From assembly GCA_038240075.1 (NCBI GenBank), contig JBBSEC010000003.1, positions 5,753-69,752 of the forward strand: 64,000 bases of DNA, written 5' to 3'. The position numbers and the translations under genes were made by a program. The notes beneath the pieces are model-generated. The model was not told the origin of the DNA. It did no database searches and was given only the letters and a program-made list of their open reading frames with translations. Positions 1 to 64,000 of this stretch are shown one piece after another; the first letter of the stretch is position 1, and each line of letters opens with the position of its first letter. The DNA comes from Acidimicrobiia bacterium. Its GTDB lineage: Bacteria > Actinomycetota > Acidimicrobiia > IMCC26256 > PALSA-610.

Positions 1-199
1 CCACGATCGACTCGGTCGCGCCGGCGCCCTTGTCGCCGCCGTACCGGTTGGCCGTGTCGAAGAAGTTGATGCCGTGCTCGAGCGCGCGGTCCATGACGAC
101 GCCCGAATCGGTCTCGCTCGTCTGCGGACCGAAGTTCATCGTGCCCAGGCACAGCTCGCTGACCCGCAGCGCGGTACGTCCCAGTCGGCGGTACTTCAT
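1..199 (-). CDS. aldo/keto reductase, N-terminal part (gene continues beyond left edge)
   Basis: Reverse complement reads MKYRRLGRTALRVSELCLGTMNFGPQTSETDSGVVMDRALEHGINFFDTANRYGGDKGAGATESIV, a typical AKR N-terminus. ATG at 199-197. Absent from the ORF track because it is cut by the window edge. Confidence 0.8.
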   Translation of the reverse strand, partial: MKYRRLGRTALRVSELCLGTMNFGPQTSETDSGVVMDRALEHGINFFDTANRYGGDKGAGATESIV

Positions 200-273
200 T
201 CGCTTCTCCCTCTGTGCGCGGTCTGCGTCGACCCTATGCCGGGTGTGGGACTTGCCAGGCCGCGCCCGACTCG

Positions 274-300
274 CTAAAACTAAAGGCAACCTTACTTAAG
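274..300 (+). promoter_or_regulatory. AT-rich partly palindromic stretch upstream of the iron-uptake operon (possible metalloregulator site)
   Basis: CTAAAACTAAAGGCAACCTTACTTAAG is the only AT-rich stretch in the spacer. It lies just 5' of the AAGGAG RBS (298-303). It resembles a DtxR/IdeR-type box only loosely. Confidence 0.2.
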
Positions 301-309
301 GAGTGCGCC

Positions 310-2304
310 GTGCTTCCCACGTTCGTGATCGGCCTTCGAGAGGGTCTCGAGGCGTCGTTGATCGTCGGCATCATCGCGACGTTCCTCGGTCAGCAGGGTC
401 GACGGGACGCGTTGCGCTGGATGTGGGCCGGCGTGGTGGGCGCGGTGGTGCTCTGCAGCGCGGTGGCGATCGTGCTGCGGATCACCGAGGAGAACCTTCC
501 GCAGCGCCAGCAGGAGGGCCTCGAGACGGTCGTCGGCCTGGCCGCCGTCGCGATGGTGACGTGGATGATCGTGTGGATGCGCCGGCACGCACGGGGTTTG
601 AAGCACGATCTCGAGGGCAAGGCCGCGGCGGCACTGGCCGGCGGCTCCGTCGGGACCCTGGTGGTGATGGCGTTCCTCGCGGTGCTGCGTGAGGGATTCG
701 AAACCGCGGTGTTCCTACTGGCCGCGTTCCAGGGCTCGCGCGATCCGGGCGCCGCGGGAACCGGAGCCACGCTCGGCGTGCTCGTCGCGATCGTCATCGG
801 CATCGCGATCTACCGCGGTGGCCTGCGCATCAACCTCGAGAAGTTCTTCCGGTTCACCGGGTTCGTGCTCGTGCTCGTCGCCGCGGGCCTGGTCGCGACG
901 GCCGCGCACACCGCGCACGAAGCGGGCTGGCTCAACTTCGGACAGCACGAGGTGCTGAACCTGACCGGCTTCGTAGGCCCGGGCTCGGTCCGCTCCGCGT
1001 TGCTCACGGGCATGCTCGGCGTGCAGGTGCGGCCGGTCACGGTCGAGGTGTTGACCTATCTCGTGTATCTGATCCCCATGGCGGTGTTCGTGCTGTGGCC
1101 GTCACGCCGGCGCCCGGTCGACCGCACGGGCGGCAGCCGGATCGAGACAACGCGCGTCCCCACGCGCGACTCGGTCCCGACGCGTACCGCGGTGACCGTG
1201 TCGGCGATGGCCGCGGTGATCGCGGTCGCCGGTTGCGGATCGTCGGCGAGCTCGAAGCGCGGCGGGGCGGGCGTGAAGACGGTGGCTATCGAGTTGATCA
1301 AGGCCGGCTGCAGCCCGGCGAAGATCACGGTCCCCGCCGGACCGACGAAGTTCGAGGTAACGAACAAGAACGCCGACGCCATCACCGAGATGGAGATCCT
1401 CGATCAGGACCGAATCGTCGCCGAGGTGAAGAACGTGGCCGTCGGCCTCTCGGGATCGTTCTCGGTCACGTTGAAGCCGGGCAAGTTCACGCTGTCGTGC
1501 CCCGGCGGTACGACCGACGACGGCAAGGGAACGCTGACGGTCACGGGCACTGCCGTCGCGCTGACGGGCCCGAGTGCCGCCGAGCGCGCCGCGGCCGTCG
1601 GGCGCTACCGCGACTATCTCGTCGCCCAGTCGAAGCTGCTCGTGGCGAAGACGACCGTGTTCACGAGTGCCGTCGAGGCGGGCAACCTGGTGGCGGCCAG
1701 GGCCGCCTACGCGCCGGCGAGAGTGCCGTACGAGCGGATCGAGCCCGTCGCAGCGTCGTTCGGTAGCCTCGACTCCGCGATCGACGCACGGTCGAACGAC
1801 GTTCCCGTTGCGCAGTGGACGGGGTTCCACAAGATCGAGCAGGCGATGTACGCAACGGGCAACTTCGCAGGCATGGCTCCGGTCGCCAAGAAGCTCCTCT
1901 CCGACGTGAAACTGCTCGATGTGCTGGTGAGGCGAGTCGTACTCGAGCCGGCGACGATCGCCAACGGAGCGGTGGAGCTGTTGAACGAGGTCGGCACGTC
2001 GAAGATCACCGGTGAGGAAGAGCGCTACTCGCACATCGACCTCGTCGATCTCGCCGGGAACGTCGAAGGCTCGCAAGCCGCGTTCGATTCGGTCGCCGCG
2101 CTGCTGCCGGCGGACTCCCCGGTCACGAAGGCCCAGATCGATGCCCGGTTCGCGGCGATCGCGACGGCGTTGACGCCCTATCGCAGCGGCGACGGCTACA
2201 CGCTCTACACCGACCTCGCCGCCGCGCAAACCCGCGCGATCTCACTGACGATCGACGCGGCGGCCGAGCCGTTGTCGAAGGTCGCCGAGCAGATCGTCGC
2301 GTAA
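310..2304 (+). CDS. efeU-efeO: fused EfeU-like FTR1 iron permease + EfeO-like (cupredoxin + imelysin/M75) protein
   Basis: Track ORF 214..2304. GTG 310 follows AAGGAG at 298-303. The N-terminal polytopic part carries REGLE and REGFE motifs. It is followed by a signal/lipobox-like segment AVIAVAGC (Cys codon 1234-1236), a cupredoxin-like block and an HxxE (FHKIEQ) imelysin-like C-terminus. Confidence 0.85.
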   Translation: MLPTFVIGLREGLEASLIVGIIATFLGQQGRRDALRWMWAGVVGAVVLCSAVAIVLRITEENLPQRQQEGLETVVGLAAVAMVTWMIVWMRRHARGLKHDLEGKAAAALAGGSVGTLVVMAFLAVLREGFETAVFLLAAFQGSRDPGAAGTGATLGVLVAIVIGIAIYRGGLRINLEKFFRFTGFVLVLVAAGLVATAAHTAHEAGWLNFGQHEVLNLTGFVGPGSVRSALLTGMLGVQVRPVTVEVLTYLVYLIPMAVFVLWPSRRRPVDRTGGSRIETTRVPTRDSVPTRTAVTVSAMAAVIAVAGCGSSASSKRGGAGVKTVAIELIKAGCSPAKITVPAGPTKFEVTNKNADAITEMEILDQDRIVAEVKNVAVGLSGSFSVTLKPGKFTLSCPGGTTDDGKGTLTVTGTAVALTGPSAAERAAAVGRYRDYLVAQSKLLVAKTTVFTSAVEAGNLVAARAAYAPARVPYERIEPVAASFGSLDSAIDARSNDVPVAQWTGFHKIEQAMYATGNFAGMAPVAKKLLSDVKLLDVLVRRVVLEPATIANGAVELLNEVGTSKITGEEERYSHIDLVDLAGNVEGSQAAFDSVAALLPADSPVTKAQIDARFAAIATALTPYRSGDGYTLYTDLAAAQTRAISLTIDAAAEPLSKVAEQIVA

Positions 2305-3569
2305 TGGTCGAGTCCGAGCCGCCCACGAAGCCGGCGATCAGCCGGCGTCGCTTCGTCGGTGGCCTTGGCGCCGCGGGCGCGGTGGGCGTGGGTGCCGCGC
2401 TCGTCGGCAAGTCGGTGATCTGGACCGATTCCGACGGCTCCGACGCGACGACGAGCACCGCGCCGGCGGTCGATTTCTACGGCGCGCATCAAGCGGGCAT
2501 CGCGACGCCGGCCCAGGACCGGCTCCTGTTCGGAGCGTTCGACGTCACGAGTGCGAGCCGCGCGGATCTGGTTGCGCTGCTGAAGCAGTGGACGAGCGCG
2601 TGCGCTCATTTCGCAGGCGGTCGGCAGATTGGCCGCAACGACGTCGAGGCGGCGCCCCCGGACGACACGGGAGAGGCGCTCGATCTCGCTCCCGCGCGCC
2701 TCACGATGACCTTCGGGTTCGGACCGACGATGTTCGACGACCGCTTCGGGCTCTCCGGCAAGCGGCCCGCGGCGCTGATCGACCTTCCCGCGTTCGACCA
2801 CGACAACATCGATCCCGCGATCTCGGGCGGCGACATCGGCGTGCAGGTGTGCGCCGACGATCCGACGGTCGCGTTCCACGCGCTACGCAACCTCACGCGG
2901 ATCGGCAAGGGCGTGGTCGGCCTGCGGTGGACGCAGCTCGGGTTCGGCCGCACCTCGAGCACGAGTGCGAGTCAGGAAACGCCCCGCAACCTGATGGGGT
3001 TCAAAGACGGCACCAACAACGTCGCGGGCGACAACCGTGCGCTCATGGAGTCGCAGGTGTGGGTCGGGCCCAGCGATCAACCGGCGTGGATGCGGGGTGG
3101 TTCCTACCTCGTCGCGCGCCGGATCCGGATGCGTATCGAGCAGTGGGACCGTGACTTCCTCGGCGATCAGGAGAACGTGATCGGACGAATCAAGTCGACG
3201 GGCGCGCCACTCGGCCGGCTCCACGAACGCGATCTGGTTCCTCTTGAGGCAGCACACGCCGACGGATCGCTCGTCATCCCGCCCGACGCGCACATTCGGT
3301 TGGCCGCGCCGGCGACGAACGGGGGCGCGCACCTCCTGCGCCGCGGGTACTCGTTCACCGATGGGGTCAGCCCGGTGACCGCGGGGCTCGACGCCGGTCT
3401 CTTCTTCCTGGCCTACATGCGCGATCCGCGCAAGCAGTTCGTGCCGATCCAGAACCGGCTGGCTGCGAACGACGCGCTGAACGAGTACATCGAGCACGGG
3501 TCGACCGCCATCTTCGCGGTGCCGCCCGGAGTCGAGCACGGCGGCTACATCGGTGGAACACTCCTCTGA
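2304..3569 (+). CDS. efeB: Dyp-type peroxidase EfeB with Tat signal
   Basis: SRRRFVGGLGAAGAV twin-arginine leader and Dyp-like body. The ATG overlaps the TAA of the preceding gene (TAATG), consistent with an efeUOB operon. Confidence 0.9.
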   Translation: MVESEPPTKPAISRRRFVGGLGAAGAVGVGAALVGKSVIWTDSDGSDATTSTAPAVDFYGAHQAGIATPAQDRLLFGAFDVTSASRADLVALLKQWTSACAHFAGGRQIGRNDVEAAPPDDTGEALDLAPARLTMTFGFGPTMFDDRFGLSGKRPAALIDLPAFDHDNIDPAISGGDIGVQVCADDPTVAFHALRNLTRIGKGVVGLRWTQLGFGRTSSTSASQETPRNLMGFKDGTNNVAGDNRALMESQVWVGPSDQPAWMRGGSYLVARRIRMRIEQWDRDFLGDQENVIGRIKSTGAPLGRLHERDLVPLEAAHADGSLVIPPDAHIRLAAPATNGGAHLLRRGYSFTDGVSPVTAGLDAGLFFLAYMRDPRKQFVPIQNRLAANDALNEYIEHGSTAIFAVPPGVEHGGYIGGTLL

Positions 3570-3640
3570 GCAGCCGCAGCGAGGGCGAGCAGTGCGGCAC
3601 ATGACGGTGAGGCGCATGCGGATGCGACCATGAGGCGGGC
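3570..3640 (+). repeat. family-1 intergenic module, copy A (diverged)
   Basis: GCAGCCGCAGCGAGGGCGAGCAGTGCGGCACATGACGGTGAGGCGCATGCGGATGCGACCATGAGGCGGGC aligns with the copies at 5859, 12443, 12515 and 36751. It fills the whole efeB-stop to next-ATG spacer. Confidence 0.6.
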
Positions 3641-4021
3641 ATGAAGAAGAGTGATGCGCTCGCACGCGTGCGCAAGATCTGTATGGCCTTCCCGGCGACG
3701 GAGGAGCGTCTGAGTCACGGCGCACCGACGTTCTTCGCGGGGGGCAAGAAGACCTTCGTCATGTTCCTCGACGATCACCACGGCGACGGCCGCCTCGCCA
3801 TCTGGTGCAGCGCTCCGCCCGGGATCCAGGCGACGCTCGTCGACGAGGAGCCCACGCGCTTCTTCGTGCCGGCCTATGTCGGCACCCGGGGCTGGGTCGG
3901 CGTGCGCCTCGATATCGATGTCGATTGGGACGAGGTCGCCGGCATCATCGACGACGGGTTCCGCGAAGTTGCGACGAAGCGCCTGATCGCCGAGCATGAG
4001 CAGAGCAGACGCACGAAATGA
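3641..4021 (+). CDS. MmcQ/YjbR-family protein
   Basis: 126 aa. KICMAFPATEERLSHGAPTFF...RGWVGVRLD pattern typical of the YjbR/MmcQ fold. Confidence 0.8.
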   Translation: MKKSDALARVRKICMAFPATEERLSHGAPTFFAGGKKTFVMFLDDHHGDGRLAIWCSAPPGIQATLVDEEPTRFFVPAYVGTRGWVGVRLDIDVDWDEVAGIIDDGFREVATKRLIAEHEQSRRTK

Positions 4022-4524
4022 CGGAGGACGGCATGGCGGCGCAACCAATGGGCCACGGGGTGAAGCAGCGCGACGTCATCAAGATGTCCGACGCGGAGGT
4101 GGATGGGTTTCTTCGTGACGGGCGCACCATGTCGTTCGCGACGATGAACCACGACGCGACGATCCACGTCGTGGCGATGTGGTACGGATTTCTCGAAGGA
4201 GCGATCGCGTTCGAGACGAAGGCGAAGTCGCAGAAGGTGCGCAATCTGCTGCGCAATCCGACCATCACGTGCATGGTCGAAGACGGCACGACGTATGAGG
4301 AGCTTCGCGGCGTCGAGCTCGTTGGCACCGCCGAGATCATCGACGACCCCGAGCGGATGTACGAGCTCGGGATCAGCGTCTTCGAGCGGTATCAAGGGCC
4401 GTACAGCGAAGAGATGCGCCCGTTCGTCGAGGTCATGCTCAACAAGCGCGTCGTCGTGAAGATCGCGGTCGACCGCGCCGTCTCCTGGGACCACCGCAAG
4501 CTCGGCCTGCCGCCCACGGCTTGA
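4018..4524 (+). CDS. pyridoxamine 5'-phosphate oxidase-like (PPOX-class, probably F420/FMN-dependent) protein
   Basis: 168 aa. PPOX-like split-barrel sequence (MSFATMNHDATIHVVAMWY...). ATGA overlap with the previous gene. Confidence 0.8.
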   Translation: MTEDGMAAQPMGHGVKQRDVIKMSDAEVDGFLRDGRTMSFATMNHDATIHVVAMWYGFLEGAIAFETKAKSQKVRNLLRNPTITCMVEDGTTYEELRGVELVGTAEIIDDPERMYELGISVFERYQGPYSEEMRPFVEVMLNKRVVVKIAVDRAVSWDHRKLGLPPTA

Positions 4525-5852
4525 GCGCCCCGCCGAGTCCGCTGCCTGCAATCGCGCCGGGGCCGCCGGCCGCGACCATCACGTTTCCGTGGGACGACGC
4601 CGGCGCGCCCGACCCGGTCGCGGCGCTCACCGCCGCGCGTGCCGAGCTCGGCGACACGTTCGTCGTCGACTCGGGTCCCGACCGCTACCTGTTCGTGTTC
4701 GGCGGTGTCGCGCTCACGAACTTCTACGCGCTCCCCGAACGGATCGCGAGCAAGGGCCTCGCCGACTACCGCATGTTGTTGCGCAAGCTGCCCGACGAGC
4801 TGTTCCTCGGCCGGCGCACCTACGCGCACGACTTGTTCGGCGTGCAGGAGGTCGAGGGATACCTCGATCACCTCGATCTCGCGGTCGACCGGCAGATCGC
4901 CGAGCTCGGCGACGCAGGAACCTTCGACGCGTTCGCGTTGGCGCGCCGCCTCGGCCACCGTCTTGCCCTCGGCTGCTGGATGGGCGACGCCGCGGCCGCG
5001 CCTCCGCAGCTCGACACGCTCATCGCCGACCTCGAGTGTCTCGATGGCGCGGAGGCGTTCGTGAACCCGGAACGCATGGCCGGCCGCGACGGAGTCAAGG
5101 CCGTCGAGCGCGCCGCGCTCGCTCGCATCGAGTCGGTGGTTGCGTCGCGTCTCGCGAGCGCGGAGAGCCGCGATCCGGACCCCGATGGCTTTTTCGGTGA
5201 GATCGCACACCGCTGGGACGACGTCGACGCTTCGGAGCGGGTTCGCGGCGTGACCGGCGACGTCGTGCTGCTGCACGTGGCGACGATGACGAATCTCTTC
5301 GCGGCGCTGGGATGGACCCTGTCCCTCGTGCTGCTCGACGAGCGCGTCCGCGCGCGGGTCGAGGCCGGAGCCGACCGTGCCTACCTCGACCGCTGCGCGC
5401 TCGAAGCGATCCGGATCGGACAGCGCTCGATCATGCTGCGGTCAGTCTTGAAGCCGTGCGACTTCGACGACGGCACCGCGAGCTTTCACCTCGATCCTGG
5501 AGTGCTCCTCGCGACCATGCTCCCGCTCACGAACACGACGGCCCTGGCCGGCCTCGCCGACTTCGATCCCGATCGCTGGGACGGTCGCCGCCTGCGCGAG
5601 GCCGACGAGCTCGACGCGAAGGAGGTCGTCACCACCTTCGGGCACGGTGGTCATCGCTGTCCGGCGCAACGGTTCTCCCTGTCGGCGATCGACCGCGCGG
5701 GCGAGCGGCTCTTCGCGACCTTCGAGCTGCGGCCGCGCTTCGATTCGGTGCGCCCGATCCCGTCACAGATCGGGGGAGTGGCGCGCGCGGCCGACCCGTG
5801 TCCTGTCGACTACGTCCGCAGGCCCGCCGGTACTCTGCGCCCAGTCATTTAG
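4521..5852 (+). CDS. cytochrome P450
   Basis: Heme-thiolate loop FGHGGHRCPAQ near the C-terminus. TTG start overlaps the upstream TGA. Confidence 0.9.
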   Translation: MSAPPSPLPAIAPGPPAATITFPWDDAGAPDPVAALTAARAELGDTFVVDSGPDRYLFVFGGVALTNFYALPERIASKGLADYRMLLRKLPDELFLGRRTYAHDLFGVQEVEGYLDHLDLAVDRQIAELGDAGTFDAFALARRLGHRLALGCWMGDAAAAPPQLDTLIADLECLDGAEAFVNPERMAGRDGVKAVERAALARIESVVASRLASAESRDPDPDGFFGEIAHRWDDVDASERVRGVTGDVVLLHVATMTNLFAALGWTLSLVLLDERVRARVEAGADRAYLDRCALEAIRIGQRSIMLRSVLKPCDFDDGTASFHLDPGVLLATMLPLTNTTALAGLADFDPDRWDGRRLREADELDAKEVVTTFGHGGHRCPAQRFSLSAIDRAGERLFATFELRPRFDSVRPIPSQIGGVARAADPCPVDYVRRPAGTLRPVI

Positions 5853-5858
5853 GGGGCC

Positions 5859-5938
5859 GGAGCAGGCGCAGCCGGCGTGACGAGCGCGACGCGAGACGGC
5901 GAAGCGCATGCGGATGCGACAATGGGAGCGGGGGTTCT
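5859..5938 (+). repeat. family-1 intergenic module, copy B
   Basis: GGAGCAGGCGCAGCCGGCGTGACGAGCGCGACGCGAGACGGCGAAGCGCATGCGGATGCGACAATG... starts 6 nt after the P450 TAG and runs to the ATG at 5939. Confidence 0.7.
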
Positions 5939-7030
5939 ATGGCCGACGAGATCGAGTTCGAGACACCGTGGCGGCGTGACCTCGGCGAGCTGGGGACCGC
6001 GCTCGGTACCTGGGTCGCCGAAACCGTCGGGCCCGACGCGACCGTCGTCGACGTCGCATCGCCGGGCAACGGCATGTCGAGCGAGACGGTGTTGTTCGCG
6101 GTGCGTTCGGGTCGCGAGCTCGATCACTACGCGGCCCGCCTCGCGCCGCTCCCCGAGCTCTATCCGGTCTTCCCGCAGTACGACCTCGAGTTGCAGCGCC
6201 GGTGCATGGACCTGGTGCGCGCGCACACCGACGTTCCTGCGCCCGAGGTCGTCTGGAGCGTGGCCGACCCGAAGTGGCTGGGCACGCCGTTTCTCGTGAT
6301 GCGCCGCATCGACGGCGAGTCGCCGCCCGACATCCCTCCGTACGTCTTCGGCGGCTGGATGATGGACGCCACCCCTGAGGAGCGCGCGCAGCTCCAGAAC
6401 AGCTCGGTGAGTGTGATCGCGCGTCTGCACGAGATCACGCCGGCGAGTCACGACCTCGCGTTTCTCACGCAACCCGAGCACGGCACCTCCGCGCTCGATC
6501 AACAGCTCGGCTACCAGCGTTGGTACTACGAGTGGGCGCGCGACGGGGTCACGTACCCGTTGATCGAGGCGACGCTCGCGTGGCTCGACGCGAACCGCCC
6601 CGACGAAGGACCGACCGTCCTCAATTGGGGCGATGCGCGCATCGGCAACATGCTCTACCGCGATTTCGAACCCGTCGCCGTGCTCGACTGGGAGATGGCG
6701 ACCGTCGGTCCCGCCGAGATCGACATCGCGTGGATGGTGTTCCTGCACAGCTTCTTCAACGATCTCGCGCAGAAGTTCGAGCTTCCCGGCATCCCCGACT
6801 TCATGCAGCGTGACGACGTCGCGCGCACCTACGAGCAGATGACGGGCCGCGCGGTCGGCCCGCTCGAGTGGTTCGAGGTCTTCGCGGCGCTGCGCTTCGC
6901 CGTCGTCTCGATCCGCACGAGCACGCGTGGCATCGCCTACGGGACGATGGAGAAGCCCGACGACCCCGACGATCTCGTGATGTTCCGCAGCCTCCTCGAG
7001 CAGATGCTCGACGGCAGCTACTGGCAGTAA
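5939..7030 (+). CDS. phosphotransferase (APH/choline-kinase-like) family protein
   Basis: In frame with track ORF 5312..7030. The ATG at 5939 gives MADEIEFETPW... Kinase-like motifs LNWGDARIGNML and VLDWEMATVG are present. The upstream Arg/Pro-rich extension looks non-coding. Confidence 0.85.
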   Translation: MADEIEFETPWRRDLGELGTALGTWVAETVGPDATVVDVASPGNGMSSETVLFAVRSGRELDHYAARLAPLPELYPVFPQYDLELQRRCMDLVRAHTDVPAPEVVWSVADPKWLGTPFLVMRRIDGESPPDIPPYVFGGWMMDATPEERAQLQNSSVSVIARLHEITPASHDLAFLTQPEHGTSALDQQLGYQRWYYEWARDGVTYPLIEATLAWLDANRPDEGPTVLNWGDARIGNMLYRDFEPVAVLDWEMATVGPAEIDIAWMVFLHSFFNDLAQKFELPGIPDFMQRDDVARTYEQMTGRAVGPLEWFEVFAALRFAVVSIRTSTRGIAYGTMEKPDDPDDLVMFRSLLEQMLDGSYWQ

Positions 7031-7032
7031 CA

Positions 7033-7881
7033 GTGGGAAAGCGCTTCGCGGGTCGCAATGTGATCGTCACCGGTGGCAGCCGCGGCATCGGCGCGGCGCT
7101 GGCCGAGCGGCTCGCGGCCGAGGGCGCGTCGGTCGTGATCGCGGCGCGCACGCTCGAGCGGCACGATCATCTCGCCGGCAGCCTGAACGAGACCGTCGAA
7201 CGCTGCCGGCGATACGGCACGACGGTCGAGGCCGTCGTCGCCGATCTCGCCGACGACACGAGTCGCGCCGCGATCGTTCCGCGCGCCCTCGACGTGTTCG
7301 ACGGGCGGGTCGACATCCTCGTGAACAACGCGGCCGCGGCCGTTTACCAGTCGACGCTCGGCTACTCGTTGCGACGCCGCCGCGTGATGTTCGAGGTGAA
7401 CGTCGAGGCGCCGATCGATCTCACGCAGGCGGTCGTGCCGTCGATGACCGAGCGAGGTGAGGGTTGGATCGTGAACGTCTCGAGCGCGACGGCCCGCCAC
7501 GCGCCCGGCCCGCCGTACCGCACCGGCGGGGTGCATTCCGTCATCGGTGTCTACGGAGCGACGAAGGCCGCGCTCAACCGCATCACCCACGCGTTCGCGG
7601 TGGAGCTGTTCGGAACCGGGATCCGCATCAACACGATCGAGCCCCGCGCCGCGGTGATGAGCGAAGGCGCCGAGGCGCTCGTCGGCGGGATGGTCGGCGA
7701 CGAGTCGATCGAGTCGATGGAGGCGATGGTCGAGGGCACGCTCGTGCTGTGCGACTGCCCCGTCGAGCGCACCGGCGGTGTGCACGTGAGCCTCGACCTG
7801 CTCGACGATCTCGGCCTCACGGTGATGACGATCGACGGATCCGCGCCGTACCCTGGCGGCCAGCGGGTGGTGCGCACATGA
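7033..7881 (+). CDS. SDR family oxidoreductase
   Basis: GTG 7033 gives VGKRFAGRNVIVTGGSRGIGAA (TGxxxGxG). YGATKAAL catalytic YxxxK is present. Confidence 0.85.
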   Translation: MGKRFAGRNVIVTGGSRGIGAALAERLAAEGASVVIAARTLERHDHLAGSLNETVERCRRYGTTVEAVVADLADDTSRAAIVPRALDVFDGRVDILVNNAAAAVYQSTLGYSLRRRRVMFEVNVEAPIDLTQAVVPSMTERGEGWIVNVSSATARHAPGPPYRTGGVHSVIGVYGATKAALNRITHAFAVELFGTGIRINTIEPRAAVMSEGAEALVGGMVGDESIESMEAMVEGTLVLCDCPVERTGGVHVSLDLLDDLGLTVMTIDGSAPYPGGQRVVRT

Positions 7882-8699
7882 TCAGACGGCTCTACAAGAA
7901 TCTCGGTGTCTACGAAGGCAAGGCTCCCGACGCGAGCGCGCAGCTCGAACGCGACGGCTGGGCGTGGCTCCCGTGGGTCTTCGATCGCGACGAGGTCGAC
8001 GCGATGAAGGCCGAGATCGACCGCGTGTTCGACGCGTACCCGGCCGAGCGCGGCCGCGACGACGCCGAAGAGTTCCGTTACGAGATGTTCAACCGCAGCC
8101 CCGCGTGCCAACGCGCGATCGGCGCGCCCCGCATCCTCGAGGCCGTCGAGCCGCTGCTCGGCGACGACTGTCACGTGATCGCCAACACCGCGTGGAAGAA
8201 CCCCCCCGATTTCAAGGGCGGTCCGTGGCACTGCGATGCCGGCCCGCACGTCCCCCGACCCGAGGACGTCGAGTGGGACGACCGCATCCCGTACCCGGTG
8301 TTCGCGGTCGCCGCGCACATCATGCTCGACGACTGCCGGCTCGAAGACGGCCCCACGGCGGTCATTCCCGGCAGCCACCGCTCCGGACGCCTGGCGCCGT
8401 TCGACCGCATGTACGACGAGAACCTCACCTACGACGGCCGACCGCCACGCGTCTTCGAGGTGTGGGCCGGAGACGTCGTGCTCTTCGTCTCCGACGCGTG
8501 GCACCGCGGCCTCCCCGCACGCGAGGGCGGTCGCGGACGGTTCTTCCTCCAGTCGCACTACGCCCGCCGCGACATCGCGCAGCGGGTCCAGGCGACCGAC
8601 CGCACGAACCACTGCTCGCCCGAGGCCATCTCCCGCGCCGCGTCACCCCGCGAGCGCAAGCTCATCGGTCTCCACGAACCGTTCTTCTACGACGGCTGA
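7878..8699 (+). CDS. phytanoyl-CoA dioxygenase (PhyH) family Fe(II)/2-oxoglutarate oxygenase
   Basis: ATG 7878 (ATGA overlap with the SDR) gives MIRRLYKNLGV... PhyH-like body (WHCDAG...IPGSHR). Confidence 0.8.
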   Translation: MIRRLYKNLGVYEGKAPDASAQLERDGWAWLPWVFDRDEVDAMKAEIDRVFDAYPAERGRDDAEEFRYEMFNRSPACQRAIGAPRILEAVEPLLGDDCHVIANTAWKNPPDFKGGPWHCDAGPHVPRPEDVEWDDRIPYPVFAVAAHIMLDDCRLEDGPTAVIPGSHRSGRLAPFDRMYDENLTYDGRPPRVFEVWAGDVVLFVSDAWHRGLPAREGGRGRFFLQSHYARRDIAQRVQATDRTNHCSPEAISRAASPRERKLIGLHEPFFYDG

Positions 8700-8703
8700 T
8701 CCG

Positions 8704-9189
8704 TCACGCGTCTGCGAGCTCGGGCGGGAAGCCGCCCGTCGCGATCGGTCCCCAGCGGGCGATGGTGATGCGCAGGAGCGACTTGTTCTGCCGCTGCATC
8801 GCCTCTCGGTATTCGGCCCAGTCGGGATGCTCGCCCGAGATCGACCGGAAGTACTCGACGAGGCCGTCGAGTGCCTCCGGCATGTCGAGCACCTCGGCGT
8901 GCCCGTCAACATGCACGTACTCGCCGTTCCAGTCGTCGGAGATCACGCAGACCGACACCGCCGGGTTTGCTCGCACGTTCGTGGCTTTGGCGCGCTGCGG
9001 GTAGGTCGAGATGACGATGCGACCTTCCGCGTCGACGCCGAACGTCACCGGGGAGAGCTGCGGCCGCCCGTCGCGCCTCGTCGTTGCGAGCACGCAGCGA
9101 GTGCGCGTCCGAACGAACTCGATCAGCTGCGCGCGCTCGACGCGCTGTGCCGTCGCGATCTTGCGCCCGGGAGGTCGCGGTTCCGTCAT
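8704..9189 (-). CDS. PPOX-class F420-dependent oxidoreductase-like protein
   Basis: 161 aa. CVLATTRRDGRPQLSPV...WGPIATGG pattern of the PPOX split-barrel class. Confidence 0.8.
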   Translation of the reverse strand: MTEPRPPGRKIATAQRVERAQLIEFVRTRTRCVLATTRRDGRPQLSPVTFGVDAEGRIVISTYPQRAKATNVRANPAVSVCVISDDWNGEYVHVDGHAEVLDMPEALDGLVEYFRSISGEHPDWAEYREAMQRQNKSLLRITIARWGPIATGGFPPELADA

Positions 9190-9213
9190 GCGCCCAGCCT
9201 GCCACGCAACCGC

Positions 9214-9996
9214 TTACGCGGTGCCTTCGACGAGGTAGCGGCGCCAGGGGCTGGCGAGGCGGTCAGCGAACGACATCTCGCGCCGCTCGACCGTGTCGAT
9301 GCCGTCGAGGTACTCACTGCGCACATCGTGCAACCCGGAGCGGAGGAACGCGTTGTGCGCGGGTTGGGGCGAACGCACCGCCATCAGCGGGAACGTCTCC
9401 GCACCGTTTCGCGAGTACACGGCCGTGCCGTGCTCACGAGGACCACCGAGCGCGTGCCGCAGCGCGCGGCCCACGACGGCGCCGGCGCGACCGCGCGTCG
9501 AGCCGCCCCACCACGTGCCGTCGATGGCGATCACCGCGCCGCCGGGTGCGGTGGCCCCGCGCCACGCGCGGAGCGCCACTTCGGGCTGCGGCATCGTCCA
9601 GAGCACGTGCCGGCTGACGACCGCGTCGAAGGTCTCGCCGTGGAGCGCCGCGAGATCGCCGACCCCGTCGGCCTCGGTCAGGACCGCGCGCCCGAGCACG
9701 AACCGAATGTCGTGGCCGGCATCGCGCGCGGCGTGCGATGCGGTGTCGAGCATCCCGGGTGCATTGTCGACGCCGGTGACGGCGTAGCCCATCTCGGCGA
9801 GCAGCAGGGCGAGGAACCCGGTGCCGGTCCCGATGTCGAGCACGCGTTTCGTGCCCGACGGCAGGACGCGATCGAGGAGGCCGCACCAGGCCGCCCGTTC
9901 GCGATCGGTGAAGAGACCGTGGCCGCGCAGGCCGTCGTAGGTCTTGGCCGCCCGGTCCCAGTGTTCGCGTACTGCGGAGGTCGTGTCAGTGGTCAT
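9214..9996 (-). CDS. class I SAM-dependent methyltransferase
   Basis: VLDIGTGTGFLALLLAEMGYAVTGVD motif I and post-I. Confidence 0.9.
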   Translation of the reverse strand: MTTDTTSAVREHWDRAAKTYDGLRGHGLFTDRERAAWCGLLDRVLPSGTKRVLDIGTGTGFLALLLAEMGYAVTGVDNAPGMLDTASHAARDAGHDIRFVLGRAVLTEADGVGDLAALHGETFDAVVSRHVLWTMPQPEVALRAWRGATAPGGAVIAIDGTWWGGSTRGRAGAVVGRALRHALGGPREHGTAVYSRNGAETFPLMAVRSPQPAHNAFLRSGLHDVRSEYLDGIDTVERREMSFADRLASPWRRYLVEGTA

Positions 9997-10055
9997 GCCG
10001 TCAGCCTGACGGACGCGGGGTCGCGGCGGAACCCGCCGACTGCCTCGGACTAGTC

Positions 10056-10076
10056 ATAGGCTTTGCCAATGGCTAT
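10056..10076 (+). promoter_or_regulatory. LysR-type T-N11-A-like box
   Basis: ATAGGCTTTGCCAATGGCTAT is an imperfect palindrome (ATAGGC/GGCTAT arms). It lies in the divergent spacer and abuts the lysR start. Confidence 0.3.
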
Positions 10077-10959
10077 GGAACTTACCGATCTGAGGGTCTT
10101 CCTCGCGGTCGCCGAGACCGGCAGCTTCACCCGGGCGGCCGGCGCGTTGGTGCTGACCCAGCCATCGGTCAGTGAGCGGGTGGCCGGACTCGAACGCGCG
10201 GTCGGCTCGCCCCTGTTCGACCGGACATCGCGGGGCGCGCGCCTTACCGTCCGCGGCGAGCAACTGGTGCCGTACGCGCGGCGCTGCGTCGCTATCGCCG
10301 ACGACGCGCTCGAAGCCGTGCGCTCCGAAGCCACGGTGCCCAGACTGCGCATCGCGGTTCATACGACGTACGCCCACCGCGCCGTGCCGTTCGTGCTCGA
10401 TGCCCTCGGCGACCTGCCCCGACGTATCAGCGTCCGCGACGCGCACTCGAACGAGGTGCAGGAGATGGTCCTCGACGACGCCGCCGACGTGGGGTTCGTG
10501 ATCCCCGACGCCGTCGCGCGCGGCCTGCACCGCGCCGATCTTCCCGCCGACGACATCGTCTGCGTCGCCGGCCCCGACCATCCGCTCGCCCGCCGCCGGC
10601 GCGTCAGCCTCGGCGACGTTGCCACGGCCCTGGTCGCCGTCAGCCTCTGGGGCCCCGACGCGTTGGTTCTCGTCGACCTGCTCGAAGCGGCCGGGCTCCC
10701 TCCGACGTCGCTGCGGCTCATCACCGATTCGGGGATCGCGGGGTTGCTCGCCCGCGATCATGGGCACGTCGCGGTGGTGACGGCCACCGCCGTCGCCCAC
10801 GACCTCGAGCACGGCGCGCTGAGCGTGCTTCGGGTCACCGGGCTGCCGCGCTGGCGGGTGCCGCTCGCCCTCGTCGTCCGGAGCCGGGGTGTCGACGAGC
10901 CCGCAGTGGCCCGGCTGCTGCTCCGTGCGAAGTTTCGCGCCCCCCGGCACGCCCACTAA
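10075..10959 (+). CDS. LysR family transcriptional regulator
   Basis: MELTDLRVFLAVAETGSFTRAAGALVLTQPSVSERV wHTH. The track ORF starts at 10063 (TTG). ATG 10075 gives the canonical N-terminus. Confidence 0.9.
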   Translation: MELTDLRVFLAVAETGSFTRAAGALVLTQPSVSERVAGLERAVGSPLFDRTSRGARLTVRGEQLVPYARRCVAIADDALEAVRSEATVPRLRIAVHTTYAHRAVPFVLDALGDLPRRISVRDAHSNEVQEMVLDDAADVGFVIPDAVARGLHRADLPADDIVCVAGPDHPLARRRRVSLGDVATALVAVSLWGPDALVLVDLLEAAGLPPTSLRLITDSGIAGLLARDHGHVAVVTATAVAHDLEHGALSVLRVTGLPRWRVPLALVVRSRGVDEPAVARLLLRAKFRAPRHAH

Positions 10960-10994
10960 CGTCCGCATGGCAGATTCCGGCAGAGGAGTGGACC

Positions 10995-12443
10995 GTGCTC
11001 GAGTACCAGCAGCTGTTCATCGGTGGCGAGTGGGTCGACCCCGCCGGCAAGGCCACCATCGACGTCATCTCGCCCCACTCCGAGGAGCTCGTCGGACGCT
11101 GCCCCGAGGGCACGACTGCCGACATGGACCGCGCCGTCGCCGCGGCGCGCACCACCTTCGACGACGGCACGTGGAGCCTGGCCGCTCCGGCCGACCGCAT
11201 CGCGGTGGTCACCAAGTTCGCCGAGCTCTATGCCGCGAACATGATGGAGCTCGCCGGCGTCATCACCACCGAGATGGGCTCGCCGATCTCGTTCTCGCAG
11301 CTCGCGCAGACACCCGCACCGTGGTTGATGTTGAACTCCTTCATCGGCGTCGCGTCCGAGTACCCGTGGGAAGAGCGGCGCGCGGGCACGCTGGCTCCCG
11401 AGGTCCTCGTACGTCACGAGGGCACCGGTGTGGTCGCGGCCATCGTTCCGTGGAACGTGCCGCAGTTCGTCACGATGGCGAAGCTCGCGCCCGCGTTGCT
11501 CGCCGGCTGCTCGATCGTCATCAAGCCCGCACCCGAGACCCCGCTCGACGCGCTGTTCGTCTGCAACCTCCTCGAGGAAGCCGGCGTGCCCAAGGGTGTC
11601 GTGAGCGTGGTTCCCGCCGGCCGTGAGGTCGGTGAGCACCTCGTGCGCCACCCCGGTGTCGACAAGGTCGCGTTCACCGGCTCGACCGCGGCCGGTCGCA
11701 AGATCGCGGCGATCTGCGGTGAGCAGCTCAAGCGCGTCAGCCTCGAGCTCGGCGGCAAGTCGGCGGCCATCATCCTCGACGACGCGGATCTCGCCGCGAC
11801 GGTCGAGGGCCTGAAGTTCGCGTCGCTGATGAACAACGGTCAGGCGTGCGTCGCGCAGACCCGCATCCTCGCTTCGAACAAGCGTTACGACGAGGTCGTC
11901 GAGGCGCTCTCGGCGATGGTCGGCGGGCTCAAGGTCGGCGACCCGGCCGACGCGACCACCGAGATCGGGCCGCTCGTGGCCGAGCGTCAGCAGGAGCGGG
12001 TCGAGAAGTACATCGCGCTCGGTCAGGAAGAGGGCGCGCGCGTCGCGGTCGGCGGCAACGGCCGCCCAGACGGCACCGAAAAGGGCTGGTACGTGCGGCC
12101 CACCGTCTTCGCCGGCGTCGACAACAGCATGCGGATCGCGCGTGAGGAGATCTTCGGTCCCGTGATCGCGGTGATCCCCTACGACGACGAGAAGCAGGCG
12201 GTGCAGATCGCCAACGACAGCGAGTACGGCCTCGCCGGCTCGGTGTGGACGGCCGACATGGGCAAGGGCATGGACATCGCCCGCCGCGTGCGCGCCGGAA
12301 CCTTCGGTGTGAACCAGTACACGATGGACTTCATCGCACCGTTTGGCGGCTACAAGGCGTCGGGCATCGGCCGTGAGTTCGGTCGCGAGGGTCTCGAGGA
12401 GTACCTCGAGCTCAAGTCCATCGTCGCCCCTCCCGGCGCGTAG
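10995..12443 (+). CDS. NAD(P)-dependent aldehyde dehydrogenase
   Basis: 482 aa. FTGSTAAGRKI, ELGGKSA and NNGQACVAQTR (catalytic Cys) motifs. Confidence 0.95.
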   Translation: MLEYQQLFIGGEWVDPAGKATIDVISPHSEELVGRCPEGTTADMDRAVAAARTTFDDGTWSLAAPADRIAVVTKFAELYAANMMELAGVITTEMGSPISFSQLAQTPAPWLMLNSFIGVASEYPWEERRAGTLAPEVLVRHEGTGVVAAIVPWNVPQFVTMAKLAPALLAGCSIVIKPAPETPLDALFVCNLLEEAGVPKGVVSVVPAGREVGEHLVRHPGVDKVAFTGSTAAGRKIAAICGEQLKRVSLELGGKSAAIILDDADLAATVEGLKFASLMNNGQACVAQTRILASNKRYDEVVEALSAMVGGLKVGDPADATTEIGPLVAERQQERVEKYIALGQEEGARVAVGGNGRPDGTEKGWYVRPTVFAGVDNSMRIAREEIFGPVIAVIPYDDEKQAVQIANDSEYGLAGSVWTADMGKGMDIARRVRAGTFGVNQYTMDFIAPFGGYKASGIGREFGREGLEEYLELKSIVAPPGA

Positions 12444-12577
12444 GAGCAGGCGCAACCGCGGTGACCAGTGCAACGCACGACGGTGAAGCGCCCGCGCATG
12501 CGACCGGCCAAACAGGAGCAGGCGCAACCGCGGTGACCAGTGCAACGCACGACGGTGAAGCGCCCGCGCATGCGACC
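12443..12577 (+). repeat. family-1 intergenic module, two perfect tandem copies (C1 12443-12505, C2 12515-12577)
   Basis: An identical 63-nt unit occurs twice, 72-nt period. It spans from the last base of the ALDH TAG to the base before the P450 ATG. Confidence 0.85.
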
Positions 12578-13750
12578 ATGAATTACGACCCGTACGACTA
12601 CGCGATCGACGCGGATCCGCATCCGGTCTGGAAGCGGATGCGCGACGACGCGCCCGTCTACTGGAACGAGCAGTACCAGTTCTGGGCGTTGAGCCGCTTC
12701 GCCGACGTCTACGAGGCGTCGCGCGACATCGAGACGTTCAGCTCGGCGCGCGGCACGGTGCTCGAGTTGATCGATCACCCGATCGAGGCGTTCGCGCCGA
12801 TGATCTTCCAGGATCCGCCGTATCACACGGTGCTGCGGGCGCTGGTGAGTCGGGCGTTCACGCCGCGTCGCATCGCGTCGCTCGAGGCTCGCATTCGCGA
12901 GCTGGTCGCCGAATACCTCGACCCGTGGATCGGTGCCGGCGAGTTCGACTTCGTGCAGGAGTTCGCGGCGAAGTTGCCCGCGATGGTGATCGGCTCGTTG
13001 CTCGGTGTCCCGGAGGGCGATCAGGACACCGTTCGCCGCCAGACCGACGAGATGCTGCACATCGAGCCGGGCGAAACGATGACCGACAAACGCGAGGTCA
13101 TGGACCTCTACGGCTACTGGTTCGAGCTGATCAAGGAGCGCCGCGCCCAACCGCGCGACGACATGATCAGCGCGCTGCTGGCGTCGGAGATGATCGGCGA
13201 CGACGGTGAGCCCCGCCGCCTCGACGACATGGAGCTGCTCGCGTTCATCGGCCTGCTCTCGGGCGCCGGCAACGAGACGGTTGCGCGCCTCTTGAGCTGG
13301 GCCGCGGTGCTGCTCGCGCGTCACCCCGACCAGCGCGCGCAGCTCGTCGCCGATCCTGCGGGTCTGCTCCCGAACGCGGTCGAGGAGCTCCTGCGCTACG
13401 AGGCACCGTCGCCGATCCAGGCCCGCTGGGTGACCCGCCCCGTCGAGCTGCACGGAGTTTCGATCCCGGCCGAGTGCAAGATCGCGCTGCTCACGGGCAG
13501 CGCCGGGCGCGACGAACGCGAGTACCCCGACGCCGATCGCTTCGACGTGCGCCGAACCTTCAGCCGGCACGCGTCGTTCGGTTACGGACCGCACTTCTGT
13601 CTCGGCGCGGCGCTCGCGCGGCTCGAAGCCCGCGTCGCGCTCGAGGAGACGCTGGCCCGCTTCCCGACCTGGGACATCGACGAGTCAGGGCTGCGCTGGG
13701 TGCACACCAGCACCGTGCGCGGCTACGAAACGGTGCCCTTCAGCGGCTGA
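12578..13750 (+). CDS. cytochrome P450
   Basis: MNYDPYDYAIDADPHPVW start and FGYGPHFCLGAALARLE heme loop. The track ORF starts at 12461 only because the repeat is in frame. Confidence 0.9.
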   Translation: MNYDPYDYAIDADPHPVWKRMRDDAPVYWNEQYQFWALSRFADVYEASRDIETFSSARGTVLELIDHPIEAFAPMIFQDPPYHTVLRALVSRAFTPRRIASLEARIRELVAEYLDPWIGAGEFDFVQEFAAKLPAMVIGSLLGVPEGDQDTVRRQTDEMLHIEPGETMTDKREVMDLYGYWFELIKERRAQPRDDMISALLASEMIGDDGEPRRLDDMELLAFIGLLSGAGNETVARLLSWAAVLLARHPDQRAQLVADPAGLLPNAVEELLRYEAPSPIQARWVTRPVELHGVSIPAECKIALLTGSAGRDEREYPDADRFDVRRTFSRHASFGYGPHFCLGAALARLEARVALEETLARFPTWDIDESGLRWVHTSTVRGYETVPFSG

Positions 13751-14711
13751 GGTCCTGCTCGATCCCGTTCAGCAGGCGTGCGAGGTTGCGGTCGAAGCGC
13801 GTCGGATCGTTGGCGTGCTTCTGCATCTTCGCCCACAGCTGCTCGAGTTTCTCAACCTTGGTCAGCTCGGCGAGCTGCGGATAATCGCCCGTGGCGACGA
13901 GCTCTTCGACATAGGCGATCATCTCGGTCTCGTTGTCCGCAGTGTCGTCATGGAAGTCGCTGCGTTCGTGGACGCAGAAGCCCAGCACGTATTCATCGAC
14001 CGCGGTGATGACGTCGAGCTTGTCGGTGAAGGTGCCCGGCAGCGAAGCGACCGCCTGCAGCGACTGGTCGAAGTGACGCACGCTGTTCGGCCCGAGTGCC
14101 GGGTCGGCGACGACGTCGAGGATCCACGGGTGACGGCGCAATGAATCGCGCGAGCGCCGGGCGATGATCGTCACCGCCGCACGCCAGTCGTCGGGGAGCG
14201 GCTCGTCAGGGGGAACCACGACTTCTTGCATCACCGCGTCGGTCACCAACGCGAGCAGCTCGTCCTTCGTGCGCACGTAGTGGTAGAGCGTCATCGTTCC
14301 CGCGCCGAGCTCGGTCGCGATCCGCCGCATCGACACCGCTTCGAGACCCTCGGCGTCGGCGATACCGAGCGCGACCGTTGCGATCTCCTCGCGCGTGAAG
14401 CGGGGCCGGCGCCGGCCGGGCTCGATACGCGTCCACACGTCGAGCGCGTCGAGGCGCTCCGTCAACCGGTCGAGATGCTCGGCGTGATGCGCGGCCTTGT
14501 GCGCGATCTTGTCGGCCTGGCGCTGCGCCTTCTCCGCGATCTTCTCCGTCACGGTGTCGACGACGAACTGCCGCAAGGCTTCGCTGAACTCTGCTTCCGC
14601 GTTGGGGGCGTCGGTTCCGCCGCCCTTCGCGAACTGGTCGTAGGTCGGGCGGCGTGGAGCCCTCGGTGGGCGAGGGGCCCGTCTGCGACCGCCCGGATTT
14701 TCGGTTGCCAT
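13740..14711 (-). CDS. TetR family transcriptional regulator with long N-terminal extension
   Basis: ATG at 14711-14709 (MATENPGG...). HTH REEIATVALGIADAEGLEAVSMRRIATELGAGTMTLYHYVRTKDEL. It is part of the long shadow ORF 13740..15674. Confidence 0.9.
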   Translation of the reverse strand: MATENPGGRRRAPRPPRAPRRPTYDQFAKGGGTDAPNAEAEFSEALRQFVVDTVTEKIAEKAQRQADKIAHKAAHHAEHLDRLTERLDALDVWTRIEPGRRRPRFTREEIATVALGIADAEGLEAVSMRRIATELGAGTMTLYHYVRTKDELLALVTDAVMQEVVVPPDEPLPDDWRAAVTIIARRSRDSLRRHPWILDVVADPALGPNSVRHFDQSLQAVASLPGTFTDKLDVITAVDEYVLGFCVHERSDFHDDTADNETEMIAYVEELVATGDYPQLAELTKVEKLEQLWAKMQKHANDPTRFDRNLARLLNGIEQDLSR

Positions 14712-14719
14712 GTCGTACA

Positions 14720-14765
14720 GTGTACTGCTATCCTTCTTCGTATGACGTACGAACAAGCAGTACAC
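14720..14765. promoter_or_regulatory. nested inverted repeat, probable TetR operator in the tetR/ABC divergent promoter region
   Basis: GTGTACTGCT (14720-14729) and AGCAGTACAC (14756-14765) are perfect reverse complements. The inner pair is TTCGTA/TACGAA (14737-14742 and 14748-14753). Confidence 0.5.
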
Positions 14766-14798
14766 CCTACGAATGCCCTGCTCGACCGGGAGACCGGT

Positions 14799-15770
14799 GT
14801 GCAGGCACGCGGCCTCGGGAAGCGCTTCGGCGACCTGTGGGCCCTGCGGGGTCTCGATCTCGACGTTCCCAAGGGCACCGTGCTCGGGCTGCTCGGCCAC
14901 AACGGTGCCGGCAAGACCACGGCGTTGCGCATGCTGACCACGATCTCGACGCCGACCGAGGGCAGCGCATCGGTCGCCGGCTTCGACGTCGTCGCCGATC
15001 CGCTCGAGGTCCGCCGCCGCATCGGCGTGGCCGCGCAGGAGGCCACCGTCGACGGCCTGATGAGCGCCCGCCTCAACCTCGAGCTGCTCGGGCGCCTGCA
15101 CCACCGCTCGAAGGCCGACGCCCGCCGCCGCGCCGACGACCTGCTCGAGCAGCTCGGTCTCGCGTCCGAGGCCTCCGATCTCGTGAAGACCTTCTCCGGA
15201 GGCATGCGCCGGCGCCTCGATCTCGCGGCGAGCCTCGTCGGTCACCCCGAGGTGCTCTTCCTCGACGAGCCGACCACGGGCCTCGACCCGCGCGGCCGCA
15301 ACGACCTCTGGCACCTGCTGCGCGAGCTCGTCTCCGACGGCACCACGCTGATCCTCACGACGCAGTATCTCGAAGAGGCCGATCGCCTCGCCGACAACAT
15401 CGTGGTGCTCGACCGCGGGCACGCGGTCGCACAGGGAACGCCCGACGAGTTGAAGGCCCGCATCGGCAACGACCGCATCGACGTGAAAGTGTCGGCTGCG
15501 TCCGAGTTGGCCGCGGCGGCGGGCGCGTTGTCGAGGTTCGCGGCCAACGACCCGACCTTCGACGAAGACGCGCTCATCGTCACCGCGCCGATCGCGGAGG
15601 GCACGCGCGTCATCGACGTCGTGCGCGCGCTCGACGAAGCCGGCATCGACGCCGTCGACCTCAACCGTCGTCAAGCCAGCCTCGACGACGTCTTCCTCAC
15701 CCTCACCGGTTCCGACGCGCGGCTCGCGCGCCAGTCCGGCGACCGTCCCCCCGAAGAGGTGTCCGCATGA
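14799..15770 (+). CDS. ABC transporter ATP-binding protein (DrrA-like)
   Basis: Walker A GHNGAGKTT, signature FSGGMRRR, Walker B LFLDEPTTGLD. GTG 14799 follows GGGAGA. An in-frame ATG at 14742 is an alternative start but lies inside the operator. Confidence 0.9.
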   Translation: MQARGLGKRFGDLWALRGLDLDVPKGTVLGLLGHNGAGKTTALRMLTTISTPTEGSASVAGFDVVADPLEVRRRIGVAAQEATVDGLMSARLNLELLGRLHHRSKADARRRADDLLEQLGLASEASDLVKTFSGGMRRRLDLAASLVGHPEVLFLDEPTTGLDPRGRNDLWHLLRELVSDGTTLILTTQYLEEADRLADNIVVLDRGHAVAQGTPDELKARIGNDRIDVKVSAASELAAAAGALSRFAANDPTFDEDALIVTAPIAEGTRVIDVVRALDEAGIDAVDLNRRQASLDDVFLTLTGSDARLARQSGDRPPEEVSA

Positions 15771-16633
15771 CCATCACCATCGAACCAATCGCGGTCCGGG
15801 AGTCGGATCCGGCTCGCGACCCCCGCGAGTACCGCGGTGGATGGCGCACCACCTGGCGCGACTCGCTGGTGTTCGCGCGGCGCAACCTCGAGCACATCCG
15901 TCAGATCCCCGAGAAGCTGCTCGACGTCACCGGTCAGCCGTTGATGTTCGTGCTGTTGTTCGCGTACGTGTTCGGCGGCGCCATCAAGGTGGGCGGGGGC
16001 AACTACCGCGAGTACCTCATCGGCGGGATCCTCATCCAGTCGCTCACGTTCGGGCTCGTCGGCCCCGCTACCGCGATCGCGACCGATCTCACCGAGGGAG
16101 TGATCGACCGCTTCCGCTCACTGCCCGCCACCCGCATGGCGTATCTCCTCGGTCACTACCTCGCCGAGCTTGCGGGCATGGTGCTGTCGATCCTCGTGCT
16201 CCTCGGCACCGGGCTCGTCGTCGGATGGCGTCCGCACACGAGCATCGTCGAGTTCGTTGCCGCGATCTTGCTGCTACTCGTGTTCGCGTCCGCGATGATC
16301 TGGGTCGGGACGTGGATCGGCTTGATGGTCCGTTCGCCCGATGCGGTGATGGGCGTTGCGTTCATGCTCGTGTTCCCATTGACGTTCCTGAGCAGCGCGT
16401 TCGTCCCGATCAACTCGCTGCCGAACGTGCTCCAGTGGATCGCGACCATCAACCCGGTGAGCGTGCTGGTCGCCGCCGTGCGCACGCTGTTCGGCAACCC
16501 GATCGCGCCCATCACAAAGCACGTGTGGCCCATCGACCACCCCGTTCCTGCGGCGTGTCTCTACTGCCTCATCGTGCTCGCGATCGCGGTGCCCGGCGCC
16601 CTCCGCCGCTACCGCGCCCGCACCTCCGACTGA
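15767..16633 (+). CDS. ABC-2 type transporter permease
   Basis: ATGA overlap with the ATPase. About 6 hydrophobic segments. Part of track ORF 14654..16633. Confidence 0.9.
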   Translation: MTITIEPIAVRESDPARDPREYRGGWRTTWRDSLVFARRNLEHIRQIPEKLLDVTGQPLMFVLLFAYVFGGAIKVGGGNYREYLIGGILIQSLTFGLVGPATAIATDLTEGVIDRFRSLPATRMAYLLGHYLAELAGMVLSILVLLGTGLVVGWRPHTSIVEFVAAILLLLVFASAMIWVGTWIGLMVRSPDAVMGVAFMLVFPLTFLSSAFVPINSLPNVLQWIATINPVSVLVAAVRTLFGNPIAPITKHVWPIDHPVPAACLYCLIVLAIAVPGALRRYRARTSD

Positions 16634-16669
16634 CCCGCTTCCGCGCGGCGAGCCCCCCCGCCCACGTCC

Positions 16670-16715
16670 TTGGTACTGCACCTATGTCGTATGCGTCATA
16701 GGTGCAGTACCAGGG
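16670..16715. repeat. family-2 palindromic element, copy 1 (perfect 16-bp stem hairpin)
   Basis: TGGTACTGCACCTATG (16671-16686) pairs with CATAGGTGCAGTACCA (16697-16712), loop of 10 nt. It lies between convergent gene ends. There is a near-identical copy at 32037-32082. Confidence 0.75.
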
Positions 16716-16727
16716 CGTGCGGTTCCC

Positions 16728-17798
16728 TCAGGGCACGAGGGGTGGGTAGTAGTTCTCGGCGCCGATCTTCTTGATGTCCTCGAACCACGAGCCGTCGTAC
16801 GCGTCGGTGTGGCCCTGGCGGACGGGGTCTTCGAAGTTCCAGGCCTGGCGCTTGTAGGTCCAGTTGTCGGGATAGAGCCGGTGCGCTTCGCGCCAGTGCA
16901 CGATCGCGCCGGGGTGGTCGCCGGTGCGGTGCAGGTGCTCGCCGAGCTCGAAGTGCGCGGCCGCCGAGGCCTCGTCGTTCGTTCTCGGTTGCGACCGCGC
17001 GACAACCTCCTCGGGCGTGTGCGCGTACTGGCTCTCGGCGCCGTGCTCGACCCAGTCGCGCAGCATCTCGAGGTAGAGCTCGGGTTGCGCGCGAATCTTG
17101 CGCGCCTCGGTGAGTACGTCGGCGATGTCGGGAGGCACGGTCGAGAGGTCGATGTCGCGGAACGACTCGGTCGCGGGATTCGGTCCCGGATGCGCCTGCT
17201 CGGCCGGTCGCACGATCATGCCGGCTTCGTCGATCCACACACCGTTGGGCACGTTGACCATGCCGAACCGTTCGTCGACGACATGCTTCGAATCAATGAG
17301 CGACGGGTGGTCGGGGTGCGCAGCCTCGATGAACGGGCGGGCAGCATCGGGGTCGACGTCGAGCCCGACGGTGACGATCTCGAGTCCGCGAGGGTGGAGC
17401 TCAGTCCGCAGTGCCTGCCACCCGGGCAGGTCGAAGCGGCAGCCTCACCACGATGCCCACGCGATCAGCAGCACCTTCTGACCGTGCAGGCTCGACAGCT
17501 TGAACAGGTTGCCGTCGGCGTCGGGCAGCTCGAGCTCCGGCGCAACGGCCGTGGTGAGGAACCGGCCGGTGACCGCGGTCTCGGGACCGAGTGCGGAGAG
17601 ACCGCGCTCGTGATCCGACACGAGCGGCATGCCCAGACGCTCGGCGACGACCGCGACATCGAGCCGGCCGTCGGCCGTCCGCGCGGCAGGGGAGAGCGGA
17701 ACGCACACCTCGCCGCGGCACGCGCCTTCGGGCTTGATCGACCAGCCGGTCGCGGTCTCGAACGCGGCCGGATCGACGACCAACTCGGTGAGGATCAT
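16728..17798 (-). CDS. thioredoxin-fold (ResA/TlpA-like) protein with in-frame TGA at the redox motif; probable selenoprotein (W-A-S-W-U-G-C)
   Basis: Track ORFs 17445..17798 and 16728..17261 are in the same frame and are separated only by TGA 17447-17445. Read-through gives ...KVLLIAWASW-U-GCRFDLPGWQALRTELHPRGLEIVTVGLDVD..., a redoxin signature with the stop in place of the first active-site Cys. Confidence 0.65.
17406..17439 (-). promoter_or_regulatory. SECIS-like stem-loop downstream of the in-frame UGA
   Basis: On the minus-strand RNA: CCGC-UUCGA-CCUGCC-CGGGU-GGCAGG-CACU-GCGG. A 4-bp lower stem, an internal loop and a 6-bp upper stem, with a G-rich apical loop about 24-26 nt after the U of UGA. 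Confidence 0.45.
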
Positions 17799-17820
17799 GA
17801 CGCGAATCTAGCGGCGTTGG

Positions 17821-18681
17821 TCAGTACCGCAGCTCGGCGACGATCCCGTAGTGGTCGGATCCGTACATGCCGTCGACGGGCTCGTTGCCGATGATCGACG
17901 CGAGCAACGGTTGCCCGCACCCGGTGCCCTTCGGCGCGGCAACGAGGATGTGGTCGATGCGTCGGTCGAGGTCGAGGCTCGCCGCGGCGAACGGATTGTC
18001 GTTCGACCAGGTCGCGCCGCGATCGCGGTTGCCGACCCACGTCCAGACGTCGCGGAACAACACTCCCGGAACGGGAACGGCCTGTTGCCCGGTGAGCACG
18101 CGCAGCTCGTCGCTGTCGGGGTCGGCGTTGAGATCGCCGAGCAGCACCGCGGGGAACGTCCGCGGTCGGCTCTCGCGCACGAAGCGGCAGATCTCGGCGG
18201 CCTGCTCCTGGCGGATCGCGCTGTGATCCGCGCGCCAGCTGAGGTGCGCGCAGAACACCTGGATCGGGCCACGCGGACCGTCGATCTCCGCCAGCACCAC
18301 GAGTCGTTCTTCGCCCTCGTCGTCGCTCACTCCTCCGGCCGCACGCGGGAGCGTGCGCACCGCGTGCCGCGTGATGGGCCAGCGGGACAGGACGGCATTG
18401 CCCGACCGCGCGCCGTCGCGTTCGAGGTTGGCGGCGTAGACGGGCTCCGCGTAACCGAGCGCGGCAGCGAGCTCTGCGGCCTGGCTGCGGCGATCGTCTT
18501 CCCACACCTCCTGCAGCCCGACGATGTCGGCGTCGACGTGGCGCAGGGTCTCGATGATCGCCGGGAGCCGTGCTTCCCACGGTCCGTAGCGACCCCACAG
18601 ATTCCACGTCGCGATGCGCACCCGGGTCTCGAGCAGGCGGCCGTAGCCGGCGTCGTACTCAAGCGGCTGCTCCGAGGTCAT
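17821..18681 (-). CDS. endonuclease/exonuclease/phosphatase (EEP) family protein
   Basis: ATG at 18681-18679 (MTSEQPLEY...). IATWNLWG, GLQEV, GDLNAD and SDHYGIV motifs. Confidence 0.9.
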   Translation of the reverse strand: MTSEQPLEYDAGYGRLLETRVRIATWNLWGRYGPWEARLPAIIETLRHVDADIVGLQEVWEDDRRSQAAELAAALGYAEPVYAANLERDGARSGNAVLSRWPITRHAVRTLPRAAGGVSDDEGEERLVVLAEIDGPRGPIQVFCAHLSWRADHSAIRQEQAAEICRFVRESRPRTFPAVLLGDLNADPDSDELRVLTGQQAVPVPGVLFRDVWTWVGNRDRGATWSNDNPFAAASLDLDRRIDHILVAAPKGTGCGQPLLASIIGNEPVDGMYGSDHYGIVAELRY

Positions 18682-18783
18682 GCAAGGATCATGCCGCGTG
18701 CGCCGGGCCGGGTGATCCACACGGACGGGGCACGGCGAACAATCTCCAGCCAGCACTCGATCCATCGCACCCCGGGGGGAACC

Positions 18784-19353
18784 GTGGACAGTCTCGTGAT
18801 GTTGCAGCGGGTCGTCGACACGACGACCGACATGATCGGAAACACGTCGGCGAAGCAGCTTTCGAATCCGACGTTGTGCACCGAGTGGACCGTGAAGGAC
18901 CTCATCAACCACATGGTCTCGGGTGCGACGATGTTCGCGATCTCGGCGGAGCAGGGATCGATCCCCGACGACATGCTCGGGAAGCTGATGAGCAGCGACA
19001 ACGTCGGCGACGACCCGCAGGGCGCATGGGACACCGCGGCGAAGCGGGCCATGAGCGCGTTCGAGGCACCGGGCGCGATGGACAAGATCGTGAAGCTGCC
19101 CTTCGGTGAGATGCCCGCGGGTATCGCGCTCAACATCGCGATCTTCGACGTCGCGACGCACTCCGTCGACCTCGCCCGCGCCACGGGCCAGAAGGTCACC
19201 GACACCGAGTTGCTCGAAGACGCGCTGATCATCGCCCAGCAGATGGTCGGTCCCGAGCTGCGCCAGCCCGGGATCTTCGGCGAGGCGCAGCCGTGCCCCG
19301 ACAACGCGCCGGTCGACGACCGCCTCCTCGCCTTCGCCGGTCGCAAGATCTGA
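18784..19353 (+). CDS. DinB/MDMPI-N-like metal-binding protein (TIGR03086-like)
   Basis: C-terminal part of shadow ORF 17851..19353. GTG 18784 follows GGGGGGA. WTVKDLINHMV...ATHSVDLARATG pattern. Confidence 0.75.
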   Translation: MDSLVMLQRVVDTTTDMIGNTSAKQLSNPTLCTEWTVKDLINHMVSGATMFAISAEQGSIPDDMLGKLMSSDNVGDDPQGAWDTAAKRAMSAFEAPGAMDKIVKLPFGEMPAGIALNIAIFDVATHSVDLARATGQKVTDTELLEDALIIAQQMVGPELRQPGIFGEAQPCPDNAPVDDRLLAFAGRKI

Positions 19354-19390
19354 CCGCTCGATCTCACCTCCGGGTTCGTATGCTCGCCGC

Positions 19391-20104
19391 ATGAACGGTG
19401 AGCCCCGGTTCCAGCCCATGCCCGACGACTGGTCGCGCGCGCTCGCCATCGTCGCCCATCCCGACGACCTCGAGTACGGCGCGGCGAGCGCCATCGCGAA
19501 GTGGACCGACGCGGGCAAGCAGGTCTCGTATCTGCTGGTGACGCGCGGCGAAGCGGGAATCGACACGCTCGAACCGTCGGAGTGCGCGCGCGTGCGGGAG
19601 GCGGAAGAGCGCGCGAGCGCGGCGACGGTGGGCGTGTCGGATGTCGACTTCCTCGGATACACCGATGGGGTGATCGAGTACGGAGTGGGACTCCGACGCG
19701 ATCTCGCGCACGCGATCCGCCGGGCCCGGCCGGATTTGCTGCTCACAATCAATCACCACGACTCGTGGGGCGGTCCGAGCTTCAACATGGCCGACCACCG
19801 CAACGTCGGGCTCGCGGTGCTCGACGCGTCGCGCGATGCCGGCAACCGCTGGGTCTTCCCGGAGCCCGGTCTCGAACCATGGGGTGGCGTCCGATACGTC
19901 GCGGTCAACGCCTCACCGCAGGCGGCCCACGCCGTCGATGTCGGTGCGTACATCGAACGGGGGATCGCGTCACTCGAGTGCCACGCCGCGTACCTCGCGT
20001 ACGTCGGGGGCGACGCGCGCGAGATCATCACCGGGCCGGCGCGGGCCACGGGCGACGCGTTGGGCTGCGAATATGCCGTGAGCTTCGAACTGTTCGAGTT
20101 CTAA
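19391..20104 (+). CDS. PIG-L family deacetylase (LmbE-like)
   Basis: ALAIVAHPDDLEYGAASAI motif (AHPDD). Confidence 0.9.
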   Translation: MNGEPRFQPMPDDWSRALAIVAHPDDLEYGAASAIAKWTDAGKQVSYLLVTRGEAGIDTLEPSECARVREAEERASAATVGVSDVDFLGYTDGVIEYGVGLRRDLAHAIRRARPDLLLTINHHDSWGGPSFNMADHRNVGLAVLDASRDAGNRWVFPEPGLEPWGGVRYVAVNASPQAAHAVDVGAYIERGIASLECHAAYLAYVGGDAREIITGPARATGDALGCEYAVSFELFEF

Positions 20105-20128
20105 CGACGCCGCAACAAGGGAGTCTGA

Positions 20129-21028
20129 ATGACTGACACGCAGCCGATCGGCACGGTCGAGGAGCTCTGGCGGTTTCCGGTGAAGTCGATGCTCGGCGAG
20201 CGGCTCGAAACGATCGACGTGACCGACCGGGGCACGGTCGGAGACCGCGCGTACGCGGTGATCGACTCCGAGACGGGCAAGGTCGCGAGCGCGAAGAACC
20301 CTCGGAAGTGGGGGCATCTGCTCGACTGCACGGCGACGTTCGTCGAGGCGCCGGTCGCGGGTACGGCCACGCCGGCAGTCATCATCACGTTGCCTGACGG
20401 CGACGTGATCCGCAGCGACGACCCGGGTGCCGACGCCGCGCTCTCCAACGTGCTCGGCCGCCCGGTCACGCTGGCAACCGTCGCGCCTGACACCCGCACG
20501 CTCGAGGAGGTCTGGCCCGAGATCGAGGGTCTTGCGCCGACCGAGTTCATCGAGTCGATTCGCATCGCCGACGAGCACGCCGGCGAGACCCTCACCGATG
20601 TGCCGATGGGGCTCGCGGCGCCCGCGGGCACGTTCTACGACCTTGCGCTCCTGCACGTGCTCACGACGTCGACGCTGGCGCACCTCGCCGGTCTGTATCC
20701 GGAAGGGCGGTTCGATGTCCGCCGCTACCGGCCGAACATCCTCATCGACGCGACCGCCGACGGGTTCGTCGAGAACGAGTGGCCCGGCCACACGCTGGGT
20801 GTCGGAGCCGACCTCCGCGTCGACGTGAGCATTCCCGCCATGCGGTGCGTGATGACCACGATGGCGCAGGGCGATCTGCCGCGCGACCTCGGCGTACTCA
20901 AGACGGTTGCCCGCCACAACCGGATCGAGATCGCGGGCTTGGGAATGTGGGCGTGCGTGGGCGCGTACGCCGGAGTCGGTGCTCCGGGCTCGGTGCGTGT
21001 GGGTGATCCGGTGACCCTGCTCGCGTAG
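20129..21028 (+). CDS. MOSC domain-containing protein
   Basis: N-terminal beta-barrel LWRFPVKSMLGE plus a MOSC C-terminal part (RFDVRRYRPNILID...MRCVMTT). Confidence 0.85.
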   Translation: MTDTQPIGTVEELWRFPVKSMLGERLETIDVTDRGTVGDRAYAVIDSETGKVASAKNPRKWGHLLDCTATFVEAPVAGTATPAVIITLPDGDVIRSDDPGADAALSNVLGRPVTLATVAPDTRTLEEVWPEIEGLAPTEFIESIRIADEHAGETLTDVPMGLAAPAGTFYDLALLHVLTTSTLAHLAGLYPEGRFDVRRYRPNILIDATADGFVENEWPGHTLGVGADLRVDVSIPAMRCVMTTMAQGDLPRDLGVLKTVARHNRIEIAGLGMWACVGAYAGVGAPGSVRVGDPVTLLA

Positions 21029-21034
21029 CGCGCG

Positions 21035-22282
21035 TTACCGGTAGAAGCCGGGGCTCGTCGCGCCGTCGGGCCGACCCTCGAGCGGTACCCGCAGCTCTTC
21101 GACCGTCGGGCCGACCCGCGCCGCGATCGGCGCGAGCTTGTCGAGATCGAAGCCGTAGACCTTCGCCGCGGTGCGTGCGAGCACCTGCTGCAGGTCGGCG
21201 GCCGACCACTCGGAGAAGCCCATGCGCAGCAGCTCGCGCGAGTACGGCGTCGAGCCTTCGTGGTGCGGGTAGTCGCTGCCCCACATCATGTTCTCGAGGC
21301 CGAGCCTCAACATGGCCTTCGCCTCGATGACGCCGGGGAAGCTCACACCGACGTAGCAGCTCTGCTTGAAATACTCGCTCGGCGGCCGCGGCAGACGATT
21401 GTCGGCGTCGAACTTCAGCTCACCGATGCGACCACCCGCCATCTGCATGTGGAAGCCGTCGAGCATGCGCAAGGTGTCGACGAGCCACGAGCAGCCCTGC
21501 TCGGTCAGCACGAACTTGAGCTTGGGGAACCGCTCGAAGACGCCGCTCATCATCACCTGCCAGAACGCGCGGTGCGCGAACCACGCGGTCTCGATGAGCC
21601 ACATCGCTCCGCCCGACGGTGCGTCGCCGTAGTCGGGGTGACCGCTCCCGGAGTGGTAGTTGACCGGCATGTCGAGCTCTTCGCAGGTGCGCCAGAACGG
21701 GTCGTACTCGGCGCAGAAGTAGGGAAGGATGTCGGTGTCGTCGGGAACGCCGGGGATGAGCACGCCACCGCGCAGACCGTGCGCGTGCGCCCATTTCACC
21801 TCGGCGATCGCGGCGTCGATGTCGTTCGCGAACACCTGCGCGATACCGGCGCGGCGATCGGGTTGGTTCGCACACCAGTCGGCGAGCCAACGGTTGTGCG
21901 CGCGCAGGCCGGCCCAGCGCAGCTCGAGATCGGCCGGGCTCGGCGGACGCGCGACGAGCGCGCCGGTCGGGAAGAACGGAGGCACCGTGTTCGGGAACAC
22001 GATCTCGGCGACCTGGCCGTCGGCTTCGAGGTCGGCGATGCGCCGCTCGTCGTCCCAGTTGCGGCTGCGGCTGCTGCCCTGCAGGTCGCGGAAGGGGTTC
22101 TTGTACTCGCCCCTCCACGCCTCGTAGTCGGGGACGTACTTCTCCTCGAGGTAGCCGCGGTACTGCTCCATCGATCCGCCGGCGTGGCAGTCGGCGGAGA
22201 CGATCACGTAGCGGTCGGTGAGTGGTCCGCCGGTCGCGTCGAAATCCGGGCCGGTCTTCGGGTCCTTCGTTGCTGTCGTCAC
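21035..22282 (-). CDS. amidohydrolase-2 family protein
   Basis: 415 aa. VSADCHAG...WGSDYPHHEG metal-ligand pattern. Confidence 0.9.
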   Translation of the reverse strand: MTTATKDPKTGPDFDATGGPLTDRYVIVSADCHAGGSMEQYRGYLEEKYVPDYEAWRGEYKNPFRDLQGSSRSRNWDDERRIADLEADGQVAEIVFPNTVPPFFPTGALVARPPSPADLELRWAGLRAHNRWLADWCANQPDRRAGIAQVFANDIDAAIAEVKWAHAHGLRGGVLIPGVPDDTDILPYFCAEYDPFWRTCEELDMPVNYHSGSGHPDYGDAPSGGAMWLIETAWFAHRAFWQVMMSGVFERFPKLKFVLTEQGCSWLVDTLRMLDGFHMQMAGGRIGELKFDADNRLPRPPSEYFKQSCYVGVSFPGVIEAKAMLRLGLENMMWGSDYPHHEGSTPYSRELLRMGFSEWSAADLQQVLARTAAKVYGFDLDKLAPIAARVGPTVEELRVPLEGRPDGATSPGFYR

Positions 22283-22285
22283 AAA

Positions 22286-22303
22286 CCTGACGCTAGCGTC
22301 AGG
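22286..22303. promoter_or_regulatory. perfect 18-bp palindrome filling a 26-bp divergent intergenic region
   Basis: CCTGACGCTAGCGTCAGG lies between GTG 22282 (minus-strand gene) and ATG 22309 (plus-strand gene). Confidence 0.5.
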
Positions 22304-22308
22304 CCCTC

Positions 22309-23148
22309 ATGACCAGCGACTCCACAGCTGATGTCCTCGATATCTGGGTGAACCTCGTGACCGAGAAGTCGGCCGCGCAGTTCCTCGGACAGCCCGAGAA
22401 CGCCCATATTCCGGGCTATCTGGGCGGTGACGGCAGCGCGGGGGTCGGCGTCGACGCCCTGCTCGGCGTGATGGACGAACAGGGCGTGGCGACCGGGATC
22501 CTCACGTCGGGCGTCGACCGCGGTGGTGCCGAGGCGATGCTCGAGGTCGCCGACGCGCACCCGGGACGGTTCCTCGTGTGCGCGGTGCTGAGCGAGCGAC
22601 TGCGCCCGACGCGCGACGTCCGCCGCATCCGTGAGCTCGCCGAGCACCCGCGGTTCGCGATGCTGCGCGTCACGCCGCTCGCGACCCAGGTGCCCATCAA
22701 CGACGCGCGTCACTACCCGGCGTATCAGATCTGCGAAGAGCTCGGTATCCCCGTCGGCATCAACGTCGGGATTCCCGGGCCGCGCGTGCGATCCCGCGTG
22801 CAGCATCCCGAGCTGCTCGAAGACGTGATGATCGACTTCCCTGATCTCGTGATCATCGGCGCGCACATGGGCCACCCGTACGAAGAGCTGCTCATGAACT
22901 ACATGCGCAAGTGGCCGAACCTCTACCTGTCGTGCACGGCGTACGCGCCGCGGTACTTCGACCCCGCGCTCGTGCGCTTCATGAACACGAAGGCGTTCCG
23001 CGGCCGGGTGATCTGGGGGAGCGACGAACCGTGGTTCCCGATGCGTCGGTCGCTGTCGGAGGCGCGGGCCCTGCCGATCGACGAGGAGGCGATGGCGCTC
23101 TTCCTCGGAGGCTCGGCGCGGCGCCTGCTCGACCGCACTGCTCGCTAG
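22309..23148 (+). CDS. amidohydrolase-2 family protein
   Basis: 279 aa. IIGAHMGHPY...IWGSDEPWFP pattern. Confidence 0.9.
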   Translation: MTSDSTADVLDIWVNLVTEKSAAQFLGQPENAHIPGYLGGDGSAGVGVDALLGVMDEQGVATGILTSGVDRGGAEAMLEVADAHPGRFLVCAVLSERLRPTRDVRRIRELAEHPRFAMLRVTPLATQVPINDARHYPAYQICEELGIPVGINVGIPGPRVRSRVQHPELLEDVMIDFPDLVIIGAHMGHPYEELLMNYMRKWPNLYLSCTAYAPRYFDPALVRFMNTKAFRGRVIWGSDEPWFPMRRSLSEARALPIDEEAMALFLGGSARRLLDRTAR

Positions 23149-23185
23149 TAGGAGCGGCGGAGGCACGCCGTTGTGCTATCCCCAC

Positions 23186-23247
23186 GGTCGCACACGCATG
23201 CGCTTCACCGTCTGCTCGTCATTGAGCACGGCCGCTGCGTCTGCTCC
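23186..23247 (-). repeat. family-1 module, copy E (inverted orientation, 1-nt indel)
   Basis: The reverse complement reads GGAGCAGACGCAGCGGCCGTGCTCAATGACGAGCAGACGGTGAAGCGCATGCGTGTGCGACC. Confidence 0.55.
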
Positions 23248-23252
23248 GCCCG

Positions 23253-23327
23253 TCAAGGCGGTCGGGCGAGACCCCCGTCGTGAGCCGCCGAGTCTCGGAA
23301 GCGTTGGAAGAACCCCGGTCGGGACAT
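23253..23327 (-). CDS. candidate 24-codon small ORF (MSRPGFFQRFRDSAAHDGGLARPP)
   Basis: AGGGAGG (23340-23334), then a 6-nt spacer, then ATG 23327-23325. The TGA at 23255-23253 lies 5 nt before copy E. It contains S-A-A-H-D-G, as in copy A of the family-1 module. Confidence 0.3.
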   Translation of the reverse strand: MSRPGFFQRFRDSAAHDGGLARPP

Positions 23328-23432
23328 CTACGACCTCCCTTCGTGGTACGACCAGCATCCTCCCGAGGTGTTGCACACGCGTCGCGTCCGTGCGACGGTT
23401 CGACGTCGGTCGGCTGAAGGTGATGTGACGGG

Positions 23433-24248
23433 CTATACCGCGGCAAGGAAGTCGACGAGCTCGGCCGCGACGGCGTCGACGTGGGTGAAGACGCCGAGAT
23501 GGCTCGAGTCGGGGATCTCCGCGAAGCGGGCACCGGGGATCTGCGCGGCGGCCCGGCGCGCGTGCGCGGGCGGCGAGTCGACGTCGTGCTCGAACGCGAG
23601 CACGAGGCAGGGCACCGTGATGTCGGGCCACACGCGCGTGCGCTCGAGATCGAGCGACCACGCGAGGCACGCCTCGAAGTGCCCGAGGCGGCCCGGGTTC
23701 GGCGCCGGTTCCTGATCGGCGATCATCGCGAGCCAGCCTTCGACCATCGCATCGTTCTGCAGGTCGTGGTTCGGCAGGTAGCGAAGGGTTTCGCAGGCGT
23801 AGAAGAGCGGGGGAAGCTCGCAGTCGAGGCGCGCGAGGTCGCGTTCGACCGTGGTGATCGCCTTCTCCCACGCGGTCGCGACGTTGCAGCTCCCCATCAG
23901 CGCGGCGGCACGCACGCGATCGGGATGCTTGGCGGCCAGCGTCTCCGCAATCCATCCGCCCATCGAATGCCCGGCGACGCGCACGCGGTCGAGACCGAGA
24001 TGATCGAGGAGACCGACGGCGTCGCCGACCATCTGCGCGATCGAATACGGCGCGGGCGGCGACGACGACGGTGCGATCCCGCGGTTGTCGAACGTGATGA
24101 CCTGATAGCCGGCGGCCGTGAGCGCGGGAACGAGGCCGAAATGCCACGCGATCGCGGGCTGCGTGCACCCGCACACGAGCAGGAGCGGCTCACCGTCGCC
24201 GGTGACGTCGTACGCGATGGTCGCGTCGTCGAGCTCGACCTCGGGCAT
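23433..24248 (-). CDS. alpha/beta hydrolase
   Basis: 271 aa. GHSMGG nucleophile elbow. Confidence 0.9.
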   Translation of the reverse strand: MPEVELDDATIAYDVTGDGEPLLLVCGCTQPAIAWHFGLVPALTAAGYQVITFDNRGIAPSSSPPAPYSIAQMVGDAVGLLDHLGLDRVRVAGHSMGGWIAETLAAKHPDRVRAAALMGSCNVATAWEKAITTVERDLARLDCELPPLFYACETLRYLPNHDLQNDAMVEGWLAMIADQEPAPNPGRLGHFEACLAWSLDLERTRVWPDITVPCLVLAFEHDVDSPPAHARRAAAQIPGARFAEIPDSSHLGVFTHVDAVAAELVDFLAAV

Positions 24249-24280
24249 CTCGATCTCCCCGTGATTCTGGGTGTTCCGGC

Positions 24281-25273
24281 CTACACGTCGACAGTGACGC
24301 CGACACCCTGGGCGCGTGCGGCCGCGACCACCAGCATCGCGGCCGCGAGGTCTTCGACGGCGACGCCGACACCCTTGTAGAGCGTGATCTGCTCGGGCGT
24401 CGTGCGGCCCGGCCGCGTCCCCGCGACGAGCTCACCGACCTCCGCGTGCACGTGCGCGGGCTCGATCAAGCCGTCGCGGATCGGCCACAACAGCTCGTTC
24501 GCTCCGGCCGGTACCGGCGCGAGTGCCGACGAACGCGACTCGACCACGACGAGCGCGTCGAGCACCGTGTGCGCGTCGACCTCGCAGCCGTCGCTGAAGC
24601 CCACGGAGTTCACGTGCACTCCCGGGCTCAACCATTCGCGCCGGACGATCGGTTCGGTCGCGGGAGTCGTCGCGCACACGACGTCGGCACCCGCGAGCGC
24701 GTCGGCGAACGTCGCGGCGCCGGTGACCGCGATGTGGGCCATTCCGGCCCGTTGCAGCTCGTCGGCGAAGTCGAGTGCGACGACGGCGTTCGCCTCGGCG
24801 TTGCGACCCGCGATCCTGATCTCCTTCAGCGCGGGCACCACGCGGGGGACCGCAAGCGCGTGGGCGCGTGCCTGCACACCGGTGCCGAGGATGGCCATGA
24901 CTTCGGAGTCGGCGCGCGCGAGGTGCCGGGTCGCGACGGCCGACGCCGCCGCGGTGCGCGCCGCGGTGATCAGCGTGCCGTCGACGAGGGCCGTCGGCGT
25001 GCCGGTATCAGGGTCGAAGAGGACGATCACGGCTTGGTGCGTCGGGCGGTCGACGTTGCCGGGGAACAACGAGACCAGCTTCGCGCCGAGACCGCCGAGC
25101 CGGGAGAACGCGCCCGGCATCGCCAAAAGGAGCCCGGCGCCGGTCTCGGCCGCGACGCGCGGCGGGAGCGACGCCCAGCCCGCGCTGGTCTCGGCCAACG
25201 CCGAGCTCACGGCGTCGGTCAGCGCGTCGAGATCGAGCACCGCTTCGACATCGTCTCGGTTGAGGATGAGCAC
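24281..25273 (-). CDS. ornithine cyclodeaminase/mu-crystallin family protein
   Basis: 330 aa. MAILGTGVQARAH Rossmann motif, family-typical length. Confidence 0.9.
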   Translation of the reverse strand: MLILNRDDVEAVLDLDALTDAVSSALAETSAGWASLPPRVAAETGAGLLLAMPGAFSRLGGLGAKLVSLFPGNVDRPTHQAVIVLFDPDTGTPTALVDGTLITAARTAAASAVATRHLARADSEVMAILGTGVQARAHALAVPRVVPALKEIRIAGRNAEANAVVALDFADELQRAGMAHIAVTGAATFADALAGADVVCATTPATEPIVRREWLSPGVHVNSVGFSDGCEVDAHTVLDALVVVESRSSALAPVPAGANELLWPIRDGLIEPAHVHAEVGELVAGTRPGRTTPEQITLYKGVGVAVEDLAAAMLVVAAARAQGVGVTVDV

Positions 25274-25288
25274 GCGTCCCCCGTCTGC

Positions 25289-26245
25289 TCAGCCGGCGAG
25301 CACGCGCGCGAGCGTCGCGGGCGAGATGTTGCGGCCGGTGATCACGACCGCGGTTGCGCCTTCGGACGCGATCGCGATCCGGGCGGTCATGAGCGCGGCG
25401 ACACCGACGGCTCCGGATCCCTCGGCGACGATCCCGTGCTCGTACGCGAGCAGGCGCATGGCCGCGGCGATGTCGGCTTCGGAGACGGTGACGACATCGG
25501 TGATCGTGCGCCGGATGAGATCGAACGTGACCGAACCGTCCTCGAAGTTGCCGGCCAGCCCGTCGGCGAGCGTCGGACCGGGCGTGATCGAAACCGGCGC
25601 GCCCGCGTCGAGCGCGCTGCGCATCGCCGGCGACTGCTCGGCCTCGGCACCGAAGACGCGAACCGCGTCGACGGTGGAAGCCGCGAGACCGATGCCCGAC
25701 GCGAGTCCGCCGCCACCGATCGGTGTGACGATCGTGGCGAGCCCGGGGATCTGCTCGAACAGCTCCATCGCGATCGTGCCCTGGCCCGCGATCACGTCGG
25801 GATCGTTGTACGGCGATACGTAGACCGCGCCTGCGTCGGCGAGCGCGATCGCGTGCGCTTCGGCCTCGTCGTAGCTCGTCCCGTGCCGCACGAGGTCGAC
25901 GGCGAAGCGCGCGATTGCGGCTTGCTTCGCCTCCGACGCGTTGGTCGGGACGACGACCGTGGCCGTCGCGCCGAGTCGGTCGGCCGCGTACGCGATTCCG
26001 AGGCCGTGGTTGCCTGCCGACGCGGTCACGATGGGCGTCGAGCGGTCACGCGCCAGCGCGGCGCTCACGGCGACGAGGGCGCCGCGAACCTTGAAGGACC
26101 CGGTCGGCTGCAGAGTTTCCAGCTTGAGCCAGACGTCGCGACCGAGCCGCGGCGCGGGGACGACGGGGGTCGCGGTGAGATGGCGGGACACGATCGCCGC
26201 CGCGGCCCCGATCTCCGCGGCCTGAGGTACCCGAACCGGTCGCAC
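25289..26245 (-). CDS. PLP-dependent serine/threonine dehydratase-like enzyme
   Basis: GTG at 26245-26243. LKLETLQPTGSFKVRGA (PLP lysine motif). The track ORF extends to 26371. Confidence 0.85.
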   Translation of the reverse strand: MRPVRVPQAAEIGAAAAIVSRHLTATPVVPAPRLGRDVWLKLETLQPTGSFKVRGALVAVSAALARDRSTPIVTASAGNHGLGIAYAADRLGATATVVVPTNASEAKQAAIARFAVDLVRHGTSYDEAEAHAIALADAGAVYVSPYNDPDVIAGQGTIAMELFEQIPGLATIVTPIGGGGLASGIGLAASTVDAVRVFGAEAEQSPAMRSALDAGAPVSITPGPTLADGLAGNFEDGSVTFDLIRRTITDVVTVSEADIAAAMRLLAYEHGIVAEGSGAVGVAALMTARIAIASEGATAVVITGRNISPATLARVLAG

Positions 26246-26373
26246 GGGTCCAAAACTAGGGCCGGGGCGTGCCGAGTGGGATGAGACGGGAATCGCTGCG
26301 TGCGATTGCCGCCGATCGCGGTCGCGGCCGCGGTTCACTGTCGTCCGGTGGGCAGACGCAGAGGGAGTCACAC

Positions 26374-26778
26374 GTGGTGGTCAAGCTCGACCCGAATGTC
26401 ACGCACAACCCGGTTGTCGTCGAGCACAGAGCTCGCCGCGCGGCCGATGTCCAGCTTCGAGTCGCCGACGCGATCACGGCGTTCGCGGGATCGATGCGCT
26501 TCGTCTACATCCACGCCGTCGGCTTCGCCATCTGGATGATCTTCGTCGAGAAGAACCCGTGGCCGAAGCTCACGCTCATCGTCTCGCTCGAAGCGATCTT
26601 CCTGTCGACGTTCGTCATGATCGGCCAGAACCGCGCGGCCTCGTTCCAGCAGGCGAAGGCCGACCACGACTTCGTCGAGCAGGAGCAGGAGCTGAAGAAG
26701 AACACCGAGCTCACGCAGGCCATCCACGAGCTGACGAAGGATGTGCACACGAAGCTCCTCGGCGAGCAGCAGGCCTAG
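26374..26778 (+). CDS. DUF1003-like membrane protein
   Basis: GTG 26374 follows GAGGGAG. ITAFAGSMRFVYIH...IGQNRAASFQQAKADHDF pattern. Confidence 0.75.
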   Translation: MVVKLDPNVTHNPVVVEHRARRAADVQLRVADAITAFAGSMRFVYIHAVGFAIWMIFVEKNPWPKLTLIVSLEAIFLSTFVMIGQNRAASFQQAKADHDFVEQEQELKKNTELTQAIHELTKDVHTKLLGEQQA

Positions 26779-26801
26779 CGCGCCGCCATCAAAGCGCGCC
26801 G

Positions 26802-27989
26802 CTACCGGTTCCGGCTCAGTCTCGAGCTCTCGCGGTCGGTCGACGTGCTGCCGATGCAGCGGTGGTTGGGGTTGGTGATGGTGAGGGTGGTGCCGTCGAA
26901 CGTCGCGTGCCATCCGGGTTTGTGGAGGACGTGGTGGTGGAAGTCGCATAAGAAGACGAGGTTCGCGATGACGGTCGTGCCGTTGGGGAACGGGTTGACG
27001 TGATGGACTTGGCCGTGGGTTCGGTCGCAGCCGGGATATCGGCAGCGACCGCCGTCTCGGTGCAGCACGGCTCTTCGGAGTGTGCGTGAGGGCCGGTAGA
27101 TCGCGGCACCGACGTCGAGGGGCGTGCCGTTCGCGTCGAGGACGATCAGTTGCAGTTTCGATTCGCACACGAGCCGGCTGACCTGGCTTTGGGTGAGGGC
27201 GAGATCGCCGGTCGTCTCATCGTTGCCGGTGAGGAGCGATTCGAGGGTGGCCGTGATGGTGATGTGAGGTCGTTCACCGTCTTCGGTCGGGCTTTCACCG
27301 CGGTCGAGGAAGTCCCGGCAGATGCGGCCGAGCGCGTCGGCACGCCGCTGCGCAGGAGTACGCGGGTCGTCGTCGCCGGGCTTATCGGTCGCGGCGTTGA
27401 CGGCGTGCTTGATCGTCGCGCCGAGCAGCCCGTCGAGATCACCCTTCAGCGCCCACCGGTCTGCGACTGGGGAGAGGTACACGCCGTTGGTGTCTTCGGG
27501 TGGTTTGTCGTCGAGTTCGTCGCAGCGGAGCTGGTAGTACCGGATCCGCGCGTCGAGCCCCCGGAAATCGGCCGCCTCCGCGAGTTGGACGAGGTCGTCT
27601 TCCATCGTCGCGTACACGGCTTCATGGTTCTGGCGGCGACCCAACGCGATCGTCGTCGCGGCACTCGCGGAGATCTCACCCTGAGCCCACGCTTTCGCGA
27701 CGAGGGGGAGGGTTTCGCATGCTTTCCCCGCGGCGAGGGAGATGCGCGCGTCGCGGAACCGTTGCCCGGTCTGGAGTTGCACCCACGCCGGCGTCGATGA
27801 TGCACCGTCACCCGAGGGGATCCCACGACCCGCAATCGCGACGAGTAGCCGTGCGGCGTATGCCTCGGCACGGTCGATCGCGCGGCGCGTTTCGATGTAG
27901 CGCTCCCGGATCTCCGAGTCGCACATGTCGCTCGGGTCGAGGTCGTCGACGACGCTCGTGAGGGCTGCGAGCATGCCCCAATTGTACAC
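26802..27989 (-). CDS. DUF222/HNH endonuclease (13E12-repeat-like) protein
   Basis: C-terminal HRDGGRCRYPGCDR...HHVNPF...NLVFLCDFHHHVLH HNH signature. Start is GTG 27989 or ATG 27974. Confidence 0.85.
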   Translation of the reverse strand: MYNWGMLAALTSVVDDLDPSDMCDSEIRERYIETRRAIDRAEAYAARLLVAIAGRGIPSGDGASSTPAWVQLQTGQRFRDARISLAAGKACETLPLVAKAWAQGEISASAATTIALGRRQNHEAVYATMEDDLVQLAEAADFRGLDARIRYYQLRCDELDDKPPEDTNGVYLSPVADRWALKGDLDGLLGATIKHAVNAATDKPGDDDPRTPAQRRADALGRICRDFLDRGESPTEDGERPHITITATLESLLTGNDETTGDLALTQSQVSRLVCESKLQLIVLDANGTPLDVGAAIYRPSRTLRRAVLHRDGGRCRYPGCDRTHGQVHHVNPFPNGTTVIANLVFLCDFHHHVLHKPGWHATFDGTTLTITNPNHRCIGSTSTDRESSRLSRNR

Positions 27990-28003
27990 CGAACACGTGT
28001 TCG
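27990..28003. promoter_or_regulatory. LexA SOS box (GAAC-N4-GTTC type)
   Basis: The minus strand reads TCGAACACGTGTTCGG immediately 5' of the HNH gene start. This is 11 of 12 positions of the TCGAAC-N4-GTTCGA form known for mycobacterial LexA. Confidence 0.6.
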
Positions 28004-28063
28004 ATAACAGGCAGAATATCCAGCAAATACAGGCCTAAATCGCGCTGCTCGGTGCAGAAGACG

Positions 28064-28171
28064 ATCATGATCGGCGACCCGGACCAGTACGGCGCGAACA
28101 CGAGCTTCGTGGAGCGCCAGAACCTCACGAGACGGATGGGCATGCGCCGCTTCAAGCGATTGACAACGGCT
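28064..28171 (+). pseudogene. relic of a DDE (IS1-like) transposase C-terminal segment
   Basis: IMIGDPDQYGANTSFVERQNLTRRMGMRRFKRLTTA matches the (S/T)TS(Y/F)VERQNLTMRMxMRRFTRLTNAFSKK block that I recall from IS1-like transposases. There is nothing transposase-like on either side. The local GC drops. Confidence 0.4.
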
Positions 28172-28272
28172 CGCGAAGCCTCCGTGATCCGTGTTCCAGA
28201 TCGCCGAACTGGTCGACGAACGGTTCGGATCGGGGATGGCATGGCGGACATGGGAGCAGGCATCATGCGCTC

Positions 28273-28728
28273 GTGGAAACGGAACGCAGTGGACAGTCGA
28301 ACGTCGTCGTCTTCCGGTCGTCTGTGCCCCATCGCGCGTTGCTTGCCGCTTGTTTCGGCATCATGCTCGTCTACGCAGTCGCTTCCGTCGAGGGGACGGA
28401 TTTCCCCGCGGTCGTCGTAGGCATCGCGCTTTGCGCCGCGATTGCGTGGGTCATCGTCGCCGTGTTGCGTTCCGCCGTCCTGGTCGATGACGCGGGATTC
28501 GTCGTGCGATTCATGCTGACCAGGCGTGTGCCGTGGACGGAACTCCGTGAGGTTCACATCCGTGGCAATGGATTTGGCTCGTTCGTCAAGGTCAAGACCA
28601 CTCGCTGGCCGAGGTCTCGGACGCTGCCAGTTGGGTCGAATGGATTCGGACGTCCTCGCAAGGACTCGCCCGTCCTCCGCCTCGCCGGAGCGCTCAGAGC
28701 GCATCTCCCACCACCGAGCTCAAACTGA
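28273..28728 (+). CDS. membrane protein with bacterial PH-like domain
   Basis: 151 aa. Two hydrophobic helices, then VLVDDAGFVVRFMLTRRVPWTELREVHI. Confidence 0.55.
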   Translation: METERSGQSNVVVFRSSVPHRALLAACFGIMLVYAVASVEGTDFPAVVVGIALCAAIAWVIVAVLRSAVLVDDAGFVVRFMLTRRVPWTELREVHIRGNGFGSFVKVKTTRWPRSRTLPVGSNGFGRPRKDSPVLRLAGALRAHLPPPSSN

Positions 28729-28775
28729 GCCGCGACCCACAGACAGGCGCCGCGCCGACGGAAGTATCGTTCGGC

Positions 28776-29429
28776 GTGCCCGCGCTGATCTTCGACTACG
28801 ACGGGTTGCTCGCCGACACCGAGGAGTTGGCGGCGAGGGTTCTCGTCGAGCTCCTGGCCGCGCGCGGGGTCACCACCGACTTCGCGACCATGGCGCCACA
28901 TTTCGGGTCGACCGGGCCCGACAACGACGCGGCGTGGGATCGACAGTTGAAGAGCTGGCTCGGCGCCGACGCCGACGCATCCGGCTTCGAGACCTCGGCG
29001 TGGGAGCAGATCGAGGCGCGGCGCCACGAAGTGCCGTTGTGTGCGGGCGTCGCGGAACTGCTCGACGCGGCAGAACGCGCGGGCTGGCAGGCTGCGATCG
29101 GAACCGGTCAGGCCCGCGCGAGGCTCGATCACCATCTCGGCCACCTCGGCATCCTCGACCGGTTCGACGTGATCGTCACGGCCCCCGAGGTCGCGCACGG
29201 CAAGCCCGCACCCGACGTCTTCCTCGAAGTCGCCCGTCGCCTCGGGCGCGACCCCTCGGAGTGCGTGGTCTTCGAGGACTCGCTTCCCGGGTATCAAGCC
29301 GCGCTCGCGGCCGGCATGTCGGTGGTCGTCTGCCCGTGCGCGGTCACGCGGCACACGACCTTCCCGCCCGAGGCGCGCGTGGTGGCGACGCTCCACGAAG
29401 TCAGCCTCGACGACCTTGCGGTGCGCTGA
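28776..29429 (+). CDS. HAD family hydrolase
   Basis: LIFDYDGLLADTE (DxD motif I) and FEDSLPGYQAALAAGM. Confidence 0.9.
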   Translation: MPALIFDYDGLLADTEELAARVLVELLAARGVTTDFATMAPHFGSTGPDNDAAWDRQLKSWLGADADASGFETSAWEQIEARRHEVPLCAGVAELLDAAERAGWQAAIGTGQARARLDHHLGHLGILDRFDVIVTAPEVAHGKPAPDVFLEVARRLGRDPSECVVFEDSLPGYQAALAAGMSVVVCPCAVTRHTTFPPEARVVATLHEVSLDDLAVR

Positions 29430-29460
29430 CCTACGATCGCCCGACCGGGGGAGGTTGCGC

Positions 29461-29961
29461 ATGCGTGAGCATCGTTATTCGTTCGAGATGCCGCATTCGG
29501 CGGCACGGATCTGGGCGCTGTTCCAGGACTACGACCGCTGGACCGACTACGCGCCGATGGTCAAACGGGTCGACGTGCTCTGGCCCGGCGACGAGCAGCA
29601 CAACGGCCGGCTTCGACGCGTGATCTACAAGATGCCGATGGGCCGTGAAGGTTCTGCTCTCGAGCTCGTCAGCGACGTGCAGGCCGAGCGCGGCTACACG
29701 TACACGATGATCTCGGGCACACCCGGCAACGACCAGATCGGGCACGTTCGGCTCGAGCCCCTCGGACCGAACCGCACCCGCTTCGAGTTCGACGAGCGCT
29801 ACAACATCCAGAAGGCGCCGTTCAAGTGGTTCGAAGGACCGATCTACAAGTTCATCAACAAGAACAACGAGGACAGCATGCGTCGCGCGTCTTCGTGGCT
29901 CAGCGCGCATCCCGAATACCGCTCCGACCTCGGCGATCAAACGGCGCATGACGCCACCTGA
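29461..29961 (+). CDS. SRPBCC family protein
   Basis: ATG 29461 follows [35 protein letters not shown] is a typical SRPBCC N-terminus. Confidence 0.75.
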
Positions 29962-30763
29962 CCCCTACGCCGCGTTTCCGAGCCTGCGCTTCGAGCGACC
30001 CGACCCGGGTGTGCTGCGCATCGTGCTCGACGGGCCGCGCCTGAACGCGGTCGACGCCGCGATGCACCGTGAGCTCGCCGACGTGTGGCTCGCGGTCGAC
30101 CGCGATCCCGAGACGCGTGTCGCGATCATCACGGGCGCGGGGCGCGCGTTCTCGGCCGGTGGCAGCTTCGAGCTCATCGACGACCTCGTCGGCGACTACG
30201 CGGTTCGCACCCGAGTGCTGCGCGAGGCGCGCGATCTGGTGATGAACATCATCAACTGCTCGAAGCCGATCGTCTCCGCGATCCACGGCCCCGCGGTCGG
30301 TGCCGGCCTGGTTGCCGCACTCCTCGCCGACATCTCGGTGACGAACCGCACCGCTCGCATCATCGACGGTCACACGCGTCTGGGCGTCGCGGCGGGGGAT
30401 CACGCGGCGATCTGCTGGCCCCTGCTGTGCGGGATGGCGAAGGCCAAGTACTACCTGCTCACCTGCGAGACGCTCTCCGGTGAGGAAGCCGAGCGCATCG
30501 GCCTCGTCTCGGTGTGCGTGAACGACGACGAAGACGTGCAGGAGCGCGCGCTCGAGATCGCGCGCGGCCTCGCCGGCGGTGCGCAGGCCGCGCTGCGGTT
30601 CACGAAGCACGCGCTCAACCACTGGTACCGCATGCTCGGCCCGGTGTTCGACTCGTCGCTCGCGCTCGAGTTCTACGGGTTCGGCGGCCCCGACGCGATC
30701 GAGGGCCTAGCCGCGCACCGGGAGAAACGAGAGCCCCGCTTCACCGGCCCGACCAGCGAATAG
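29948..30763 (+). CDS. enoyl-CoA hydratase/isomerase family protein
   Basis: 271 aa. [12 protein letters not shown]...[10 protein letters not shown] crotonase motifs. Confidence 0.9.
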
Positions 30764-30778
30764 AGCGAGGAGCGCGTC

Positions 30779-31594
30779 GTGACCGACCCAGATCCGTCCG
30801 TGGTGCAGATCGAATGGCCGCGGCCGGGTGTCGCGCTGCTGCGCCTCAACCGTCCCGAACGGCTCAACGCGTTGAGCCAAGACCTGGTCGCCGCGATCCC
30901 GGCCGCGCTCACGACCGTCGCGGCCGATCGCGCGTGCCGGGTGATCGTGCTGACCGGTGCCGGCCGGGGGTTCTGCGCGGGTCTCGACCTGCAGGCGACC
31001 ACGAGCTCCGTCGACGGGTTCGGGCGGGGTCCGGCGAGCATGCTCGAAGGTCAGGAGCGGTTCTCGTCGATGATCGCGACGCTGCGATCGCTGCGCCAAC
31101 CCGTGATCGCGGCGGTCAACGGGCCGGCCGCCGGCGCGGGCCTCGCGCTGGCGCTCGGGTCGGATATTCGCATCGCGGCGCGCTCGGCGCGCTTCCACGT
31201 CGCGGCCGTGAAGCTGGGTCTGTCGGGCGGGGAGTGCGGGATGAGCTATCTGCTGCCCCGTCAGATCGGATCGGCGCGGGCGTTCGAGCTGCTGCTCACG
31301 GGCCGGCCGTTCGGCGCCGACGAAGCCGAGCGCATCGGCCTGGTCGCGCGCGTCGTTCCCGACGACGAGTTGCTCGAGGCCGCGTTCGAGATGGCGGCCG
31401 CCATCGTTGCCAACAGCCCGCTCGCGGTGTGGCTGACGAAGCAGGTGGTGTGGTCGAATCTCGACGCCGCGAGCTTCGAGTCGGCGATCGAGCTCGAGAA
31501 CCGCACGCAGGTGCTCGCCTCGACGAGCCGCGACAGCGCGGAAGCGATGCGCGCATTCGTCGAGAAACGGCCGGCGGTCTTCAGCGGGGAGTAG
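30779..31594 (+). CDS. enoyl-CoA hydratase/isomerase family protein
   Basis: 271 aa. LTGAGRGFCAGLD...AVNGPAAGAG. Confidence 0.9.
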   Translation: MTDPDPSVVQIEWPRPGVALLRLNRPERLNALSQDLVAAIPAALTTVAADRACRVIVLTGAGRGFCAGLDLQATTSSVDGFGRGPASMLEGQERFSSMIATLRSLRQPVIAAVNGPAAGAGLALALGSDIRIAARSARFHVAAVKLGLSGGECGMSYLLPRQIGSARAFELLLTGRPFGADEAERIGLVARVVPDDELLEAAFEMAAAIVANSPLAVWLTKQVVWSNLDAASFESAIELENRTQVLASTSRDSAEAMRAFVEKRPAVFSGE

Positions 31595-31989
31595 CGCCGC
31601 GCTGCGTGCGCCGACGGAGCAGATCCTTCAGCGGCCGCCGCCGCGGTTTGTCGTCGAGGGTGTTGTGACCGAATCGGAACTCGAGGTACAGCTGCTTCAC
31701 CGCACCCGCGAGCGGAGTCGCGAACAGCGCGCCGGGGATCCCGCCCGCGGCTCCGCCGATCAGTGCGGCGAGCATCGTCGTCGGTGGTGACAGGTCGACG
31801 GCCTCACCGACGATGGCCGGTTGAATCACGTGGTTCTCGAGGTTCTGGTACAGCAGGTAGAGCATGAGGCACACGACACCGATCGTGACGCTCTGGCTCA
31901 CCGCGAGCACGGTGAAGGACGCGCCGCCGAGGAAGCCACCCACCTGCGGGAATCAGGTCGGTGATGACCATCCGCGGCCGCAGCGTCAC
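31581..31989 (-). pseudogene. AI-2E (PerM/UPF0118) transporter remnant, 5'-truncated and frameshifted
   Basis: Only the C-terminal ~120 aa is present (VGGFLGGASFTVLAV...YQNLENHVIQPAIVGEAVDLSP). The motif just upstream (VITDLIP) is in another frame (track ORF 31804..31989). No N-terminal two thirds. Confidence 0.6.
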
Positions 31990-32036
31990 CCTGATGTCTC
32001 ACGACGCCGGCCAGCACCCTGGGTCGAAACGGCTGC

Positions 32037-32082
32037 TTGGTACTGCACCTATGTCGTATGCGTAGAAAGTGCAGTACCAGGG
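32037..32082. repeat. family-2 palindromic element, copy 2
   Basis: TTGGTACTGCACCTATGTCGTATGCGTAGAAAGTGCAGTACCAGGG. The first 27 nt and the last 14 nt are identical to copy 1. An 11-bp outer stem is kept. Confidence 0.7.
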
Positions 32083-32188
32083 ACCGTTTGGACCGCGGTG
32101 AACCGTGCGGCACGAGCGGGCGGTCGGCACGCGGGCTGGCCTCGGTGGGGTCTTGGTGAGTGCATGCGCTCCGAAGACGGTTCCTTGG

Positions 32189-32575
32189 TCAGCCGTGGTG
32201 CTCGTCGTACGCGCGCACGAGCTTGCGCGGCGCCTGTGACCGCCACGCATCCGTGATGAGCTCGACGAGCTCGTCGGCGTCGATTGCGGGCAGGCGCACG
32301 AGCACCGCGGGGAAGCCGTTGTAGTGCGGCTCGGTGAAGAACTTCTGCGGGTCGGCGGCGAGCAGCGCTTCCTTCTCGTCGCGGTTCGCCACCCGCACCG
32401 CGAGCACGTCGGGCCGGGGAACGCGCGGCTTCTTCGATTCGGGGCGTTCCATCCACACCCACGCGAACCCCTTCTCCTTCGCGCCGTTGCGCACCGAGAA
32501 CGCGAAATGCCCGAATCCTTCGGTGGTGTCGGGCAGCGACAACGCGATGCGGCGAACGTCGTTCTGATCAGCCAT
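32189..32575 (-). CDS. MmcQ/YjbR-family protein (second paralogue)
   Basis: ATG at 32575-32573 (MADQNDVRRIALSLPDTTEG...). C-terminal part of shadow ORF 32189..33250. Confidence 0.8.
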   Translation of the reverse strand: MADQNDVRRIALSLPDTTEGFGHFAFSVRNGAKEKGFAWVWMERPESKKPRVPRPDVLAVRVANRDEKEALLAADPQKFFTEPHYNGFPAVLVRLPAIDADELVELITDAWRSQAPRKLVRAYDEHHG

Positions 32576-32580
32576 CCTGG

Positions 32581-33141
32581 TCAGCCATCGCCGTCGAGTC
32601 TGCATCGGTACAGATCCCGCAGCAGTGCGATCTCCGCGGTGTGATGGACGAACTCGTCGTGGATGTGCTCGATGAACGACGCGACCGGATCGTCGCCGAA
32701 GGGAGCGGCTTCTGGTCCGAGCGGCTCCCAGAGTCGCGGCTCCGGCACGGCCGCGATGTCGTGCTTCCAACGCTCGATCGAGCGATCCCACACGACTCGC
32801 GCGTCCGACGCGGTCGACGGCACCTGTGACGGCGGCACATTGTTCTCCTTGCCGCCCTCGAACGCGACGGCGCGCAGGCCGTGCTCGCTGAGCATCGAGC
32901 AGACATGCACGAGTCGCCACGCGATCGTCGTCACCGGCGCGGGCTCGGGCGGTGGCCACTCCCAATCGACGACGTAGGTGTCGCCGTCGATTCGGATGCT
33001 CCAGCAGTTTGCCACTGGCTGCCACAGGTACTCGTCGTCGGTGAGCCCGTCGAGACGTTCGGTCGCGCGGGCGGCGTAGTAGTCGAACCACCCGATGAAC
33101 AGCTCGCGCAGAGCCGGTTGCCGCGACGCGTTGTCGGTCAT
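32581..33141 (-). CDS. DinB family protein
   Basis: 186 aa. LTDDEYLWQP...HIHDEFVHHTAEIALLRDL four-helix DinB pattern. Confidence 0.8.
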   Translation of the reverse strand: MTDNASRQPALRELFIGWFDYYAARATERLDGLTDDEYLWQPVANCWSIRIDGDTYVVDWEWPPPEPAPVTTIAWRLVHVCSMLSEHGLRAVAFEGGKENNVPPSQVPSTASDARVVWDRSIERWKHDIAAVPEPRLWEPLGPEAAPFGDDPVASFIEHIHDEFVHHTAEIALLRDLYRCRLDGDG

Positions 33142-33590
33142 GCTGCGGCGAAGAGTTGGCGGGCGCGGTCGGAGACGCGGTCGATGTCGGCGGCATCGAG
33201 CGCGGTGCCGGCGGTGAACATCGCGACCTGCAGCGCGGGTCCGTGGACACCGATGCTGCGCATCTGCTCCTTTGTCACCGGCTGCACGACGTAGTGGATG
33301 TGCACCGGAACGCCACCGGCGTGCGACCAGAGGCAGTTGTAGACCTGCTCGGATTCGACCAGCTGCGCGGCAACCACCGACGCGTCCCGCAACAGCGGAC
33401 CGAGCTCGACCGCCTCGTCATCCGAGAGGTCGGCGACCAGGGTCACATGCCGTTCGGGCTTGACGATCAACGTTCCGAGACCGAGCGGTCCGATGCAGTG
33501 CTCGACTCGCCAGTGCGCGGTGCGGTGGATCAAACCACCGGGCAGCGGGAGGCGACCGTCCGAGAGCGCGCACGCCATGCAGTCGTCCAT
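33138..33590 (-). CDS. HIT family protein
   Basis: 150 aa. GGVPVHIHYVVQP histidine triad. Confidence 0.85.
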   Translation of the reverse strand: MDDCMACALSDGRLPLPGGLIHRTAHWRVEHCIGPLGLGTLIVKPERHVTLVADLSDDEAVELGPLLRDASVVAAQLVESEQVYNCLWSHAGGVPVHIHYVVQPVTKEQMRSIGVHGPALQVAMFTAGTALDAADIDRVSDRARQLFAAA

Positions 33591-33859
33591 CCCTGCAGCA
33601 TTCCACGTCGCCCGCGACCAGTCGGGGGAAGGGGGAGTCTGGTCGCGGGCGACGGGAATGGCTCATGGGCGGGCGAGGATCCTCCGCCGGCCGTCCAGCG
33701 CGTCCTGCCATTGGGCGACGGGGCGACCACGCAGGTACGCGGGAGCGGCGGCGGGTTTGGTGAATCGATGCGTGTGCATCACGAGCAACGGCAAGCGGGG
33801 GGGAACGGACGAGGGACGGTTACTGGTCTCTACGGTGGCGGTGAGTCGTTCGGTTCGCA

Positions 33860-34064
33860 TCACGTAGAGATCGCGTTCGCGAATCTCGGCGACGCGTGCG
33901 AGGAGCGCGTCGAGGTCGTCGTGCACCGAGAGGTGCCGGCCCGACAGCGTGTTGGCGTCGCCGGCCGCGATACGCAGCATCAGCTCGACCGCCTGCTCCG
34001 GGTTGGCTCCGCGTCCTTCGACGGCTGCCCACCACTCGTCGGTCCTCGACCAGGACGAATCCAA
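33860..34064 (-). pseudogene. possible C-terminal fragment of an SDR-type gene
   Basis: WWAAVEGRGANPEQAVELMLRIAAGDANTLSGRHLSVHDDLDALLARVAEIRERDLYVMR resembles the C-terminal tail of some actinobacterial SDRs (from memory). There is no Rossmann part upstream. Confidence 0.3.
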
Positions 34065-34422
34065 GGCCTTCTACATCGACAAGCTCGGTTTTGTCGAAGC
34101 GGCCGACGTCACGATGGCCGACGACTACTGATGGGTCACCGTCGCGCATCCCGACCATCCCGAGCTGCAACTCACGCTCGTGAAGCCCGGCCCTCCGCTC
34201 GACGCCGACGACATCGTGACGGTCACGCGGATGCTCGGAAGGGGCACGCTCGGCGGTCTCGGTTTCGCGACCGCCGACTGCCGGAAGACGCACCAGGAGC
34301 TCGTTGCCAAGGGCGTGGAGTTCGTGCAGGACCCGGCGGACCGACCGTACGGCGTCGAGGCGATCCTGCGCGACAACTCCGGAAACTGGATCGTGATGGT
34401 CGAGGTGAAGCCGTTCCCGTAG
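34036..34422 (+). pseudogene. VOC/glyoxalase-family gene, 5'-truncated with an internal TGA (34129-34131)
   Basis: Track ORFs 33949..34131 and 34180..34422 are in one frame: ...VLDQDESKAFYIDKLGFVEAADVTMADDY*WVTVAHPDHPELQLTLVKP...DPADRPYGVEAILRDNSGNWIVMVE. Confidence 0.6.
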
Positions 34423-34426
34423 CGCG

Positions 34427-34442
34427 GGCGGCCGGGGCCGCC
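34427..34442. terminator. GC hairpin between convergent gene ends
   Basis: GGCGGCC-GG-GGCCGCC lies between the TAG at 34422 and the ino1 stop at 34456. There is no U tract. Confidence 0.25.
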
Positions 34443-34455
34443 GGCGCGGCGCGGC

Positions 34456-35778
<1,323 letters not shown>

Positions 35779-35908
35779 CGCGGCAGCGTATGCCCGATGG
35801 AGCGGCGAGCGATGATCCCCGCAACGATCCTGGGGGAGACGAGACGAGTCGGAGCGAGCGCGACCATGAGCATGGCGCGTCCCCGAGAGCCGCACGTACG
35901 ATCCCGCG

Positions 35909-36751
35909 ATGGCCGATCGCGACTACGAGATGATCACCTTCGAGCAGCAGGACAACGGCGTCGCGTGGCTGACGCTCAGCCGCCCACAGGTGCACAACGC
36001 CTTCAACATCCAGATGCGCAACGAGCTGAAGGACTGCTGGCGTTCCTTACGCTACGACGACGACGTCCGTTGCGTCGTGCTCACGGGGGCGGGCGAGCGG
36101 GCCTTCTGCACCGGGATCGACCGCACGGAGACGATGGGCGACGGCTATCCCGCCGACGGGGCCGCAAAGAAGGAAGGCGGGACCGGCTTCGCGAAGTCGC
36201 CGTGGATGTTCGACGACCCCGGCGACGAGATCGGCCCGAAGTCGTGCGATCTCTGGAAACCCGTCATCGCGGCAGTGAACGGCATCGCGTGCGGTGGCGC
36301 GTTCTACATGCTCGGTGAGGTCGAGTTCATCATCGCCGCGGACCACGCGACGTTCTTCGACCCCCACGTCACCTACGGCATGACGCCGGTGTTCGAGCCG
36401 ATCCACGTGATGCAAAAGATGCCGTTCCACGAGATCATGCGGATCTCGCTGCTCGGCAACCACGAACGCATGTCGGCGAAGCGCGCGCACGAGATCGGGT
36501 TCGTCTCGGAGGTCGCGCCCCTCGCCGAATTGCGTGAGCGCGCGCAGTGGGCGGCCGACGCGATCGCGTCGGCTCCGGCCCTCGCGACGGCGGGTGCCGT
36601 GCGTGCGCTCTGGATGGCGCTCGAGCTCTCTCGGAAACAGGCGCTCGACATGGGCTTCTCGCTCATCCGGATCGGCAGCGATCCCGCGAGCATCTCCGAA
36701 GGCCAGGAGAAGTTCGCGGGCGGACAGCGCATCGAGCCGAGGATCCGGTAG
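35909..36751 (+). CDS. enoyl-CoA hydratase/crotonase family protein
   Basis: 280 aa. LTGAGERAFCTGID...AVNGIACGGA. Confidence 0.9.
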   Translation: MADRDYEMITFEQQDNGVAWLTLSRPQVHNAFNIQMRNELKDCWRSLRYDDDVRCVVLTGAGERAFCTGIDRTETMGDGYPADGAAKKEGGTGFAKSPWMFDDPGDEIGPKSCDLWKPVIAAVNGIACGGAFYMLGEVEFIIAADHATFFDPHVTYGMTPVFEPIHVMQKMPFHEIMRISLLGNHERMSAKRAHEIGFVSEVAPLAELRERAQWAADAIASAPALATAGAVRALWMALELSRKQALDMGFSLIRIGSDPASISEGQEKFAGGQRIEPRIR

Positions 36752-36830
36752 GAGCGATCGCAACCGGCGTGACCAGTGCGACACAGGACGGACCAGCGCA
36801 TGCGAGCGCGACCGTGAGAATGATTCCAAC
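36751..36830 (+). repeat. family-1 intergenic module, copy D
   Basis: GGAGCGATCGCAACCGGCGTGACCAGTGCGACACAGGACGGACCAGCGCATGCGAGCGCGACCGTGAGAATGATTCCAAC runs from the last base of the crotonase TAG to the ligase GTG. Confidence 0.7.
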
Positions 36831-38342
36831 GTGACACTGTTCGCCGATCTGGTGGCGACGTCAGGTGCCGTCGCGGCGACGCGTTCGCGCATTGCGAAGG
36901 TCACCGCGCTCGCGGAGCGGTTGGGGCGGCTCGAGCCCGACGAGATCGCGGTCGCCGTGGGGTTCCTCACCGGCGAGCCTCGCCAGGGCCGCATCGGCAT
37001 CGGATGGTCGACGATCGGGTCGATCGACAACCCACCCGCCGCGACGCCGTCACTGACGCTCGGTGAGGTCGACGAAGCGGTCACCGCGGTCGCGGCGATG
37101 GCGGGCGCCGGATCGGTTGGCGATCGGCGCACGCTGCTCACGTCGGTGCTCGAGCGTGCGACGCAGCCGGAAGCCGACTTCATCCGGCAGCTCTTCACGG
37201 GCGGGCTACGCCAAGGTGCGCTCGCAGGCCTGATGCTCGACGCCGTCGCGCGCGCCTCCGAGGTCGAGCCCGCCGTCGTGCGCCGCGCCGCGATGCGCGG
37301 TGGCGATCTCGGTGCGACCGCGCGGCTCGCGCTCACGGGTGGGCGCGCGGCGCTCGAAGCGGTTCACTTCCAGGTGTTGCAGCCGGTGCTGCCGATGCTC
37401 GCCGGCAGCTCCGAGTCGGTGACCGCGGCGCTCGCGGCGACGGGCCCGGCGTCGGTCGAGTGGAAGCTCGACGGCGCCCGCGTGCAGGTGCATCGATCCG
37501 GTTCCGAGGTGCGGGTCTTCACCCGTAACCTCAACGATGTCACGGCCCGCCTGCCCGAGGTCGTCGCGCTGGTGCTGAGCCTGCCGGTCTCCGAGGTCGT
37601 GCTCGACGGTGAAGCGATCGGCGTGTCCGACGACGCGCGCCCGCAGCGGTTCCAGGACACGATGAGCCGCTTCGGTACCGACGCGATCGCTGATCCTCGT
37701 GCGCTGCGCGCGTTCTTCTTCGACTGTCTGCGCGCCGACGGTGTCGACCTGCTCGACGAACCCCTCTCGGCGCGACGCGAAGTGCTCGAGCGCGTCGCGC
37801 CAGGCTGGGTCGTGCCCGCGCTCGTCACCGAAGACGCCGCGGCGGGGGAGGCGTTCCTTGCCGAGGCGCTCGCGGCGGGCCATGAAGGCGTGATGGTGAA
37901 GGCGTTGGCGTCGACCTACGAAGCCGGACGCCGAGGCAAGGCATGGCGCAAGGTGAAACCCGTCCGCACCCTCGACCTCGTCGTGATCGGCGTCGAGTGG
38001 GGCCACGGCCGGCGCCGCGGCTGGCTGTCGAACCTCCACCTCGGCGCGCGAGGGCCCGACGACACGTTCGTCATGGTCGGCAAGACGTTCAAGGGCCTCA
38101 CCGACGCGTTGCTCACCTGGCAGACGGAGCGGCTGCAGGCAATCGCGATCTCCGACGACGGTCACGTCGTGATGGTCCGCCCCGAGCTGGTCGTCGAGAT
38201 CGCGCTCGACGGCGTGCAGGCGTCGAAGCGCTACGCCGGCGGTGTCGCCCTGCGGTTCGCGCGGGTGCGCGGCTACCGACCCGACAAGTCATCCGCCGAT
38301 GCCGACACCGTCGAAAGCGTCCGCGCGCTCCTACCCTCGTAG
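36831..38342 (+). CDS. ATP-dependent DNA ligase
   Basis: GTG 36831 gives VTLFADLVATSGAVAATRSRIAKV. Adenylation motif EWKLDGARVQVH, then MVKA...GRRGKAWRKVKP. Confidence 0.9.
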   Translation: MTLFADLVATSGAVAATRSRIAKVTALAERLGRLEPDEIAVAVGFLTGEPRQGRIGIGWSTIGSIDNPPAATPSLTLGEVDEAVTAVAAMAGAGSVGDRRTLLTSVLERATQPEADFIRQLFTGGLRQGALAGLMLDAVARASEVEPAVVRRAAMRGGDLGATARLALTGGRAALEAVHFQVLQPVLPMLAGSSESVTAALAATGPASVEWKLDGARVQVHRSGSEVRVFTRNLNDVTARLPEVVALVLSLPVSEVVLDGEAIGVSDDARPQRFQDTMSRFGTDAIADPRALRAFFFDCLRADGVDLLDEPLSARREVLERVAPGWVVPALVTEDAAAGEAFLAEALAAGHEGVMVKALASTYEAGRRGKAWRKVKPVRTLDLVVIGVEWGHGRRRGWLSNLHLGARGPDDTFVMVGKTFKGLTDALLTWQTERLQAIAISDDGHVVMVRPELVVEIALDGVQASKRYAGGVALRFARVRGYRPDKSSADADTVESVRALLPS

Positions 38343-38353
38343 CCTTCGGATCG

Positions 38354-38656
38354 TCACGGTTTGTCGCGCGAAGGAACGACGTGGAACTCGATGCGGTACA
38401 CGAGCGTGTCGTCGGCGATCGGGCCCGAGTGCGCGGCGCGTTGACGCAGCGATTCGCGATCCTTCTCACCCGAGAGCCGCACCTCTGTTGGTGTGACGCT
38501 GGAGAACGGAACCATCTCGATCGAGTCGACCTCGATGCGCGCTCCGGCTGTCGCGTACTGACCACCCACTCTGACCTGCGGGCGGGCCCACAGCCTGAAC
38601 GACAACGTGATGTGGCCCGAAGCGATCCCATCGCGCAACTCCCGGCTGAACTGCAT
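38354..38656 (-). CDS. ASCH-like domain protein
   Basis: ATG at 38656-38654 (MQFSRELRDGIASGHITLSFRLW...). About 100 aa. Confidence 0.65.
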   Translation of the reverse strand: MQFSRELRDGIASGHITLSFRLWARPQVRVGGQYATAGARIEVDSIEMVPFSSVTPTEVRLSGEKDRESLRQRAAHSGPIADDTLVYRIEFHVVPSRDKP

Positions 38657-38937
38657 TGACCCAACGCTACGACGACGATGACGAGTTCGCCCGCTGGCTC
38701 GCCGCGCGCGATCCCGAAGCAGATTGGGCGGCGGCTGCACGCCCGGCTGAGCGACTCGCACCGACACTCGTCGGTCTGACGGTCGCAGCCGCGGCTGCGC
38801 GGGCTCAGTCGAATGGGGTCGTTCTCCGCGTCGTGCGCGGCGAGGGCGCGCAGGGGAGCACGACTCGCGATCGCCGACCGAACCGGATCAACCTCGCTGT
38901 CGAGGACGGTCTCATCGTCGCCGCCGAGGTCTCTTGA
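38656..38937 (+). CDS. small protein with peptidase-inhibitor I78-like C-terminal motif
   Basis: 93 aa. GVVLRVVRGEGAQGSTTRDRRPNRINLAVEDGLIVAAEV. The TTG start is uncertain. Confidence 0.45.
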   Translation: MTQRYDDDDEFARWLAARDPEADWAAAARPAERLAPTLVGLTVAAAAARAQSNGVVLRVVRGEGAQGSTTRDRRPNRINLAVEDGLIVAAEVS

Positions 38938-38953
38938 GCTGCCGGTCTGGCGG

Positions 38954-39496
38954 TCAGAGCCAGCTGACGCGCGCGCTGTCGACGACGTCGTCGCCGGGTG
39001 GGCGGGCGAGCTCGCCGGCGCGGACACGGTCGAGCAACCGGCGCACCACGTCGAGGATCTCCGGCACCGCGGCCTGCAGGGCTTCGCCGTCGGACTCGCC
39101 GATGTCGGCGCGCGTGAGGCCGGCCGCTTCGAGGAGGCCGTCGACGTCGGAGATGTACTTGCCGACCCAGGCCACGGGGTTCGCGGTCATCTCCTTCACG
39201 AACCGGCGGGTTCCGGGCTCCCAGCCCCGGCACTTGGGGTGGTGGTGTGCGCGGTCGAGCGAGCCGGGATTGTCGACCGACTCGAGCAGGTCGGCGCGCC
39301 AGATGGCGCGATCGATCCCGATCGGGCGGGCGGAGTAGATCGACCCGTTGAGCTCACCCCGCTCGAGGAGCCGCACCTCGACGCGCACACCCTGCTCGGG
39401 GCCTTCCTGACCGGGACCGGGATCGGGATCGACGAAGTACAGGTCGCTCGCGACCACACCGATCCGTTCGAAGCAGAATGCGTAGAGCATGGACAC
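38954..39496 (-). CDS. hypothetical protein
   Basis: 180-aa ORF with coding-like composition. No motif recognised. Confidence 0.55.
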   Translation of the reverse strand: MSMLYAFCFERIGVVASDLYFVDPDPGPGQEGPEQGVRVEVRLLERGELNGSIYSARPIGIDRAIWRADLLESVDNPGSLDRAHHHPKCRGWEPGTRRFVKEMTANPVAWVGKYISDVDGLLEAAGLTRADIGESDGEALQAAVPEILDVVRRLLDRVRAGELARPPGDDVVDSARVSWL

Positions 39497-39499
39497 CCC

Positions 39500-39916
39500 T
39501 CAGGAAGATGGGTCGAGATACGCCTCAGTAAGCCAGCTCCGGATCTCGTTGTCGAGATCCTCGGGTCCGCGGAGGTTGATGACGCAGTAATAGCGGCCGC
39601 CGTGCGCGAGCGGCTTCCTCGTCATCAGGCGGTGATCGACGCGATGGGGGAGGGAGAACGAGAGCGCGACCCACTTCTGCATGGGGCGCAGTTGCGCGAA
39701 CTTCCGCGGGTGCTTGAAGAAGATGCCGACCGAAACCGGCTCCACATGCACCGGCCCGAGCGTGTCGAGGTGCGCCAGCACGGCCTCGAAGATCGGCTTC
39801 TCCATCGCGGGGCCCGTCGAGAAGTAGTCGGCGAGCGTCATCGCGGGAGCGCACTCGTGCGACTGCAGGTTGCGTGCGAATTGCCGGTTGCATTCCGGGC
39901 ACGTCCAGGCCGTCAC
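39500..39916 (-). CDS. DUF5655-like protein with N-terminal CxxC...HxC knuckle
   Basis: MTAWTCPECNRQFARNLQSHEC followed by a conserved-looking domain. Confidence 0.65.
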   Translation of the reverse strand: MTAWTCPECNRQFARNLQSHECAPAMTLADYFSTGPAMEKPIFEAVLAHLDTLGPVHVEPVSVGIFFKHPRKFAQLRPMQKWVALSFSLPHRVDHRLMTRKPLAHGGRYYCVINLRGPEDLDNEIRSWLTEAYLDPSS

Positions 39917-39940
39917 GCGACACCGATCGGATCGGAGCGG

Positions 39941-40405
39941 TCAGTCGATGACGACCGACGGGCGGGGCACGCCCGCGGCTTCGCAAAGGAAGTAGTACGC
40001 CTGCAGGATCGAGCCCGCGTCGTAGACGCTCTCGACGTTGCCCTCGGCGTCGAGGTTGAGGTTCGCGCCGTGGATCGCGAAGAAGACGTCGGTCGGCTCG
40101 GTGTTGTCCTCGGGAACGACGAGCGTGTGCACCGATCCCGCGGGCTCATAGAGATACGAACCGGCGGTGTTGACGAAGTCGCTCTCGAGATAGCGCCACG
40201 CGCCGGTCTCGGTGTACGCGAACACCGGGCCCGTGTGCTTGTGCGTCTGCACGCGGTAGCCGGCCATGAACCGGTTGCGGATGACCCACAGGCCCTCGCG
40301 CTCCTTGATGTGGAGCACCTTGAGCAGCGAACCGTCGCCGATGTCGACCCACGGCAGCTCGTTGTCGCCGCGGTGGATGGCGGACGGGATCTCGGTCACG
40401 GTCAT
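39941..40405 (-). CDS. cupin, 2,4'-dihydroxyacetophenone dioxygenase-like
   Basis: ATG at 40405-40403 follows AGGGGGAG. QTHKHTGPVFAYTETGAWRY...YLYEPAGSVHTL. Confidence 0.75.
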   Translation of the reverse strand: MTVTEIPSAIHRGDNELPWVDIGDGSLLKVLHIKEREGLWVIRNRFMAGYRVQTHKHTGPVFAYTETGAWRYLESDFVNTAGSYLYEPAGSVHTLVVPEDNTEPTDVFFAIHGANLNLDAEGNVESVYDAGSILQAYYFLCEAAGVPRPSVVID

Positions 40406-40635
40406 CGCTGGTCTCCCCCTGTCGGGTGGTCCGAAACGGTAGCTGCCACGCGTCGGGCCGTCGCCAGGTCGGTGCCCGCCCGGCCGATGAGATAGCACGC
40501 AATCGGTGCTGCGATGCGCTCGGATGCGTGAGCGGCGTCCCCCGCCAGCGCGAGCAGCTCGTCGATCAGCCCGGCCGACGGCGCCTCGACGCCGAGCGCG
40601 TCCGCGAAGCCGGCGATCCACGCGTGTCCGTCCAT
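40402..40635 (-). CDS. small hypothetical protein (DUF6457-like)
   Basis: 77 aa. ATGA overlap with the cupin gene. Confidence 0.55.
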
Positions 40636-40702
40636 GTTGATCGCTCCCGGCGTTTTGGTACCGACGTGTGGCGGTTTGAATGGTCACCATAGGATGCCGT
40701 GC

Positions 40703-41683
40703 ATGGAATATCGACGGTTGGGTCGTGCGGGTCTGAAGGTCAGCGTGCTGTCGTTCGGATCGTGGGTGTCGTTCAACGGGCAGATGGGTGTCGCCGAAGC
40801 GCGCGCGTGCATGGAGACCGCGTACGACGCCGGCGTCAACTTCTTCGACAACGCGGAGGCGTACGCGGGCGGTGAGTCCGAGCGCGTCATGGGCGCGGCG
40901 ATCAAAGCAATGGGGTGGCCGCGCCACACCTACGCGATCTCGACGAAGCTGTTCTGGGGCCTGCACGAGCTGCCCAACATGCAGAACACGCTCAACCGCA
41001 AGTACCTCATGCAGGCGATCGACGGCTCACTCGAACGTCTCGGTCTCGACTTCGTCGACCTTCTCTTCTGCCACCGCGCCGATGCCGACACGCCGATCGA
41101 GGAGACGGTGTGGGCGATGTCCGACATCGTGTCGAGCGGCAAGGCGCTCTATTGGGGAACGTCGGAGTGGGGCGGCGACGAGATCCGCGCCGCGTACGAC
41201 ATTGCCGACCGTCACAACCTGCACAAGCCGGTGATGGAGCAGCCCGAGTACCACCTCACGCATCGGCGGCGGGTCGAGCAGGAGTACGCGCGCCTCTACG
41301 ACGACATCGGTCTCGGCCTCACCACGTGGAGCCCTCTCGCGTCGGGCCTCTGGTCGGGCAAGTACGTCGACGGCATCCCCGAAGGGAGCCGGGGCGCGCT
41401 GCCGGGCTACGACTGGCTGCAGCATCAGGTGAAGGACGAGCGCTCCAACAACGCGGTGCGCGGGCTCAAGAAGGTCGCCGACGATCTCGGCTGCTCGCTC
41501 CCGCAGCTCGCCATCGCCTGGTGCGCGCACAACCCGAACGTCTCCACCGTGATCACGGGTGCCAGTCGCGTCGAACAGGTTCGAGAGAACCTCGGTGCGC
41601 TCGATGTGCTGGCGCAGATCGACGATGGTGTGCTGCACCAGATCGACACGATCCTGATGGAGAACCGGGTCCGGTTCAGCTGA
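40703..41683 (+). CDS. aldo/keto reductase (Kv-beta-like)
   Basis: [21 protein letters not shown]...[13 protein letters not shown]. Confidence 0.9.
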
Positions 41684-41700
41684 CGCGTGGAGCTCGCACC

Positions 41701-42168
41701 ATGGATCGCGTTCCGTCGACCATCGTCATCCTGCCGTACCTCCGGCTGCAGGAAGCCATCTATCGAGGGACGCGCGGGTTCGTCGGCCGACGCTTTGCCG
41801 GCCCGCCGACCCTGTTGCTGACGACGACGGGACGCAAGACCGGGCGCACGCGCACGAACGCGCTCATCTACTCCCGCGACGGCTCAGCCTGGGTGGTGGT
41901 CGCATCGAACGGCGGGAGCGATCGCGGCCCGGGATGGCTCGCGAACCTGCGTGCCGAGCCCCACGTCGGCGTGCAGGATGGGCGCCGCAAGTACCGCGCG
42001 GTCGCGCGCGTCGCCGACGGTTCTGAGCGGGAACGCCTCTGGCCGCTGGTGAACCGGAACAACCGCGGTTTGGCCCCGCTTCTGCATCGCGGAGTTCTTG
42101 GCCGCTACGACGTGTACCAACGGCGCACGGAGCGAGAGATCGCCGTTGTCGTTCTCGAACCGTCGTAG
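41701..42168 (+). CDS. deazaflavin (F420H2)-dependent nitroreductase family (Ddn-like)
   Basis: LLLTTTGRKTGRTRTNALIY...VVASNGGSDRGPGWLANL. Confidence 0.85.
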   Translation: MDRVPSTIVILPYLRLQEAIYRGTRGFVGRRFAGPPTLLLTTTGRKTGRTRTNALIYSRDGSAWVVVASNGGSDRGPGWLANLRAEPHVGVQDGRRKYRAVARVADGSERERLWPLVNRNNRGLAPLLHRGVLGRYDVYQRRTEREIAVVVLEPS

Positions 42169-42510
42169 ATGAGTGGCGGCGGTACGGGCCGGGATGGGTC
42201 CGGTGCCGTCACGATCCGTCCGTGCGTCGCGCGCATCCTCGAGGACATCGCGGATCGATCAGCCACGGTCGGCTACTACGTCTCTTCCGCCGCGCGCGGT
42301 CGCGGAGTCGCGACGGCCGCGCTCGCCGCTCTGGTGCCGGTTGCCCTGCACGACGTGGGGCTCGTACGCGTCGTCGCCGATATCGACCCCGGCAACGTCG
42401 CATCGCGTCGGGTTGTTGAGCGAAGCGGCTTCCGCGCGGCGGGCCGCGTCGTCATCGGCGACGTCACGTTCGATCGCTTTGTCGTCGGGTCAGAGCTGCC
42501 GGGGTCCTGA
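42169..42510 (+). CDS. GNAT-like acetyltransferase, abnormally short (possibly internally deleted)
   Basis: Only the acetyl-CoA motif region is present (GYYVSSAARGRGVATAAL...NVASRRVVERSGF). The usual ~60 aa between the N-terminal strand and motif A is missing. Confidence 0.55.
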   Translation: MSGGGTGRDGSGAVTIRPCVARILEDIADRSATVGYYVSSAARGRGVATAALAALVPVALHDVGLVRVVADIDPGNVASRRVVERSGFRAAGRVVIGDVTFDRFVVGSELPGS

Positions 42511-43161
42511 CGACGCCGCGTGGCCCAACAGGTAGGGCAGGATCCGGCGATGGAGCAAGCCGGCAACCGACCAGATTGCTCGCCCGCCACGTCGTTCGAA
42601 CGTGAGGTCGCTTGACGCGCTCACGATCGTGGGGGCGCTGCGAAACGTGAGCCGGGCGCGACCGACCGTTCCGGATTCGACTCCGATCACGACCGTCTCC
42701 GGGGTGCGCAGCAGGATCGGCCAGCCCGCGATGTGATCTGCGGAACCGATCGGTCCGAGCCGCAGGCGAAGGATGAAGCGCCACCCGAACATGACGAAGG
42801 ACTGCAACGCGCGTGGACCGTGCTCCAGCGTTCCTCGCGCCCATTGCTCAGCCGTGCGCGCGTCGGTCGGCGTGAGCTCGAATGCATCCGCGTAGTCGGA
42901 TTGGAACGGTTCGCCGCCGACGCCCTCGGGTGCCTTGGGCTCGACTGGGTGCGCTCGTACGGCCACGTCGACGAGTGTGCCGCACCGACCCGCGAAACGA
43001 GGAAACGCGGGCGCTCGATCGAGGTGCTTCACTGGTGACGTGGCCGGGCGGCGAAGAGTGTCGTTGAGGGAGAGCTGCTCGACGTCGTTTGACGTCGCGG
43101 CCAACACGGGCGGGTTCGAAGACGTGTGGCCTGGCGTCCTGTACGGCCTCGTCATGGGCAT
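42490..43161 (-). CDS. hypothetical protein (start uncertain)
   Basis: 223-aa ORF. The C-terminal 150 aa look coding (DYADAFEL...WRFILRLRLGP). The N-terminal part is doubtful. Confidence 0.45.
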   Translation of the reverse strand: MPMTRPYRTPGHTSSNPPVLAATSNDVEQLSLNDTLRRPATSPVKHLDRAPAFPRFAGRCGTLVDVAVRAHPVEPKAPEGVGGEPFQSDYADAFELTPTDARTAEQWARGTLEHGPRALQSFVMFGWRFILRLRLGPIGSADHIAGWPILLRTPETVVIGVESGTVGRARLTFRSAPTIVSASSDLTFERRGGRAIWSVAGLLHRRILPYLLGHAASSGPRQL

Positions 43162-43242
43162 CTGGTGGCGGGTCCGCGGATTTCCCGACGACGGAAAGCC
43201 GACCGCGCCGACGACCGAATGAGCGCGCGCAAACTCCCGTGC

Positions 43243-43710
43243 TCAACGAAGGGAGCCGATCGCGACGCGTGTTGTTGCATCGCGTGGGCAGGTCCAGAGC
43301 GCCTCGTTGTCGACGACGACCGGTTGAAGTGGGTGCGACGACGGGTGTAAGGGGCACTCCGGCCAGGTTGCAGGCAGGCGATGACTCCAGCGGGTCTCTA
43401 TGACGATGTCTCGCAGCTGGTCCGCGGCCTGGACGAGTCGCTCCGCGTCCGTTCCGGTTTCGGGAACAGTGATCCCCGCACCGGAGCCGTCGTCGTCGAA
43501 CACCATGCAGGCCAGGTCATCGTCGGTCCACCGCTGCCGCGCCTCGATGCGAACCAGCGCGAGCTCGACGCCGGCCGTCGTTCGCAGGTCCGCGATCAGA
43601 GGGGTCATGCGCTCCCGCAGCGCGTTCGAAACCTTGACCTGGATCACCGCGGCGAAGGTAGTCGACGACGCGCAACGGATCGCGCCGGAGCAGGAAACCC
43701 CTGGGATCAT
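43243..43710 (-). CDS. hypothetical protein (start uncertain)
   Basis: 155-aa ORF. C-terminal WPECPLHPSSHPLQP...ALWTCP motif. Confidence 0.4.
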   Translation of the reverse strand: MIPGVSCSGAIRCASSTTFAAVIQVKVSNALRERMTPLIADLRTTAGVELALVRIEARQRWTDDDLACMVFDDDGSGAGITVPETGTDAERLVQAADQLRDIVIETRWSHRLPATWPECPLHPSSHPLQPVVVDNEALWTCPRDATTRVAIGSLR

Positions 43711-43752
43711 TGGGGGATTCGGGGTTGAGTGTCACACCTCTTCGGTACTCTA

Positions 43753-43766
43753 CGAACAGATGTTCG
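43753..43766. promoter_or_regulatory. LexA SOS box overlapping the HNH gene start codon
   Basis: ACGAACAGATGTTCGA, of the GAAC-N4-GTTC type. The ATG at 43760 is inside the box. Confidence 0.6.
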
Positions 43767-44953
43767 ACACGCTCACCGCCACCCGAACCGACATCGAGAA
43801 GGTCGCACGCGAGTTCGAGCCGCGCCTGCTCGCCGGCGAAGACGCCGTGCGTCTCGTTCGCGAGCTGGGCGCGATCCGGTGTCTCGTGGACGGCATACTC
43901 GGGAAGGCCGCGCATCGCGTCGAGGACACTTCGGCGCACCGGCGCAACGGTGAGAACGATCGTGACGCCGCGCATCTCGTCGGCCGCGCGCTCGGCACGG
44001 ATTCGAGCGAAGCGCGTCGCGCGATCCGCACGGCGAAGAAAGTCGAGAAGCTGCCCGACACCGACGCCGCCGTTCGAGCAGGACTCTTGTCGGCACGGCA
44101 AGCGGAGTTGATCGCCGACGCCGCGACCGCGAACCCCGCCGCGGAGCAAAAGCTGCTCGCGGCCGCGGAAGAGGGCATGGTGGCGCTGAAGGAGGCGTGC
44201 ATCAACGCCCACGCCGAGGCCGAGGATCCCACCAAGCGTTCAGAGCGTCAGCGCCGCGCCCGCGGGGTGCGGACGTGGACCGCGAACGACGGCATGTTCG
44301 AAGGTCACTTCCGGCTCGCCCCCGAGATCGGCGGCCAGGTGAAGGCCGTGCTCGACGCGGAGGTGCAGCGGATCTTCCGTGCGCATCGGACATCCGGTGA
44401 ACGCGAGCCGCACGAGGCGTACGCCGCCGACGCGCTCGCACGGCTGCTCCTCGAAGGCAACCGAGACACGATCGACCCGGCGGCGAACCGAGCGGCGACG
44501 ACCGTCCACGTCGTGATCGACCACACCGCACTCGTGCGCGGCAACACGATTCCCGGTGAAACCTGTGAGATCACCGGCGTCGGGCCGGTCAACGTCGAAT
44601 GGGTGCGCGAGATGCTCGGCGACGCGTTCGTGACCGCCGTCATCAAGAAGGGCCGCGACATCACCACCGTTGCGCACTTCGGTCGCCACATCCCCGTCCA
44701 TCTGCGGACCGCGATGATCGTCGGCGGACGCGAATGCGTCGTCGGCTGCAACGCACGCGGCTACCTCGAAATCGACCACAGCGACGTCGACTTCGCCAAA
44801 GGCGGCCCCGCCGCCTGGTGGAACGTCGGCTACGGCTGCTCACCCCACCATCGACTCAAGACCCAAGGCTGGAAACTCGGCCCCCGCAACCCCAAAACCG
44901 GAAAACGAACCCTTACCGCTCCGTCCGCATCGACCACGGTGTCCCGTCGATGA
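43760..44953 (+). CDS. DUF222/HNH endonuclease (13E12-repeat-like) protein
   Basis: ATG 43760 (MFDTLTATRTDIEK...). C-terminal CVVGCNARGYLEIDHSDVDFAKGGP...CSPHH HNH-like part. Part of track ORF 43400..44953. Confidence 0.85.
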   Translation: MFDTLTATRTDIEKVAREFEPRLLAGEDAVRLVRELGAIRCLVDGILGKAAHRVEDTSAHRRNGENDRDAAHLVGRALGTDSSEARRAIRTAKKVEKLPDTDAAVRAGLLSARQAELIADAATANPAAEQKLLAAAEEGMVALKEACINAHAEAEDPTKRSERQRRARGVRTWTANDGMFEGHFRLAPEIGGQVKAVLDAEVQRIFRAHRTSGEREPHEAYAADALARLLLEGNRDTIDPAANRAATTVHVVIDHTALVRGNTIPGETCEITGVGPVNVEWVREMLGDAFVTAVIKKGRDITTVAHFGRHIPVHLRTAMIVGGRECVVGCNARGYLEIDHSDVDFAKGGPAAWWNVGYGCSPHHRLKTQGWKLGPRNPKTGKRTLTAPSASTTVSRR

Positions 44954-44958
44954 CTCGT

Positions 44959-46077
44959 TCAGGGAGCGATATCGAGGTTGTAGAGGCGCGCGCAGTTGCG
45001 CCAGACGATGTCGTTGCGCACGGCGTCGGAGAGGTGTGCGGTCTGCTCCGCGAGCACGCGCTGCGAGTTCGGGAACGTCGAGTCCGCGTGCGGGTGGTCG
45101 CTGGCCCAGAGGAGTCGTTCGTGGTTCACGAGATGGGTGGTCTGGAACGCGACCCAGTCGTCCTGGAACGTCAGCGAGACATTGGCGCGGAAGTAGTCGC
45201 TCGGGAGACGGGAGAGCGTGGCGTGGCCAAGCCAGTTGCGGTGGTGGGTCATCGCGTGATCGGCGCGGTACATCCAGTGCGGAGCCCATCCCGCGTCGGC
45301 CTCGACGCACACGACATTCAGCTCCGGCACCCGTTCGAACACGCCGCCGAAGATCATGGTGCCGATGATGTCCTGGCACCCGCGGATGATGCCGAGGAAG
45401 CTGTTCATCTTCGGACCGCGGTACTGCGGCGCCATCAGACCGTCGTTGCCGCTGGTGAGGATGTGGAACGACAACGGCAAGCCGAGCTCCGCGGCGGCTC
45501 GCCAGAACGGGTCCCAGCGCGGATCGTCGTAGTCGCCGTCGGCGTGGCACGCGGCGATGCCGGGGACCATGACACCCCGCAACCCGAGCGCCTTGATCTG
45601 TTGCAGGTCTTCGATGCCTTCCTCGACACTGCGCAGCGCGGTCTGGCCGATGCCGATCAGTCGCTGCGGGTCGGTGGCCTGGAACTCGGCCATCCAGAGG
45701 TTGTAGGCGTCGAAGCAGGCCTTCTTGTAGTCGGCGTCGGCGAGGTTGCACAGCAGCATACCGACCGACGGGTACAGCACCTCGGCGGCGACGCCGTCGC
45801 GATCCTGCTCGGTGAGCCGCGCCTTCGGGTCGAAACCGCCCGGATGCAGCTCGTCCCATCCGACGTACTGGAACGGACCGACCTTGTCGACGGGCCGACC
45901 CGCGGCCGCGACCATGCCGTAGGGAACGAGCGTCGCGCCGTTGTCGATCAGCATCACCGCACCCATCGTCTCGTGCGTGACCGCCTTCGGCGCTCGGTCG
46001 CGAAAGCGCGGGTCGATGCGCGGCTCGTAGCAGTCGCCGGGCTCGGTGACGTGGGAATCGGCTGAGATCGAGAACAC
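44959..46077 (-). CDS. amidohydrolase-2 family protein
   Basis: GTG at 46077-46075 follows AGGAGGAA (VFSISADSHVTEPG...). WASDHPHADS. Confidence 0.9.
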   Translation of the reverse strand: MFSISADSHVTEPGDCYEPRIDPRFRDRAPKAVTHETMGAVMLIDNGATLVPYGMVAAAGRPVDKVGPFQYVGWDELHPGGFDPKARLTEQDRDGVAAEVLYPSVGMLLCNLADADYKKACFDAYNLWMAEFQATDPQRLIGIGQTALRSVEEGIEDLQQIKALGLRGVMVPGIAACHADGDYDDPRWDPFWRAAAELGLPLSFHILTSGNDGLMAPQYRGPKMNSFLGIIRGCQDIIGTMIFGGVFERVPELNVVCVEADAGWAPHWMYRADHAMTHHRNWLGHATLSRLPSDYFRANVSLTFQDDWVAFQTTHLVNHERLLWASDHPHADSTFPNSQRVLAEQTAHLSDAVRNDIVWRNCARLYNLDIAP

Positions 46078-46087
46078 CGTGTTCCTC

Positions 46088-47620
46088 CTAGCTGAGTCCG
46101 AGCCGGGCGAGTTGTTCGGCCGGCGCTTCGACCGCACGCAGCGCGGCCTCGAGGAGCTCGGTCATCTCCGCGGCCGCGTTGCCGCCGGCCTGGTTGCGGA
46201 CCGCGCCGGCGGCGTCGGCTTCGGCGCGGTCGTAGAGCAGATCGCCGCTGAATGCGCCGAGCGCCCAGAACGGCAGCGCGTCGCTCGGGTCGAACGGCTG
46301 CCGCATCACGGGGACGTCGCTTCCGGGCGCCGTGGTGAGCACGGCCCGCCGATCCGGGCGGGGAAGCCGAATATCCGGGAACGCGCGCACGGGCATCGTC
46401 GACCACCGGTTCGAGTACATCGACAGCGGACGGTTGGTCGCGACGGGTGCCTTCGCGAAGGTGCGGGTGGCGTCGGCCACGTGCACCTCGCGTCCCCAGA
46501 CGCCGCTCAATGCCCATTCGCGCACGCTGGTCGCGGTTCCTTCGAGCAACGGCACGAGCGAGTACCCGTGCGTGCGGTGCCCCGCGATGACACCGAACGC
46601 GTCGCACAACGTCGCATGGAGGTCGACGGTCGTCGTGAGCGCAGCGCACGTGCGGGGTGCGGCGCCCGGCCACGAGACGAGCAACGGGATGTGCCCGAGC
46701 TCGGGATACACGGGCACCTGCGGCTTGCCCCACATGCCGCGCTCGCCGAGGTAGTGCCCGTGGTCGGTGCAGACGACGAACGCGGTCGTGTCCCACGCGT
46801 CGCGACGATCGACGACGTCGATGATCCGGCCGAGCCAGTGGTCGATCATCGAGAGCTTGGCGCCGTACTGCGACCGCAGGTGACGCCCGTCGCGCGCGCT
46901 CAGCCCGGATTCCTCGTGGTTGCGCGCGTACGGGGGCCAGATGATCCGCGCGCCTTCCCAGTCGCCGTCGTAGCGACTGGCCCACGGTTCCGGCGTGTCG
47001 AACGGCTCGTGCGGATCGAACTCGTCGACGATCAGGAGCGCGCGCTCGGCCGGCCCGCGTTCCGCGCCGAGCTCCTGGTCGAGCCAGCGCGCGGCCGCGG
47101 TCATCGTCTTCGGACCGGGGAAGTCGGCTTCGTCGCGGAAGGTCGTGCGACTCACGTCGTATCCGCGCGGGAACGGTGCGGCACGCGCCGGAAGCGCCGG
47201 CGCGCCGATCCACGACGGGTCGGGTCGCGTGCGCCACGGATCGTCTTCGTGACCGCGCACGTAGTCCCAGGCCGTGAAGTCGTTGTGATAGTTCTCGCCG
47301 CCGCACTCGAACAGGTGCGGGTGATCGCTCACCAGCATCGTGGAGATCCCCGCGTCGCGGCGCAGCAGATGGGTGACCGCGTCCTCCCAGATCTCGATCG
47401 AGCCCCACGGCCGCCACGGGAAGTCGAGCGCGCCGACGAGCAGGTCGTGCCGCGCGGGCATGCAGGGGAGCGAGCCCGTGTGGTGGTTCGTGAAGCGCAC
47501 CGAGCGGCTCGCCAACCGGTCGAGGCTCGGGGTGTCGAACTCGGTGCCGCCGTAGCAGCCGAGCAGGTGCCGGTTCAGGCTGTCGAGCAACACGACGACG
47601 ACGTCGCGCGGTGCGGTCAT
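46088..47620 (-). CDS. sulfatase (formylglycine-type, CxPxR)
   Basis: ATG at 47620-47618 (MTAPRDVVVVLLDSLN...). SLPCMPARHD contains C-x-P-x-R. Confidence 0.9.
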   Translation of the reverse strand: MTAPRDVVVVLLDSLNRHLLGCYGGTEFDTPSLDRLASRSVRFTNHHTGSLPCMPARHDLLVGALDFPWRPWGSIEIWEDAVTHLLRRDAGISTMLVSDHPHLFECGGENYHNDFTAWDYVRGHEDDPWRTRPDPSWIGAPALPARAAPFPRGYDVSRTTFRDEADFPGPKTMTAAARWLDQELGAERGPAERALLIVDEFDPHEPFDTPEPWASRYDGDWEGARIIWPPYARNHEESGLSARDGRHLRSQYGAKLSMIDHWLGRIIDVVDRRDAWDTTAFVVCTDHGHYLGERGMWGKPQVPVYPELGHIPLLVSWPGAAPRTCAALTTTVDLHATLCDAFGVIAGHRTHGYSLVPLLEGTATSVREWALSGVWGREVHVADATRTFAKAPVATNRPLSMYSNRWSTMPVRAFPDIRLPRPDRRAVLTTAPGSDVPVMRQPFDPSDALPFWALGAFSGDLLYDRAEADAAGAVRNQAGGNAAAEMTELLEAALRAVEAPAEQLARLGLS

Positions 47621-48228
47621 GGCTCGTCGAGCACGACGACGCCGGGCCAGCGTCGGTGCGGCTGCTTGCGTTCGATGCGCGCCCGGCAGTCGGCGTCGGT
47701 CGCGCGGTTGTACTCGCGGTTGCGATTGCGGCGCCAGACCCCGTCGAGCAGGTCGTGGAGACCGTACGGAGCCGCGATCTCGAGTGTGAGGTCGTCGTCC
47801 GCGCCGCGGTCGGCGTCGGGATCGAGCCGCACCGCGATCGCGGTCGCAATCTCGGGCCAGGTGGAGACGCCGTCGGTCGTCGACGTCAGCGGGTGCGCGG
47901 CGGCGCCGAAGCGGGCCTCGTACCAGAGGTGCACGCGGGCCTGGTTCTTCACGTCCCATTCGACCGACGGTTCCTGCTCGTGGAGCCCGTGCTCGATGGC
48001 GTGCTCGTGCTCGGCACTGAGGTCGCCGGGATCGAAGAACACGACGTCGATGTCTTCGACGCGCGCGGGATCGAAGCCGTCGCCGAAACGCGTGTCCCAC
48101 ACGAGGTCGCGCACCGCGCCCGCTCCGATCCAGCAGTCGGGGAGGCCGAGCGCGTCGACGACGCGCAACATGTGCCGCAGCCAGTCCGAGCCGAGCACCA
48201 GCTCGGTCAGCTCCTCCGCGCGTTTCAT
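47617..48228 (-). CDS. nucleotidyltransferase family protein (NTP_transf_6-like)
   Basis: IGAGAVRDLVWD...DIDVVFFD...WDVKNQARVH. ATGA overlap with the sulfatase. Confidence 0.7.
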   Translation of the reverse strand: MKRAEELTELVLGSDWLRHMLRVVDALGLPDCWIGAGAVRDLVWDTRFGDGFDPARVEDIDVVFFDPGDLSAEHEHAIEHGLHEQEPSVEWDVKNQARVHLWYEARFGAAAHPLTSTTDGVSTWPEIATAIAVRLDPDADRGADDDLTLEIAAPYGLHDLLDGVWRRNRNREYNRATDADCRARIERKQPHRRWPGVVVLDEP

Positions 48229-48244
48229 CGGCTCGAGCCCGAGG

Positions 48245-49207
48245 TCAGGGGATGAGCACCACGCGGCCGACGGCCTGGCGGCTCTCGAGGTACGCGTGCG
48301 CGGCGGCGGCCTCCGCGAGGGGATAGGTCCGGTCGACGAGCACCTTGAGCCGGCCGTCGGCGACGTCGTCGATGAGCCGGCGGATCATCTCCTGGGCGCG
48401 GTCGGTGACGATCTCGGCGCCGAGGAAGACGCCGGTGATCGACTGGTTGTTCATGCCCAGCACACCGATGTCGAACGGCTGAGCATCGCGACCGGCGCTG
48501 CCGACCGTGATTGCGCGTCCGCGGTACGCGAGGCACGCGACACTGCCGCCGAGGATCTTTCCGCCGACCGAGTCGACGACGAGGTCGACACCACGGCCGC
48601 CCGTGAGCTCGCGCACCTCGTCGACCCAGCCGTCGTTGGAGTAGTCGATGCCGTGATCGAGGCCGAACGGCACGAGCCGCTCGAGCCGGTCCGCGCTCGA
48701 CGCGGTCGCGAAGACGGTCGCGCCCGCGCGCTTGGCGAGCTGGATGGCGGCGATGCCGACGCCCCCGGCTCCGGCCTGGATGAGCACGGTCTCGCCCGCC
48801 TTCAGGCGCCCGAACTCGAACAGGCAATCATCTGCGGTGCCGAACGCGACCGGGACGCACGCGACCGGGACGAGGTCGGCGCCGTCGGGAACCGGCCACG
48901 TGAGGATCTCGGGAACGGCCATCAGCTCCGCGTGCGAGCCCGACAGGTTGGTGCACACGACCTTCTGCCCGACCGTGCGGTTGGTGACGCCTTCGCCGAC
49001 CTCGCGGATCGTGCCGGCGCACTGATAGCCGACGATGTGCGGCGTCGAGGTCATCTCGCCGCCGGCGCGGTTCAGCGTGTCGCCGCCCTCGATGCTGATG
49101 GCCTCGATCGAGACGATGACCCCGCCGGGATACACCACCGGGTCGGGGACGTCTTCGTACCGGAAGACATCGGGCGGACCGGTCTTGTAGTACACGGCGG
49201 CTTTCAT
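48245..49207 (-). CDS. zinc-type alcohol dehydrogenase/quinone oxidoreductase family
   Basis: 320 aa. MDR fold, AGAGGVGIAAIQLAK Rossmann motif. Confidence 0.9.
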   Translation of the reverse strand: MKAAVYYKTGPPDVFRYEDVPDPVVYPGGVIVSIEAISIEGGDTLNRAGGEMTSTPHIVGYQCAGTIREVGEGVTNRTVGQKVVCTNLSGSHAELMAVPEILTWPVPDGADLVPVACVPVAFGTADDCLFEFGRLKAGETVLIQAGAGGVGIAAIQLAKRAGATVFATASSADRLERLVPFGLDHGIDYSNDGWVDEVRELTGGRGVDLVVDSVGGKILGGSVACLAYRGRAITVGSAGRDAQPFDIGVLGMNNQSITGVFLGAEIVTDRAQEMIRRLIDDVADGRLKVLVDRTYPLAEAAAAHAYLESRQAVGRVVLIP

Positions 49208-49236
49208 GCATGCACCTTATGGCGACTCGAAGACCG

Positions 49237-50184
49237 TCACTCGAATGTCGTGGGCACTTGCGGAGCACGGTCGATCGTGAGGTGGAAGATGTCGGGACGG
49301 CCGTAGTGCCCGGCGACGTCGAGGGTGCGGTGCCCGCCGGCCGCGGCGTGCGGATCGATCTCGGCCATGAGGATGCCGTGCTCCTGGTGCAACGGGCCGG
49401 CGACGATCGTGCCGCCGGGGGCCACCACCACCGAGTCGCCGCCGTTGAGCCACGCGTCGGGATCCTGGAAGACGTGATCGCGCTCGGGAAACGCGGCCGG
49501 AACATCGGAGGTGTGCATCGAGCAGCCCGCGCCGATGACCCAACACCGGCCTTCCGCCGCGATGTGGCGCATCGTCGCGACCCACGTGTCGCCCTCGTCC
49601 CACGTCGACGCGATGTAGACCTCGACGCCCTCGGAGTAGAGCGCGTAGCGCGCGAGGGGCATGTAGTTCTCCCAGCAGATCAGGCCGCCGAGCCGACCGA
49701 TCGGCGTGTCGACCACGCGCAGCCCGCGCGCGTCGCCGTAGCCCCACACCATGCGCTCCGGGTTCGTGGGCACCAGCTTGCGGTGCAGGTTCAGCACCGA
49801 CCCGTCGGCGCCGATCGTGACGAGCGTGTTGTAGATGGTGGCGCGGCTGTGCGCGCCGTCGCGCTCGTGCACGCCGCACACCACGACGACGTTCCGTTGC
49901 GCCGCCGCTTCGCGCAGCGGGCGGAGATCGTCGGCGACGAGGTCGACACTGTTGTCGAGCAGGTCGCGGTAGATCCGGTCGGAGAGGTCGTAGTCGGAGC
50001 CGGGCCGGAGCTTCCAGATCCACGCGGGGTACCCCGGGATGTACGTCTCCGGGAACACGAGGAGGCGCGCGCCGGCGTCGGCGGCTTCGTGCAGATGCTC
50101 GACCGCTCCCTTGAGCGTGGCTTCGCGATCGAGGAGCACCGGCGGCCGCTGCACCACCGCAACCGTGAACGGGTCGTTGGCCAT
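49237..50184 (-). CDS. nitrilase/carbon-nitrogen hydrolase
   Basis: ATG at 50184-50182 follows GAGGAGGA. FPETYIPGYP (Glu), HRKLVPT (Lys) and LICWENYMP (Cys) triad. Confidence 0.9.
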   Translation of the reverse strand: MANDPFTVAVVQRPPVLLDREATLKGAVEHLHEAADAGARLLVFPETYIPGYPAWIWKLRPGSDYDLSDRIYRDLLDNSVDLVADDLRPLREAAAQRNVVVVCGVHERDGAHSRATIYNTLVTIGADGSVLNLHRKLVPTNPERMVWGYGDARGLRVVDTPIGRLGGLICWENYMPLARYALYSEGVEVYIASTWDEGDTWVATMRHIAAEGRCWVIGAGCSMHTSDVPAAFPERDHVFQDPDAWLNGGDSVVVAPGGTIVAGPLHQEHGILMAEIDPHAAAGGHRTLDVAGHYGRPDIFHLTIDRAPQVPTTFE

Positions 50185-50248
50185 CGTCAGGTCCTCCTCG
50201 TCGTCCCGGGAGATTCTGCCTGGCGGGGAGGCGGACGGCCGAGCGACT

Positions 50249-50280
50249 CTGACGACTACACAATATGATAAAGTTGTCAG
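50249..50280. promoter_or_regulatory. inverted repeat plus -10-like box abutting the arsR start (probable autoregulatory operator; possibly leaderless)
   Basis: CTGACGACT-N14-AGTTGTCAG (8 of 9 complementary) with TATGAT at 50264-50269. The ATG at 50281 follows directly. Confidence 0.45.
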
Positions 50281-50646
50281 ATGCCGGAACGTGAGTTGGA
50301 GGCGGTGCTGCGGCGCCCGATCTCCGAGATCAAGGCCGATCTGTTCCGAGCGCTTGCGCATCCCGCGCGTATTCGGGTCCTCGAGTTGCTGAGCGAGGGA
50401 GAGCGGGCCGTCGGCGAGATACAGCCCATCGTCGGCATCGAGGCGTCGCATCTGTCGCAACAGCTGGGCGTGCTGCGCCGCGCGGGATTGGTCACTGCTC
50501 GCAAGGCCGGCTCGTCGGTGTTCTACGCGATCCGAGACCCCGAGGTGGTGCAGTTGCTCGCGTCGGCAAAACGGGTGCTGATCAACTCGTTGTCGGAGTC
50601 CCAGGGTCTGCTCGCGGAACTGCGCGTCGGCGCGGGTGAGGTGTGA
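50281..50646 (+). CDS. ArsR/SmtB family transcriptional regulator
   Basis: LFRALAHPARIRVLELLSEGERAVGEI...SHLSQQLGVLRRAGLV wHTH. Confidence 0.9.
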   Translation: MPERELEAVLRRPISEIKADLFRALAHPARIRVLELLSEGERAVGEIQPIVGIEASHLSQQLGVLRRAGLVTARKAGSSVFYAIRDPEVVQLLASAKRVLINSLSESQGLLAELRVGAGEV

Positions 50647-52349
50647 GTTCGCGATTCAGCGCAGTCACACGCCTGCTGCCGCGCCGATCCGACTACGCGG
50701 GTCTCTCGCGTTCGTGGCGCACCGACGTGGTCGCGGGCGTCACCGTCGGCGTCGTCGCGCTGCCACTCGCGTTGGCATTCGGTATCGCGACCGGCCTCGG
50801 AGCGCGCGCGGGCTTGATGACGGCGATCGTCGCGGGACTCATCGCCGCGATCTTCGGAGGATCGAACGTTCAGGTGTCGGGGCCGACCGGAGCGATGACG
50901 GTTGTGTTGGTGCCGATCGTGGCCCGGTACGGACGCGATGCGGTGTTCGTCGTCGGCATCATGGCCGGTGTCCTCATCACGATCGCGGCGTTCGCGCGCC
51001 TCGGTCGCTATCTCGCGTACATGCCCTGGCCGGTGATCGAAGGGTTCACGGTGGGCATCGCGGTGATCATCTTCCTGCAACAGGTGCCGGCAGCCCTCGG
51101 CGTCGAGAAACCCAAGGGCGAGAACACCGCACTCGTCGCGGCGCGCGCGGTTGGGCATGCGTTCGGGAACGGGAACGCGGCGGCTCTGGCCGTCCTGGCC
51201 ATCGTCGCCCTGCTGATGGTCGTGCTTCCCCGCATGCACCGATCGCTTCCCGCGTCGCTCCTCGCGGTCACGGCGGCGACGATCGTTGCGAAGGCGTTCC
51301 ACCTCCACGTCGCGCGCATCGGCCACCTCCCGAGCTCTCTGCCCGGACCGTCGTTCCCGACGATGTCGTTCGAACGAATGAGCGCGTTGTTTTCGGCGGC
51401 GTTCGCCGTGGCGTTGCTCGCCGCGCTCGAGTCGTTGCTCTCCGCCAAGGTGGCCGACGGCATGGCCGATACCGGCAGGCACGATCCCGATCGCGAGCTG
51501 TTCGGCCAGGGCCTGGCCAACATCGTGTCGCCGTTATTCGGCGGGATGCCGGCCACGGGTGCGATCGCCCGCACCGCGGTCAACGGTCGCGCGGGAGCGC
51601 GAACGCGAGTCTCGGCAGTCGTGCATTCGGTTGTGCTGATCGCGGTCGTGTTCTTCGGCGGCCCGCTGGTGGCGCAGATACCGTTGGCGGCACTCGCCGG
51701 TGTGCTGATGGTGACGGCCGCGCGCATGGTCGAGCTGCACAACGTGCGCGCCGTCTTTCGAGCGACCCGCTCCGACGCGCTCGTGCTCGCATTGACGGCC
51801 GCGGCGACGGTGGCCTTCGACCTGATTGTCGCGGTCGAGATCGGCATCGTGGTCGCTGCAGGCCTCGCGCTCCGCAACGTGGCGCGCACCGCGGCCGCCG
51901 TGGTGGAACCGGTCGCCGCGCGCGACGGCGACGGTGCCGAGGTGACCGGCGACGACGAACAGGCCTTGATGTCCGAGCACATCGTCACGTACCGGCTCGA
52001 CGGCGCACTGTTCTTCGGCGCCGCCCATCGTTTCCTTGCAGAACTGACCGCGGTCTCCGACGTGCGCGTCGTGATCCTGCGGTTCCCGCAACTCCAGGTG
52101 CTCGACGCCACGGGGGCGCAGGCGCTCGGCGAGATCGTCACTGTGCTCGAGCGCCGGGGTGTCACGGTGTTGCTGAAGGGACCGCGTCCCCAACATCTGC
52201 GCGTCCTTCTCGCCGTCGGCGCACTCGACCGGTTGGCGCACGAGAACCATCTGTTCACGAACCTCGACGACGCGGTCGCGCACGCGCACGAGCATGTCGA
52301 TCGCGAAGCGCGGATCACCTCGGAGCCGGCGGACGCGACGGTCAGATGA
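50643..52349 (+). CDS. SulP family anion transporter with C-terminal STAS domain
   Basis: 568 aa. Polytopic SulP core, then a STAS-like YRLDGALFFGAAHRF...LRFPQLQVLDATGA. Confidence 0.95.
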   Translation: MSSRFSAVTRLLPRRSDYAGLSRSWRTDVVAGVTVGVVALPLALAFGIATGLGARAGLMTAIVAGLIAAIFGGSNVQVSGPTGAMTVVLVPIVARYGRDAVFVVGIMAGVLITIAAFARLGRYLAYMPWPVIEGFTVGIAVIIFLQQVPAALGVEKPKGENTALVAARAVGHAFGNGNAAALAVLAIVALLMVVLPRMHRSLPASLLAVTAATIVAKAFHLHVARIGHLPSSLPGPSFPTMSFERMSALFSAAFAVALLAALESLLSAKVADGMADTGRHDPDRELFGQGLANIVSPLFGGMPATGAIARTAVNGRAGARTRVSAVVHSVVLIAVVFFGGPLVAQIPLAALAGVLMVTAARMVELHNVRAVFRATRSDALVLALTAAATVAFDLIVAVEIGIVVAAGLALRNVARTAAAVVEPVAARDGDGAEVTGDDEQALMSEHIVTYRLDGALFFGAAHRFLAELTAVSDVRVVILRFPQLQVLDATGAQALGEIVTVLERRGVTVLLKGPRPQHLRVLLAVGALDRLAHENHLFTNLDDAVAHAHEHVDREARITSEPADATVR

Positions 52350-52372
52350 TCACCGGTTGGTGATCCCGTCGG

Positions 52373-52468
52373 TTACGACAGGTGTTCCGCGAGCTCCTGC
52401 AGGAGGTGGGCCTTGCCCCGCGCGCCGACGAGTCGCCGCTCCTCCTGGCCGTTCACGAACAGCACCAT
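52373..52468 (-). pseudogene. thioredoxin C-terminal remnant (31 codons)
   Basis: The minus strand reads MVLFVNGQEERRLVGARGKAHLLQELAEHLS*, like the last strand and helix of thioredoxin. An in-frame TAG lies two codons upstream and no CxxC part is present. Confidence 0.35.
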
Positions 52469-52484
52469 CCGTTCCTAGGTACGG
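52469..52484. promoter_or_regulatory. near-palindrome next to a TTGACT -35-like hexamer (possible MerR-type operator)
   Basis: CCGTTCCTAGGTACGG (14 of 16 symmetric). On the minus strand it is directly preceded by TTGACT. It lies 27 bp upstream of the merR-like start. Confidence 0.3.
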
Positions 52485-52510
52485 AGTCAAGGGGTCTACC
52501 GTTTCCGGTC

Positions 52511-52897
52511 GTGAGCGCGTTCACGATCGGCCGGCTGGCCGAGGCTGCCGGAGTCAACGTGGAGACCGTGCGCTATTACGAGCGCCGCGGGCTGCTCGAG
52601 CGGCCGGTGCGCCGCGGCTCGCAGTACCGCGAGTACGCCGACGCCGATGTCGACCGGCTGCAGTTCATCCGTCGCGCCAAGGCACTCGGCTTCACCCTCG
52701 CCGAGATCCGGGAGCTGCTCACGGCCGCCGACTCGGGGAGCGCCGACGGCGTGCTCGTCGCGGCCCGGGCCAAGTTGGCGCAGGTCGAGGCCGACCGCGA
52801 CGAGATCGAGGTGTTGCACACGCGCCTCGCGCGTCTCGTCGACGTCTGTGCCGACGGGAGCGACGACTGCGTGACCCTCGAGATCGCACCCCGGTGA
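52511..52897 (+). CDS. MerR family transcriptional regulator
   Basis: GTG 52511 gives VSAFTIGRLAEAAGVNVETVRYYERRGLL. C-terminal Cys pair (VCADGSDDC). Confidence 0.85.
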   Translation: MSAFTIGRLAEAAGVNVETVRYYERRGLLERPVRRGSQYREYADADVDRLQFIRRAKALGFTLAEIRELLTAADSGSADGVLVAARAKLAQVEADRDEIEVLHTRLARLVDVCADGSDDCVTLEIAPR

Positions 52898-53430
52898 ACC
52901 TGCGGTTCGTCAACGAGTGGGGCTCGACCGCCGACGAGCGCGCGGCCGATTGGCCGTGCGATCACCTGCTTCCCGGCGCCGATGTTGCCTTGTACCGGTC
53001 GGCCGACGTCGCCGCGCCGGTCGACGTCGCGTTCCGTTGGCTCTGCCAGCTCCGCGTCGCGCCCTACAGCTACGACTGGCTCGACAATGGCGGCGTGCGG
53101 AGCCCGCGCACGCTCACTCCCGGCCTCGACCAGCTCGAAGTGGGGCAGCGCATGATGATCTTCGACCTCGTCGAGTTCACGCCCGGCGAGGAGATCACCC
53201 TGCGGGCCCGCGGTGAGCTCTTCGGCCCGGTCGTCATCACGTACCGCGTCTACGCGACGAGCGCCACGACGTGCAGGCTGACGGCGAAGATCCTGCTGCG
53301 GCACCGCCGCGGCGCACTCGGTCTCCTCTGGCGAGCGGTGCTCCCGGCCGGCGATCTCGTGATGATGCGCAAACAGCTGCGTACGCTCGCTCGCCTCGCC
53401 GAAGCCAACGTCCATGGTCAATACGCCTAG
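52894..53430 (+). CDS. SRPBCC-like protein
   Basis: GTGA overlap with merR. 178 aa. Part of shadow ORF 52294..53430. Confidence 0.6.
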   Translation: MNLRFVNEWGSTADERAADWPCDHLLPGADVALYRSADVAAPVDVAFRWLCQLRVAPYSYDWLDNGGVRSPRTLTPGLDQLEVGQRMMIFDLVEFTPGEEITLRARGELFGPVVITYRVYATSATTCRLTAKILLRHRRGALGLLWRAVLPAGDLVMMRKQLRTLARLAEANVHGQYA

Positions 53431-54578
53431 TCAAGCGCGCGCGTGGCCTCGAGGCGGACGCGGAAATCGGGATCGGAAACACAGGCTGCGACCGCGGCTC
53501 GACTCGACGCGACACCGAGCGTCGCGATCCCGTGCACGGCCTTCCAACGGGTCCACGCGTCGGCGTCGGTCAGCGCATGCTCCAGCAGCGCGCGGAGCGG
53601 CTCGCGCTGCGCGTCGCCGACAGCATCGATGACGCTCCGGCGCACGCTCCGGCTGGGGTCGGCCAGCAGCCGTTCCCAGGTTTGCCTCGCGACGGCCTCC
53701 GGCGCGTCGGCAAGGAGCGCGGCGGCGACCTGTCGCCGCGCGGGCTCGGTGTCGGCGCTCGCCCCGAGGATGCGCTCGAGATCGTCGGGACGGTCGGCCC
53801 GTAGCGCGCCGAGGTCAGCCCACGCGCGTTCGAGCCGGCGCGGCGCTCGGTCGGCGGTGGCGGGCGACGTGTTCGCGCGATCGTCGGCAGCCGGCGCCGC
53901 GGTCGCGGTCGCGGCCGCGCCCGCGCCCGCGACTGGCGCGCCGGTGAACGCTTCCGCGATCACGCGCAACATCGGTGCCAGCAGCATCTCCCACTGATCG
54001 GGTCGCGCGATCGTGACCGCGACGAAGTCGGGGCCGACCAGCACGTTCGTGACCGCCGCGAACGCGTCGAACAGCTGTCGCGCCCGCGGGTCTTCGGAGG
54101 CTTCGTCGGCCGAGTTGTAGAACCGGCTCGCCCCGGTGTGCAGTGGGGGAGTGCCGAAGCGGATCGTGCGGGGACTCGGTGTCGCCTCGGGCACGACGTC
54201 CGACTCGAACGTGAGGCCGAGATCAGAGGGCGCGGCGAGATCGTCGACGTCGGTCGCTGACGCGCTCGCCGAGACTTCCTGAGTCACTCGCAGGACGAAC
54301 GGCCCCGAATCCCAGCCCCACAACAGCGTGAGCTCGTCATCGAGTGCGAGAAGCCGCTCGCCCGCGCCGGGCCCGACGATCGCGGCGAGCGTCTCGTCGT
54401 CACTGCTCGTCCACGGTTGGTCGGAGAAGAAGCGCTTGAGGAGCTGCTTCACCGGCGTGAGCACTTCGAGGGGAAGGTTCCTGACGGTTTCGGTGAGCGC
54501 GCCGATCGCCGCTGCGGTCAGGCCGCGTTGCACGACTGCGGTTCGGGCCGCATCGAGATCGGGTCCGGGCGCGCGCAT
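53427..54578 (-). CDS. protein with Nfu/NifU-N-like scaffold segment and HEAT-like C-terminal repeats
   Basis: ATG at 54578-54576. RFYNSADEASEDPRARQLFDAFAAVTNVLVGPDFVAVT, and a C-terminal RSVRRSVIDAVG...DPDFRVRLEA. Confidence 0.6.
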   Translation of the reverse strand: MRAPGPDLDAARTAVVQRGLTAAAIGALTETVRNLPLEVLTPVKQLLKRFFSDQPWTSSDDETLAAIVGPGAGERLLALDDELTLLWGWDSGPFVLRVTQEVSASASATDVDDLAAPSDLGLTFESDVVPEATPSPRTIRFGTPPLHTGASRFYNSADEASEDPRARQLFDAFAAVTNVLVGPDFVAVTIARPDQWEMLLAPMLRVIAEAFTGAPVAGAGAAATATAAPAADDRANTSPATADRAPRRLERAWADLGALRADRPDDLERILGASADTEPARRQVAAALLADAPEAVARQTWERLLADPSRSVRRSVIDAVGDAQREPLRALLEHALTDADAWTRWKAVHGIATLGVASSRAAVAACVSDPDFRVRLEATRALD

Positions 54579-54613
54579 ACGGCGTCGACGGTACAACGGG
54601 GCATACTCGGACG

Positions 54614-54832
54614 ATGCAGCCGTCGACCGCGGTCGAGGCCATCCGCAACGCGCACGTGTGGTTCGAGACGAACAGCGGATGGGCCCCACCCGACGAAGAC
54701 ATCCTCGCCGAGTGGGTGGCCGACGGCGTGTGCCGCTGTCCCGACGACTGCATCGTCGCGCCCGAGGCATGGTGCGACCACGGCCTCGCGTCGTGGTGGC
54801 TGATCACGAGGGCGTTGAACGCAGCCGACTAG
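54614..54832 (+). CDS. small Cys-rich hypothetical protein
   Basis: 72 aa. CRCPDDC...WCDHG. Confidence 0.45.
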   Translation: MQPSTAVEAIRNAHVWFETNSGWAPPDEDILAEWVADGVCRCPDDCIVAPEAWCDHGLASWWLITRALNAAD

Positions 54833-54863
54833 GACCGTGAGCCGTGTGACCGGCCCGCGGCAC

Positions 54864-55520
54864 TCATTGCATCGGAGTGGCGACCGCCGTGAACGTGTTC
54901 CCGGGGCCGGGAACGACGAGGTTCAGCGCCTTCGTCGACGCGCCGCAGTTCTGCAGCGGCGGGATCGTGTAGGTACCGCTGAAGATCCCGTCAGTGATCA
55001 GGCCGGACATCGTCACGACGACTGGTTTCGACGTCTTGCACGAGTTCCCGACCAGGTTGACCGACGGCAACGCGATCGGGTTGACGCTCACGATCTGGAT
55101 GCTGACCGTGGCGGTCGCAGTGACCATGGCCGTGCTGAGGTCCACGCTGCCCGTGACCGGCTTCACCTGCGTCATCTTGAACGTCGCCGTGGCCAGCGGC
55201 AGACCCGCGACCTTGAACGGAGCCTTCGCCGCCGGCAGGGTGATCGCGCCGGTGAGCTGGCTCGTGGCGATGTCGATCGAGCCCGTGAACGTCCCCCGGG
55301 GGACGGTGACCGTCTGCTTGAGCTTCTTCAGCGTCGTTTTGGCATCGATCCAGTAGCTGAACGGCAGCGAGGCCGCGGGCTGCGCGGCGGCATTGCTCGC
55401 GGAGGTCGACTTCGCGGAGGAGGTCCGGGCCGAAGCCGGCGTGCTCGCGACCCCGACCATGGAGGCCCCCAGCACTGCGGCGGACACCACGACGACGGCA
55501 CGACGAATCATCGGTGACAT
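54864..55520 (-). CDS. secreted hypothetical protein
   Basis: Signal peptide MSPMIRRAVVVVSAAVLGASMVGVASTPASA, followed by a Thr/Val-rich beta-type sequence. Confidence 0.7.
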   Translation of the reverse strand: MSPMIRRAVVVVSAAVLGASMVGVASTPASARTSSAKSTSASNAAAQPAASLPFSYWIDAKTTLKKLKQTVTVPRGTFTGSIDIATSQLTGAITLPAAKAPFKVAGLPLATATFKMTQVKPVTGSVDLSTAMVTATATVSIQIVSVNPIALPSVNLVGNSCKTSKPVVVTMSGLITDGIFSGTYTIPPLQNCGASTKALNLVVPGPGNTFTAVATPMQ

Positions 55521-55590
55521 CTGAACTCCCCCGTTGTGTGAACCACGACCGCCGGTCCGTACCCGAGGTCGACGGCTGGCAAACCGGATC

Positions 55591-55608
55591 TTCCGGAATC
55601 TTCCGGAA
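55591..55608. promoter_or_regulatory. two TTCCGGAA palindromes one helical turn apart
   Basis: TTCCGGAATCTTCCGGAA lies about 70-90 nt upstream of the secreted-protein start (55520). Confidence 0.4.
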
Positions 55609-55673
55609 ACTTTCGGGCGTGACGACGGGCGGGAGCTCGGGGGAGCTCCCGCCCGTGCCGGACGCCGTGGGGG

Positions 55674-56057
55674 TTACAGGGATGCGGTCGCCGAGCAGAT
55701 CTCGCCCGTGGCCTGGTTCGTCGCCGAGGCGGTCACCATGTCGGTGCCGGCCCGGTTCGGGATGAGGCGGCGCACCTCGAACGAGCCGCTGGGCGCGCTC
55801 GTCGTGGCGTTGGCGTGGGCGACGACGGTGCCGTTGTCCTTGATCGTGACCTTCCACTTCGCGCCGACCACGTTCTGGTCGACCTCGAACTCGGTCTCGA
55901 TGCGGCGGTCGTCGGCCTTCACCTTCAGCTTCGACGAGCTCGCCGCCGTGCACTTGCCTTTCGCAGTGACACCGTTACCGCCCTTGGCGGTCGCGATTCC
56001 GGGCACTGCGATCGCCATGACGGCACCGACGGCGAGGCTTGCGAAGACCTTCTTCAT
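55674..56057 (-). CDS. small secreted hypothetical protein
   Basis: ATG at 56057-56055 follows AAAAGGAG. Signal peptide MKKVFASLAVGAVMAIAVPGIATA. Confidence 0.7.
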   Translation of the reverse strand: MKKVFASLAVGAVMAIAVPGIATAKGGNGVTAKGKCTAASSSKLKVKADDRRIETEFEVDQNVVGAKWKVTIKDNGTVVAHANATTSAPSGSFEVRRLIPNRAGTDMVTASATNQATGEICSATASL

Positions 56058-56120
56058 TGCTGGCTCCTTTTGGGGGTTCGGAAGTGTGAAGCCAGTGTCC
56101 GGGCTGCCGGGCGCGCGCAT

Positions 56121-56134
56121 CCATCGCGCGATGG
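56121..56134. promoter_or_regulatory. perfect 14-bp palindrome in a divergent promoter region
   Basis: CCATCGCGCGATGG lies between the gene starts at 56057 (minus strand) and 56197 (plus strand). Confidence 0.3.
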
Positions 56135-56196
56135 TCCTACGACCAGTGCGGGATTAGCGTGCGGCGCGCAGACGAACGCCGTGGGGAGGTGGACCG

Positions 56197-56916
56197 ATGC
56201 CGAAGCAGGTGGTCAGCAGGCGGCTCGCGACCCGTGCGAGCCGCACGAAGCGACTCGGGCGTCACGTCGAGCACGATTCGCGGAGCTGGTACTACCAGGC
56301 ACCGCGCGCGCCGCGGATTCGCAGCGTGTTGCACACGTCGTTCGACCTCCCGTTCAACCAGGGCGGCCTCAACAGCTGCTCGGGCAACGCCGCGGCCGGG
56401 CTGCTGATGACGCGACCGTTCCACCGGCGCGGCCGCGCGCTCACCGAAGGCGACGCGATCGATCTCTATCGCCGAGCGACCTTCGTCGACGCGTTTGCCG
56501 GCACGTTCCCGACCGCGGATCCCGGCAGCAGCGGGCTCGCGGTCATGAAGGTCGCGCGTGAGCTCGGCTACGTGCGGGCGTACGGTCACGCGTTCGGTCT
56601 CGAACACGCGCTGCAGACGCTGGTGCTCGCGCCGGTGATCACCGGTGTGAACTGGTACTCGACGTTCGATCACCCGCGTGCACGCGACGCGGTGATTCAC
56701 AAGCGCGGCGCATCGGTCGGCGCGCACGAGTTCCTCGTCGTCGGAATCGACACCGACACGCAGATGGTGCGCGCCTGCAACAGCTGGGGCCCGGATTGGG
56801 GCGACCGCGGCTACTTCCAGTTCAGCTGGGCCCTGTGCGAGGAGCTCCTGTACCTCAACGGCGACGTCACGACCGCGATCGTCGCGCCGGGTCGACGGAG
56901 CCCGAAGCCCCGGTAG
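56197..56916 (+). CDS. papain-like (C1) cysteine peptidase, no signal peptide
   Basis: NQGGLNSCSGNA (Gln/Cys), GAHEFLVVG (His), NSWGPDWGDRGYF (Asn-Ser-Trp). Confidence 0.7.
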   Translation: MPKQVVSRRLATRASRTKRLGRHVEHDSRSWYYQAPRAPRIRSVLHTSFDLPFNQGGLNSCSGNAAAGLLMTRPFHRRGRALTEGDAIDLYRRATFVDAFAGTFPTADPGSSGLAVMKVARELGYVRAYGHAFGLEHALQTLVLAPVITGVNWYSTFDHPRARDAVIHKRGASVGAHEFLVVGIDTDTQMVRACNSWGPDWGDRGYFQFSWALCEELLYLNGDVTTAIVAPGRRSPKPR

Positions 56917-56929
56917 CCCGGAGCCCCGC

Positions 56930-58573
56930 TCAGGGTGCGCGCGCGATCTCCGCCGCCCACCGGTAGTCGGGCTTCCCCGCGGCGGAACGTTCGACGTGGT
57001 CGACGATCACGAGCGCACGCGGCAGCTTGTAACCGGCGAGGTTCGGGCGGCAGTGGTTCCTGATCGCATCGAGCGTGAGCACGGCGCCGTCGTCGGTGGC
57101 CGCGACCACGACGACGCGTTGACCGAAGCGGTCGTCGGGCGCACCGACGACGATCGCGTCGCTGACCCCTGGGACCGTTTTGACGACGGCTTCGACCTCT
57201 TCGGGGTACACCTTCTCGCCACCGGTGTTGATGCAGAGCGAACCGCGCCCGAGGAGCTGGATGCTGCCGTCGGCGTCGACGGTGGCCATGTCGCCGGGCA
57301 GTGCCCAGCGCGCGCCGTCGATCTCGACGAAGGTGCGAGCGCTCTTCTCCGCGTCGCGGTAGTAGCCGAGCGGTACCCGGCCCCGCGTCGCGAGCCGTCC
57401 GATCGCGCCCGTGCCCGCCGCGATCGGACGCAGCTCGTCGTCGACGACCATCGTCGTCTCGCGCGCGTCGAAGCGCAGGGTCTGGCTCGCCGCCTCGTCG
57501 CGGCGCGCCACCGCGACCGCCTGCACCGGCGACTCCGACGATCCGATCGCTTCGGTGATCGCGAGCACGCTCGGAAGCGCGGCGAGCAGTCGCTGTTTGA
57601 CGTCGGACGAAAGGATGGCGCCGCCCGAACCGAGCAGCTGCAGCGACGACGTGTCGTAGCGCGCCGGGTCGGCCTCGATCTCGTCGAGGAGTGGACGCCC
57701 GCTCGCATCGCCGACGAGCGTGAGCATCACGACCCGCTCGCGTTCGACGAGCGTGAGCACGTGCGCCATGTCGATGCTGCGCCCGGTGTAGATCACGACC
57801 GTGCCGCCGGCGAGCAGGGTGCCGAGCGCCGACCACTGGCCGCTCGCGTGCATGAGCGGACCGAGCGCGAGCACCACGAACTGCTCAGGCTCGGGGTCGC
57901 CCGGGCGCAGGAACGGTGTGAGGCGCTGCGACCGGTTCACCAGCACGGTCTGGGCGATGTCGGCCGGGTCCTCGATCGGCAGGCCACCGGGGTTCCCGCC
58001 GCCGAGCGTCGCGAAGAACATGTCTTCCTGCCGCCAGACGACACCCTTCGGCATGCCGGTGGTGCCGCCCGTGTAGAGCACGTAGTGGTCGTCGGCCGAA
58101 CGGGGCGCGAACGCGCGGGTTGTCGATGCGCCCGCCAGCGCGGCTTCGTACGCGAGCGCTCCGCTGGGCTCGCCGGCGCCGCCGATCTCGACGAACACGC
58201 GCACCTCCGTCAACCGCGGCCGCAGCGCGTCGACGATGTCGCGGTACTCGGCTCCGTACACGAGCGCGACGATCTCGGAGTCGGCGAGGAGATACGCGAG
58301 CTCCTCGGTGCCGTACCGGTAGTTGACGTTGATCGGCACCGCACGCCGCTTGTAGCAACCGAGCATCACCTCGAGGTGCTCGGCCTGGTTGTGGACGTAG
58401 AGACCGACGTGCTCACCGACGCCGACTCCGGCGGCCGCGACGACGTGCGCGAAGCGGGTGCTCCGGTCGTCAAGCGTCGTGTAGCTGAGCCGTTGGTCGC
58501 CGGAGACGATCGCGGTTCGATCCGGCACGGTGTCGGCGACCACCTCGAAGCAATCCGCAAAGTTGAACTGCAT
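56930..58573 (-). CDS. AMP-dependent acyl-CoA synthetase/ligase
   Basis: 547 aa. YTGGTTGMPKGV AMP motif and a GEKVYPEEVE C-terminal motif. Confidence 0.9.
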   Translation of the reverse strand: MQFNFADCFEVVADTVPDRTAIVSGDQRLSYTTLDDRSTRFAHVVAAAGVGVGEHVGLYVHNQAEHLEVMLGCYKRRAVPINVNYRYGTEELAYLLADSEIVALVYGAEYRDIVDALRPRLTEVRVFVEIGGAGEPSGALAYEAALAGASTTRAFAPRSADDHYVLYTGGTTGMPKGVVWRQEDMFFATLGGGNPGGLPIEDPADIAQTVLVNRSQRLTPFLRPGDPEPEQFVVLALGPLMHASGQWSALGTLLAGGTVVIYTGRSIDMAHVLTLVERERVVMLTLVGDASGRPLLDEIEADPARYDTSSLQLLGSGGAILSSDVKQRLLAALPSVLAITEAIGSSESPVQAVAVARRDEAASQTLRFDARETTMVVDDELRPIAAGTGAIGRLATRGRVPLGYYRDAEKSARTFVEIDGARWALPGDMATVDADGSIQLLGRGSLCINTGGEKVYPEEVEAVVKTVPGVSDAIVVGAPDDRFGQRVVVVAATDDGAVLTLDAIRNHCRPNLAGYKLPRALVIVDHVERSAAGKPDYRWAAEIARAP

Positions 58574-58592
58574 GTAAATTTGATTCTGCCTT

Positions 58593-59909
58593 ATGACGAC
58601 GCCTGCCGATCTCGCGACGCTGCTCGTACGCCCCGACGGCGTGGTCCCGAAGGCGCGCTACACGTCACGCGCCTTCGCGGAGCTCGAGATGGAGCGGTTG
58701 TGGAGCCGGGTCTGGCAGGTCGCGTGCCGCGAGGAAGAGATCGCGGCGCCGGGCGACTTCTTCGAGTACACGATCGGCGACCAGTCGATCCTCGTGGTGC
58801 GGGGCGACGACGGTGAGATCCGGGCGTTCTTCAACCACTGTCTCCACCGCGGCACCCGTCTCGCGTCGGGTATCGGCAACTTCGCCGACGGTCAGATCCG
58901 CTGCCGCTATCACGCGTGGCAGTACGCGCTCGACGGCGAGCTGGTCGAGGTCGTCGACCGTCACGAGTTCATCGACCTTCCCGACGGCCTCCGCCTCGGC
59001 GAGGTGCGCGCGGAGTGCTGGGGCGGCTTCGTGTTCGTCAACCCCGACACTGCGGCCGCGCCGCTGCTGCTCGATTTCCTGCATCCGATCCCGAAGCTTC
59101 TCGACCGGTACCACCTCGATCAGATGCGCTTCCGGTCGTATCAGACGACGATCCTTCCCGCGAACTGGAAAGTCGTTGTCGACGCGTTCAACGAGGGCTA
59201 CCACGTGCAGGGCACGCATCCGCAGCTGCTCGCGTGGACCGACGATGTCGGCATCGAGTACGAGCAGTTCGAGACGCACGCGCGCTACGGACGGCTCGAG
59301 AACTCGCGGCGCCGGCTCATGCCGAGCCCGCGCCTCGGTCTGCGCGACGACGAGATCGACGAAGGCGCGATCCTGAGCGGGCTCGTGGCCGGCCTCGGTG
59401 GCGCGTTCCTCGGTGAGGAGCGCGCGCTCGTCGAGGAGCTGCGTGCGTCGACACCGCCGGGCGAGTTGCTCGCCGCGTATCAGAAGCGACGCAAAGAGCT
59501 GCTGCAGGCGCGCGGCCTCGACGTGAGCGAGCTCGGCGACGAGTTGATGACGAGTGCCGACGACATCTACTGGTTCCCGAACCTCGTCGGCCCGATCTAC
59601 CCGGGCAGCGCGATCCTCTTCCGCGTGCGGCCCAACGGTCTCGATCCCGACTCCGCGGTCAAGGACACCTGGGTGCTCGAGTGGCCGGCACCCGGGCGCG
59701 AGCCGCGGCCGCTGAAGCGCACGTTCTATGCCGACTGGCACGAGCACGACTGGGGCCTCATCACCACCCAGGACTACGACAACATGCTCGAGGTGCAGAC
59801 CGGCATGAAGTCACGTGGCTTCGACGGGCTCCGCCTCAACCCGCGTCAAGAGGGCAACGTCGCCCACATGCACCGCGTGATCGACCGCTACCTCACTGCT
59901 GACCGGTGA
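58593..59909 (+). CDS. Rieske non-heme iron oxygenase alpha subunit
   Basis: CLHRGTRL...CRYHAWQY Rieske motif and NEGYHVQGTHP iron site. Confidence 0.9.
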   Translation: MTTPADLATLLVRPDGVVPKARYTSRAFAELEMERLWSRVWQVACREEEIAAPGDFFEYTIGDQSILVVRGDDGEIRAFFNHCLHRGTRLASGIGNFADGQIRCRYHAWQYALDGELVEVVDRHEFIDLPDGLRLGEVRAECWGGFVFVNPDTAAAPLLLDFLHPIPKLLDRYHLDQMRFRSYQTTILPANWKVVVDAFNEGYHVQGTHPQLLAWTDDVGIEYEQFETHARYGRLENSRRRLMPSPRLGLRDDEIDEGAILSGLVAGLGGAFLGEERALVEELRASTPPGELLAAYQKRRKELLQARGLDVSELGDELMTSADDIYWFPNLVGPIYPGSAILFRVRPNGLDPDSAVKDTWVLEWPAPGREPRPLKRTFYADWHEHDWGLITTQDYDNMLEVQTGMKSRGFDGLRLNPRQEGNVAHMHRVIDRYLTADR

Positions 59910-61071
59910 GCAGCCGCGCGTTGTCGCGGAGGATGAGCCTGCGCTCGTCGTCGTCGAACGACTTCAGCTCGGGGAGATAGTCGAGCGGCTCGGGCATGCC
60001 CTCGATGTGGGGCCAGTCGGAGCCGAAGATGACACGGTCGGCGCCCATGAGCGCGACGGTCTGGGTGACGTCGTCCTCCCAGAACGGGTTGATCCAGACG
60101 TGCTCGCGGAACGACGCGACCGGGTCGACCTGGAAGTAGCCCGGCATCTTGTAGACCGTCGAGCGCAGCTTGTTGAACAGGTCGGGAAGGAACTCCGCAC
60201 CGTTCTCGACCGACGCGATCCGCAACCGGGGGAAGCGCTCGAACAAACGGTCGAACGCGAGGGTGATGAGGAAGTCGTACGCGGCCCGCTCGATGTTGAA
60301 GGTCTTGATCGACGGCTTGTACGTGCCATTGCCGAACGACGCTCCGAACCCGTCGCGCGCGTAGCCGTGTGTCGTGTAGCCGCTGTCGCCCGCATGCGCG
60401 ACGACCGTGATGCCGGCCTCCTGCGCGCGTGCCCAGAACGGATCGAAGTGCTCGTCGCCGGGGGAGAGCGGCCCCGTCGCGGTGAACGCGGCGGCCGGTC
60501 GCATCACGATGATGCGCGCACCCTTGTCGAGCGCCCATTCGAGCTCCTCGACCGCCCAGTCGACGTCGGCGAGCGAGATGTAAGGCGCGGCGAAGATGCG
60601 TTCCTTGTAGTGGAAGCCCCAGTCTTCTTCGAGCCAACGGTTGAACGCGCGGAACGTGATGCCGACGGCCGCGGGGTCGTCGACGAGCAGCTCCTCGTAG
60701 AGCACGCCGAGGGTCGGGAACAACCAGACCGCTTCGAGACCGAACTGGTCGAGCACACCGATGCGCGCGTCGCGGTCGCGGTACTCGGGCCGGATCGGCT
60801 CACGCTCGGAGAGCATCTCGAGCGGGTTCTTGCCCTCGGGGTTGCCGCGGAAGTAGTCGTGGAGCGCGCCGGGCTTGGCGACCGGTGTGAACGTGGGGTT
60901 CACGACCGCATGGCTGACCCGCCCGCCGACCACGTGGTACTTGCGGCCGTTGATCTCGCACCACTGCACCGTGCGGGGTCCGACCCTCGGGTCGAGGTGG
61001 CGGGTGAAGGCGTCGAGCGCCTCGTAATAGTGGTTGTCGGCGTCGAAGGCGGGGTAGTCGAGCTCGCTCAC
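59893..61071 (-). CDS. amidohydrolase-2 family protein
   Basis: 392 aa. FDADNHYYE...FGSDWPHIEG. Confidence 0.9.
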   Translation of the reverse strand: MSELDYPAFDADNHYYEALDAFTRHLDPRVGPRTVQWCEINGRKYHVVGGRVSHAVVNPTFTPVAKPGALHDYFRGNPEGKNPLEMLSEREPIRPEYRDRDARIGVLDQFGLEAVWLFPTLGVLYEELLVDDPAAVGITFRAFNRWLEEDWGFHYKERIFAAPYISLADVDWAVEELEWALDKGARIIVMRPAAAFTATGPLSPGDEHFDPFWARAQEAGITVVAHAGDSGYTTHGYARDGFGASFGNGTYKPSIKTFNIERAAYDFLITLAFDRLFERFPRLRIASVENGAEFLPDLFNKLRSTVYKMPGYFQVDPVASFREHVWINPFWEDDVTQTVALMGADRVIFGSDWPHIEGMPEPLDYLPELKSFDDDERRLILRDNARLLTGQQ

Positions 61072-61094
61072 CGCCGGGATGGTAGACCCGCCTC

Positions 61095-61958
61095 ATGCGG
61101 ATCTTCATCTCGGTCGACATGGAGGGCGTGAGCGGCGTCACCCGTTGGGAAGACGTGATCACGCGGGGCCAGGACTACCAGCGGGCGCGCTCGTGGATGA
61201 CAGCCGATGTCAACGCCGCGGTCGAGGGCGCACGCGCGGCGGGCGCGACCGAGTTCGTCGTCGAGGAGAATCACGGTGTCGAGGCGCTGTGCAATCTGAA
61301 GCTCGACGAGATCGATCCCGAGGTCGAGGTCGTGCGCGGTCAGCCGCGCGGCGGTGCCACGACGATGGCGGCGCTCGACGACTCGTTCGACGCGATCTTC
61401 CTCGTCGGTCACCACGCCAAGGTGGGCGACTATCCCGGCATCTGCGCGCACACGATCAGCTACGGCGAGTATCGCGACGTGCGCCTCGCCGGGCAGTCGG
61501 TGAGCGAGGGCGAGATCTTCGCGACCGCCGCCGCGCAGTACGGCGTGCCGACCGCGCTCATCACCGGCGACGACATCGTCGCGGCCGAGCTCACACGCGT
61601 CTGTCCGGGCATCGAGACCGCGGTGGTGAAGCGCGCGCTGAGCCGGACTGCGGGAGCGATCATTCCGCCGGCACGCGCGCAACGCATCATCTCGGCGGCC
61701 GCGCAACGCGCAACCGAACGCGTGCGCGCGGGCGACATCGCGGCGCCCGACTTCGCGTCACCGTTCGCGATGGAGGTGGAGTTGAGCCACCCGCTCTCCG
61801 ACGCGGCCCGGGAGGCGTTCACCCTGCGGTTCCCCGAGTTCCAGCTCGTCGGCGACCGCACGGTCGCGTTCTCGCAACCCGACATGCACCGCGCGTACCG
61901 CATGGCCGTGATCGTGCAGTTCATCGCCGGCCAGCCCGCGGCGGTGCGGTCGTACTGA
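61095..61958 (+). CDS. M55 family D-aminopeptidase (DppA-like)
   Basis: MRIFISVDMEGVSGV N-terminus, 287 aa. Confidence 0.85.
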   Translation: MRIFISVDMEGVSGVTRWEDVITRGQDYQRARSWMTADVNAAVEGARAAGATEFVVEENHGVEALCNLKLDEIDPEVEVVRGQPRGGATTMAALDDSFDAIFLVGHHAKVGDYPGICAHTISYGEYRDVRLAGQSVSEGEIFATAAAQYGVPTALITGDDIVAAELTRVCPGIETAVVKRALSRTAGAIIPPARAQRIISAAAQRATERVRAGDIAAPDFASPFAMEVELSHPLSDAAREAFTLRFPEFQLVGDRTVAFSQPDMHRAYRMAVIVQFIAGQPAAVRSY

Positions 61959-62036
61959 GCGGTCGTCCCGGGATGATCAGGCCTCCCACACCTCCTGATC
62001 GCCCGACCCCGGGTTCGCTCTCCCCGCAGGGCTCGA

Positions 62037-62945
62037 TCAGCTCGAGGCGATGAAGTCGGCGACGACCGTTGCCAGTTCGGGGCCGGCGTCCTCTTGGAGG
62101 AAGTGGCCGGCGCCCGCGATCGTGGGGTGCTCGCGCCCCGCCGCGCCGGGCACGATGCTCTGGAAGACGCGCTGGCCGCCGCGCGTGATCGCGTCCTGGT
62201 CGGAGAACGCAGTGAGGAACGGTTTCTTCCACTCGCGGAACACGTCCCACGCGGCGCGGTTCGCCGGCGCTGCGGGATCGTCGGGGCGGGTCGGCACGAG
62301 CAGCGGGAACTGGCGCGCGCCTTCCTTGTAGGTCTCGTCGGGGAAGGGCGCGTCGTACGCGGCCACCACCTCGGGTGCCATCTCCGATGTCGTGCCGCCC
62401 TTGACGATGCCGCCGACATGGAAGACCGGCGTCTCCTGCGAGTACTTCTGCCACCCGAGAAACGCTTCGCCAGGGTCGTGCGAGCCGTCGGGAAGCATCG
62501 TGTTCGCCGCGACGACGCGCGCGAAGCGATCGGGGTGCTCGGCAACGATGCGCAGTCCGATGAGACCGCCCCAGTCCTGTCCGACGAAGGTCGCGTCGTG
62601 AATGTCGACCGCGTCGATGACGGCGCGGCGCATCCAGTCGACGTGGCGTTGATACGTGTAGTCGCTGCGGGCCGCGGGCTTGTCCGAACGACCGAACCCG
62701 ACGAGATCGGGCGCGATCACACGGTGACCGGCCGCCGTGAGCACCGGGATCATCGTGCGGTACAGGAAGCTCCACGAGGGCTCGCCGTGCATGAGCAGCA
62801 CCGGCGGCGCGTCGGCCGGGCCTTCGTCGAGGTAGTGCACCCGGAGCTGCCCGCCGTCGCCGTCGTCGATCTCGACGTAGTGCGGCGCGAACGGGAAGTC
62901 GGGCAGGTCGGCGAACCGGTCGTCGGGAGTGCGCAGGCTCTTCAT
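62037..62945 (-). CDS. haloalkane dehalogenase-type alpha/beta hydrolase
   Basis: ATG at 62945-62943 (MKSLRTPDDRFADLPDFPF...). HGEPSWSFLYR and GQDWGG nucleophile Asp. Confidence 0.85.
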   Translation of the reverse strand: MKSLRTPDDRFADLPDFPFAPHYVEIDDGDGGQLRVHYLDEGPADAPPVLLMHGEPSWSFLYRTMIPVLTAAGHRVIAPDLVGFGRSDKPAARSDYTYQRHVDWMRRAVIDAVDIHDATFVGQDWGGLIGLRIVAEHPDRFARVVAANTMLPDGSHDPGEAFLGWQKYSQETPVFHVGGIVKGGTTSEMAPEVVAAYDAPFPDETYKEGARQFPLLVPTRPDDPAAPANRAAWDVFREWKKPFLTAFSDQDAITRGGQRVFQSIVPGAAGREHPTIAGAGHFLQEDAGPELATVVADFIASS

Positions 62946-62983
62946 CTGCTCAGTCTGCCCGCTGCGCCTCGTTGACGGCGCGG

Positions 62984-63772
62984 CTACAGCTCCGGAACCG
63001 GGATCGTGAACGCGGGATGTTCGACACCACCGTCGATCTCGAACACCTTGCCCGTCACCCACGACGACGCGGGCGACGCGAGATAGACGACGCACGCCGC
63101 GATGTCGTCGACGGTTCCGACCCGGCGCATCGGCGTGTTGTCTTCGAGCTGCCGGCGCACCGACTCGTCGGTCAGCACCATCTCGAGCCCGGCCGTCTCG
63201 ACCCCGCCGACTTCGATCGCGTTGATCCGCACCTTCGGCGCGAGCTCGGGCGCGGCGAGGCGGGTCATGAACGACAGCCCGGCCTTCGCCGCGCCGTACG
63301 CGGTGAAGCCCGATTGCACCATGCTCGCGGCGCGCGACGAGATGTTGACGATCGCGCCGCCGCCGTTCTCGATCATCACCGGCACCACGAGCCGGATCAG
63401 CAGGAACGGTGCCGTCACGTTGAAGCGGTGCGCGGCCTCGAACGCGCGTTCGCTCGTCTCCATCATCGGACGCGGAAGCCAGCCGCCCGCGTTGTTGACG
63501 AGCACGTCGATGCGACCGAACTCGGCGACCGCGGACGCGACGAGACGTTCGAGGTCGGCGGTCTGTGTGACGTCGCACTGCACGGCAAGGCTGCGGCGGC
63601 CGCGTTCGCGCACCTCGGCCGCGGTGCGTTCGATGTCGTCGACGGTGCGCGCGGCGACGACGACATCCGCGCCGGCCTCGGCCAGCGCCCGCGCGGTTCC
63701 CGCGCCGATGCCCTTGCCGGCGCCGGTGACGACGGCGACGCGATCGGTCAGCTTGAACTGGTCGAGGATCAC
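62984..63772 (-). CDS. SDR family oxidoreductase (FabG-like)
   Basis: [23 protein letters not shown]. Confidence 0.9.
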
Positions 63773-63807
63773 GCGGGCACGGTACCAACGACCCGGGGAG
63801 CGGCGAC

Positions 63808-64000
63808 CTACGACGTGGCGAGACCGATCGGGCAGCTCACGCCGGTGCCACCGATCCCGCAGTAGCCGCCGGGGTTCTTGGCGAGGTACTGCTGGTGGTA
63901 GTCCTCGGCGTAGAAGAACTCCGGAGCCTCCCGCAGCTCCGTCGTGATCTCGCCGTGGCCGGCCTGCTTCAGCCGCGGCGCGTACTGGTCGCGCGACGCG
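63808..64000 (-). CDS. msrA: peptide-methionine (S)-S-oxide reductase MsrA, C-terminal part (continues beyond right edge)
   Basis: The reverse complement reads ...[36 protein letters not shown]. Confidence 0.85.

Follow-up and report, generated by a model that had tools for sequence, protein, structure and literature searches.

A small mobile DNA repeat inserting between neighbouring genes in an uncultured soil actinobacterium

The window, by which we mean the whole stretch of 64,000 nucleotides analysed here, carries between a P450-like gene and an APH-family phosphotransferase gene one member (copy B) of a small mobile DNA repeat, a family found inserted between adjacent genes of an uncultured soil actinobacterium. 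With moderate confidence, we interpret the segment 5859-5938 as a copy of a lineage-restricted, non-autonomous interspersed repeat of MIRU- or MITE-like character, whose ends pair in a terminal stem and whose stem plays a part in translational coupling. The repeat is a new family, hosted by a lineage of uncultured soil Actinomycetota; the kind of bacterial element to which it belongs is well known and ordinary, and its interest is modest. Small interspersed repeats have been amply documented in cultured bacteria and are rarely described in uncultured soil Actinomycetota. The evidence in the present case is unusually clean, consisting of filled and empty sites at stop/start overlaps, codons adopted by neighbouring genes, an in-frame intragenic array and a terminal stem with compensatory changes. 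The family would offer a good natural system for studying why genes whose translation is coupled are not harmed by a mobile element lodged between them.

The repeat family and its copies

The unit consists of a 65-nt core followed by a variable linker of 6-9 nt, and is found either singly or in head-to-tail arrays of 2-5 units with a period of 71-72. The window, with a G+C content of about 68-70%, contains six insertions comprising seven units. Five plus-strand occurrences (copies A, B and D, and units 1 and 2 of copy C) were recovered by a repeat search, and the sixth insertion, copy E on the minus strand, was added by a profile search with nhmmer; it was absent from the list in the first-pass annotation, which had been made from the letters of the window. 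In cmsearch, true copies scored 63-85 bits and the background at most 20 bits, a gap that shows the repeat family to be real and sharply bounded, far above chance.

Copy B occupies 5859..5923 on the plus strand (repeat search; nhmmer E about 1e-16; cmsearch 80.9 bits). Its core unit begins 6 nt after the TAG stop (5850..5852, plus strand) of the P450-like gene, which was assigned from the ORF at 4521..5852 and from C-terminal alignment with orthologues. The APH-family gene on the other side (5939..7030, plus strand; Pfam PF01636, E 1e-24) starts at ATG 5939, and its N-terminus, MADEIEFE, is as in orthologues; the gap between the two genes is accordingly 5853-5938. The linker between the copy B unit and the APH start (5924..5938, plus strand), delimited by comparison of filled and empty sites, contains the Shine-Dalgarno-like sequences GGGAG and GGGGG; it is similar to the G-rich 3' tail that the upstream gene has in element-free relatives.

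The other window copies are placed as follows. Copy A (3567..3631, plus strand; cmsearch, neighbours assigned by Pfam) lies between the genes for a Dyp peroxidase and a YjbR protein; the upstream TGA coincides with columns 1-3 of the unit, and an ORF of 4 codons runs from the terminal ATG to the YjbR start, which it overlaps as ATGA. Copy C (12443..12579, plus strand; TRF and cmsearch) is composed of two identical units, 12443-12507 and 12515-12579, with a period of 72, and sits between an aldehyde dehydrogenase gene and a P450 gene. Copy D (36751..36815, plus strand; cmsearch, neighbours by Pfam) separates an enoyl-CoA hydratase gene from an ATP-dependent DNA ligase gene; a TAG ends at column 1, and the terminal GTG opens a 6-codon ORF ending in a GTGA overlap with the ligase start. 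Copy E (23184..23247, minus strand; nhmmer, cmsearch 72.8 bits, neighbours by Pfam) lies in a convergent gap, 186 nt downstream of a minus-strand hydrolase gene.

A set of 20 distinct full-length units was assembled from the window, one MAG, soil metagenome contigs and the syntenic loci of relatives; some of these sequences are related by tandem duplication. In the corresponding alignment (A3, 20 units, 65 columns), column numbers equal the unit positions used in the first-pass annotation, so that position 1 is 5859 in copy B (position n = 5858 + n) and 12443 or 12515 in copy C. Loci outside the window carry numbers with the prefix L. A degenerate pattern run against species-representative genomes produced 19 matches, of which two, L008 and L013, were real, both from the MAG TPA_asm: Actinomycetota bacterium CTOTU10851; L013 contains three tandem units with a period of 71. 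The other 17 matches were attributed to chance, about ten of them falling within one conserved Solirubrobacterales coding sequence. A scan of metagenome contigs, with a pattern in which the variable stem positions were unconstrained on both sides, yielded ten real loci (L021-L023, L025 and L027-L032), among which L025 and L030 duplicate L008 and L013; L024 and L026 were chance matches. Viral contigs scanned for the repeat contained no copies.

Syntenic loci L033-L039 were fetched via orthologues of the APH protein, which are labelled as belonging to Actinomycetota or Acidimicrobiia MAGs. L033 carries two copies, L038 a five-unit array and L037 two diverged units at the site of copy B; L034, L035, L036 and L039 carry none. 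Arrays comprise one unit in most copies, two in copy C and L031, three in L013 and five in L038.

Repeats of this type can be mistaken for riboswitch-like RNAs. Rfam returned no matches at gathering thresholds across the whole window, and none at E-values up to 10 for the segment 3500-6000, which includes copies A and B; a riboswitch reading of the repeat was rejected. ARAGORN reported nothing in the window, and a tRNA-derived origin was likewise rejected. A promoter and terminator scan of 5600-6100 found nothing, and the literature searched contained nothing relevant on comparable MITEs or stem-loop repeats in actinobacteria.

Insertion sites and use by neighbouring genes

The element sits where the stop of one gene meets the start of the next. 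Judged by sequence comparison, it is shown to be an insertion: in close relatives that lack it, the orthologous junctions have overlapping or nearly abutting stop and start codons. The comparison covered four sites in up to six relatives. At the site of copy B, between the P450-like and APH genes, the window and L037 (two diverged units) are filled, while L033, L036 and L039 are empty with a stop/start overlap, which reads TGATG in L033 and L036, and L034 is empty with a 3-nt gap. The site of copy A, between the Dyp and YjbR genes, is filled in the window and empty in L036, where an ATGA overlap is found. The site of copy C, between the aldehyde dehydrogenase and P450 genes, is filled in the window and, by a degenerate copy, in L033, and is empty in L034, L035 and L036. 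The junction between APH and adh_short is filled in L033 (one unit) and L038 (five units) and empty in the window, L034, L035 and L036; a single site may thus hold 0, 1 or 5 units depending on the relative. Even where gene order is conserved and the APH proteins are 80-86% identical, relatives lack any copy over 9-21 kb.

The search for a target-site duplication gave a null result, the longest flanking direct repeat having a mean length of 4.69 nt around the copies vs 4.70 nt in mismatched controls. Flanking direct repeats were inconsistent in position and length, and the 7-nt repeats at L021 and L013 were within the control maximum. Reads searched for empty alleles contained none, and showed only assembler chimeras between copies A and B.

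Relative to the adjacent gene or genes, 14 of the 17 insertions lie in sense and three in antisense orientation (one-sided binomial p about 0.006). The antisense insertions are L013, between two minus-strand genes, L027b, between two plus-strand genes, and L032. Copies A-D are on the plus strand, and copy E is on the minus strand like its upstream gene, which indicates that orientation follows the local gene strand. Copies A, B, C, D, L021, L028, L033a and L038 are located between same-strand genes; E, L008 and L023b occupy other types of gap.

Neighbouring genes sometimes use codons supplied by the element. The terminal ATG or GTG start that it donates corresponds to columns 64-66. In the window, the P450 gene starts at the terminal ATG of the second unit of copy C, so that its protein begins MNYDPYDY vs VKTEIVYDPYDY in relatives, and adh_short in L033 and L038 also starts at the terminal ATG of the element. 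Stop codons are adopted as well: the APH gene in L038 has lost its own stop and ends at an internal TGA of the element (375 vs 364 aa), and in L008 the stop of the upstream gene is the TGA at columns 20-22. An SDR gene in L031 contains, in frame, a two-unit array of 48 codons, the sole intragenic case seen.

The terminal stem and its proposed role

A covariation-supported helix joins the two ends of the unit, pairing columns 4-11 (GCAGNCGC) with columns 52-59 (GCGNATGC), which are complementary in seven of eight positions. This terminal stem is shown to be under selection for pairing. The RNAalifold consensus of the family contains a single helix only, made of columns 4-6 with 57-59 and columns 8-11 with 52-55. 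In copy B, the 5' arm lies at 5862..5869 (GCAGGCGC, plus strand; RNAalifold consensus, all-pairs mutual information and pair counts) and the 3' arm at 5910..5917 (GCGGATGC, plus strand; RNAalifold consensus and pair counts). The first-pass annotation had proposed that base-pair covariation supports a hairpin in the repeat; this general claim holds for the terminal helix and for none of the helices that the annotation drew.

Two free column pairs covary. In a blind scan of all column pairs, 8-55 ranked first (mutual information 1.11) and 6-57 second (0.74), both in the same antiparallel register and with invariant complementary runs on either side. At 6-57, 16 of the 20 copies have A-T and four have G-C, so that the pair is broken in none (permutation p 2e-4). 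Pair 8-55 is C-G in eight, A-T in five, G-C in two and T-A in one, 16 of 20 in total (permutation p 3e-4), and the four exceptions are G.G in three copies and A.G in one. In the eight copies in which column 55 is not G, column 8 is always its exact complement, and in the window by itself four different Watson-Crick pairs at 8-55 are seen among five insertions. The covariation score of the stem was reached by 0 of 500 shuffles, and sliding the 3' partner by 1-3 columns collapsed the pairing. Columns 6, 8, 55 and 57 were N in both search patterns and are therefore unbiased; the five invariant stem pairs carry no weight, since they were fixed by the search patterns in most copies. When columns 6, 8, 55 and 57 were left out of a neighbour-joining tree, the copies with G-C at 6-57, four in number, fell in four separate places; this is weak evidence because the tree is poorly resolved.

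Inside the stem, columns 7 and 56 form a G.A mismatch that is conserved in 16 of 20 copies, and pairing of columns 1-2 with 62-63 often lengthens the stem. The mean predicted pair probability of the stem is 0.71, reaching at least 0.75 in 13 of 20 copies. Copy B has G at column 55 (5913), which gives a G.G mismatch with column 8 and a weakened stem, with a predicted helix probability of 0.37 vs the family mean of 0.71; in the orthologous copy B of metagenome runs X3 and X5, C at 5866 (column 8) restores a C-G pair. Pair 8-55 is not strictly required, since it is replaced by G.G or A.G in a sub-family made up of copy B, L022, L033a and the L038 array. Whole-unit folding energies, compared with dinucleotide shuffles for each copy on both strands, gave no signal (z -0.6 to +0.4), and minimum-free-energy folds differ between copies.

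On whether the stem acts in RNA or in single-stranded DNA, we tentatively favour a role in the transcript, with DNA-level mobilisation as the main rival. The element would be co-transcribed with its neighbours. The terminal stem would then sequester the Shine-Dalgarno-like GGAG of columns 1-4 together with the region 5' of the terminal start codon, and a ribosome whose stop codon lies at the 5' arm or just upstream of it would melt the stem on termination. Melting would keep translation of the downstream gene coupled to that of the upstream gene, and with coupling preserved, insertion into a translationally coupled junction might be tolerated. The 5' arm begins 0-10 nt past the upstream stop in copies A, B, C, D and L028, and one to four nt separate the end of the 3' arm from the terminal start codon. 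The coupling role fits the strong sense bias and the coupled state of the invaded junctions. It cannot be general, since copy E and several other copies adjoin no upstream stop or downstream start. In the single metatranscriptome run, depth over copy C was 0; read mapping was done at 85% likeness, at which paralogues swamp the counts.

A bolder form of the coupling role, which we put forward speculatively and consider rather improbable, is that the element is a self-insulating mobile intercistronic cassette. The stem would serve as a ribosome-opened gate, with termination at the upstream stop melting the 5' arm and so freeing the terminal AUG or GUG, and the element would invade TGATG or ATGA junctions without polar effects while donating stop and start codons. 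If this were true, structure-mediated translational coupling would be a property of the mobile element and not of the host operon.

The main rival holds that the stem is a feature of DNA-level mobilisation, either a single-stranded DNA hairpin or foldback for an HUH/Y1-type enzyme, as at the ends of REP/RAYT and IS200/IS605 elements, or a pair of MITE termini, with no role in RNA. On this account, which we regard as possible and somewhat doubtful, target choice and the purging of harmful insertions would account for the bias in orientation and position. The covarying positions 6-57 and 8-55 contain Watson-Crick pairs only, without G.U, and such covariation looks the same on both strands; in addition, the paired arms lie at the termini of the unit, the antisense copies L013, L027b and L032 keep intact stems, and the element is patchily present among close relatives. 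Known hairpin substrates use irregular bases in the stem for recognition, and the conserved G.A mismatch is reminiscent of these. Against a DNA-level feature stand the flanking direct repeats, which match the controls and give no target-site duplication, and the arrays, which run head-to-tail rather than as inverted pairs. Furthermore, copy orientation in the 64-kb window follows gene strand, as copy E vs copies A-D illustrates, and not one direction of replication, and the excess of sense insertions (14/17) likewise counts against it.

To the disadvantage of the coupling role, the intact stems of the three antisense copies and the lack of G.U among the covarying cells are at least as compatible with a constraint on DNA as with one on RNA.

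Other readings of the unit and comparison with known elements

A conserved peptide in the repeat is unlikely. The corresponding reading, to which we assign a small probability, is that the unit encodes a small peptide in the frame of the GTG at columns 19-21 (consensus VTSAxxDGEAHADAT) and that its translation is coupled to that of its neighbours, in the manner suggested for the ORFs of MIRUs. Ten of 20 copies indeed have GTGA at columns 19-22, an overlapping stop and start (ATGA in L008), the terminal mini-ORFs of copies A and D end in ATGA or GTGA overlaps with the next gene, and the L031 array is in frame inside its SDR gene. There is also a weak three-base periodicity, and pN/pS for columns 13-36, which are unbiased, is 0.60 in this frame, a value as low being obtained in 4 of 300 column shuffles. 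However, a second frame gives 0.59, so the pN/pS signal is not frame-specific, and part of the "synonymous-only" variation (columns 42 and 63) was forced by the search pattern. GTG or ATG is present at columns 19-21 in only 11 of 20 copies, indels of 1-2 nt occur in four, and in-frame TGA codons interrupt L027b and L033a in the 20-copy alignment as well as units of L038. The frame is open in 13 of 20 copies, which equals the chance expectation of about 0.65 for 21 codons at such composition, and arrays have periods of 71 as well as 72. In copy B, the GTG ORF (5877..6299, plus strand) exists as the first-pass annotation described it, running 360 nt out of frame into the APH gene with no end at the downstream start; it is not a gene, its start codon not being conserved across the family.

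The three inner helices proposed in the first-pass annotation are not part of the conserved structure of the element. In that model, which we now consider extremely improbable, the unit folds into helices 8-11/46-49, 13-16/39-42 and 26-29/33-36, kept by compensatory change and acting as an RNA or DNA hairpin. The helix coordinates are exact in copy C, and the differences between copies B and C that suggested the model, A13G with T42C and T27C with A35G, can be read directly as two double changes that preserve pairing; helix 3 also appears in the minimum-free-energy folds of the second unit of copy C and of L013a and L013b. With more copies aligned, however, positions 13-42 (mutual information 0.12, permutation p 0.37) and 27-35 (0.06, p 0.21) vary independently, and the two double changes do not exceed chance. 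Independent variation of the paired positions was the outcome that the annotation itself had named as refuting the model. The covariation score of the three helices is within the shuffled range (67 of 500 shuffles reach it; 19 copies), and partition-function folds give them mean predicted pair probabilities of 0.00, 0.11 and 0.14. In roughly half of the 20 copies or more, four of the 12 pairs in the model cannot form: 8-49 is unpaired in 15, 29-33 in 15, 15-40 in nine, and 26-36 in eight with two more gapped. In copy B itself, A at position 36 breaks pair 26-36 (G.A), which the annotation omitted, and the terminal stem, for which the support is better, takes up the 5' arm of helix 1.

The suggestion that the palindrome CGCATGCG is the binding site of a dimeric regulator, with the repeat as a dispersed operator, can be set aside as hardly tenable: the octamer is found in all six window insertions, as the first-pass annotation noted in calling it a core kept by all copies, but in the gapless alignment it is offset 5 nt 3', and so in a different register, in copy C relative to copies A, B, D and E, it occupies columns 47-54 in only 7 of 20 family copies (the non-palindromic CGCACGCG appears in 9 of 20), its eight occurrences in the window are within chance (5.9 +/- 2.3 expected; 25 of 100 shuffles reach eight), and the genes flanking the window copies are functionally unrelated according to Pfam.

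Among known elements, the MIRU family as described in reviews is the closest analogue of the repeat. MIRUs, 40-100 bp in length, are found in gaps within operons and form part of the operon transcript; they seem to be mobile, their insertion takes place at start codons with an ORF coupled by a -4 overlap, and their termini are imperfect inverted repeats (Supply et al. 1997, summarised in PMC12548453 and PMC3184786). Both families have units in this size range and occupy gaps between co-oriented genes, and in both most copies are in sense orientation, which with 14 sense and three antisense insertions is here a strong bias and not a rule. They also share head-to-tail arrays of variable copy number (here 1, 2, 3 or 5), filled and empty sites between relatives, insertion at start codons, short ORFs with a -4 overlap (ATGA or GTGA in copies A and D) and imperfectly inverted ends. 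The two differ in host, which here is another, uncultured actinobacterial lineage, and in the internal ORF, which is not conserved here, as seen from its start in 11 of 20 copies, frameshifts in four and stop codons. The -4 overlap of copies A and D, furthermore, arises from the terminal ATG or GTG and not from the GTG of columns 19-21, and the tetranucleotide flanking repeats described for MIRUs were not found around these copies. MIRUs were originally described as being without dyad symmetry, whereas the terminal stem here is supported by covariation.

Classical MITEs (e.g., Correia, Nezha and ERIC-like elements) resemble the repeat in being small, non-autonomous and intergenic, with inverted termini and a patchy distribution among close relatives. 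In contrast to these, no target-site duplication is detectable here, on which ground identity with a classical MITE was rejected; the termini covary, something not required of terminal inverted repeats bound by a transposase; and the repeat shows tandem amplification and precise use of its stop and start codons by neighbours. Similarly, REP and BIME elements are short, GC-rich extragenic repeats whose stem pairing is kept by compensatory change, often lying just after a stop codon and present in many copies per genome. REPs, however, are 20-40-nt hairpins with a small loop, whereas here 7-9 bp close a 40-nt interior of strongly conserved sequence, and the arrays are head-to-tail with a strong sense bias instead of alternating inverted pairs. 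The closed 40-nt interior and the head-to-tail order of all arrays led us to reject this identity.

Rickettsia palindromic elements (RPE) share with the repeat the ability of a palindromic sequence to sit in frame in a coding gene, as in the SDR gene of L031, but most copies here are intergenic, and size, host and sequence are unrelated. Integron attC sites have R''/R' core sites (RYYYAAC ... GTTRRRY) and lie at the 3' end of mobile gene cassettes. This identity was rejected for the repeat: its consensus ends in GCGACCATG, with no GTTRRRY, and the flanking genes are syntenic in element-free relatives.

The repeat also has consequences for assembly and annotation. Such repeats break short-read assemblies, and contigs end at copy C. 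Gene callers are misled as well, as seen in a 429-aa "P450" called from GTG 12461 and in the 375-aa APH of L038.

Arrays of the element within and between genes

At the junction between the APH gene and adh_short in L038, a locus syntenic with the window, the element forms a five-unit head-to-tail array with a period of 72 (L038:5232-5584). The APH gene of this locus has lost its own stop and terminates at an element-internal TGA, yielding 375 rather than 364 aa, and the adh_short start is the terminal ATG of the last unit in the array. Among the syntenic loci, the number of units at this site is five in L038, one in L033 and zero in L034, L035, L036 and the window itself.

A two-unit array of 144 nt, equivalent to 48 codons, lies in frame on the minus strand of L031 (6405-6541), within a short-chain dehydrogenase ORF (6098-7240, minus). 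The adh_short_C2 profile match covers positions 6-187, ahead of the array, and the C-terminal motif comes after it. The array is an RPE-like insertion within a gene.

Copy C and the start of the P450 gene

Taken at its longest, the P450 ORF (window:12461-13750; 429 aa) begins with a GTG that lies within unit 1 of copy C and reads through both units. Alignment with orthologues places the real start at the ATG at 12578, so a gene caller could give the P450 a spurious N-terminal extension of 39 aa. In the soil run holding this genome, the assembler word depth was approximately 92 over the repeat (window:12438-12504), compared with 12-36 in the flanks, and contigs from that run also stop at the copy C array. 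Both the depth excess and the contig ends are consistent with an element that is present in many copies and interrupts assembly from short reads.

The site of copy B in relatives and related strains

In L037, the closest relative (APH 88% identical), the site orthologous to copy B carries two diverged units of approximately 70 nt each (L037:5600-5750), whose scores against the covariance model of the element are only 35 and 27 bits. These units may represent a sister sub-family or a decayed old insertion. Position 5866 of the window is G, but two further metagenome runs (X3 and X5) contain related strains with C there; with this base, columns 8-55 of the copy B stem form a C-G pair in place of the G.G mismatch.

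Surroundings of other copies and matches

Beside copy E, a long ORF on each strand occupies much the same stretch (window:22279-23166), so that the two overlap. The plus-strand ORF (22309-23148) encodes an amidohydrolase (Pfam E-value 5e-33), and its minus-strand counterpart gave no match; copy E thus lies in a convergent gap and not 5' of a gene start.

L003, L005, L006, L011, L012, L014, L015, L017 and L018 were rejected as unrelated to the element, being conserved coding sequence matched by chance; the sequence matched by the first degenerate pattern, CCGAGCGCGCGCACCTTCTC...GAGTAGCGACGGTCGTG, is conserved in many Solirubrobacterales MAGs.

The copy just upstream of lepA in L029 (1620-1715), a locus outside the window, lies between a 5' GGGGGAG and a 3' CTCCCCC, which constitute an additional 7-bp inverted repeat outside the element. 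The insertion may have occurred at a hairpin that was already present.

Follow-up and report, generated by a model that had tools for sequence, protein, structure and literature searches.

The question raised by this locus is why the whole spacer between an aldehyde dehydrogenase (ALDH) gene and a cytochrome P450 gene, in a 64-kb stretch of DNA from an uncultured member of the Acidimicrobiia (hereafter the window), consists of one sequence written twice. The answer that we consider probable is that this stretch, 135 nt in all, is a two-unit array of a lineage-specific interspersed repeat, a MIRU/MITE-like minisatellite family of selfish or neutral character.

The tandem pair between the ALDH and P450 genes

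The features of the junction are the following:

10995..12443, + strand: aldehyde dehydrogenase gene (ORF list; Pfam Aldedh, E 1e-156)
12443..12505, + strand: repeat unit 1, 63-nt core GGAGCAG...GCGACC (nhmmer E 2.5e-17; covariance model 66.7 bits)
12506..12514, + strand: linker of 9 nt, GGCCAAACA, joining unit 1 and unit 2
12515..12577, + strand: repeat unit 2, 100% identical to unit 1 (nhmmer, covariance model)
12578..13750, + strand: cytochrome P450 gene (Pfam p450; N-termini of homologues)

As the initial annotation had described, 12443-12505 and 12515-12577 agree over 63 nt with 0 mismatches, while the number of matches expected from 100 shuffles is 0, and TRF reports 12442-12577 with a period of 72, 1.9 copies and 100% matches, the period of 72 nt being the 63-nt core plus the 9-nt linker. 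The contacts with both genes are also as described: the ALDH TAG stop at 12441-12443 provides, with its last G, the first base of unit 1, and the last base of unit 2 (12577) is directly followed by the P450 ATG at 12578-12580. This ATG is the 3'-terminal ATG(A) of the repeat element, and GCGACC followed by the same ATG is also found in the related metagenomic loci L056, L061, L063 and L184.

The unit had not been recognised as a named repeat, riboswitch or leader, which agrees with the absence of any Rfam match at gathering score, a permissive scan giving only noise (15 bits or less). The sequence of the unit was in no paper found by literature search, and a search of a plasmid collection gave distant ALDH matches only. 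Several classes were rejected: a riboswitch, leader or other Rfam cis-regulatory RNA (no Rfam match, downstream genes unrelated), a CRISPR ("spacers" of 9 nt, with Rfam CRISPR-DR28 at 13.9 bits against a threshold of 35), and a promoter or intrinsic terminator (no sites found, and the element is without a T-run).

Other copies in the window

Additional copies within the window are listed here:

3567..3629, + strand: dispersed copy between a DyP peroxidase gene and a YjbR gene (nhmmer, covariance model)
5859..5921, + strand: dispersed copy between a hypothetical gene and an APH phosphotransferase gene (nhmmer, covariance model)
23186..23247, - strand: dispersed copy in a convergent gap (nhmmer, covariance model)
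35851..35870, + strand: "termini-only" derivative, GGAGCGA joined to GCGCGACC, then ATGAG (covariance model 20.9 bits, E 0.002; weak evidence)
36751..36813, + strand: dispersed copy, rare subtype GGAGCGATCGCA...GCGAGCGCGACC, between enoyl-CoA hydratase and ATP-dependent DNA ligase genes

The four dispersed full-length copies reported earlier (one of them on the minus strand, 23247-23186) were all recovered, with nhmmer E values of about 1e-17 and covariance model scores of 72-83 bits, and the window holds in total six full copies at five loci and one 20-nt internally deleted derivative (35851). With both methods a wide score gap lies between the six copies and the next matches, none being intermediate. 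Out of three shortened forms that had been proposed, the one at 35851 was retained, while those at 29447 and 32092 score no better than noise (E>20), the sequence at 29447 being an ordinary SD and ATG gene start. The derivative at 35851, some 40 nt 5' of the enoyl-CoA hydratase start, reads GGAGCGA joined to GCGCGACCATGAG; both ends of the rare subtype that lies 900 nt downstream, at 36751, are thus represented in it.

Contact with neighbouring genes is close at other loci as well. The copy at 3567 begins with the three bases of the DyP TGA stop (3567-3569), and its own ATG opens a frame reading MRRA and a stop, the TGA of which overlaps the YjbR ATG (ATGA) at 3641; the hydratase TAG (36749-36751) shares its G with the first base of the copy at 36751. 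The copy at 5859-5921 stands between the stop of the hypothetical gene (5850-5852) and the APH start (5930), and its site is empty in the relatives L060 and L061. The minus-strand copy lies downstream of a minus-strand alpha/beta hydrolase gene and a 24-codon ORF, and its other neighbour, the Amidohydro_2 gene on the plus strand (22309-23148), points its 3' end towards it. The ORF 22279-23166(-) was rejected as the gene downstream of the 23247 copy, since it is spurious, with one weak homologue only; the real gene is Amidohydro_2 (+).

The family in metagenomic relatives

Further copies were sought outside the window, and about 30 were found in metagenomic contigs of related uncultured Acidimicrobiia, the lineage of the repeat's hosts: 27 copies at 20 of 120 metagenome loci, with about 29 copies scoring at least 53 bits with the covariance model. 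A core-pattern scan of 185,579 species-representative genomes (GTDB) gave 55 single chance matches, none in Mycobacterium and none of full length; as the pattern fits only about 15% of known copies, this does not prove absence from the GTDB representatives.

Copies of the repeat now occupy numerous gene junctions in a clade of uncultured Acidimicrobiia, and the repeat readily forms homogeneous tandem arrays. Such arrays are present at ten of roughly 25 loci. Their period, mostly 72 nt, is 72 or 75 nt in seven arrays and 71 nt in the other three, and linkers of 8-12 nt are seen in L065, L066, L098, L138, L148, L149, L081, L111 and L116. The units within an array are 100% identical in four arrays (mean identity between loci, 74%), and in the arrays examined they are always in direct tandem, with no inverted pairs. 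These data bear directly on the explanation of the pair as an artefact of assembly, or else as a single local duplication without wider meaning. Contigs break inside the arrays L066, L081, L111, L116, L138 and L148, therefore assemblers struggle with them and copy number may be wrong; however, arrays with periods of 71-75 nt recur in ten contigs that are independent of one another, the samples and assemblers being different, a typical read pair is longer than the 135-nt array, and the family is clearly dispersed, so we give this explanation hardly any credence.

The unit is, as had been proposed, a genuine dispersed module adjoining stop and start codons. At 12441, 36749 and 3567 a flanking stop (TAG/TGA) overlaps the first bases of the element, and the P450, the L063 SDR and the L128 gene all start at the element's ATG. 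Where both neighbouring genes run in one direction, the element is oriented in sense at 8 loci (and at 5 more that are half-determined) and in antisense at 3, while 2 loci are convergent and 4 divergent. The genes downstream are functionally unrelated (P450, YjbR, APH, DNA ligase, SDR, M48 peptidase and others). NTGA is found at an internal position in 23/34 copies and (A/G)TGA at the 3' end in 16/34, and clear cases of a -4 stop/start overlap are L061, L186, L098 and, in the window, 3630-3644.

Termini, interior and folding

The termini of the family, GCAGNCGC(A) at the 5' end and (T)GCGN'ATGC at the 3' end, are complementary and form a short, imperfect inverted repeat, which can also be written GGAGCAGNCGCA...TGCGN'ATGCGACC. 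In the array the corresponding strands are:

12446..12453, + strand: 5' strand of the terminal helix, unit 1, GCAGGCGC (RNAalifold and pair counts, 27 copies)
12494-12501, + strand: partner strand of the terminal helix, unit 1, GCGCATGC
12518-12525 and 12566-12573, + strand: terminal helix strands, unit 2

Among the 27 copies the free N:N' pair covaries (CG8/AU5/GC4/UA1/GG9) and the second terminal pair is AU25/GC2, and the copy at 36751 has compensatory G-C and U-A pairs in this helix. The covariation score of 0.100, compared with 0.068 +/- 0.009 in shuffles (0 of 500), comes mainly from one free column pair and could be inflated by subfamily descent. Conservation is 90-93% at the termini and 72% in the middle, the 30-nt interior drifting. 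The MFE z-scores of single units range from +0.2 to -3.4, mostly +0.2 to -1.8, i.e., mostly no better than shuffled sequence, and the two-unit region folds with z +0.43. Interior helices (columns 32-35 with 52-55; 39-40 with 47-48) were rejected, having little or no covariation support.

The form of the conserved blocks invites another explanation, namely that the repeat acts at the DNA level as a protein-binding site, with palindromic CGCATGCG as an operator, a site for a nucleoid-associated protein or a recombination site. This 8-mer, a perfect palindrome, is present in about two thirds of copies, and the most conserved blocks are short and GC-rich; however, in about a third of copies the palindrome is lost through the reading CGCACGCG, with no compensating change, the sites lie in operon junctions and not in promoters (no promoter-like sites were found), and a simple operator explains neither the tandem amplification nor the orientation bias. 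A binding site is in our judgement very unlikely.

The start of the P450 gene

The ORF 12461-13750 exists as previously noted, and it encodes VTSATHDGEAPAHAT twice, with the 72-nt period in frame. The repeat might accordingly be read as coding, the P450 starting from GTG 12461 or 12533 with two or one 24-residue N-terminal repeats, or as a leader peptide, and a GGAG 14 nt 5' of each GTG would suit such starts. Yet the orthologous single units of L056, L063 and L184 carry an in-frame TAA before the ATG, the GTG-to-ATG frame is intact in only 6/34 family copies, and 8/34 have frameshifting indels. Both the in-frame TAA and the indels argue against a translated VTSATHDGEAPAHAT and against the start at 12461. 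The homologues agree: among the 120 P450 matches listed, lengths are 289-424 aa, most 391-405 aa, and in those of 391-405 aa the element's ATG is the first codon of a protein starting M(K/R/N)T(E/D)IVYDPY; none of the 120 contains the VTSATHDGEAPAHAT peptide, the closest beginning at the element's ATG or at the native start. When the window's P450 was looked up as an exact protein, with three alternative starts, no record came back. Taken together, a coding role is extremely improbable.

Orthologous sites

The ALDH-P450 junction differs among relatives whose P450 genes share 84-87% nucleotide identity. L060 has no unit and L187 only a 12-nt 5' block; one unit is present in L061 and L186, where it follows the native start, and in L056, L063 and L184, where it is fused to the TAG; the window has two. 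The ORF of the old start, in L061 and L186, closes at the element's TGA, which overlaps a GTG (GTGA). Because the relatives carry none, a 12-nt fragment or one unit and the window carries two, the insertion is old and the duplication recent; judging from these sequences, the second identical unit in the window is a recent local duplication, i.e., a VNTR allele. The old insertion took place in or beside the first P450 codons, and the element's 3' ATG(A) became the P450 start codon. The array had been called the founding copy of the family: the ALDH-P450 copy is old, being common to relatives with about 86% P450 nucleotide identity, and nothing marks it as the source of the others.

Another difference is seen at the APH-SDR junction, which is filled in L063 but empty in its close relative L056 (94% P450 nucleotide identity), and empty too in the window, L060 and L061. 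Target-site duplications were sought, with TCAC in L088, GAT in L174 and GGAG in several copies as candidates, none consistent across copies. GGAG/GAG stands at both ends of many copies, where it is inseparable from the element sequence or the host SD, and divergence within the filled/empty pairs is too great for the insertion boundaries to be placed. The relatives without the element have kept the gene order; for this reason, and since in the inspected alignment the termini are without RYYYAAC/GTTRRRY core sites, an integron attC was rejected.

Such a history has to be weighed against the explanation of the unit as a cis-acting RNA module under selection, for instance one that stabilises mRNA, is processed by an RNase or regulates the translation of operon-internal genes, whose spread reflects function and not selfish proliferation. 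The mostly sense orientation in unidirectional gene pairs (8-13 versus 3), the covarying terminal helix adjoining stop and start codons, and the keeping of the ALDH-P450 copy, with conserved termini, across species of about 86% nucleotide identity would favour it. On the other hand, the downstream genes are functionally unrelated, antisense copies exist, presence or absence is polymorphic among close relatives, copy number varies at a single site, the interior is unconserved with weak thermodynamic z-scores, and Rfam has no match, which makes this module unlikely in our opinion. The earlier description as a functional module goes further than the data: a selfish or neutral repeat, co-opted in some cases, is compatible with the polymorphic presence of the unit, with its three antisense insertions and with its varying copy number.

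Comparison with known repeats

MIRUs (Supply et al. 1997, as summarised in PMC3184786, PMC2734929 and PMC12548453) are units of 40-100 bp, intergenic in operons, whose ends overlap the neighbouring genes and carry imperfect inverted repeats; their sites may be filled or empty, their copy number varies, and they insert at start codons with -4 coupling. Their copy number has been proposed to modulate downstream expression. The Acidimicrobiia element resembles them in unit size (63-nt core, 72-nt period, within 40-100 bp) and in its many intergenic loci (5 in the window and 20 in metagenomes), in head-to-tail arrays whose copy number differs between relatives (0, a fragment, 1 and 2 at ALDH-P450), in occupying, at some loci (8 fully determined, beside 3 antisense, 2 convergent and 4 divergent), spacers of co-directional genes with ends overlapping stop or start codons, in filled versus near-zero-length empty orthologous spacers, in imperfect terminal inverted repeats with internal ORFs, and in insertion at or beside start codons with a -4 (NTGA) stop-start overlap, here only in some copies. 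Unlike MIRUs, its host is an uncultured member of the Acidimicrobiia and not Mycobacterium, and the likeness is one of published properties, not of consensus alignment; the core motif was found in no Mycobacterium or other species-representative genome by a pattern scan whose pattern fits about 15% of copies. Other differences are its density (5 loci in 64 kb versus about 41 loci in 4.4 Mb), its three antisense insertions, and its own ATG, now a gene's conserved start codon across species.

MITEs, e.g., Correia/NEMIS, RUP and Nezha (PMC3184786), are another point of comparison. Like them, the element is short, non-coding and dispersed, with conserved complementary termini around a variable interior and with presence/absence polymorphism at orthologous sites, and it is probably co-transcribed with neighbouring genes. 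It differs in its imperfect terminal repeat of only 8-9 nt, in that no clear target-site duplication, parent insertion sequence or transposase was found for it, and in head-to-tail amplification at a fixed 72-nt period, atypical for MITEs.

REPs have a compact, near-perfect hairpin structure of 21-65 nt, are usually clustered in inverted orientation and have a link to RAYT transposases, and REP/BIME elements are very abundant in some genomes. They share with the Acidimicrobiia unit the character of GC-rich intergenic repeats, often between operon genes, that may form a stem-loop in mRNA, whereas the unit has a short closing helix around a 40-nt variable interior, is in direct tandem and is mostly no more stable than shuffled sequence. 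With weak MFE z-scores and copies in direct tandem, never inverted, this class was rejected.

Proposed mechanism and meaning

We suppose that the element is selfish or neutral DNA lying between co-transcribed genes, and that stop-start junctions may tolerate it owing to the stop and restart signals that it brings with it: a 5' GGAG, a conserved (G/A)TGA that would close frames from upstream, and a terminal (A/G)TGA stop-start overlap. With units of a length divisible by three, ribosomes arriving from upstream could stop and begin again at the downstream gene; the upstream stop would be placed beside the downstream start by the closing helix, and copy number could modulate downstream expression, by analogy with the proposal for MIRUs. 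A stronger version, that the element is a mobile "translational coupling cassette" inserting at Shine-Dalgarno/start-codon regions and coupling cistrons across 63 to >135 nt, is conceivable but rather doubtful; the frame-closing TGA, the restart codons and the 3' ATG would all be carried by the element, and the covarying helix would hold stop near start. At the three antisense insertions between co-directional genes the coupling signals cannot act.

If the cassette reading is true, downstream translation would be set by how many 72-nt units stand in frame, and operons of this uncultured clade of actinobacteria would possess an expression dial that is inherited and yet mutates rapidly. For the selfish or neutral repeat that we prefer, the finding is of a previously undescribed MIRU-like minisatellite family in a poorly studied uncultured class, and it suggests that intercistronic repeats of the MIRU kind are not peculiar to mycobacteria. 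The ALDH-P450 series is a natural record of an element remodelling a gene start, from the empty site to insertion behind the native start, then to a state in which the element's ATG has replaced the lost native start, and finally to tandem duplication. In practice, the arrays could serve as VNTR markers for strain tracking in metagenomes, and gene callers are misled by the element, setting starts at GTGs of the 12461 type; P0009 was called with an element-derived extension.

Repeat Units in the Window and Their Anatomy

The two 63-nt units between the aldehyde dehydrogenase (ALDH) and P450 genes belong to a proliferating, array-prone repeat with paired termini that is polymorphic for presence and absence and has contributed a start codon. 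The identity of 12443-12505 and 12515-12577, reported in the initial annotation, holds over 63/63 nt, with 0 such matches in 100 shuffles, and Tandem Repeats Finder returned 12442-12577 with a period of 72, 1.9 copies and 100% identity; the G+C content of the window is 68.7%. The ALDH stop TAG occupies 12441-12443, so that its final G is base 1 of unit 1, as had been described, while unit 2 terminates at 12577 and the P450 ATG begins at 12578. An HMM trained on the window copies and run over the 64-kb window found exactly six full-length units, each with E ~1e-17, the best remaining match having E 0.8 or worse, and a covariance model applied as a second search recovered the six at 67-83 bits.

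Full-length repeat units and the ALDH gene in the window
3565-3632, plus strand, full-length unit (HMM)
5858-5924, plus strand, full-length unit (HMM)
10995-12443, plus strand, aldehyde dehydrogenase ORF (Pfam Aldedh, E 1e-156)
12441-12506, plus strand, full-length unit 1 of the ALDH-P450 array (HMM)
12514-12580, plus strand, full-length unit 2 of the ALDH-P450 array (HMM)
23248-23183, minus strand, full-length unit (HMM)
36749-36816, plus strand, full-length unit (HMM)

Both searches thus bear out a dispersed family, with full copies where they had been noticed by eye (3570, 5859, 23186 on the minus strand and 36751). As for the three proposed shortened forms, 29447 and 32092 scored at noise level with the HMM, 29447 being rejected as an ordinary SD-ATG gene start, and 35851 was retained as a weak covariance-model match (35845-35876, 20.9 bits, E 0.002; GGAGCGA joined to GCGCGACCATGAG), in which both termini of a rare subtype are joined and the interior is deleted; a full copy of this subtype lies 900 nt downstream at 36751.

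The consensus of 34 distinct aligned copies reads gGAGCAG.CGCA.Ccg.cGtgAccaGtGc....C..gacgG.GaAGCGCAtGCGgaTGCGACC(a/g)tga, and conservation reaches 90-93% at both ends and 72% in the 30-nt interior. In the RNAalifold model the 5' block GCAGNCGC pairs with the 3' block GCGN'ATGC. At N:N', where N was left unconstrained in the search pattern, we counted C-G 8, A-U 5, G-C 4, U-A 1 and G.G 9, other mismatch types being absent, and a second pair shows A-U 25 times and G-C twice. Covariation scored 0.100 versus 0.068 +/- 0.009 for shuffled alignments (0/500), and the signal was lost on sliding the partner strand. Folding of single units is not exceptionally stable (z +0.2 to -3.4; two-unit region z +0.43), and covariation support was not found for interior helices in the alignment. 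The unit is therefore best modelled as a free interior enclosed by a short closing stem, which is equivalent to an imperfect terminal inverted repeat and may act at either the RNA or the DNA level.

The ALDH-P450 Junction and the P450 Start

The junction was compared across syntenic metagenomic contigs, whose P450 genes share 84-87% nucleotide identity with that of the window.

States of the ALDH-P450 junction
L060: spacer 18 nt, element absent, native start GTG TAC GGC TCG (VYGST...)
L187: only the 12-nt 5' block GGAGCAGGCGCA, in the spacer (1299-1320), upstream of the native P450 start VSYGSE
L061, L186: one unit directly behind the native start codons, between TCG and GAG
L056, L063, L184: one unit, spacer 62 nt, P450 start = element ATG
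Window: TAG fusion as in L056, L063 and L184, two identical units

In L061 and L186 the old-start ORF closes at the element TGA, part of a GTGA that overlaps a GTG, and the new start is the element's 3' (A/G)TG, followed by ..T(D/E)IVYDPY. In L056, L063 and L184 the native start region is gone and the ALDH stop TAG is fused to GGAGCAG. N-termini of the form M/V-(K/R/N)-T-(E/D)-I/L..., the class with an element-derived start, occur in about 9 of the 22 closest homologues, the rest retaining native ..SYGS.. N-termini. Given these graded states and N-termini, the insertion is old, its ATG now serves as a co-opted start codon, and the duplication is a recent event. The 12-nt block of L187 could represent a remnant or conversion tract, or give a clue to the origin of the element's 5' end. 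The closest P450 homologue among the matches listed (94%) lies on a contig with a 37-nt ALDH-P450 spacer.

The predicted ORF 12461-13750 is present and reads VTSATHDGEAPAHAT-GQTGAGATA-VTSATHDGEAPAHAT-MNYDPY; its GTG is disfavoured as the P450 start. The orthologous single units of L056, L063 and L184 carry a TAA in the GTG frame, indels of 1 or 2 nt lie between GTG and ATG in 8/34 copies, and an intact in-frame reading remains in 6/34 only. Additionally, most P450 homologues listed have 391-405 aa (range 289-424) versus 429 aa predicted for start 12461. We therefore rejected a coding repeat, with VTSATHDGEAPAHAT unsupported as a conserved encoded peptide, and these comparisons favour 12578 as the probable P450 start. 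The window P450 begins MNYDPYDY (12578-12600), without the four codons (TEIV) found in the closest homologues MNTEIVYDPYDY and MKTEIVYDPYDY, an absence that points to another small deletion beside the element.

Polymorphism, Arrays and Gene Context

The APH-SDR junction holds a unit in L063 but reads TAACC-ATG directly in L056 (nucleotide identity between the two: P450 94%, ALDH 98.6%), and it is also empty in the window, L060 and L061. The junction holding window copy 5859 has only 3 nt in L060 and 24 nt in L061. The SDR gene downstream of APH seems frameshifted at different sites in L056 (7583-7800) and L063 (5341-5560), which may reflect pseudogenes or assembly errors; gene callers place its start about 200 nt late in both.

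Two or more units occur at 10 of about 25 independent loci, with periods of 72 nt (window, L066, L098, L138, L081, L111), 75 nt (L149) or 71 nt (L065, L148, L116). In four arrays the adjacent units match each other at 100%, and in two at 94%, versus a between-locus mean of 74%. An assembly artefact is an unlikely origin for the duplication in the window because multi-unit arrays are typical of the family; the exact count of two units is provisional, as assembled. Several contigs terminate within arrays, so their true copy numbers may be higher than counted.

The neighbours are functionally unrelated (DyP peroxidase, YjbR, APH, ALDH, P450, enoyl-CoA hydratase, DNA ligase, SDR, LeuA-like, methyltransferase, M48 peptidase and others). 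The element lies in sense within unidirectional gene pairs at 8 fully determined loci and 5 with a single known neighbour, and in antisense at 3 (L088, L174, L065; all Pfam-confirmed); 2 loci are convergent, including the window minus-strand copy facing the plus-strand Amidohydro_2 gene, and 4 divergent. The sense bias is real but moderate. The element nearly always adjoins a stop or start codon. Measured from the element's first G, the upstream stop falls between -38 and +1 nt, and it overlaps the element at 12441, 36749 and 3567; the upstream genes of L081 and L162 close at the internal TGA. At most loci the downstream gene starts 0 to +24 nt from the element ATG.

Distribution and Relation to Known Elements

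No Rfam family matched, in line with the first impression, in which it was not recognised as a named repeat, riboswitch or leader, and among the papers in the library searched none had the repeat sequence and none dealt with intergenic repeats in Acidimicrobiia. A 19-base core pattern, which detects about 15% of known copies, gave 55 single chance matches and zero family members in 185,579 species-representative genomes, which indicates rarity, not absence. In JGI metagenomes a two-block pattern matched at least 120 loci, with true copies at 20 of the 120 listed (27 units in total); on the metagenome matches listed, the covariance model scored about 29 units at 53 bits or more and chance pattern matches at 37 bits or less. 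The closest P450 homologues among the matches listed (84-94% identity) come solely from metagenomes, and their cluster includes a MAG entry 'cytochrome P450 [Acidimicrobiia bacterium]'. Eight Bradyrhizobium genomes (L008, L011, L013-L015, L031, L036, L042) have one exact 26-nt core-pattern match apiece, probably in a single conserved gene segment; none extends past the pattern region, and they were rejected as members.

We suspect that the element is tolerated within operons because it brings its own signals for stopping and restarting. Its internal (G/A)TGA (23/34 copies), overlapping a GTG, would close reading frames arriving from upstream, and the 3' (A/G)TGA (16/34) would give a -4 stop/start overlap. 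A uORF in L098 stays in frame across both 72-nt units and closes at the next gene's ATGA, and at 3630-3644 the element ATG opens MRRA and a stop, overlapping the YjbR ATG. Some copies lack these motifs and some lie in antisense, so a coupling role would be facultative at best. Mycobacterial interspersed repetitive units (MIRU) are 40-100 bp long, occupy about 41 loci between genes of polycistronically transcribed operons, contain ORFs, overlap flanking genes with their ends and show imperfect terminal inverted repeats and filled or empty sites (PMC3184786; PMC2734929). Their insertion takes place at start codons, with -4 coupling (PMC12548453), and downstream genes show expression that correlates with MIRU copy number (PMC2734929). 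Promoter activity is described for the senX3-regX3 intergenic region, which contains a MIRU (PMC4213456). The stop/start overlaps and in-frame uORF agree with these traits, although the host class is Acidimicrobiia, not Mycobacterium. A core-motif scan of Mycobacterium species representatives gave no match with the pattern that detects about 15% of known copies; the family thus behaves like MIRU or miniature inverted-repeat transposable elements (MITE) but is placed outside the mycobacterial MIRU family, and is best filed as a new family of an already known element type. The ALDH-P450 contigs offer a clean natural series of an intercistronic repeat rewriting a gene start, with practical bearing on how genes are called, genomes assembled and strains typed in this uncultured lineage.

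Some minor observations concern single copies. The derivative at 35851-35870 consists of 20 nt of termini only (GGAGCGA joined to GCGCGACC, then ATGAG) upstream of the enoyl-CoA hydratase gene, and the full copy at 36751, which belongs to this rare subtype too, follows closely behind the gene, so that two related elements bracket it. Near the minus-strand copy, the minus-strand ORF 22279-23166 is spurious (GC pattern by codon position reversed, one weak homologue only), the true gene being Amidohydro_2 at 22309-23148 on the plus strand. A 24-codon minus-strand ORF (23326-23252; MSRPGFFQRFRDSAAHDGGLARPP and a stop) with a strong SD (AAGGGAGG) ends 6 nt ahead of this copy; it may represent a small gene or a gene's severed 5' end.

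Follow-up and report, generated by a model that had tools for sequence, protein, structure and literature searches.

The minus-strand interval 17798..16728 of the window, i.e. the whole 64,000-nucleotide stretch of DNA analysed here, very probably constitutes a single gene, the product of which would be a cytoplasmic selenoprotein, 356 residues long, of the WAxxUGC type (a UGC-containing, ResA(TlpA, Prx)-like protein), in which the UGA at 17447-17445 would be read as selenocysteine (Sec) by means of a downstream hairpin acting as SECIS.

Translation of this frame yields a single internal stop, the TGA, which joins the ORFs 17445..17798 and 16728..17261 in a common frame, as the original prediction had claimed. 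The stop is preceded by GQKVLLIAWASW and followed by GCRFDLPGW (with the codon written in, LLIAWASW-TGA-GCRFDLPGW), and the Cys that was expected two residues after it is present (W114-A-S-W-(TGA)-G-C120). In 53 of 62 Sec-form relatives, an ATG or GTG aligns with the start codon, which supports this start. Beyond the internal TGA, an in-frame start first occurs 62 codons further on, with the ATG at 17261. ORF calling yields two pieces of 117 and 177 aa from the one 356-residue gene. The same splitting, also foreseen, is evident in the databases, where the 29 closest matches (77-87% identity) are C-terminal fragments starting right after the motif, as results from a conserved TGA at which gene callers break the gene. 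The correct annotation should be a single 356-residue selenoprotein with a transl_except at 17447-17445. Within the 64-kb window, no second TGA-interrupted gene with a redox context was found. The features of the gene and its surroundings are collected in Table 1.

Table 1. Coordinates of the selenoprotein gene, its predicted domains and RNA elements within the window.
Feature	Position	Strand	Remarks
Complete predicted selenoprotein CDS	16728..17798	-	356 codons plus terminal TGA 16730-16728; ATG 17798-17796; Sec is residue 118
N-terminal domain, ~residues 1-78	17565..17798	-	Invariant Gly18, Trp19, Gly25, Cys27, Cys32 and Pro34
Thioredoxin-fold (ResA/TlpA/DsbE-like) catalytic domain, ~residues 81-205	17184..17558	-	W-A-S-W-U-G-C; cis-Pro loop N182-V183-P184
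Putative Sec codon U118	17445..17447	-	UGA in place of the nucleophilic (N-terminal) active-site Cys of the thioredoxin fold, from comparative data
Cys120, predicted resolving Cys of U-G-C	17439..17441	-	Unchanged throughout the Sec and Cys forms; counterpart of the second CxxC Cys
Extended hairpin	17406..17439	-	Core plus 4-bp lower stem (17439-17436 paired to 17409-17406); predicted by MFE folding of the window sequence
Conserved core of the putative SECIS	17414..17430	-	5' arm CCUGCC 17430-17425, loop CGGGU 17424-17420, 3' arm GGCAGG 17419-17414
C-terminal helical domain, ~residues 206-356	16731..17183	-	One TPR-like repeat at 279-312; invariant N312-W-T-Y-x-R-Q-x-W320
46-nt palindromic element	16669..16715		Lies 17 nt beyond the stop codon and separates the gene from a convergent ABC-2 permease gene

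The protein matches the NCBIfam family NF041054 (WAxxUGC_long, 'ResA-like WAxxUGC motif-containing protein') with 557.9 bits (E = 1e-167, cutoff 300) and from end to end, residues 1-354 aligning with positions 1-352 of 354 in the profile. The curated ResA-like selenoprotein family to which the original prediction had pointed is the one found here, and the match extends over its full length. Motif, length, domain order and the occurrence of Sec/Cys pairs are the same, with no substantive difference; the window protein is a member of an already curated selenoprotein family and not a new kind. The U column of the motif W-A-x-x-U-G-C is TGA or TGY in 80/80 related loci, the nearest species-level relative having 82% protein identity. 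A literature search on the string 'WAxxUGC' returned no paper, the family going under other names there: it has been called 'Prx-like (UGC-containing)' or 'UGC-containing TlpA family' selenoprotein since 2008 and is listed as a predicted selenoprotein (PMC2398784, PMC9312934, PMC13188914). The example accessions given in the literature (MDE0950781.1 and MBL6689828.1) may belong to the same 'long' subfamily NF041054. Cys homologues have been reported as far more numerous, with 46 Sec vs 855 Cys sequences of the family in the GOS paper, and the family as commoner in non-marine samples; the relatives found here are soil, peat and groundwater MAGs with several phylum-level labels, which is consistent with that prevalence. 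In the literature, we found no experimental demonstration of selenium in any family member. JGI product names among the homologues include 'peroxiredoxin' and, for two of the 29 fragments, 'tetratricopeptide (TPR) repeat protein'.

Across 80 species-level genomic loci, the codon at the U column is TGA in 63, TGC in 16 and TGT in one, and never TAA or TAG. Among complete relatives, OY970233.1 and OY970315.1 are TGA forms and OY970186.1 is a Cys form. The original prediction had placed the stop at the position of the first active-site Cys, and the alignment bears this out, since the same column is Cys in 17/80 loci and in 91/91 full-length database homologues, where the motif reads WASW-C-GC. 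The further disruptions that would be expected of a decaying gene were also looked for in close relatives, and 63/80 loci keep the TGA with both halves open and conserved. The frame around this codon is open for at least 110 codons upstream and ~238 codons downstream (80 loci). The mean identity of the Sec forms to the window protein is 0.76 over residues 81-117 and again 0.76 over residues 119-200, and this equal conservation on either side of the TGA indicates purifying selection on both halves. Besides, Cys27 and Cys32 are retained in the Sec forms. As TGA is also the commonest ordinary stop within the window (26 of 41 Pfam-supported genes, including the terminator of this very gene), the genetic code is not reassigned. 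Based on these comparisons, we conclude that the in-frame TGA is almost certainly the selenocysteine codon of a thioredoxin-fold redox protein.

The hairpin originally predicted downstream of the TGA consisted of a 4-bp lower stem and a CCUGCC/GGCAGG upper stem with a CGGGU loop about 24-26 nt from the UGA. The upper stem-loop is present and conserved, its 6-bp stem beginning 14 nt past the UGA and its loop located at nt 24-28 (the U of UGA counted as 1), close to where it had been placed. Pairing of the upper stem is complete (100%) over the 62 distinct Sec sequences, which show zero broken pairs and two compensatory changes (C19U/G33A in locus L003 and C18U/G34A in L079), as against 68% stem pairing in the Cys forms, and the apical loop follows a family consensus CGKGU in which G27-U28 is invariant. 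The lower stem did not hold up: its outer pair 9-42 occurs in 7/62 sequences and pair 12-39 in 45/62, the RNAalifold consensus omits it, and it is specific to the window and no conserved part of the element.

The hairpin also leaves its mark on codon usage. Third-position entropy over the hairpin is 0-0.14 bits in the Sec forms, compared with 1.3-1.7 bits at flanking four-fold sites, and 1.2-1.7 bits over the Cys forms and flanking sites together; the frozen synonymous sites are codons +5 to +10 (GAC CTG CCC GKG TGG CAG) and are found in Sec forms only. The Pro codon is CCC in 98% of the Sec forms and CCG in 70% of the Cys forms, and the residue at U+8 is Val or Gly in the former and mostly Leu, with some His or Phe, in the latter. 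The exact TGA-N14-hairpin string is found at 60/63 Sec loci and 0/17 Cys loci. At least three nested switches between Sec and Cys were counted among the 63 Sec and 17 Cys forms, and the hairpin is lost in the Cys lineages nested in the Sec clade (L011, L036 and the L038-L044 group). The string CCTGCC-N5-GGCAGG occurs once in the window versus 0.01 expected. The folding energy is no better than that of shuffled sequences (-27.7 vs -27.9 +/- 3.0 kcal/mol, z = 0.08), but in DNA of 69% G+C this z-score is uninformative, and we therefore relied on the comparative data. Rfam gave no match at gathering thresholds over the whole window, and a permissive scan of 17350-17480 returned only chance matches (E > 2); this negative is uninformative as well, because Rfam is without usable bacterial SECIS models (bioRxiv 10.64898/2026.04.03.716425). 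According to the comparative data, selection acts on both the TGA and the upper hairpin, in the latter case at the RNA level. The evidence for the stem is mostly invariance, which could in principle also reflect a sequence-specific constraint other than pairing.

Neither selA, selB, selD nor tRNA-Sec was found in the 64-kb window (ARAGORN and Pfam annotation of ~50 ORFs), and the flanks of 49 related loci likewise contain none of them, including no tRNA-Sec by ARAGORN. Scanning 1.3 Mb for SelA/SelB/SelD motifs also gave nothing, a weak negative given that the scan is crude. Several Actinobacteria (PMC5029168) and another order of Acidimicrobiia (bioRxiv 10.64898/2026.04.03.716425) are documented to have Sec machinery. 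In the organism of the window, Sec is presumably inserted. The neighbours in the window (EEP-family, ABC-2 transporter, TetR, P450, DinB/MDMPI and PIG-L genes) give no clue to an operon partner, since none recurs in more than 14/81 loci, the EEP gene in 11/81. An apparent neighbour cluster at 73 loci turned out to be an antisense shadow ORF of the gene itself. The palindromic element adjoining the selenoprotein gene (RNA fold -48.3 kcal/mol, z = -7.3) has a second copy at 32036-32082 and is absent from all 80 related loci, and no T-run terminator was called there. It may be a terminator without a U-tract or a dispersed repeat, and any part in the Sec mechanism is not indicated.

A Cys-form ResA-like gene killed by a TGC-to-TGA nonsense mutation, next to a coincidental hairpin, would take one base change only, and the split gene calls, the hairpin stability ordinary for the G+C content and the lack of Sec machinery in the window would all suit a pseudogene. 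Nevertheless, the TGA is common to 63 species-level genomes spanning 58-82% protein identity, a divergence that excludes one recently spread allele, and no other disruption is seen apart from an upstream stop in locus L068. Its two halves are equally conserved, the stop is never TAA or TAG, and the synonymous freezing and compensatory changes of the hairpin are confined to sequences that carry the TGA, so that we give a dead gene almost no credence. A sequencing or assembly error is just as improbable. The codon is likewise one base away from TGC, and many of the related loci are long-read MAGs with some errors, as the extra stop in L068 illustrates, but the identical codon recurs in 63 assemblies that were made independently, by different projects and with different technologies, and the window's own codon usage over the hairpin (CCC, CTG, GKG) is that of a Sec form and not of a mis-called Cys form.

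In other systems, a stem-loop that follows a stop codon can promote read-through, and the UGA could be decoded by a near-cognate Trp or Cys tRNA with hairpin stimulation; alternatively, re-initiation could give two assembling polypeptides (117 aa and ~177-238 aa), in line with an N-terminal domain that folds independently in the model. Against decoding without Sec stands the exchange of this column with Cys codons only, a hallmark of Sec/Cys pairs, together with the position and small G-containing loop of the hairpin, which are those described for bacterial SECIS elements (PMC1088965). Two polypeptides fit poorly with a stop inside the beta1-alpha1 active-site turn, where a break removes the catalytic residue, and re-initiation from the first start, ATG 17261, would give a product without helix alpha-1 and Cys120. 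We consider these variants together very unlikely, though somewhat less so than a pseudogene or an error.

Structural data locate the Sec residue within a known fold. The structure model is an AlphaFold2 model of the Cys homologue P0001, which is 72% identical to the window protein (pLDDT 93.2, pTM 0.90). In Foldseek, the catalytic domain superimposes on ResA (2f9s) with a target TM of 0.76 and an rmsd of 1.8 A; Pfam AhpC-TSA and Redoxin match residues 85-197, and the PDB profile matches of the domain are ResA, TlpA and DsbE. In the alignment with 3gl3, U118 falls on the first Cys of W-A-S-W-C-G-P-C, while U-G-C is one residue shorter than CxxC, with a gap opposite the Pro of W-C-G-P-C and likewise against TlpA and other relatives. 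The TlpA/ResA-type signature read from the sequence at the outset is thus borne out as regards the ResA-like fold and the U at the first active-site Cys, but the motif is not a plain CxxC. The N-terminal domain, which carries Cys27 (codon 17720-17718) and Cys32 (codon 17705-17703, both on the minus strand), has no Pfam match and no significant relative in the PDB (best Foldseek E = 1.8). Residues 1-70 are nonetheless modelled with pLDDT > 90 in an AlphaFold2 run on the window's own 117-aa ORF. The C-terminal domain is all-helical in the model, with a Pfam TPR_2 hit at 279-312 of 24 bits, under the cutoff of 27, and PDB TPR matches to the same span. The maximum Kyte-Doolittle(19) hydropathy is 0.93 and the first 8 residues contain no Lys or Arg; taken with the folded soluble domain of residues 1-70, this argues for the absence of a signal peptide or membrane anchor.

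Based on these data, we propose that the UGA is decoded as selenocysteine during translation, with the 17-nt hairpin CCUGCC-CGGGU-GGCAGG, 14 nt downstream of it, serving as a bacterial SECIS. We infer that SelB binds this hairpin, which would deliver SelB.GTP.Sec-tRNA(Sec) to the ribosome, where it would compete with release factor 2. Sec118 would be located at the N-terminus of helix alpha-1 in place of the nucleophilic Cys of CxxC, with Cys120 as its resolving partner. With one residue fewer between the two, oxidation would close a U-G-C ring through a selenenylsulfide. Most likely, the protein acts as a thiol/selenol-dependent oxidoreductase, presumably reducing disulfide or sulfenic-type substrates or acting as a peroxidase, and the two family-specific flanking domains would set its specificity. 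A different chemistry is conceivable, although we hold it to be rather unlikely: instead of a ResA/TlpA-type protein-disulfide reductase, the protein would be a cytoplasmic three-domain selenoenzyme with a chemistry of its own, whose strained U-G-C selenenylsulfide is recycled via Cys27/Cys32 on the N-terminal domain and whose substrate is chosen by the N-W-T-Y-x-R-Q-x-W surface. If this three-domain reading is true, the near-invariant 17-nt SECIS would represent an unusually sequence-specific SelB recognition element across several phyla.

The favoured interpretation, a UGC-containing ResA-like selenoprotein of the curated family, implies Sec decoding by an uncultured Acidimicrobiia-like actinobacterium. 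The 63 Sec and 17 Cys forms also provide a natural experiment, pointing to a bacterial SECIS that constrains codon choice and one amino acid (U+8).

Like the bacterial SECIS of the E. coli fdhF/fdnG type and the bSECIS consensus of Zhang and Gladyshev, the hairpin is found inside the coding sequence immediately 3' of the UGA and combines a short stem with a small, G-containing apical loop. In E. coli, an upper stem-loop of ~17 nt, ~11 nt from the UGA and with an essential G and U in the loop, forms the minimal element. Unlike this type, the window hairpin has no bulged U in its stem, a spacing of 14 nt rather than 11, and a CGKGU loop. It is nearly invariant in sequence across several phylum-level labels, in contrast to the poor sequence conservation usually ascribed to bacterial SECIS elements.

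Selenoproteins of the GPx and peroxiredoxin (AhpC/TSA) types belong to the thioredoxin superfamily, as does the window protein, and the stretch VLLI-x-x-AS-x-U-G resembles the GPx active-site signature. A GPx reading of 'VASxUG' was rejected, with Pfam GSHPx (PF00255) scoring 20.9 bits, below its cutoff of 27, and ResA, TlpA and DsbE as structural neighbours with no GPx among the top ones. AhpC-TSA (PF00578), a profile that also takes in TlpA-like proteins, gives 46.1 bits (cutoff 26), but the protein lacks the Prx motif P-x-x-x-T-x-x-C, having L111 and A115 at positions -7 and -3 from U118, and Prx is not found among the structural neighbours.

ResA, TlpA and CcmG(DsbE) are thiol-disulfide oxidoreductases that work outside the cytoplasm in the maturation of cytochrome c and Cu centres. 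An association of this kind was looked for, and no ccm, res or sco genes were found near the gene. The window protein shares with them the thioredoxin-like fold with a central insertion (target TM 0.72-0.78, rmsd ~1.8 A), the W-A-[ST]-W lead-in, the cis-Pro loop and the nucleophile at the N-terminus of helix alpha-1. Where they have C-x-x-C, it has U-G-C and would use Sec, and, unlike these extracytoplasmic proteins, it is without a signal peptide or membrane anchor as judged by hydropathy and the model. No solved structure spans the whole protein (query TM 0.31), which goes beyond ResA, TlpA and CcmG at both ends: the extra N-terminal domain bears a second pair of invariant Cys residues, and the extra C-terminal domain is helical and 150 residues long.

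Upon translation, the minus-strand frame of the selenoprotein gene contained a single internal stop, a TGA in the context GQKVLLIAWASW-*-GCRFDLPGWQ, confirming the original prediction that two ORFs share one frame and are split by this TGA alone (coordinates are collected in the table). An EEP-family gene precedes the gene on the same strand with a spacing of 22 nt, and an ABC-2 transporter operon is convergent with it. For the protein searches, Cys was put in for the internal stop. The 356-residue product matched the NCBIfam equivalog NF041054 ('WAxxUGC_long', ResA-like WAxxUGC motif-containing protein) with E = 1e-167 and 557.9 bits (curated cutoff 300), residues 1-354 aligning with profile positions 1-352 of 354. 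The curated ResA-like selenoprotein family named in the original prediction thus exists, and the match to it is full-length. Pfam detected AhpC-TSA and Redoxin at residues 85-197 and, below threshold, a TPR repeat at 279-312 and GSHPx. The gene is a plain member of a curated, published and already known selenoprotein family, which the NCBI annotation pipeline, naming proteins by NCBIfam models, should recognise. [quoted passage not shown]

The relatives retrieved by the protein searches fell into two classes. The 91 full-length proteins, none more than 72% identical, all carried W-A-S/T-W-C-G-C, and all 29 of the closest relatives (77-87% identical) were C-terminal fragments starting right after the motif. 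Such fragments are the expected output of gene callers at a conserved TGA, as had been foreseen. The comparative set comprised 80 genomic loci from species-representative genomes, mostly Acidimicrobiia or Actinomycetota MAGs, with Chloroflexota, Dehalococcoidia, Binataceae, Burkholderiales, Gemmatimonadales, Verrucomicrobiaceae and Frankia (n=3) as minority labels. The codon at the redox column was TGA in 63 loci (Sec forms), TGC in 16 and TGT in one (Cys forms), and TAA or TAG in none. Cys at this column, which the original prediction had named as a check, was hence found in 91/91 full-length proteins and in 17/80 loci.

The possibility that the TGA is a lesion in a pseudogene is ruled out by the fixation of one nonsense codon at one column in proteins whose identity has fallen to 58-82%. 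All 80 loci were open in frame for at least 110 codons 5' and about 238 codons 3' of this column, and Sec forms were equally conserved on both sides of the TGA, the mean identity to the window being 0.76 both for residues 81-117 and for residues 119-200. The N-terminal Cys27 was kept in 61/62 and Cys32 in 62/62 Sec-form sequences. Further disruptions in close relatives, which would have favored decay of the gene, were absent with one exception. In L068 (TGA at L068:1433), an extra in-frame stop lies ~31 codons upstream of the Sec codon, either through an error of long-read assembly or because L068 is a true pseudogene; it has no parallel in the rest of the 63 Sec-form loci. Reassignment of the genetic code is also excluded, since TGA is the most frequent ordinary stop in the window (26 of 41 Pfam-supported genes, including the terminator of the selenoprotein gene itself), and the recoding must therefore be local. 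Within the window, no second coding frame broken by a TGA in a redox context was found.

The hairpin of the original prediction was recovered as drawn in the predicted fold of the RNA 3' of the TGA, and its upper 6-bp stem-loop proved to be conserved, but its 4-bp lower stem did not. The folding energy was no lower than that of dinucleotide shuffles (-27.7 vs -27.9 +/- 3.0 kcal/mol, z = 0.08), so that stability alone is not evidence in DNA of 69% G+C. The evidence comes from an alignment of the 60 nt that start at the TGA, or at its Cys counterpart, for 64 Sec forms and 20 Cys forms. Codons +5 to +10 of the Sec forms read GAC CTG CCC GKG TGG CAG and were near-invariant, with a third-position entropy of 0-0.14 bits vs 1.3-1.7 bits at flanking four-fold sites. 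The Cys forms retained the D-L-P-x-W-Q peptide, and their choice of codons was free (Leu H3 = 1.21); the Pro codon (U+7, counted from Sec) was CCC in 98% of Sec forms and CCG in 70% of Cys forms. Residue U+8, encoded by the loop (alignment columns 24-28), was Val or Gly (codon GKG) in Sec forms and mainly Leu, with some His or Phe, in Cys forms, indicating that the RNA shapes the protein sequence.

All six pairs of the conserved 17-nt core, CCUGCC-CGKGU-GGCAGG, were formed in 100% of the 62 distinct Sec sequences, with none broken and with two independent compensatory double changes (C19U/G33A in L003, C18U/G34A in L079), and the RNAalifold consensus of the Sec alignment was exactly this helix. 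In the Cys forms, 68% of cells in the same columns were paired. The exact string TGA-N14-CCTGCCCGKGTGGCAGG occurred in 60/63 Sec loci and 0/17 Cys loci; a looser hairpin motif was observed once in the window vs 0.01 expected, and nowhere else in any locus. The outer pair of the lower stem was formed in 7/62 sequences, and two of its pairs are invariant because Arg codons fix them; the lower stem lies outside the conserved element. In a neighbour-joining tree, the window groups with L001, L002 and L007 within a large Sec clade, in which at least three Cys lineages are nested (L011; L036; the L038-L044 group), and the hairpin has decayed in each of them. The two deepest branches are tandem Cys-form paralogues (WASWCGCRED..., WASWCGCAHD...) lying ~2.5 kb apart in Frankia.

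The stem begins 14 nt after the UGA and the loop spans nt 24-28, with G25 and G27-U28 conserved. This position and loop agree with the minimal 17-nt upper stem-loop of E. coli fdhF. The position and the small loop with a conserved G also match what has been published on bacterial SECIS elements (PMC1088965). The hairpin had no match in Rfam, as expected, since that database does not cover bacterial SECIS elements (bioRxiv 10.64898/2026.04.03.716425).

No tRNA gene of any kind was found in the window, nor SelA, SelB or SelD among its ~50 Pfam-annotated ORFs. The flanks of 49 related loci yielded no tRNA-Sec, and 1.3 Mb scanned crudely for SelA, SelB and SelD motifs gave no hit. Considering that Actinomarinales, another order of Acidimicrobiia, have complete Sec machinery (bioRxiv 10.64898/2026.04.03.716425) and that Sec-using Actinobacteria are documented more generally (PMC5029168), Sec use by the source lineage is plausible.

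The AlphaFold2 model of P0001, the closest full-length Cys homologue (72% identical, equal length, motif position identical), is a single compact three-domain protein (mean pLDDT 93.2, pTM 0.90). Its central domain (~81-205) matches in structure the thioredoxin-like proteins of ResA, TlpA and DsbE type (target TM 0.72-0.78, rmsd ~1.8 A over ~115 residues); no solved structure spanning the whole protein was found (query TM ~0.31). Sequence alignment with solved relatives sets W-A-S-W-C-G-P-C-R (3gl3) against W-A-S-W-U-G-·-C-R in the window and Pro184 on their cis-Pro. Sec118 would thus occupy the position of the nucleophilic N-terminal Cys at the start of helix alpha-1, and Cys120 that of the resolving Cys, with one intervening residue deleted. 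The N-terminal domain (~1-78) carries a separate invariant Cys pair (Cys27 and Cys32) and has neither a Pfam match nor a significant neighbour in the PDB (best E = 1.8); a model of the 117-aa ORF of the window itself had pLDDT >90 for residues 1-70. The C-terminal domain (150 residues) is helical in the model; it contains a single TPR-like repeat and an N-W-T-Y-x-R-Q-x-W block that is invariant. The four Cys/Sec positions (27, 32, 118, 120) are the only ones in the protein and all are invariant. No hydrophobic segment or signal-like N-terminus was found (maximum KD(19) 0.93). We propose a Sec-dependent thiol/selenol oxidoreductase that would cycle via a U118-C120 selenenylsulfide. Its substrate may be a disulfide, a mixed disulfide or a peroxide, and Cys27/Cys32 may serve as an electron relay. 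No neighbour gene family was present at >14 of the 81 loci, and genomic context therefore offers no partner.

Besides, a ~46-nt palindromic element, TTGGTACTGCACCTATGTCGTATGCGT[CATAGG/AGAAAG]TGCAGTACCAGGG, occurs in two intergenic copies in the window and in 0/80 related loci; its 14-mer has 3 occurrences vs 0.08 expected. The element could act as a terminator without a U-tract or as a regulator operator, or could be a small dispersed repeat. The copy at 32036-32082 lies just upstream of an AI-2E family transporter ORF that appears to be what is left of a truncated gene. Next to the selenoprotein gene, two long ORFs on opposite strands overlap; each is only partly a real gene, and they exemplify high-GC shadow ORFs that could mislead ORF-based reading. 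Genes of mycothiol-metabolism type and a DUF222 gene are consistent with an actinobacterial origin; linkage of MDMPI_N/DinB-like and PIG-L genes to the selenoprotein gene is common only to L001 and L002.

Coordinates of the features discussed, in the window or in related Frankia loci
Feature	Location	Coordinates	Strand	Remark
Selenoprotein gene	window	17798..16728	-	ATG 17798, terminal TGA 16730-16728
ORFs split by internal TGA	window	17445..17798; 16728..17261	-	
Internal TGA	window	17447-17445	-	codon 118
Upper stem-loop	window	17430-17414	-	6-bp CCUGCC/GGCAGG stem, CGGGU loop
Loop, residue U+8	window	17420-17424	-	
4-bp lower stem	window	17439-17436 with 17409-17406	-	
Palindromic element	window	16669-16715		perfect 15-bp arms, -48.3 kcal/mol, z = -7.3; 17 nt past selenoprotein stop, between convergent genes
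Palindromic element	window	32036-32082		
AI-2E family transporter ORF	window	31581-31943	-	120 aa, matching only positions 235-325 of 327-position Pfam profile
Overlapping long ORFs	window	17821..19752; 17851..19353	-; +	region 17821-19353
EEP-family gene	window	17821-18699	-	real part of overlapping ORF
DinB/MDMPI_N-family gene	window	~18700-19353	+	real part of overlapping ORF
Mycothiol-metabolism-type genes	window	18700-20104; 34456-35922		MDMPI_N/DinB-like, PIG-L (MshB/Mca-like) deacetylase, myo-inositol-1-phosphate synthase
DUF222	window	26802-28034		
Frankia paralogue pair	L067	10352, 12789		
Frankia paralogue pair	L072	10352, 12865		
Frankia paralogue pair	L076	10352, 12878		

Overall, the original prediction was correct and its use lies in annotation. 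The present analysis refines a known family by precisely defining the conserved SECIS core and finding the lower stem non-conserved. It adds a Sec/Cys natural experiment, in which the RNA constraint is visible on codons and on one residue, and a domain description flagging an N-terminal domain that bears a Cys pair and has no solved relative. Assignment to the GPx family was rejected, the Pfam score being under threshold. Membership of ResA/TlpA/CcmG proper was rejected as well, as a CxxC motif, signs of export or of membrane anchoring, and neighbouring genes for cytochrome maturation were each looked for and not found; ResA, TlpA and CcmG differ in location from the selenoprotein, which is predicted to be cytoplasmic. 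The gene would work like other bacterial Sec/Cys redox pairs with a SECIS element inside the ORF.
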